A stretch of DNA of 32,000 bases, taken from NCBI GenBank assembly GCA_054661495.1, contig BAAFSQ010000002.1, forward strand, positions 30,001 to 62,000. The letters are read 5' to 3'. Within the stretch, counting starts at the first letter, position 1. Each line of letters begins with the position of its first letter. Source of the stretch: Zygophlyctis sp. KS116. Taxonomy: Eukaryota > Fungi > Chytridiomycota. Below are positions 1 to 32,000 of the stretch, in pieces. The position numbers and the translations under genes were made by a program. The notes under the pieces are model-generated. The model worked only from the letters and a program-made list of their open reading frames with translations, made no database searches and was not told where the DNA came from.

Positions 1-20
1 CTAGTGCTCTAGTGCTCTAG
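1..20. repeat. Short tandem repeat (CTAGTGCT) x2.5 at the window edge
   Basis: Directly visible. It may extend beyond the window. Confidence 0.6.
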
Positions 21-61
21 GGGATAAAATATAAATTTCAAGAAAGTAATATGTGTATTAG

Positions 62-2468
62 TTAACCCTGAGAGTCCAAAAGAAACTCTTGGTGCAATTT
101 TACTTGCGCAGCATATTCCTTTTCAAGCTTTTTTCTTTTAGATTTAGAAATTTCTATTCCTTCTCTGTCTTTAAGTGGAAGTCCCATAGAGTCCCATTCA
201 GAGTATTCACTGTTTTTAAACATTTCTAAAGGTTTAATAGATCCTTTTGCCAATCTTTCTTGTTTTTTAAGTAAATTTAGTCTTGCTCTTTCTTCTTTTT
301 CTAGTAATTTTTCCTTTTCACGCTTTGGAATAAGTAAAATAAAATTATACCTTTTCTTTTTCTTGTCTGGCTTCAAGTAGAATAGATGCATCAATAAGCT
401 TAATAAGAGCTTTTCCATCATCACGGTCTTCAAGTGAAATTCCAAGATCAACCATGTCAAAATCTCGAAGTTGATCACAAAGAATTAGAAATTCTCTAGG
501 ATCGGATTTAGATTGCGCTAAATTACGAACAGTGTCTCGGAATTTAGATAGAGCTGTTACAAAAGGAAGAATTGTTTCTTCTTTATTGACTCCAGATAAA
601 GTTGAACCAGATCCAATTAGAGGGTTCAAGTTTGGATATACTCCAAAGACTTGCATTAAATTTGTAATATATTCTGCAATTCCTTTTAATAAATCAGAAT
701 TAGGAATAGATTTGCTCTTATTCTTTTCTTGGTAATAGGTGTTGCATATAGAGATTAGATTCTTTATTTCAGTCATTACTACTGGAGTATTGAAGGAATC
801 ATAAAGGGCTTCATCAATAAGAATTTGTTTCTCCTGGAACCTAAATATTATTTAAAATAAAGTTTACAGCTTGTTGAGGGATTTTTCCTCTTTATGGAAA
901 TTATGATTTCCAGTAAAAACATAGGAAAGAGACTGTTCATGAATCAAGGCTTTTACCATTGACATGAAATTGTTCACAAAAGATTCAAAAGATTTTGCTT
1001 CATTCATAGAGGCAATACTGTAATCTAAAACAGAGTCCCATGAGTGTAATAAGAAAAATAAACGTATTTGGGACGCAGTATAAGAATTTAAAGCCTCCTA
1101 AAAAGTTAATATCTTTTAAATTACTTGAATAGTAATGAAATTCTTTAAACTTTTAGACATTTTTTGACCTTCAATATGTAAATGTCCTGCGTGCAAAAAA
1201 TAGTTTACCCACTGTTTACAATTAAAATATCCCTCGCATTGAGCGATTTCATTGTCATGATGAGGAAATGCCAAATCAATTCCACCTGAATGAATATCTA
1301 AACGTTCACCAAGCACATCACTAGCCATAACTGAGCATTCAATATGCCAACCAGGACGCCCATGGCCCCAGGGTGATTCCCATGCAGGCTCTCCTTGTTT
1401 TGATTTTTTCCATAAAGCAAAATCAGAACTTGTCTTTTTACCTTTAAGGTCTTTACTCAAATCTCCTTCACCTTCTTGAAGTAATTTTACGTTACCAGCC
1501 GACCAAGGCTCTAATTTCGCATAGTCATGACCTTCAGTCTTATCAAATTTAACAGTGTCAAAATAAACTGAACCATCAAATTCATAAGCATAACCATTTT
1601 GGATAATTTTGTCCACAAATTCTACTATTTCCGGAACGTATTCACTAACTCGCGTCAATACATTAGGTCTCTGTATATTCAAGTCATCCATATCCTTAAA
1701 ATATTCATTTTCCCAAAAAGCAGCAAAATCTCTAAAAATCTTTTGATCAGTGACTAAATGCCCCTTCTAAAATAATAAATAAATTTAAAAATTACCTCTA
1801 AATCTAGTAAAGGTGCCACAACATCCTTTACTTGATCTAACAGCCCTTCACCTACTCCTGAATCTGAATCTGAGCCTAACAACTCTTGCATTGCGCCTTT
1901 AGCCTTGACTGCAATCTTGATATAGAGTTCAAATTTAGGTTCGTCTGAAGCATCAATGACATTGCTTTCAACGGCTTTTAAAAATCCATCAAAATTCGTG
2001 CAGACATTCGAATAAAATCTTTGCAATTTTGACGATACATGATGACTCCATGCCTTTTCGATAAATTCCTTGATAGAATCATTCATTCCATTTTTCAATA
2101 AATCTTCCTTCCATGAATCAAACAAATACTTTTGACGGGCTTCCCTAATGATCTTTTCTTAATATTTATGGATTACCTTGTCATCAATATCTGTAATGTT
2201 CATGACATAATTCACATGAAAGCCAAAGTATTGAGTCATTATTCGACGCAGAATATCAAAGGTGATATATGCCCTTGCATGTCCCATGTGCGATTTATCA
2301 TAGACCGTTGGGCCACAGCAATACCAAGATACCTGATTGCCATGATCGGGGACAAAAACATCCTGCGGTTAAATCTCAAGTGCTTACTTTTGATCGGGTC
2401 AGGGAATTATATACTTTTAGACTGGGAGCTTTTGGGAGGGACGGAGGAATCCAAAGCGGTTGTCGCAT
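62..2468 (-). CDS. CARS1: Cytosolic cysteinyl-tRNA synthetase, ~748 aa, 6 introns (2387-2363, 2176-2153, 1795-1767, 1124-1098, 867-841, 350-323)
   Basis: The spliced translation has [15 protein letters not shown] (HIGH-type), [32 protein letters not shown] and KMSKS. Removing the GT-AG introns (24-29 nt) gives one continuous frame. Confidence 0.96.
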
Positions 2469-2530
2469 TAAATTTACTAAAAACTTTCTGGATAATTATA
2501 TAGCCGGGCGTGTGCAAACTTCTGTTTTAT

Positions 2531-5500
2531 CTATTCTGACGCAATATTGTCCATCTCTTCCACATCAACTTCCTCTTCATATGAGTCCTCAGTGGTTGGA
2601 CTTCTAATCATAAACAAAATTAATCTTACTCTAAAATTGGTGATTCTAAATTTGGAGATAGTCTGTCTGGAGATGTTTGAATTGCTGATGATACGCCGGC
2701 ATCTTGAGAAAATGCAAATCCAGTGTTTGCAATTGTGATGCCTTGATTTCCTAGGAATATGATGGATGATGATTGTTTTCCCATGGATTTTGGTTTAGAT
2801 ATTGTGAAAGTGCGCAGAAATCTGGTAGCCTTTCCAACGCCTTCTTTGATAATGCTAGAAACTGAAGGTTTTCTGGACCTAAGTGAAGAATCAGCGTTAA
2901 CATTGCAGTCTATGCTTTTGCACTGTTCGGCCTCTGATATAATATCAAATCCATCAGTAGCTGATGTACTGCATATTTTGTCAGATTCTTTGTCTAATTT
3001 CTCTCTTTCTAATTTCTTTGCATGTGTACGGGATGAAATTTTATCCTCGGATTTGGATCTAGGGGCAGTTTCTGTTTTCTTGCTAGATTTTAGGGGTCCT
3101 GTTTTGTATGATCTGAGAGATATTTCAGAGTCATCATCTTTTAAACCATCTTTAATAGAATCGTCGCATTTATATAAGCTTGACATTTCACTTCCTACCT
3201 TGAGCATGGAATCGTCTTCTCCTATTCGATTATTTTCTTCATAGTTACTTGTATTTTTTTTCTGTATCTCTTGTATAATATCCAAGTCTGTTGGCCATAA
3301 ATACTGCTGAATGAATTTGGCAGTTATCCTAGGAAGCAAACAAAGTATGACACAAAAAACAATCCCGAGATAATATGACGTATTGTTTAAAAATGTCACG
3401 GTGACTCCAAAAGTATCAGATTTTACATCAAATGAAAATCCTACCGCATATGCAACCCACATCATAATTGTGATGAAGTAGAATGCCCATGCAGTCACTG
3501 TCCATGACGAAAGTGCAAAAATGGCACTGGTATTGACCGCAAATATTACGGAATGAGCTAAAAAGGTTCCCATTGCGTCTTTATTTACTTCATATGCATT
3601 AGGATCAGTATTTGAATCATGGAATGTGAAATACATCACATAATAGCATATGATTGACTGATAAACTCCCTCCAAAATATGGCTCCAAAATTTGTCTGAT
3701 GTATATACAGTTTGCTGAATGCCTTTGAAATATATATTGGGAATGTTAATCGACACCTTTTCTGAAATGTCCTGATCAAAAATTCCCAAGTACATGGTCG
3801 GTAGAGCGGAAAAAAAGGTATTAAAATAGATACTGTATGTAAAGTCTGTAATGAATGAAGTCGAAAAACTAGCAGTTAATAATTTTAAGCAAATTTACCC
3901 ACAATCAAATTGATACCAAAACAATACAAATATCCATACTACATTTTTGTAAAAATAATTCAAGACCAGCTTGGCAGTTCGCAGATATGACCATCGCCCA
4001 TGTACAAGCAGAAGTCTAGTAAGAAATCGGAATTGAGCAATGGCATAGTCACTAGCCATGACCGCCTGTAAGCCTTCCTTTCCACTAATTCCAATCCCTA
4101 TATCGGCCTCTTGAATCATCGATACATCGTTTGATCCATCCCCAATTGAAAGACAAATAGCACCCTATACAATTATGAAGTCAATAATTACCAATCCCAC
4201 TCTGACCATCTGAACAACCTTTGCCTTCTGAAGAGGGCTCACTCGACAGCACATAACGGCTTTACATCGGCAAGAAAGTTCAAGCATCAATGCTTTACAT
4301 GATGGCTCAAGAGCATAACGAAGAGTATCACCTTCCAAAATCAATGCGAACGAATCATTTTGAACAGGAGTTCCATCAGGATGCCAAAACCGATCCAAAG
4401 CTTCCAAAAGCTGTTTTTCTGTTTCAAGTGGAGATGATGCTTTGAGTACAACCATATCCATGGTTTTTTTAAGAAGATTGCATGAGAACCCAATATTAAT
4501 TGCTGTTTCCATTTTATCGCCCTATTCATTATTCCTTTTTCTGACATTACAGTTAAGACCCATATTTTGATACCAGCCCGCGACAATTTGGCGATGCTTT
4601 CTGGAACTCCCTCCTGAAGTTTATCTTCAATCGCCGTTACTCCCACTAAATTTAATTCCCTTTCAATCATCTCAGCCGCTTTATCGATTTCTTTTTCTCT
4701 GTCTACAAGAGATTTTTGAGCTTTGGAGTGTATATCGGCCCAACTTTCGTACTCATGCGCTGGTATAATTCTATATGCTAAACATAGAGTCCGAAGTCCT
4801 AAAAATAAATCGAATTCCTAAATACCATCATTTGCAAATTCTTCAAGATGACATCTAGTAGTTTCCTCTAATGATAGATCAGTGTCATGCTTAAGTCTCT
4901 CTAATATTACACAATCAGCCCCTTTGCAAATTAAAATTATTTCACCCTCAGGCCTTTTTACAATTATACTCATTCTCTTTCTAAACGAATTGAATTCCAT
5001 AATTTTTAGCAGTTCGTACTTCCTATCTTCCCCAAAAATATTCACTGTAATAATATCTTTAACTCTGTCTAAAAAAGTGAAACCGACGTCCTTTGCCGCT
5101 AATACAAGAGCAGCTTCATCCGGTGATTGTGCCTTATATACAATCTTATGGGGATTATCTGCATTTGTTTTTTCTGTCAAAACTGTATGGCAAAGTGCCA
5201 AAAGAGTGAAAAATTCTCGTATTCGCAATGAATGGTGGTTATTTGCATGAATATCTTTATGAATCCTGGGATCAACAAAGGGCAGTTCTTCGGATATATA
5301 TATCGGATCGCAAATTTTAGAAAGCTCTTCTTTCATAGTTTGTTGATCAGAAATTCTTTCATTCTTGAAATCTTTACCATAAACTTTACCATAGATATAT
5401 CCATTGATGGAAACTCTTCGAAGTTCCATTTGATTACTGGTAAGAGTTCCAGTTTTATCAGAAAAAATATACTCGACTTGACCTATTTATCAGTAAATAA

Positions 5501-6969
5501 AGTGTACCCAAGTCGTCACACAATTTCCATGACTGACAAATAACTGGTGAATCTGTCGCCTCATCGTATGCCTGTAAATCACGAAGAATAAAATATGACT
5601 GAAAAGTTTTAGCAATGTCTATACTAATATATAATGCAATTGGAATGATGTTTTGAAATGCAATCATGGCACGAAAAAAAGTAATTAATGCAATCACAGC
5701 TGGAGACTTAAAATCACTTTTGGTTATACCCAAGTAAGGATCCTGCTCCTGTATATATACAACCTGATATATAGCTGCTGACATTGCACAAATAAAGCAC
5801 ATTGCCAATAGAATAACGAAATTTAAGATTACCTAACTTATTAAAAAATCGTAAAGTACTTGAGGATTAATTTGTCTATCAATTCTACTCCTTTTTGCTG
5901 GTGTATCACCTAAATTTTGCATAATTTTTGTATCTGATCCTGTACATAATACGATACCAATGATCCAATCAGTATTTCTAAGTGTACATCCTCTTAATAC
6001 CATAGACTCTGCAGTAATTGGAATAGAATTTTGCATTGACTTTGAAGGTTTTAGTGTAATAACTCCATTAAAAATATACAAATTTGGATGCGGTAATTCA
6101 CATTCAATTATACATTTCATTTTAGCGCATTGTTGTGGAGTCTTTATATGACTTAATTCTGGTAGCCCCTTCTTAACTTTTAAATTTGTTTCTCCATCCA
6201 AATCTTTTGTTTCTATAAAACATAAACTTTCAGCTTCACTTGTTGAAATTATCATCATGTCTGCTGGAACAGGATCATTATTTCTTAAGAACACAAAATC
6301 TCCTACTTTAATATTTTGCCATTCTATTTCTGTCCATTTAATATTAGAGTCTGATATTGCATAATTAAATGCTTTTGAAGAGCTTGGTGACATTTCATTT
6401 AAATCTAAATAATCTTGGACATCAATCTCTTTTCCTTTTTTAAAAGTCTTCTTTTTTGAATGATTATAGTTGGTATCATTATTTAGAGTATACGATATTG
6501 ATCTATTAACACGATTATCTGATTGGTGTCGCCTCAAGTCTTCAATGCCATCCTTTAAAGCAGTAACAAACACTATAAATATAATTGGTGCAGCCGATAC
6601 ACCTATACTTACTGTTGCAAACCAATCGAATACTTGTAGTATAACAAGAGATAAGAAATAAAAGTTTGCTATTCCTCTAAATTGTTCGTACAGATTTTTT
6701 GGGATAAAAGTTAGAAGCGAATATTTAGATGTTGTAATCATATTACTACTGAATGCTTGTTTCAAAAATCCCTTTGAGTCTGCAAACGGTGACTTGTGAG
6801 GCTGATGAATAAATATACGCCTCCTTGGATCATTATTTTCGGACACATTTGAAGATATTACAGAGGTGAGCGACGGCCATTTATAATTATTCGGAGATGA
6901 ATGATCTGGAGAAGTGCCATTATCAATCTTGTCCAGATTACTTCTACTTCCGGACCAATTGACTGGCAT
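2531..6969 (-). CDS. P4-ATPase phospholipid/glycolipid flippase (Dnf1/Dnf2/Apt1-like), ~1415 aa, 7 introns (5859-5833, 5507-5483, 4825-4799, 4550-4522, 4191-4165, 3898-3869, 2629-2604)
   Basis: Motifs include [10 protein letters not shown]4 [17 protein letters not shown] (phosphorylation site), [39 protein letters not shown] and C-terminal GFAFSQ. The last exon (2603-2531) is inferred from a GTAAG...TAG intron. Confidence 0.95.
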
Positions 6970-7018
6970 TTTAGAGTAAAATCGCGTTTTTTGGCGTTTT
7001 CAAAGCGCGTTTCGTCGA
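6970..7018. promoter_or_regulatory. 49-nt bidirectional promoter region with three GCGTTT repeats (two with a CGCG core)
   Basis: It lies between the divergent ATGs at 6969(-) and 7019(+). The stretch ATCGCGTTTTTTGGCGTTTTCAAAGCGCGTTTCGTCG is CpG-rich against an AT-rich background. Confidence 0.55.
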
Positions 7019-8284
7019 ATGGCATTTTGGCTCTGCATTATTGGAGTGCTGAGCTGGATTTTCACATATTCATCTGTAATTATTGGAACATGGCATGTGT
7101 AATTTTATGTCGTTTATTTTAGAACATGCTCGGTTCCCATCATTTACCCAAAAAGGCCAAAAAAGGCTAAAAAATCTAAAAAGTTGTCTGATAAGTCCAG
7201 TGGAGTGACACTCATTAAACCGCTAAAAGGAATTGAAGTTTCTTTTGAAGAAAACTTAAAATGTTGCTTTAATCAAAATCATGACTTGTTTGAAATTATA
7301 TTCTGTGTTGCTGATAAGGATGATGAAGCAATTCCGATTGTAGAAAAACTCATAAAACAATATCCAAATGTTGATGCCCGTCTGTTTTGTGGTAAACATA
7401 GAATTTAAATAATGAAAATAGGTGGGTCAAATGTAGGGGTCAATCCAAAAGTTAATAATGTATTGCAGGCATATACTGAAGCTAAATATGATCTTATTTG
7501 GATTATAGATTCAAATGTTCAAGTAGATTCGGAAGTAATGACTAGGACGGCAGCAGTGTTTAATTATCCTGAAATTGGACTAGTTCATCATTTACCAGTT
7601 GGAATAGATCCAAAAACATTTGGATCCGCTCTAGAAGCATGTTATTTAAATTTAAATCATGCAAAAGTCTATACATTTTTAAATTATTTAAGTATAGCAT
7701 CATGTATAAATGGAAAATCAAACATGTATAGAAAAACAGATCTTGAAGCTATAGGAGGATTAGCACAATTTGGAAAATATTTAGCAGAAGATAATGTAAT
7801 TGGACAATCTATTTTACGCCATGGACTTCAACATGCAATGACTGCAGATTTAGCAAAACAGCCACTTGGAAGTTTATCAGTTAAAGAATTCATTAAAAGA
7901 AGGATTCGATGGATTCGTGTTCGAAAGTATATAGCAACTGCTGGTACTTTATATGAACCATGGGCAGAATGTTTTTTAAGTGGAATTGCCGGTGGTGCAT
8001 GTTTTCAATATTTATTTGGAATTCCTACACTTTTATTTTTTTGTATACATGTCTTTATATGGTTTATTTGTGATATAATGGTAATGTATTCTCTAGAACC
8101 AAAATTTTTATCATCATTTGGACTGTATGTATCATCATGGATAGTTAAAGAAACTTTTGCACTTCCCTTATGGATTGCAGCAATGGTTGGAACAAGAGTA
8201 GAATGGAGAGGACAACAATATTCATTAAAATCGGACGGGACAGTCTCTTCAGATCATGCACAAGGTGGGATTAAACTAGCCTAA
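7019..8284 (+). CDS. UGCG: Ceramide glucosyltransferase (glucosylceramide synthase, GT21), ~403 aa, 2 introns (7099-7122, 7392-7421)
   Basis: It has an N-terminal TM segment, GVTLIKPLKG, NPKVNN, WIIDS, GKSNMYRK, YLAED, RRIRWIRVRK (R/QxxRW motif) and C-terminal VEWRG. Confidence 0.93.
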
Positions 8285-8329
8285 ACTTTGGCATCTTCCT
8301 TTTACAAGTTTAGGCCAGCATTCGATACA

Positions 8330-9684
8330 ATGTTTAGAAAAAGATTAAATGTGAGTTATAGTGAGCCGCCTGCCTTTGTTGTTGATGATGCCGTTGAGAA
8401 AAGTCCGGAAAGTCCCAAAGTTGACACAGGCTCTCGATGGGCAAATTGGTGGATTCGGTTTTTTTGGTAATTCAAATCGCTAACTTTAGGACATTTGTAA
8501 TGATTGGATTATTTGTTGTCATTGTGCTTTCCGGTCATGCATATGTGATCGCTGCTATTCTGATCATTGTCACAATGGCTTATCGTGAAATAATTCTGAT
8601 TGGCTTGTTGCCGATAAAAGAACTTAAAGTCCTTCCTTGGTTTAGAAGCTTGCATTGGTTCTTTTATGGTGTGACTCTCTATTTTCTTTACATTGGAACT
8701 CTGATTCATTATTGTAAACCATCGCCGTTTGTTGGGAAATTCTTGATGCCGTTTGTTGTTCATCATGAAATGTTGTCGTTTTTATTATATATGGGTGGGT
8801 TTGTTACTTTTGTGATGAATCTTAAAAAGGGATTTTATCGCTTTCAGTTCTATCAGTAATTAATTTTTATTCTAAATTTGTAGCTTTTGCTGGACACATA
8901 TGACTCTTTTATTCATTTTAGGTTGTTCCAATTTTATAATTTATAATGTTTTTGAAGGTATATTATCTTCTAAATTGATAAATCAGGGCTTATATGGTTT
9001 ATTCTTCCTGCTTCTTTAGTCGTATGTAATGATATGACTGCTTATTTCTTTGGATTCTTTTTTGGTCGTACACAATTGATTAGTCTAAGTCCAAAAAAGA
9101 CTTGGGAAGGTTTTTTAGGGGCTTTTGTCTCTACTTTTATCTTTGCATTTGTGTTTTCTGGGGTATTGGCAAAGTTTCCTTATATGACTTGTCCATTGGT
9201 GAATCTTTCTACAAATGCATTTTCTCAAGTTTCTTGCTCTCCAAATTGGGTTTTTATTCCTAGAACTATTGATGTTGGATCAAATGCACTAAATATCATT
9301 AGAAGATTTCTACCTAGCTCTCAATTCACAACTATATCATATCTTCCAGTGCAGCTACATGCTTTAGTTTTGGCTGCTTTTGCTTCATTATTAGCGCCTT
9401 TTGGTGGTTTCTTTGCGTCTGGTTTCAAAAGAGCATTCAAAATGAAGGATTTTGCAGATTCAATTCCTGGTCATGGAGGTTTTACTGATAGGATGGATTG
9501 CCAGGTATTATTTTATAATCTTATTCTTTAGTTTTTGATGGGTGTATTCTCCTATATTTATTTCCACTCTTTTATTGGCATTGGTGGAGTTTCAATGCAA
9601 AGTGTATTTGATGCTTTTTCTCGACTTGACACTCAGGATCAACTAGAACTATATCATAAATTAGGTGTATATCTTGGACAGTAA
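8330..9684 (+). CDS. CDS1: Phosphatidate cytidylyltransferase (CDP-diacylglycerol synthase), ~415 aa, 4 introns (8467-8489, 8856-8883, 8958-8986, 9505-9531)
   Basis: Signature motifs [29 protein letters not shown] and [14 protein letters not shown], plus multiple TM segments. Confidence 0.95.
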
Positions 9685-9714
9685 TGGAAAAATGGAATTC
9701 AAAGTAATTTGCAA

Positions 9715-10629
9715 TCATAATTTTTTATTTTTGAATAAGTCTCTGAGTTTCTTTTCTTCATCAAGGATTAATTTATTTAATTCCACTTCTACATATTTTT
9801 CCTCGGAACCATCTTGTCTTGATTGAGTAATTTGTGGCATATAAAAATCTATAGCTGGGCCATACTCTGGCGTGACTGTATATACTTTCCTATTACCACT
9901 TGTCCAAACAGCTTTCCAAACTTGCTCATGATATTCAGTAAATCCTTTAATACTCTCTGATCTTGGATTGCCTACTTGTGGTGCTTCATGAGTTCCTATC
10001 CTTGCATGAATATGATCAACTCTGGAAAAAAGAGGATCCAACAATTCCAAAGGAATCAATCGTTCAGACACAACGTTCCAATGACTTATATCTAGCGTTA
10101 TCCTTAAATCCTTAAACTTTTCAATCATCCTCAAGCATACCCACGGCGATCCCAGTATTCTTCCTCGATGTGTTTCATGTGAAATTGAAATTGTTGATTT
10201 TCTCCCTTCCTCTAAAACGATTTCAAGGCATTCAATTGCTTGAGATTCTGTAAATGAATCGCATCCAGTGTGACAATTTATATGAATCGGCAACTGATTA
10301 CTTTTCAACGATTTGATAATTGATATTTGATCTCTAAACTGATTAATATGATCTGCAACAGACGCCCTCTTCCATTTTCCAAATTCATAATCAGTCCAGC
10401 CAGTGTACAGTCTACCAATTAAACTCTAAACTTACCCACAAATCCATTCTAGTCCATTCTTCTCCATCAGATCGCAGAATCTCTGGAATTGCATGGGATC
10501 ATTTGGAAGACCAACGTCTGCTAACGATGCTTCGATCCCATCAAATCCATTTGCCTTGATCGTTGTAAATTCAATCTCCCAATCTAAACTAGACATTCCC
10601 CACAATGATCTAAATGTTAACAGCGACAT
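9715..10629 (-). CDS. Xylose-isomerase-like TIM-barrel protein (sugar phosphate isomerase/epimerase, AP_endonuc_2-type), ~296 aa, 1 intron (10435-10412)
   Basis: It has FRSLWGM at the start, GFDGIE, HETHRGR, ITLDISHW, HIHARIG and TPEYGP, which form the metal-ligand pattern of this family. The substrate is unknown. Confidence 0.75.
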
Positions 10630-10738
10630 ATTTGAAATCAGAACCTCAAACGCATTGGCAAAGTAAATCTATAATTAAGAGGTTGATATAAAATCATGAT
10701 AACCGGACAAATCCAATTATTCTTAATCTATTCTTTTT

Positions 10739-13700
10739 CTATCTAGACTTTGATTCAGCTATTCGGACTAAAAGTTGTTGAATTTCAGGATCCAATTCTG
10801 ATACTAGGCGAGCAAACCATGCATCTTCCTGTTCAATAGGCTTCTTGATTAAATCCCATGGATGTCCATATTCTACAACCTGTCCCTTTTCTAGTACAAG
10901 AATTTTGTCATAGTCTATAATCGTGTTTAAACGATGTGCAATTGTTAGTACTGTGGATTTTGCAAAGATTCCTACTTGTTCATCTCTAATGGCTTTTTGA
11001 ATGCATGCATCAGTCTTAATATCAACATTAGATGTTGCCTCATCCATTATAATAACCTTTGAATTTCTCAAGATTGCTCGGGCTAAACAAATTAATTGTC
11101 GTTCTCCAACAGACCAATTTGATCCATTTTCTTCTACTAATGCATCCAATTTTCCTGGAAGTCTCGAAACTAGATTTTGAAGTTCAACCAAGGATAAAGC
11201 TTTCCACAAATCATTATCAGAATAAACCTGAAAGGGATCTAAATTGAATCTAAGAGTTCCCTTGAAACAAAAAGGCTCTTGGGGAATTATAGATAAACGA
11301 GTTCGTAAATCTAGCAATCCAAGCGATGATGTATCTAAATCATCAATAACTATGCAGCCTCTAGGATGTGGCTCTACAAGGCGGAATATGGCCTGTAATA
11401 GAGAGCTTTTTCCTGCTCCAGTTCTTCCAACAACTCCAATTTTTTCTCCTCCATGAATACTGACATTTATGTTTCGAAGTACTGGCTCTTCAGTTCTGGG
11501 ATATGTGAGACTCATATCTTTAATTGTAATATTCCCTGCTGCTGGCCAGTTGGGTGGAGGGACAATATTTGTAACTTCTGGAGCCTCTGGTGTAAGCTGG
11601 ATATATTCTTGCATTCTTTCCGCGGCAACCATTTGGTTTTCAACTTCTGCACTCTGTCTAACACACCACTGTACCAGTCCTATATTTTCCAAAAGATAAG
11701 ATAGCACCAACCCAATCAAACCTCCATTAAGTCCAACTTGGCTACTAAGAGTTACACAGATAGGTGTCACAATGAGCAAAAGAGAAAATGCGAGACAATC
11801 CAAACGGAATCCAAGCCATCGAGAAGAAGTCAGGAAGCAGAAAAATATTCTTGAGTTTTCGTCTTGTAAATTAAATAATTCATGTGCAAATCGTTTTTCT
11901 GCATTGAATGCCCGGATTACACTTAATCCCTCCATTGTCGATGGTATAGCAGAGTAACTATAATAAGATTGATAGACCGCTTACATTGGGGATCGAGTGA
12001 TACTTTCTAATCGTTTTATTTGCCGAGAAGTCGCCACGTAATATCGCCGCAAATAAAAGAATACGATAAATAGAGGAGGAAGAGCAATCAAGAAATACGG
12101 AAATACATAAATTGTAATAACAATAGATCCCAAAATCATCAAGACACACTGGAAAAAATCAAACATAGTAGCAGGTATGGTTTCATCGACCAAGTTCATA
12201 TCTTTAGAAAATCGACTATTGTAAGAGATATTAAATATTTACTTCATTATCCGACCATGAGGATTTATATGAAAAAAATCAATCGGAGCTCTAAAAACCG
12301 AAGTGAGCATTTTTGAGAAAAAAAGACGCCCAGAATTGATGCAATTCGAATAAAACCAAAGTGCTCTAATAACAGCAAAAATAACTGCTACTACAACAAT
12401 ACCTACATATATGGATACATTTCTATCCCTATTTTCAAACTGGATCTGTTCAGACAGTTGACTTATTGCCCCCAGCCAATACACAGCTGCTAATAATAGT
12501 CCTTGAGCAAGAATTAATAGTATAAATAAAAAAATCAGCATATAGTATGGTGAATCTGACTTTAAATACTCGACGTATACAGAAAGCGTAACAGCACCCT
12601 TACGGGATATTTCTTCTGAGATGTTATTGACATTGGTCGTAGCCTTGAGATCTTCATCATTAACCATATTTTCTTCTGGGATTTCATATTCACTGGTTTT
12701 AGAGACATGATTGAATTTGTCCGGATCAGTAGCAAAGTCTTTCATTATTCCTGCAAAATCAGAATTTTCAATTTCCATAACGACTTCATACGGGCCAAGA
12801 CCCTTTAGTTCACCATTTTCTATTAAAGCCACTATATCACAATTCTTGACATATTGAAGCTGATGACTGACTAATAGAATGCATTTGCTTTTTAGAATGC
12901 CTTTAATGCAATTGTTGAAAATAAATCGCCCGACTTTAGCATCAACTGCTGAAAGTGGATCATCAAGTAAATAAATATCTGCATCACAGTATACTGCCCT
13001 GGCCAGTGCAATTCTTGCCCTTTGTCCTCCACTTAAAGTTACCCCCCTTTCTCCAACAATCGTGTTTTCACGGTCAGGCATTTGTTCAAGATCTTCTTCC
13101 AGTGCACAATTCTTAATGACTAATTCAAACCATTCCTGTTTAAATTCCTTGCCAAACAGAATATTCTCCTTTATAGATCCTGAAAGTATCCATGGAGATT
13201 GACCTACATACCCAATCTGTTTAGTTCTAACAAAAACACTTCCTTTTTCCGGCTCTAATTCTCCCAAGATAGCATTAATAAGAGAAGATTTCCCAGCTCC
13301 AACCATTCCACAAACTCCTAAAAGCTGTCCAGATTTTAAATCCAGAGACACATTTTTCAAAACATATTGACTAGTATTAATATCAGTCATTTCATGATTT
13401 CCAGATTGTAAATTTGTAGATTCAAACATTGATTTTGATTTTAAATTCCATGTAAAGCAAGCATCCTTTATTGAAATCATAATTTTTTGATTATTGATTG
13501 ACATATCATCCAAAACTTTTTCAAAAGCCTTAAAATCACGATTTTCACAAACATTCTTCATTCTTAAAAAAGATTCAATCCTACGAATAGAAACCAAAGA
13601 CTCTGCTAAACATTGTATAGCTTTTGGAAAGAATAGAGTCATATCCAACCTAACTGTTTGTAACAATACAATCGTCACAAAAACCTTTTGAGGAGTAAGA

Positions 13701-14689
13701 TAATTCCCCATATAGATATACGAGACAAATGCAACCAAAGATATTATAATCGAAGAAGAAAAGAATATTGCATCATTTGAAGCCTTTAAATAGTTTGCCT
13801 TTTTGATAAATTTTAATTCTAAACATCTTTGTTCTTGAATCTTTTGTATAAATGGCCTTTCCCATCCATACATTTTTATAACCAAAAACCCAGAAAACAT
13901 ATCAGAGAGAGCCTTTATCCTCTCATCTCTAAATTCACTAGCTTTCCCTCTAATTTTCCCAAACATTTTAGCAAAAACCCCTTGTAAAGGTATAAATAAA
14001 AACAATGTCATTATTGCAGGAAATGCAGCCCAAGAAATTTCACGATAAATCAAAAAAGTGCATATAAATACTTCCAACGGTGCAATTACTAAATACGCCA
14101 AAAAAGGAGCCAAATCTTCAAACCTTTGAACATCATTTGACACCAAATTAACTAATTTTGTAAGAATTTTGTAAATAAAATTACCAATTATCCCAGTCAT
14201 TGAAGAATCACTTCCCGACAACATTAAACATTTTTCATAAATTATCCCAATAAATCCTACTCTTAAATTCATTCCAATTCTAGTAGAAACAAAAAAAATA
14301 ACATGATGTAATACCATTGCCCCGAATTGACAAGCCAACATCCCAAAAGCCAATAACAAACCAATAGAAATATTTTGATTTCTATTTATCCAAGCCAACA
14401 ACTCCCCTAAAAACACTGCCGTCCCAATTTTACAAGCACTTTCTAATAAATACCAAATAAATATAGAAAGATATCTCTTTCCAAATACTTTTAATATCAA
14501 CCTTTTAAGATTTCTAGATTCATTCCATTCCCTATTAAAGTCTTTAGAGAGGTTTAAAGAGCTATCAATGGTTTCAATGAGAGGAAAATCCTTTACTTCC
14601 AATTCCCTTGTAGAGCCCAATTTAGCCAATGGTCCAAAATATGAAAATGTCCATTGAGAAAGAAAAGACACTGAGTTTCTCTGTTGCAT
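10739..14689 (-). CDS. ABC transporter subfamily C (ABCC4/MRP4-like, no TMD0), ~1287 aa, 3 introns (14184-14152, 12242-12216, 11984-11958)
   Basis: NBD1 has GMVGAGKSS, LSGGQRARIALARA and LLDDPLSAVD. NBD2 has GRTGAGKSS, WSVGERQL, IMDEATSNVD and IAHRL. There are two TMDs. Confidence 0.94.
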
Positions 14690-14692
14690 TTC

Positions 14693-14721
14693 TCTAATTC
14701 TAGTCTAATTCTAGTCTAATT
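14693..14721. repeat. Tandem repeat (TCTAATTCTAG) x2.6 in the ABCC/SDE2 divergent intergenic region
   Basis: Directly visible as tctaattctag tctaattctag tctaatt. Confidence 0.8.
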
Positions 14722-14783
14722 TTCTCAATTATAAAGGAAAATCTGGGATTTTATTCTAAATTTAGTATTAATTGAGTATTTGA

Positions 14784-15380
14784 ATGACATCAACTATAAA
14801 GTTATCAAATTCAAGTTCATGGACTCTTTCAACTTGTAAAATTAAGGAAATTCATGGCTATATTCAGGAAAAATACAAAGAGTTGAGTTATTTTCTGATT
14901 TATAATGGGAAAATACTCTCAGAGACAGAGAATGTAGAGGACGGTGGGACTGTTTGGTTGGTGCCAAGAGTATTGGGAGGAAAAGGTGGTTTTGGCTCCA
15001 AATTAAAGTCTCAAGGCAGGAAAAAGATTCAAGTCTCTAATTCCTCTTGTAGAGATTTACAAGGGAATAGATTATCTACTCTACAGAAAAATCAGGATTT
15101 GGCAGTTTATTTAAAAAAGGATCAAGAGGCAAAGGCTCAAAAGGAAAAGGATATTGATGACAAGATAGAGCTGGGATTAAGAGGTTTTCAGGCTCAAAAA
15201 GTAAAATTGGATGATACTAGTTTAAATTTGGATATGGAAGAGTCGTTTGATGGGGTGCATGATGCAGTTCAAAAGGCTTTTTCTAAATCTGGTCAATCTT
15301 TAGGGAAAATGGCAGACTCTATAAAAAAAGTTAAATGGGAGGAAGAGGTGGAGGAATATAAAAGTTCAGATGATGAATAA
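14784..15380 (+). CDS. SDE2: Splicing regulator SDE2 (N-terminal ubiquitin fold cleaved at GG|KGG), 198 aa, intronless
   Basis: A ubiquitin-like N-terminus ends in PRVLGG|KGGFGSKLK, followed by SCRDLQGNRL (family consensus CRDLSGRRL). Confidence 0.9.
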   Translation: MTSTIKLSNSSSWTLSTCKIKEIHGYIQEKYKELSYFLIYNGKILSETENVEDGGTVWLVPRVLGGKGGFGSKLKSQGRKKIQVSNSSCRDLQGNRLSTLQKNQDLAVYLKKDQEAKAQKEKDIDDKIELGLRGFQAQKVKLDDTSLNLDMEESFDGVHDAVQKAFSKSGQSLGKMADSIKKVKWEEEVEEYKSSDDE

Positions 15381-15403
15381 TTTGTATTTTTTTTAATACA
15401 AGT

Positions 15404-18400
15404 TTATCGCACTAATCTGGAAATGTTTGACAAGTGTTTGAGTGTTTCTAAAAGTAATTGATAATCTTCATCATTGATTCCACTAGGTACAATGTTGGAA
15501 CCTTTTTGGATCATGTCTAGACAATTATAATCTATAATTTTAAAAAAAGGTTAAATACCTGAAATGAGTCGTTTTTCAAGATTAACTAGAGACTCAACCA
15601 AATTCACGCGTTTAATGCATACTTTGGCCTTTTCACAGTCATAAACTAGGATCCAGACTAGAGAGGTACACGCTGATAGGATTTTTAGGGATTTAGAACT
15701 AGTGATTTTTCCCAACTTGATCATGATTTTATCTAGAAATTTAGATTTTTTAAATACCATCAACTAGAAAATGTGCCTTGTTTTCTTTAAGAGATGCAAG
15801 ATTACGCAATACTATCAAGGTGCTAAGTCTAGTAGATATTGATTTAGAGGAAAGTAAATCCAAAAATAAATACAGTATTCCTGCAATTAATTTTAGAAAA
15901 TTACCAGAGATTCGGATTATACAAGATTGTCCATCTGCTGTAAAAGTTATATTTACCAAATATTCTAGCAATATTTCAATGCATGAGTTTTGTTTAAGTT
16001 TAATAAATCGGTTAATAGTATCTGGTATTTTAAGTGTTAGCCATGACTTTTCTTTAGTAAGATTGAATTACTTTAAGTAGTACTCCACGAGACTCTGGAT
16101 TTAAAGCAAGAGCTTTAACCAAGTCGGCACATGCATAAAAACATTCAGGAGAACATGAACTTTTCGACATCATTTTAAGTATCACATCTAAAATAGATGA
16201 CGATTCTGCTCTTCCACTGCGAAATGATTCCAACAGCTTTTTCTTGGTTTTTTGACAATTTGAAATCAAATTTCGAACACAACATAGAGTCTCAAGTAGC
16301 ATAGGCTCGGCTAGACCTTTCAATATCAAGATTTCATATAATATAGGGGCTATTCCAATGCATGAAATCTTGACTTGCTCATAGCCAGCTAAAAGATGGC
16401 GAAATAAAGCTACTACGATAAATAAAAAAATTTGGGACGCCTCGTCAACCTTGCTAGATCCACTAATACCTTCCAAAACTTGTATAGCTCGTTTCTCCAG
16501 GAATAATGGCAATTCAGCCTTTAATGCCTCCATCTTGACATATCCACACCTTCCTAATAGACATTGAAGGCTTAATCTAACCGATTCCATGTATGGGGGG
16601 TCGGCCGGATCATAATTTTCAATGAGAATCTGCACCAATTCATGATAAAAAGAAATACCCATACATTCCACTTCATGGTCAACCTCAATCTCCGATTCCA
16701 AATAGACATTTAAATCTAGAAAAACGATTTCTCCAAAGTGAAGAGTAAAGAGTCGAGATATAAGATAACAGCCCACTCTCCTTGAATTTGTGTCTTCTCG
16801 CGACTTGATTAGGCGAAGACATGTTTTCAAGATTTGAAATAAAACATTTTGGTCTTGAAGAAAATCAAGAATATCATTTGATTTTTGATCGAATCCTCCA
16901 GATAGAAAATCTCCAAGAGTATGGCATGCCATTATAATTGGGCTCACTTCTGGAGAATCCCCGACTTTAACATTGCTTGTAATTATCTGCTTTATGTGCA
17001 TTAACAGATTTGTTTTAGACAATAAATATGATCGCAGTGCCTCTTCTTCAAATGTCAAAACTCTGATTATTTGAAATACGTTACATTGAATACGCGATAT
17101 AGACGAACTATTTAATTTACTGAATTGAGTTTGTCGAAAGCGCTCAAAAAGCGCCGATTCAGGATCCCCCGGACTGACAGACGAATCCATATTCGATCCT
17201 AAATATTCTATGAGTATTGGCCATAATTCAAATTCTAAAAGCTTTTCATTCCAATAGCTAAAAGGCAAAATAAGAGAAAGGTTTAAAAGAAGCTCGATCA
17301 AAGCTGCTCTAAAACTAACAGAAGTTTGCGGCCATGATTCCATAATTTCCTTGAGTTGTTCAAAGAAACAGGCTTGTTCAAATTTTTTAATTAGAGGGGC
17401 AAGAGCGCCCTCATCCGATGGATATCGCTGCATTTCTTCACCAAATTCTGATACGGATTTTCTCTCTTGGCTTTGGAGAAAAAGAAAATTGTTTATGATG
17501 AGAAGAGATTCCATCCGAATCATTTCGTGACGATCAAAATCTAGAACATATAATATTGCCATGTCCAAAAACCGGGGAATTTTTTGATTTAACAATTCAG
17601 AACTGCCTTTTCTATGCATTATTAACTTAATCAAAGAATACATCAATATAAAATTGGAAAGGATTCCCAATCCAAGTTTTTGGATCACCATATCATCATC
17701 ATTAAGAAGGGACAAGAGCCATGTAATATCTTCCCCAAAAAGCCAATGATCCCCCCATAGGCACCAATCAGCAACTGTGCTGAAAGATATTACTGACCGA
17801 GAAAGATTTCTAAGACACAGAATTGTCCAGCGATAAACGCATGCATCTTTAAAAGTAAATGAATTTCCATCTGCAAAATGTGCAAATGTTTCTTGAAACG
17901 ATCCAATTATTTGAACGAGAAGACGTATTAAATGACTTATGGTTTCCGCATTAACAGTGGTAAGCAGAGATTGTAGGCTTGAAAAAGTCAAGATGCAAGA
18001 AAGACAATTCAACCGTAGAAAATGGCTCCGACTAAGTGACTTTTCTGAAGAAAACACAAAAAATGCAAAATCTACAATAGTCTTGACGCATTTAGAATTG
18101 TTTGAGATTCTGCATAACTGCGATTGATCCAATTTTCTAAACACCGAGGCGAGAAATCCAATTATTTCCGTTGAAAGACTCATTATTGTATTGTCGATAC
18201 TTTCCTTGTGAGCTTGTTCATAGAGTATTGGAAGTAGCACTGATTGAATCGAATCCAGGAATTCATCATCAATTAGAGTAGACGCTGGAAGGATGCGTAG
18301 AAGTCGGCTCGAGAAATATAAAATCTTTGATAAAAGGCATCGATCGTCTGCGCTAGCAGGGGCCACCTTAATGAATCTATGGAGTAAATCAAAAAAATTA

Positions 18401-21400
18401 AAGCTACCTATGTATCATTTCATGGACTTTCTCTAAAGACAAGGTATTTTCGCTTAAATCAAGCAATAAGATACCCGTTATTTCATGAAACGTCCGCTCG
18501 AATTCCCCATGCGATTTCGCGGATTTAAGGCGATCCAGCGTATTAGCAATGTAAGAGGAATAAACGTCTTCAAAGTTTTCCTTTTGTTGAAATTCATCAA
18601 AAGGCATCTTCGCAATTGAGCGATAATCTATTATAAGTCAACAAACTGTACGTACCGACGAGGAATTCCTTGACAAATCCCAACCGAACTTCATCAAGAG
18701 AAAGCTGATAAACTTTTGAAAAGCGTTCAACCGGACTGTAATGAATAAAGCTATCCACGATTAAATTTGGAGCAACAACTGTTTCCAATCCGGCATTTTG
18801 ATCGCTCCTAGAGAAATTGGAAATAAAATAGTGAGCTGCAATGCGGCAGAAATTATACCTTATTTCTGTATTGGAGTGAAAGCAAACTATAATTAGATTA
18901 ATTCAATATTTACGTCTGCCCAGTTTTAATAAAATATTTTGGCCATAATATGAAAGGTCAATCCCATTTCTTTTGTATTCATACAATACTCGTAGGATTC
19001 TGGTAAGATAAACTAAAGTATCAGCGTCCGAGCTATAATCTAAGATTTTTTCAATACAAAAGTCTATAAATTGTGATTCAATCAGTTTTTCTTGAACAAT
19101 ATTCCCTATATTTATTAAACAACACTTACAATTGATCACAGTGGAAATGCGATAAATTGCATTTTTCTTTTCCTCTAAAGACGAATTATCACTGAAGCAG
19201 ATTGGAATATTTTCTTTAATATATGCATGAACCTAATAATTATAATCTCTCTTGTATACATCCTTCTTTTCAAGAATATTCTCGTTATTTGTTTCATCTG
19301 AAATGGCTAGTCTGGAAATCATCCCTGCTGGAATCAAAAAACAATCCGCCAAGTCTTGATTAGTTGTCGAATCTTCGCTATCAACTATTTTGAGAGTTCG
19401 TAGCTCTTCAATTGCACGCTGCCTTAATCTATGTTGTAAAAACAAATTGCGAATATATATACCGGGAGTTTCGGGAAAGAAGAACAGTGATCCAAAAAAT
19501 AACCTTTTCATTGACCGTCATAGATTGGCTGATTTTTGAGTAAGCCGAGTCGAATAACTGACCCGGATCACTAGCGATCATCCATGGCATAAGTTGCTTA
19601 ACCAAATCCAAATCATTGGTTTTGCTAAAGAAATGACCCAATATTTTATATGTCGTATTTTTGATCTAAAGATTTAATTGAAAGCGAATTGTTACGTTAT
19701 CTTGCTGATCAAATAGCCCCTTTTCTACTAAAAAAGTAAGCAGGCTGAAATCTTCAACAAATGCCATTGCAATCAAATATGAATCCATGTAATAATGAAT
19801 TAGGCGCTGATATGCTTCAAATCTTATCCATGGCTGAAAATGTGACAAAAAGTAAAAGTAGGAATCTCGTATAAATTCCACGTCTTCTGTTTTCAGAAGA
19901 AATGTTAGAAATGAGCCAGGCAAAGAATGAGAATAAGCAGTATCTAAAAGAGCGTCAATCGCAGTTAAAATAGAAGTCTTTGAAACCTAAGTTTACCAAT
20001 TCTCCAAATTACCTCAACAACCGAAGCGAGACAGCTCAAAGTTCTGAGGGCAAAATATAGTAACTCCTCTTTGATTTGTAATAAATATGAATCGGTAGCG
20101 TCTACTTTTTCAAAAGATCCAAAAGCATCCGATATATGACAAAAATAGAATAAAACAAGATTTTCCGAGTATGATTGTGAAACTCCATCAGAATCGCGAG
20201 AGAGTTTGTTTATAACATATTCAATGTGTAACTTTAAAAAAGGCAGAGCGCCGTATAATATTCGAAGTAGCAGTGGGATCAAGTCGATATATTTCATCAT
20301 ACCAATCAACTTGATAAAGATTTCATGTGCAGCAAAAGGTAAAGAAATAGAATAATCCACTGAAGTCGTAGAGTCCACATTTTCCGGACCAGGTGCATTT
20401 AAAGAAGTATTGGGAGTGTTATTCACTGGAGTAGCTGAATAAAGAGGAGAAATAATATCTGCCGACTTTCGAAAGAGCTTCGACCATTCCATAATCAATG
20501 TTTCCAGATATTCCAGATTTTGATAAAGCCTTGGATCACTCTCAGAGTCCAGCCCATTCATAATTGACTAAGGTTAGTGATGTAAATATTACACGAAAAA
20601 GTTGTGATCTTTGCAAGAATATGTTTGATCCAACATCTATAGAAAGAATGTCAAAAAGTCTACCCTCTTCATTCACATCTACGGTAGGAGAATTGACAAT
20701 TGAACAAAAATGCGAAACAATATCTTCATCGATTGGACTCAAATAGACATGTTCAAATGAAATAAAAGAATTGGGAACATAAGGAGGCCCTTGATAATCA
20801 GTTGCTTAAAATTAGAAATTAAGAAATCACCTTGAGGCTTTTTACGAATTCTTTCTGGTGATCTTCGTATATGAATATTATGAGGACTAGAAATTGTTCT
20901 AAAACTTGTTCTAGTTTCGTCTTCGCGAAAAATTGGTGAAGATGTCCTATGTATAATTGAATCCGTCATTTTAATTGATTTCTGCCCCGTTCCTTCTCTT
21001 TTTAAATGTGATTGATTTTGTACTTCTTGTCCGATATTGATATTACCATAATGAATATTTTCATCAGGAGTAATTAAAATCTGAATCAGTTCATTCACCA
21101 ATCCACGAATATGTACAGTAATAGCCTTTTTTTCTATATTCCTTAATAATCGTATTCCTCCTTCTTCCAAAATACGCTTCTTCCCATATGATTTCTTGCG
21201 CATTAAAATATAATTAATACCGTTGCTATTTCTTTCAGAAGTCTAAGAACATTATCCCATTTACTCTGATATTCCACTCCTTCCTGAGTAAGCCATGATA
21301 TTAGATTTTCCACCAAACGATGTTCGTGACTCAACTGTACTTTCCATTAATAAATGCATTATTACCAACGTTTAGAATACCGGTTTTAAGTTTAAATTCA

Positions 21401-21471
21401 ATAGTCCGCAATGCTCTATTCCTAACTTCCTCCAATGAATGGTTGAGTTTATCAACAATACTTGAATTCAT
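15404..21471 (-). CDS. RTTN: Rotatin (centriole/basal-body ARM-repeat protein), ~1868 aa, 17 introns of 24-34 nt
   Basis: The N-terminus KLNHSLEEVRNRALRTIEFKL...VQLSHEHRLVENLISWL matches the RTTN_N pattern (human KLGHQLAEIRERAL...), followed by a long helical solenoid. Introns: 21365-21340, 21220-21195, 20830-20805, 20592-20568, 20012-19987, 19695-19666, 19462-19429, 19259-19233, 19129-19106, 18913-18887, 18655-18628, 18407-18377, 17641-17612, 16071-16047, 15904-15881, 15757-15733, 15558-15532. These join the fragmented minus-strand ORFs into one frame. Confidence 0.82.
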
Positions 21472-21581
21472 GACGGAGATTATACTTGTAATAAATCGTG
21501 AAATATCCAGCCATTGATGGATCGGCATGAAATAGCATTAGTATCGTTCGGATTGCATTGATAAGCACTTTCCGATCATAC

Positions 21582-23216
21582 ATGCCACATCATTTTCGTT
21601 TAATCGGAAGTATTATCAGTTACTCTACGGAATTAATGAAACAGGCAGCACAACATAAATCTCCAGAAAATGCATTTCATGACCTGTCTGCATTCTCTTC
21701 TCACTTTCGGCAAAAGATAATTAAAGAGTTTGATCTGCTGGATAGTGTCTCAGATTTTGGGAATATCTCCCAACCGATATTCAATACAAAGGATTTTGCA
21801 GGTATTTATTAAAAGTCATAATCAATAGATCCTAAGCTACGCTCAAAAATGATGCTGGATAATCCTTTTCAATTGATAAAGTTTCATCAGTATCAACGGA
21901 GTGGAAACGCTGCCATTGATAAACGATTCACCCGGACGCGAAACATTCACTCGTTGCCGATTGGCGTATGGGCAGGCACTATAGTAAATCATCATGTATT
22001 TCAATGGATTCTTCAAGGACTAATATTTATTAATATGATACTCTTGGCAGTTGATGCAGAGTTAATATTACAAAAAGGAGGGAAAAACACTGTATTTCTT
22101 GATTTCATGAAAATATTTAATGCATTGATAATCATACTCTTATGGACAGAATTTATACTTAGGCTATTGGATAATCCATCATTTTTTAGGAAAAATGGAT
22201 TTATTATGACTGAATCTCTAATTACAATTATTAGCACATTTCCAGAAATTGCAGAATATTTTGGCACTAATAATTGGTTTAGAGCAATTAGGCTCTTGAA
22301 ATTGTTCAAGTTGGTGATACAATCATCATCAATGCGATTAATAATTTTAACCATTCTAAGAGCGTTCAAGGTAAATCATTGTTTAATAAGTCTAGTCAAT
22401 GTCGTATATAATGACCTTTGTTTTTATTGTATTTTATGTTTATGGTAATTATACTTACTTTAAAATTCAAGGGATTGTAATGGTTAATCTTTTTGAAGAT
22501 TATACAAAGAGTAGAATGGTGATAAATTACCGTGATTATGTAAGTTTAAAAGTTTTAAGATCTAGTTTGATACATTTTTACATTCAATATTATCCTTGTT
22601 TCAATTAATTACCCTTGATACTTGGGATCATATTAATAGAGATGTACTCAAAGTTACAGATCCTATATGGACACAAATAGTAATCATTTCTTGGGTTTGG
22701 TTGGGCTGTTTTATTTTTAGAGGTATATTTACTGGTGTCATTATTCAAAATTTTGATCGGATTGCTGATTCAATAAAACAAGAAAAGGCTCAACAAGAAA
22801 TGAAGGCTCAAAAAGAACGGATGCATAAACTAAAGAATAAGCTAGATCAAGAAATTAGTAAGCAACATGAAATAGCAAACTCTGTTTCAAATTTGAAAAA
22901 TACAATGGAAGGAATTTTAGCATCATCTGAAAATATTTTTGATGAATCACAAGCATCTCTTCTTTCGACTGAAGGGATGGAACGTATAATTAAAAACATC
23001 CAAAAGCTTATCAAAGAATCTTATGGAACATCAACATCTTGGGAGAAAAATATTGCTGAAGCCATGAAATCTCTCACAGATAATCATAAAGAATCAGACT
23101 GGCCACGAGATACATTATTCAAGTACTTCCAAACTATGCAAGAGTTACAAGAGAACATGCGAGAATTTCAAGAATTGGATCGCATTGCAGCATTGATGCT
23201 TCTTGAAATGAATTAA
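21582..23216 (+). CDS. CATSPER2: CatSper alpha subunit 2-like 6TM Ca2+ channel, ~509 aa (alternative start 21636), 4 introns (21802-21828, 22371-22395, 22445-22471, 22540-22565)
   Basis: The N-terminal FRQKIIKEFDLLD...FQLIKF...PIGVWAG pattern, S4 FRAIRLLKLFK, pore LFQLITLDTW, post-S6 coiled coil and C-terminal WPRDTLFKYFQ all parallel CatSper2 (TLDHW; WPRDSLFRYF). Confidence 0.85.
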
Positions 23217-23275
23217 TTTTTAAAGTTGTCCGAACATTGATTCCTTCTTCGCCGTTAGTTGAGGGTTATTGAACA

Positions 23276-26023
<2,748 letters not shown>

Positions 26024-26060
26024 TTTATTAACGGATCAGGGTTTTTGTAGAGTTGTTGAA

Positions 26061-26201
26061 ATATTCGGACAAAATGTAAAAGTAGGACAGAACATTCAAT
26101 CCTCATTATAGGATGGGACAGCAACAAGTTAAAAGGCGCTGCTGTCACACTTTACTTCTCAGCAGCATTGCTGATTCAACAATGTCGGATGTGACGGCAT
26201 C
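26061..26201 (+). repeat. Block A, copy 1. It includes the GACAGCA...TGCTGTC inverted repeat (26117-26146) and a signal-peptide-coding remnant (26155-26201).
   Basis: Direct repeat of 27092-27230. Confidence 0.85.
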
Positions 26202-26202
26202 A

Positions 26203-26339
26203 ATCGTGGCATATGAGATAAATCCATGAGAAGTTTTCATACTCATGGATTTGGTAATCACATAAAGAAGGGTAACAGAATCAATGATATCATCATAAGA
26301 TATTCCTATAGTCAGATGAGATTACATGCCGCACGGATT
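26203..26339 (+). repeat. Block B, copy 1: palindrome-rich upstream element of secreted-protein gene 1
   Basis: Direct repeat of 27785-27934 with perfectly identical stretches of 66 nt and 35 nt. It has an 11-bp inverted repeat at 26220-26252 and the palindrome ATGATATCAT at 26284-26293. Confidence 0.9.
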
Positions 26340-26382
26340 TTCCACAGCCACTGAACCGACCGACCGCAATCTATTATTAAAA

Positions 26383-26838
26383 ATGATCCTTCCATCAGCA
26401 CTGCTTATGATTCTAACCTCTTATGTAGCGGATGTAACTGCCTCGACAATTCCAACTTATCAAATGATTTTCAGTTATGCACTTGCCAATGGGTCTTTGC
26501 CAGTAAGTTTGAATTATACATTTGGGGGATTTCAATCACAACTTCATCAAATAGATTCTTCTCTAACGAATCATGAGTCTGAGCTCTTGGATTACAACAA
26601 AACGATTGGTTCATCTGCTTCAAAAAGTGTTGTTCCAAACATGGTTAAAGTGAACTTTAAGAGATCATCGGATGAGAAATTTTATTCCCTTGCATCTTTT
26701 AATGCTAGTTGCGACAATGTTGTGCATCAGGAATTTTTAGGAAATGGATCTAATCTGATCTTTGGCTACGCATGCGGAATAACTCATCCGGTTTTCTCAC
26801 GACCATTTCAGCGATTTCCAATCCCAGTCCAACTTTAG
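26383..26838 (+). CDS. Small secreted protein of unknown family, paralog 1 (151 aa; in-frame upstream ATG at 26326), intronless
   Basis: It has a signal-peptide-like MILPSALLMILTSYVADVTA|S and two Cys conserved with paralog 3. Confidence 0.75.
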   Translation: MILPSALLMILTSYVADVTASTIPTYQMIFSYALANGSLPVSLNYTFGGFQSQLHQIDSSLTNHESELLDYNKTIGSSASKSVVPNMVKVNFKRSSDEKFYSLASFNASCDNVVHQEFLGNGSNLIFGYACGITHPVFSRPFQRFPIPVQL

Positions 26839-27091
26839 GCTTTAAGGGCGCAATAGTAACAACTAACAGGGAAACTTTTGACTGTTGGCAAGTTCAAGAT
26901 TAATAAAAATTAATCTTGTGAAATGTTTTAGAGCTTTTTTGAATCCATGTTGAAAATCTTAATCCACATCCACTATAAATTGAAAAATCCATACCAGAGA
27001 ATACAATCAACCAGATCATCATACAATATTTGAGGATTTCTAGTAGGAAACTGACATGATCGGACAATAACCTGGACTAATCAGTTAAAAT

Positions 27092-27230
27092 ATATTCGGA
27101 CAAAATATAAAATGGGAGAGGATGGACAGCAACAAGTTAAAATGCGCTGCTGTCACACTTTCCTTCTTAAAAAAAAGGATGATCTTCTCAGAAGCATTGC
27201 TAGTTCAACTGTTCCGGATGTGACGACATC
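27092..27230 (+). repeat. Block A, copy 2
   Basis: Direct repeat of 26061-26201. Confidence 0.85.
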
Positions 27231-27667
27231 TCCAACACCACAGATTCGACAAATATTGGATCTCAGCATTGCCAAGTCTACTAAGCCTTCCCCAATTACA
27301 GATTTTGGGACTTCAGCTCTAGCGATCATCAATTATATGCGAAATCTTCCATATGCAATGATCATCTTGCAGTTTTAGACTACAACAAAATTATTGCTAA
27401 GAGCTTATATAATGGATCAGTCCAACTCCATGGAAAAGAAAGAAATCACGAAACTGTAATTCTCATAATTTTACTGCTATTTGCGAAAATTCATTGAAGA
27501 AGGAACTTATCACTCCCCGGGGTGGTTCTGTGCAGATTTGGTATATATGCGATCGGTTCATGGAACTGCCTAAAAATCCTCAACTACTGCGAACTTCTGG
27601 GCTAATTACTATTCCTGGACCAATACCAATGTTTCCCCAAAAAGAAGCTGCTGTTGACGTCTTTTGA
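27179..27667 (+). pseudogene. Frameshifted paralog 2 of the secreted-protein family
   Basis: Pieces in different frames (MIFSEALL / DVTTS..Q / NYRFWDFSSSDHQL...VLDYNKII / FTAICEN...WYICD) align with paralog 1 (MILPSALL / DVTAS / NYTFGGFQSQLHQI...LLDYNKTI / FNASCDN...GYACG). At least 3 frameshifts are needed. Confidence 0.8.
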
Positions 27668-27784
27668 TAATGAAGATGAGGACATTGTGGATTTTTAGCC
27701 GAGAATATTAATAATGATTAATATTGATAAACTATTTTGGGCTGTTTTGAATCCAAGAGTTGTGAGTAGAGCGATTTGAAATTG

Positions 27785-27934
27785 ATCGTGGCGAATGAGA
27801 TAAATCCATGATTAGCTTTTCATACTCATGGATTTGGTAATCACATAAAGATTAGTATTATCTAGGGGAACAGAATCAATGATATCATCATAAGATATTC
27901 CTATAGTCAGATGAGATTACATGCCGCACGGATT
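27785..27934 (+). repeat. Block B, copy 2: upstream element of secreted-protein gene 3
   Basis: Direct repeat of 26203-26339. The inverted repeat at 27802-27835 is retained, with changes confined to the loop and innermost pair. Confidence 0.9.
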
Positions 27935-27965
27935 GCCGCAACAGATTTTAAGGAAATTAAACCAA

Positions 27966-28442
27966 ATGATCCTCCCATCAACATTGCTAATGATTCTAAG
28001 CTCATGTATATCGTATGTGACTGCCTCCGATAAAGTAGCTTATCAATTAGTCGAGAGTAAATTCGAATCTACTGTGCAAGTGCCTATCAATATCAACTAT
28101 AAATTTGGAGAATTCATTTCTAAAAACCATGAACTAGGAGCCCCTACACAAAATGGGAATCCTTTTGTTTTAGATAAAAATGTAGGAATTGGTTATGATT
28201 CAGCAAACGACTCATCTACCACTGTCGGTGATAAAACCTGGGCAAAAGTGCACTTTAAGAGACAAAATGAAACTACATGGTATCCCTACAGAATATTTTA
28301 TGCGGATTGCGACAAACAACCACACTCTGTCACTCTTGTTAATTATAAAGAGACGATTGTAAAGTTTTTATACACTTGTGGACCGAATTCGGACAAAAGC
28401 CCTTCGCAGCCGGCCAATCCTCCAGCCCATGTGGATACTTGA
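27966..28442 (+). CDS. Small secreted protein of unknown family, paralog 3 (158 aa; in-frame upstream ATG at 27921), intronless
   Basis: It has the signal peptide MILPSTLLMILSSCISYVTA|S and shares YQ, P-x3-NY-x-FG-x-F-x-S-x2-H, LD-x-N-x2-IG, KV-x-FKR, F-x-A-x-CD and F-x-Y-x-CG with paralog 1. Confidence 0.75.
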   Translation: MILPSTLLMILSSCISYVTASDKVAYQLVESKFESTVQVPININYKFGEFISKNHELGAPTQNGNPFVLDKNVGIGYDSANDSSTTVGDKTWAKVHFKRQNETTWYPYRIFYADCDKQPHSVTLVNYKETIVKFLYTCGPNSDKSPSQPANPPAHVDT

Positions 28443-28635
28443 TCCTTGAAAATGCATATCAGAGAAAGATTCACATATCTGGACTTTTTAAGATTAAAAA
28501 AGATTGATCTTGACGAATTTTATAGACTCAAAGAGTTCCCAAGTTTTTGTAGTAGGCTTACAACCGACGATCCATGTCCTTGTATTTTGTTAGATCAAGG
28601 CCTATGTTTAACTGGATCCTGTTAGGAAAGTGAGA

Positions 28636-28966
28636 ATGTCGTTGGTATTGAGAATCAAGAGACACATCACAACGTACTTTATAACGAGCGAGCCTTCTGA
28701 TCAAGTCCTGCAGTTGAAGAAGAAGATCATTGATCTGATCCCAGGTACAGCTATATTATTAAATAAAAGGGAAAAAGATTAATGAGATTCAATTGCAGAT
28801 ACAAAAATTAGACAAGACATTTATTGTTTTAGAAGACGATCATAAGTTGGATCAAATGGGAATACTAGATGATTCCGTGGTTTATCTCACAGTATCAGAA
28901 GATGGGAAATGGGAAACTGTAAATATTCCAGAATATGCTCCAATAGAGGAAGAAGTACCCAAATAA
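28636..28966 (+). CDS. Elongin-B-like ubiquitin-fold protein, 101 aa, 1 intron (28745-28769); not in the ORF track
   Basis: The spliced sequence is MSLVLRIKRHITTYFITSEPSDQVLQLKKKIIDLIPGKKINEIQLQ...LEDDHKLDQMGILDDSVVYL...WETVNIPEY. It resembles ELOB (MDVFLMIRRHKTTIF...TVFELK...LLDDGKTLGECG). Confidence 0.72.
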
Positions 28967-28968
28967 TA

Positions 28969-30442
28969 TTATTCATTTGTCTTTAATGCTTTAAGTCTTG
29001 CTTTTGCACGACTTAGCGCAGTAGATAAAACTGCTAAACTAACATTTCCAAGATCACTTTGATCGGATTTTGTAGAGTATGATTCAGTGGATAAGATTAC
29101 ATTCCATTTTATAGATAGCGATCCACTAGTTTCGGTTAAGAAGCCATATCTGTTGATCCTTTGTGAATTTTCTAATTGATTCAAGTCCAATAGTCTGGAT
29201 CCACCTAAAAAGTAGTTTGATAAAGTATTTTCTCGTGTCTCTACCGGTTTCCATGTATAAACCTGAAGAGTTTGGCATCCAGACGATCTGGGAAACGGAA
29301 TTATGGCGTATCCTTGTATTCTATGTCTATTCCAATAATCATGCGAGTAAATCACGACATTCAAGATTGGCCATGATGGAGGTGAAAGAGTATCTTTACA
29401 AATTAGAGTAAGATCTAGAGGATGCGACCAATAACATTTGCCTGATTTTACTATAGAAGAGATTGAAGTTCCAGACAAACTGTCACTACAGTCTCCAATT
29501 TCCATTTCCCAATGTTCTGGAAGTTTGATCTCATATTTAAGGTAAAGAGGAGACTCTTCAAATCCTGTTCCAGACACTATTTCACCAAAAATACGCATTC
29601 TTAAAGAGAATAGTGGTGGATTTTCAAAATTTAGAGTATTAATAGATGAATTTGATGCCTGCCTATACTTTTATATAAATTCAAAATACCTCGAATAAAA
29701 TTCAGTATATATTTTCTCTTCCTTTTCTTCATCTACAGTATTCAGAGGTTCAGAAATATTTTCTATCCATAGTTTCCATGTTACATTATTTAAGTCAATT
29801 TTATGAGGAATATTTTTAATTGTTGTTACATCTGGCTATCAGGATTAGTAAAATTGTGATTACATTTAATGATAAGAGTCCATTTTGGTACAATCTAAGA
29901 CTAAAAATGACTTTATCCTGGATCTTTTCTTGTTTCTTATCTGTCTGATTAATTACTTCTTTAGACTCTGATTTCAGTGAAGCGACAACATTCATTTGAG
30001 AAAATGCAGACTCTAATGGTCTTAGATGAGCATCCCAATATCCGATTGTTGAATCGTGACTCAAAGAGACTTTATTGTTATCTCTCTTTACCATTATATC
30101 ATCCTTTAAAGATTTGGACCTTGATTTGGTTACTAATTCAGCCAAACGAGTCACTTTTCCTGGTAAATCCAGTATATTATCAACATTTCCTGCATCATCA
30201 TGATCCAAATTTGTCGTAAGCAAAATCGATCCTTCCGTTTACAATTTATTCAAATTACCTGTTCTATTAATCAGAAACCGTCAGCGAGAATAAATTAATT
30301 TAAAGTACATTGTACCTTATTCATACCCGTTTACTACCTCTTGCCATTTAAATATAATTTCAGACCTTGCATTCTCATGCTCGACTATAATCCTAAATTT
30401 CAACCTTTCTATCCCATCAATAGTTTTGTATAATCTAGACAT
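28969..30442 (-). CDS. MKS1: MKS1 ciliary transition-zone B9/C2-domain protein, ~442 aa; introns 30326-30264, 30258-30232, 29863-29836, 29689-29663 (5' structure tentative)
   Basis: The N-terminal LYKTIDGIERLKFRI...IIFKWQE resembles human VYRSRDPVRNLRLRV...IVIGWQE. The B9 domain reads IFGEIVSG...WP.L...VIYSHDYWNRHRIQGY...TWKP...FLGGS...NRYGFLTETSGSL, and the C-terminus is RAKARL. Confidence 0.85.
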
Positions 30443-30773
30443 TTTAAGTGACTTGAAACACGGTCTTGGACGCGCGGCCGCTCCTGATCTCTTTCAGTCT
30501 CTGATCGAATCGGTCTTTTTTGTGCTCGTGCGCTCAGCTCCACTTGAAAGCATTGTTTAAGAATTCTCATCTCCTAGTAATCATCTCCTACATCTGATCT
30601 ATCGATTGGGTATATATTATAAAATTTTCAAATTCTGGTTTATCAAGAGTAATTAGCTATTTACTTATTTACAGTTTGCTATTAAAGTCGAATTGTTTGG
30701 GATGAATTTAAAGATAAATTTTTAAAATTTAACGGCGGGAGAGACTAGAAAATAAGTGCAATAATTTCTTATA

Positions 30774-32000
30774 ATGTCAATGCGATCACTTTTAACTGGA
30801 ATCGTTGTGGGGATATGTTTCTCTTTTATCGTTGGGATTTTTATTCTTCCATCTGCTCAATGGCAGGGCATACCGATAATAATTCCTCAAAATATTGGGA
30901 ATGATCATCCTCAATTGGCCCCTTTTCTGACTAAAGACGGGACCAAATTTATTCAGAGTCTAAAGAAACTAAAGCTACAGAATCCAAATAAAACTCTAGA
31001 GATTGATCAGAATATTGCAAATGCTAATTTATTCTTCAATAGTGTTAAAAAGTCTGTGTCACTTTTCAATTCGCTTGATCCGTCAGAGCCAAATATGACT
31101 GGGATCATTGATAACTTTCAGAAAATGATTGTTGAAATGAAATCTAATTCAAACAAGATTGCGGATCTGAAAAAGTTGGGAAGTTCAAAGAATCAAACCA
31201 TATCAAATAGTTTTGTTGGTAAAGTTATAAATGATATTTCAAATTCTGCTGATGATCTTGAAAGTAGTATGAATGGGCAAGCATTTGAAAAGGCTGTCAA
31301 TGAAACATTGGAAGTTAAAACAGTTATCACAGTAGATAGAAAATCTAAAAATGGGAATAGTATCATGCATCTCGTGGACTCGGAAGAAAATGAATACACT
31401 CTAACAAAAGCGGCTGATATAACTGCACACTACAATGATGACGGACTACTGAATGATTTTCTAATTATTCTCTTGTTAACTCTAATGGGATCATATGCTT
31501 TAGGTGCTATAGGTCTTCCTGCTTTCTTGGGGCAGTTATTTATAGGTGCAATGTTGGGCTCAAATAGTTTGATAGAATCGATTATTCCTTTAGATACAAT
31601 TGCAAGAGGTTTTGGTACAATGTTTATAATGTTTTCATTGTAAGTTTTGTCAAATTAATGAAAAGAGGACTAGAATTCAATCTTGATAAAATTAAAAAAG
31701 TCTGGATTGTAAGTGTCAGTACTGCTTTATTGATTTTTATCATCTCTATTCTTTGTTGTATAATTACAGGATATTTTTTTCATGCTGCATTGAAAGAATC
31801 TATCCTGGTAGGATGCTGTATATCTCTAAGCTCTACTCTTGTTGCATTAAATCTTGTAAAAGATTGTGAGATGGATAGACCTTATGCCCGTTACATGTTG
31901 GGAATTTTAGTGATTCAAGATCTTTTGCTTGGTTTTATTCTTGGTATGATTCCTGTTCTTTCATCATCATCAAGCGAAGCACCTTTGGCAACTTTAAGAA
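30774..32000 (+). CDS. TMCO3/KEA4-6-type K+/H+ antiporter (CPA2), truncated by the window end; intron 31640-31665
   Basis: An N-terminal signal/TM segment and luminal coiled region are followed by GLPAFLGQLFIG, MFSLGLEFNLDKIKKVW, CISLSST and LGILVIQD, which are CPA2 motifs. Confidence 0.82.

Follow-up and report, generated by a model that had tools for sequence, protein, structure and literature searches.

The 32,000-nt stretch of Zygophlyctis sp. KS116 DNA analyzed here (the window) contains an array of genes for secreted-type proteins, which reads, 5′ to 3′, A remnant, block B, gene 1, hairpin, block A′, pseudogene 2, hairpin, block B′, gene 3, and hairpin (Table 1). A preliminary description of this DNA had proposed the same block structure with the same coordinates, and these are confirmed, including the A/A′ copies, the B/B′ repeats, and the three hairpins. 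The 5′ element that had been called a remnant is likewise present, but it is now read as what survives of a deleted gene-2-type copy, comprising its promoter and the degraded end of its signal peptide. The array had also been viewed as an island amid housekeeping genes. This is accurate for its flanks, which are all housekeeping genes (BAR-PH-ArfGAP, B9, and Na/H exchanger), but the array is not isolated, as a fourth paralog (gene 4) lies 4.4 kb downstream, just beyond the window end, and further family members reside on contigs C294 and C54.

Table 1. Features of the array, with positions in the 32,000-nt window.
Feature	Position	Strand	Description
Block A (A0)	26061..26201	+	What is left of a deleted gene-2-type copy, namely its promoter and the degraded coding end of its signal peptide; joined directly to block B
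Block B	26203..26339	+	5′ region of gene 1, non-coding and probably its promoter
Gene 1	26383..26838	+	Secreted-type protein of 151 aa; intact ORF
3′ hairpin 1	26895..26918	+	10-bp stem, ~57 nt past the gene 1 stop codon
Possible B-core-like motif upstream of A′ (weak)	26999..27030	+	Resembles the B core over 32 nt (75-78% identity); may be chance
Block A′	27092..27230	+	Promoter of pseudogene 2 with the degraded start of its signal peptide
Pseudogene 2	27179..27667	+	Decayed gene-2-type paralog; family matches in two reading frames
3′ hairpin 2	27704..27725	+	9-bp stem
Block B′	27785..27934	+	5′ region of gene 3, non-coding and probably its promoter
Gene 3	27966..28442	+	Secreted-type paralog of 158 aa; intact ORF
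3′ hairpin 3	28488..28513	+	10-bp stem including one G-U pair

The repeating element is a two-gene unit. Its first part comprises a B-type promoter, a gene of the gene-1/3 type, and a 3′ hairpin, and its second part an A-type promoter, a gene of the gene-2 type, and another 3′ hairpin. This unit, with gene 2 intact, occurs in two metagenome contigs of a related organism (L014 and L015), which are rotations of one 1,628-nt cycle. The KS116 locus is a tandem duplication of the unit. Orthologs of gene 1 were found at 99% (P0001), 92% (P0002), and 82% (P0003), and no ortholog of gene 3 was found in public data; the B′-gene 3 arrangement is known from one assembly. Pseudogene 2, whose two-frame matches are to genes 1 and 4, is 83% identical at the DNA level to the intact gene 2 of L015 and differs from it by several frameshifting indels, as expected of the decayed family member that had been proposed. 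Pseudogenes are frequent in the family, and gene 4 is interrupted in the KS116 assembly.

The proteins encoded by genes 1 and 3 are 38% identical overall (BLASTP, E 1e-23), with 31% identity in the mature part and 71% in the signal peptide, which agrees with an earlier estimate of about a third for mature proteins with similar leaders. Profile searches place the whole family at ~8 loci, all of them with a promoter and leader of their own, and only five clusters match it among 1.84 billion protein representatives. Neither Pfam (genes 1 and 3, P0003-P0007, g5b, and g6; E up to 1-5) nor the PDB yielded a sequence match, and the preliminary statement that no known family could be recognized is upheld. 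A search with the leader pattern indicated that only family members use this leader, the two additional matches being unrelated. Judging from these comparisons, the genes encode an undescribed, lineage-restricted protein family with a predicted signal peptide.

Each family member begins with a predicted signal peptide of 21 residues, homologous throughout the family, which is followed by a core of ~110 residues in which two cysteines are conserved and by a tail rich in Pro. Some members (gene 4, P0006, and g6) have an added small 4-Cys module. The leader, read by eye, has M-I-L/F, a hydrophobic run, and V-T-A-S in all members. In the AlphaFold2 model of the gene 1 protein (mean pLDDT 72), residues 1-21 form a low-confidence helix, and the core that precedes the Pro-rich tail is predicted to be an eight-stranded beta sandwich (pLDDT 80-89). 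Nearly all top structural matches are C2 domains (Z 8.4-6, rmsd 3.4-3.9 Å over ~100-106 residues), and the best VIA-align match has a Z of 8.4 and an rmsd of 3.9 Å over 103 residues; Z values of 7-8 are commonly seen for models that have no true match. In topology and size, the prediction resembles C2 domains such as perforin C2 and Munc13 C2. However, the same proteins searched against Pfam give no match to the C2 profile (PF00168; E up to 1-5), the 8-sequence alignment has one invariant Asp, within a C-D-N motif, rather than a calcium-binding Asp cluster, and the Foldseek match to C2 reaches only E 4e-3 and TM 0.42. The model thus hints weakly at a C2-like fold. Similarly, the 4-Cys modules of gene 4, P0006, and g6 are like CBM1 only in the spacing of their four cysteines and in the Thr-rich linker by which they are attached, at one protein end or the other, and they give no match to the CBM_1 profile (PF00734, E up to 5). 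Kinship with aspartyl proteases was considered and dropped, given that ESM Atlas yielded only weak look-alikes (0.87). The proteins are probably extracellular, with a cell wall or a host surface as their likely binding partner.

Blocks A and A′ are copies of each other (K2P 0.13), and A also aligns to the intact gene 2 of L015 (promoter and 5′ end) and to the region upstream of gene 4. The A-B junction is the same in the contig of a close strain (L013), from which A′ is absent (a 176-nt gap over 27088-27263). Between species, A-type promoters diverge with a K of 0.137-0.142, about half the neutral value, and purifying selection keeps the A-type promoter and signal peptide alike. An inverted repeat of 7-10 bp, which recurs in distant members, brackets a TATA-like box that lies 25-29 nt upstream of the start codon. 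Of its eight arm positions, three distinguish the A-type promoters from that of g6, every change being matched by its complement in the other arm. A genome-wide search for a regulon sharing the A palindrome found the exact pattern at gene 4 only. At the other end of the genes, the three 3′ hairpins noted earlier are borne out and are kept in orthologs. The first (z -3.06), whose 5′ arm and loop are overlapped by an AATAAA hexamer, is kept in L013, L014, and L015, the second differs from it by one compensatory change (G-C to U-A), and the third has a z of -2.11.

One can imagine that a promoter with the inverted repeat around its TATA-like box, kept by mirrored compensatory changes between subfamilies, and the conserved AATAAA-bearing 3′ hairpin make up a self-contained expression cassette of the family, with block B as a derived version in which the same arms lie ~115 nt apart. 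Such a family-specific hairpin or palindrome switch might co-regulate host- or wall-binding beta-sandwich proteins, for example in one life stage of an algal parasite. We regard this proposal as doubtful.

Block B and block B′ share two exact repeats, one of 66 nt (26274-26339 = 27869-27934) and one of 35 nt (26234-26268 = 27817-27851), both as originally described. When columns of the alignment of units 1 and 3 were permuted, a run of 66 nt was reached in 0 of 20,000 trials, the longest being 29. Overall, the two blocks differ at 5 of 137 sites (K2P 0.037). The spacer between B and the start codon cannot be aligned between the copies. An ATG within B, which makes up the 3′ arm of an inverted repeat, was rejected as the true start, since an in-frame stop follows it in L013 and in g6 it lies out of frame. 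The A-type genes have in-frame stops just upstream.

The orthologous B block of L014 serves as a reference for how rapidly this region changes. It differs from B at 30 of 134 sites (K 0.266, with 21 gap columns), a divergence approximately equal to the dS of 0.22-0.29 for the orthologous genes, and the contrast with the 5 of 137 differences between B and B′ is significant (Fisher p = 2.8e-6). Because B drifts between species at a near-neutral rate, constraint does not account for the identity of the two blocks within one genome, and this identity is instead best explained by recent ectopic gene conversion. The earlier suggestion that the B arms are homogenized by recombination is thereby supported. 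Specifically, we propose that one promoter recently overwrote the other through a short, non-allelic conversion tract of ~100-150 nt that would have been confined to the promoter, ending ~45 nt before the start codon of gene 1 and ~30 nt before that of gene 3. The L013 ortholog differs from B by a K2P of 0.062, and the 8 differences underlying this value are not distinguishable from the 5 between B and B′ (p = 0.41), so the conversion may precede or follow the strain split.

It might be argued that B is a dense regulatory element held alike in both copies by purifying selection alone, with no recombination needed. All four B copies, among them that of the relative with 75% identity, have the same core of ~20-25 nt, and this part of B is constrained. 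In addition, the alignment assigns 7-8 derived changes to L013 and 0-1 to the KS116 lineage, an asymmetry to which selection in the KS116 lineage could add. However, selection of this kind is difficult to reconcile with a B block that changes as fast as synonymous sites between species and accumulates gaps besides, whose hairpin is broken in L013 and L014, and which tolerates a 12-nt indel (the segment is kept in B′ and in the L014 block but lost from B). We therefore judge that purifying selection is unlikely to be a sufficient explanation.

A related idea is that B owes its conservation to being a structured RNA gene or structured 5′ leader. It derives its appeal from a perfect 11-bp hairpin and from the fold z of -2.4 for the gene 1 copy. 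The corresponding values for B′ (-1.2), L013 (-1.1), and L014 (+0.1) do not follow suit, the hairpin arms are mismatched without compensation in L013 and L014, and Rfam searches gave no match (E up to 1). A structured RNA was rejected on these grounds, as the fold is not conserved, and we consider it very unlikely.

In contrast to their flanks, the coding regions of genes 1 and 3 are highly diverged, with a dS of ~1.2 and a dN of ~0.8 across the mature parts. Third-position identity in the mature domain is 0.43, and identical residues use the same codon in 24 of 40 cases (0.60, compared to 18.4 or 0.46 by chance), whereas gene 1 and its L014 ortholog agree at 88 of 101. The leaders agree at 7 of 13 codons, and thus their silent sites are not specially conserved. 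By these values, the mature domains are old and their synonymous sites saturated. They also supply the comparison of dN/dS and synonymous divergence that had been recommended at the outset: the 5′ flanks are indeed more alike than the genes, also when the genes are measured at neutral sites.

The same silent sites bear on the possibility that a B-gene unit was duplicated recently and that diversifying selection then acted extremely quickly on the mature domain only. Such a scenario would fit the similar signal peptides and a dN/dS of ~1.0 relative to the close strain L013, with 10 amino acid replacements compared to ~3 synonymous differences in gene 1, and the 4 replacements compared to 0 silent changes in gene 4 between strains. 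However, selection on the protein cannot erase identity at silent sites, and the saturation observed there makes this reading highly improbable. Nor is the strong diversifying selection invoked in the preliminary description demonstrated. The dN/dS of ~1 between close strains, which falls to ~0.45 relative to the more distant L014, fits relaxed constraint equally well in a family with frequent pseudogenes, the sequences being too few to support site tests. A mosaic history, in which the body of gene 1 would be nearer to gene 4 while its flank is shared with gene 3, is suggested by pairwise identities (46% versus 31%) but was not adopted, as the mature-domain tree does not resolve the order of duplications and the AU test retains a clade of genes 1 and 3 (p 0.15).

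The preliminary description had raised a more elaborate possibility, namely that constant promoter and leader arms form an expression site that receives variable mature-domain cassettes, as in antigenic variation. Divergent bodies do lie between conserved arms, and decayed copies (pseudogene 2 and the A remnant) adjoin intact genes. However, the genome-wide count of A and B copies proposed in that description found recognizable B only twice and recognizable A only in the KS116 locus. The genome-wide regulon search, applied to the B core, gave exact matches at B and B′ only, with near-matches that look like chance, and the 14 metagenome loci recovered by a 20-mer scan for further copies all match only the 20-23-mer. 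The ~8 family loci have their own promoters and leaders, and each A or B copy is joined to a gene of its own, whether complete or decayed. A donor pool of promoterless cassettes is absent, no junction element is shared between leader and mature part, and the spacer that follows B fails to align. Programmed swapping is unsupported by these findings, and we consider it extremely unlikely.

Taken together, the data make it probable that the locus arose by tandem duplication of a two-gene unit encoding putatively exported proteins, and was subsequently shaped by birth-and-death, by conversion of B, and by purifying selection on A. Birth-and-death would have involved the deletion of one gene-2-type copy down to block A, the frameshifting of pseudogene 2, and the interruption of gene 4.

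The array adds a small, fast-evolving, lineage-restricted and undescribed family of predicted secreted proteins to those genes of uncultured freshwater chytrids that are candidates for host interaction. Such parasites are ecologically important, and their molecules are almost entirely uncharacterized. The locus is also a small, clean case of what is probably a conversion tract restricted to the promoter, recognizable because the neutral rate could be read from orthologs in two related environmental strains. Gene conversion is well known from other parasites and is ordinary for gene clusters of this type, and the general lesson is accordingly modest.

Several known systems invite comparison. 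Among fungi, the MSG surface-protein family of Pneumocystis has a constant promoter and leader (UCS) that is joined to variable bodies by recombination, in a system with a single expression site, numerous donors that lack a leader, and a junction element that is conserved. In contrast, every KS116 copy carries its own promoter and leader, B exists in two copies, and there is no junction element. Conotoxins combine a conserved signal/prepro region with a hypervariable mature peptide. The same is true of amphibian skin peptides (PMC3731216). Leaders of the KS116 family are likewise conserved (9-16 of 21 residues, compared to ~30% mature identity across old paralogs). Unlike in these toxin and defense-peptide families, the mature part is a folded domain of ~110 residues, conservation reaches into the promoter, and the leader is not specially conserved at silent sites.

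Clustered RXLR (Avh) paralogs of Phytophthora ramorum share 5′ flanks while their C-terminal parts differ, with breakpoints near the start codon (PMC3820680). The KS116 family is distinct in belonging to a chytrid genome, in having no sequence relationship to these genes and no RXLR/LFLAK-type motif for host entry in the alignment, and in a tract that is limited to the promoter. Nevertheless, its clustered paralogs show the same discordance between 5′ flank and gene body (K 0.037 compared to a dS of ~1.2; 0 of 20,000 permutations), and the two systems are alike in their small proteins, secreted or, in KS116, predicted to be so, and in local clusters, repeated duplication and loss, shared 5′ flanks, recombination breakpoints close to the start codon, and divergent C-terminal parts (PMC3820680).

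The order of blocks, genes and hairpins is the one read in the preliminary description (see table), and the perfect 66-nt and 35-nt repeats shared by B and B′ lie where it had placed them. Its housekeeping surroundings were also recovered, the neighbours encoding a BAR-PH-ArfGAP protein, a B9 protein and a Na/H exchanger. The decayed frame of pseudogene 2 gives family matches in two reading frames and carries several frameshifting indels relative to its intact ortholog.

Coordinates of the array, the fourth paralog and the promoter inverted repeats (bare numbers refer to the window)
Feature	Position	Remark
Block A	26061-26201	directly adjoins block B
Block B	26203-26339	5′ of gene 1
Gene 1	26383-26838	after block B
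Hairpin 1	26895-26918	3′ of gene 1
Block A′	27092-27230	after hairpin 1
Pseudogene 2, decayed reading frame	27179-27667	
Hairpin 2	27704-27725	3′ of pseudogene 2
Block B′	27785-27934	5′ of gene 3
Gene 3	27966-28442	after block B′
Hairpin 3	28488-28513	3′ of gene 3
Gene 4 (fourth paralog)	L004:1501-2146 = G000:C2:62830-63475	4.4 kb downstream of the array, 830 nt beyond the window end
Promoter inverted repeat	27126-27155	A′
Promoter inverted repeat	L004:1449-1473	gene 4
Promoter inverted repeat	L070:1439-1473	g6, the contig C54 gene
Promoter inverted repeat	L015 about 908-943	
Promoter inverted repeat	L018 about 331-364	

Units 1 and 3 align at 57% identity overall, and none of 20,000 column permutations of this alignment produced an identical run of 66 nt (maximum 29). 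B and B′ differ at 5 of 137 sites (K2P divergence 0.037), compared with 0.062 between B and its ortholog on L013, an independent metagenome contig of a close strain, and 0.266 with 21 gap columns against L014, from a more distant relative (paralog versus ortholog differences, Fisher p = 2.8e-6). The L014 value equals the silent divergence of gene 1 orthologs (0.22-0.29); except in an invariant core of ~20-25 nt, divergence of B between species proceeds at roughly the neutral rate. Because the copies parted before their genes became saturated and B drifts almost neutrally, constraint cannot account for the identity of B and B′. The best explanation is recent ectopic gene conversion, whose tract would have been confined to the promoter. 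The likeness stops sharply at 26339/27934, and the following 31-43 nt are unalignable. The leader is outside the tract, since only 7 of the 13 identical leader residues of genes 1 and 3 use the same codon. Conversion may have preceded or followed the L013 split (5 versus 8 differences, p 0.41). The proposal that the B arms are homogenised by recombination is supported, but its extension to cassette-like swapping of the mature domain is not.

Block B in L013 (positions 173-306, against window 26203-26339) carries 7-8 derived changes, compared with 0-1 in the window lineage, when polarised against B′ and L014. This asymmetry could stem from repeated correction between B and B′ in the window lineage, from decay of the copy in L013 or from noise in the assembly.

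Two other roles for B were considered and rejected. It is not a structured RNA, because its predicted fold is not conserved (z of -2.4, -1.2, -1.1 and +0.1 in four copies), an 11-bp hairpin is disrupted without compensation in both other organisms, and Rfam holds no match for B. Nor is the upstream ATG within B a start codon, since reading from it meets a stop in L013, and in the C54 gene its frame is not that of the gene.

Block A is the promoter and signal-peptide coding start of a gene-2-type paralog, and no independent element. It can be aligned with the 5′ end of intact gene 2 on L015, a second contig of the distant relative, and with the region upstream of gene 4. In the first A copy, the start codon and gene body are gone and the remainder is fused straight onto block B, a junction also present in L013. 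This points to an ancestral two-gene unit, a B-type gene (as genes 1 and 3) followed by an A-type gene (as gene 2), that was duplicated in tandem, with the first A-type gene deleted later. The distant relative (~75% DNA identity) carries the entire unit with both genes intact. Its 1,658-nt contigs L014 (Logan SRR29344320) and L015 (Logan SRR29344331), which originate in separate samples, are rotated versions of a single 1,628-nt cycle, with 30 nt of overlap at the ends. This suggests that near-identical units are repeated there in a multi-copy tandem array, or that the unit is circular.

Only 38 nt (26023-26061) lie between block A and the ArfGAP start codon on the minus strand. The leftover block may therefore overlap the ArfGAP promoter, which could be why it outlived the deletion of its own gene.

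The distances among A, A′ and the L015 copy are nearly equal (0.130-0.142, about half the neutral value), and promoters of a diverged A type also lie upstream of gene 4, of the family member on contig C294 and of P0006 and P0007, two distant members from metagenomes; the mature domains of these genes are only ~30% identical to the others. By these comparisons, the likeness of A-type promoters reflects conservation by selection. A-type family promoters carry a perfect 7-10-bp inverted repeat around a TATA-like box, the 3′ arm of which ends 25-29 nt upstream of the ATG. The arms of the C54 gene depart from those of the A type at three mirrored, complementary positions, which makes these changes compensatory. 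Among 51 other upstream regions of the genome, a repeat of at least 7 bp occurs at that place in 2, and one of at least 8 bp in none. Block B starts and finishes with C54-type arms, ~115 nt apart. The 3′ hairpin is kept behind every unit and in orthologs. Its stem shows a single compensatory change, from G-C to U-A, and a single G-U pair, and its 5′ arm and loop are overlapped by an AATAAA hexamer; the hairpin is most simply read as a 3′-end signal region.

Genes 1 and 3 encode proteins that, as initially noted, have diverged while their signal peptides stayed similar: identity is 38% by BLASTP, 31% in the mature part and 71% in the 21-residue leader. Silent sites in the mature domains are saturated (dS ~1.2; third-position identity 0.43), and of 40 identical residues only 24 share their codon (18.4 expected by chance), compared with 88 of 101 between gene 1 and its L014 ortholog. 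The coding divergence is thus old and no product of recent protein-level selection. For gene 1, dN/dS is ~1.0 between close strains and ~0.45 against L014, and all four substitutions between gene 4 here and in L017, an environmental strain with 99% identity, alter the protein. Given these values and three decayed copies, relaxed constraint fits as well as positive selection, and the data do not establish the strong diversifying selection initially suggested.

Single-protein searches of the genome recovered only the local copies and gene 4. Relative to the uninterrupted L017 copy, gene 4 in this assembly differs in length by 1 nt at L004:1865 and is interrupted by an in-frame TGA at L004:2003-2005; its pieces were left unjoined, and the natural intact ortholog served as reference. 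An eight-member profile added a member of 176 aa on contig C294, an edge fragment on the same contig that is 97% alike in DNA, and a 253-aa protein on C54, whose likeness to the family covers the leader and about 40 residues at the start of the mature part. A scan of the genome with the leader DNA pattern matched only family genes and two unrelated sites. Outside this lineage, a word search found four relatives and a full profile search five clusters among 1.84 billion representatives; by these searches, the family appears nearly absent elsewhere. On C294, two P0007-type copies (L074:1-181 and 2518-2698; 3′ ends 97% identical) flank ~2 kb with a minus-strand gene, whose counterpart on the matching metagenome contig L019 has an annotated PI3Ka domain.

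The proteins match no Pfam family and, by sequence, no PDB chain. An AlphaFold2 model built with six sequences is moderate (mean pLDDT 72, core 80-89) and has eight strands between a helix formed by the leader and a Pro-rich tail that is disordered. Foldseek returned nothing below E 1e-3, its best matches being weak ones to C2 domains (TM ~0.42). An independent search placed C2 in nearly every top row (Z 8.4-6, ~100-106 residues, 3.4-3.9 Å), values for which the tool warns that they are usual in models lacking a true relative. Two Cys and a single Asp are invariant in the family alignment, which shows no calcium-site pattern. A 4-Cys module is C-terminal in gene 4, after a Thr-rich linker, and directly follows the leader in P0006; the C54 protein has two. 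This placement resembles that of fungal carbohydrate-binding modules, but the profile searches lend the likeness no support. We infer that the proteins are extracellular and possibly wall- or surface-binding.

Pneumocystis MSG/UCS is a cassette system with a single expression site, a leaderless archive and a junction element. In contrast, genome block, profile and leader searches found none of these three here, and the suggested cassette system is not borne out. A mosaic history, with bodies and flanks on different trees, is hinted at by pairwise identities but gains no statistical support (AU p 0.15). A parallel is offered by the clustered secreted RXLR paralogs of Phytophthora ramorum, which have common 5′ flanks, differing C-terminal parts and breakpoints near the start codon (PMC3820680). 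The pattern also resembles that of families with a conserved leader and variable mature part (PMC3731216). The putatively secreted family is undescribed, as proposed, with few relatives and no Pfam or PDB sequence matches, but its evolutionary behaviour is not: although new and very small, the family evolves in a way already known from the clustered paralogs of other parasites.
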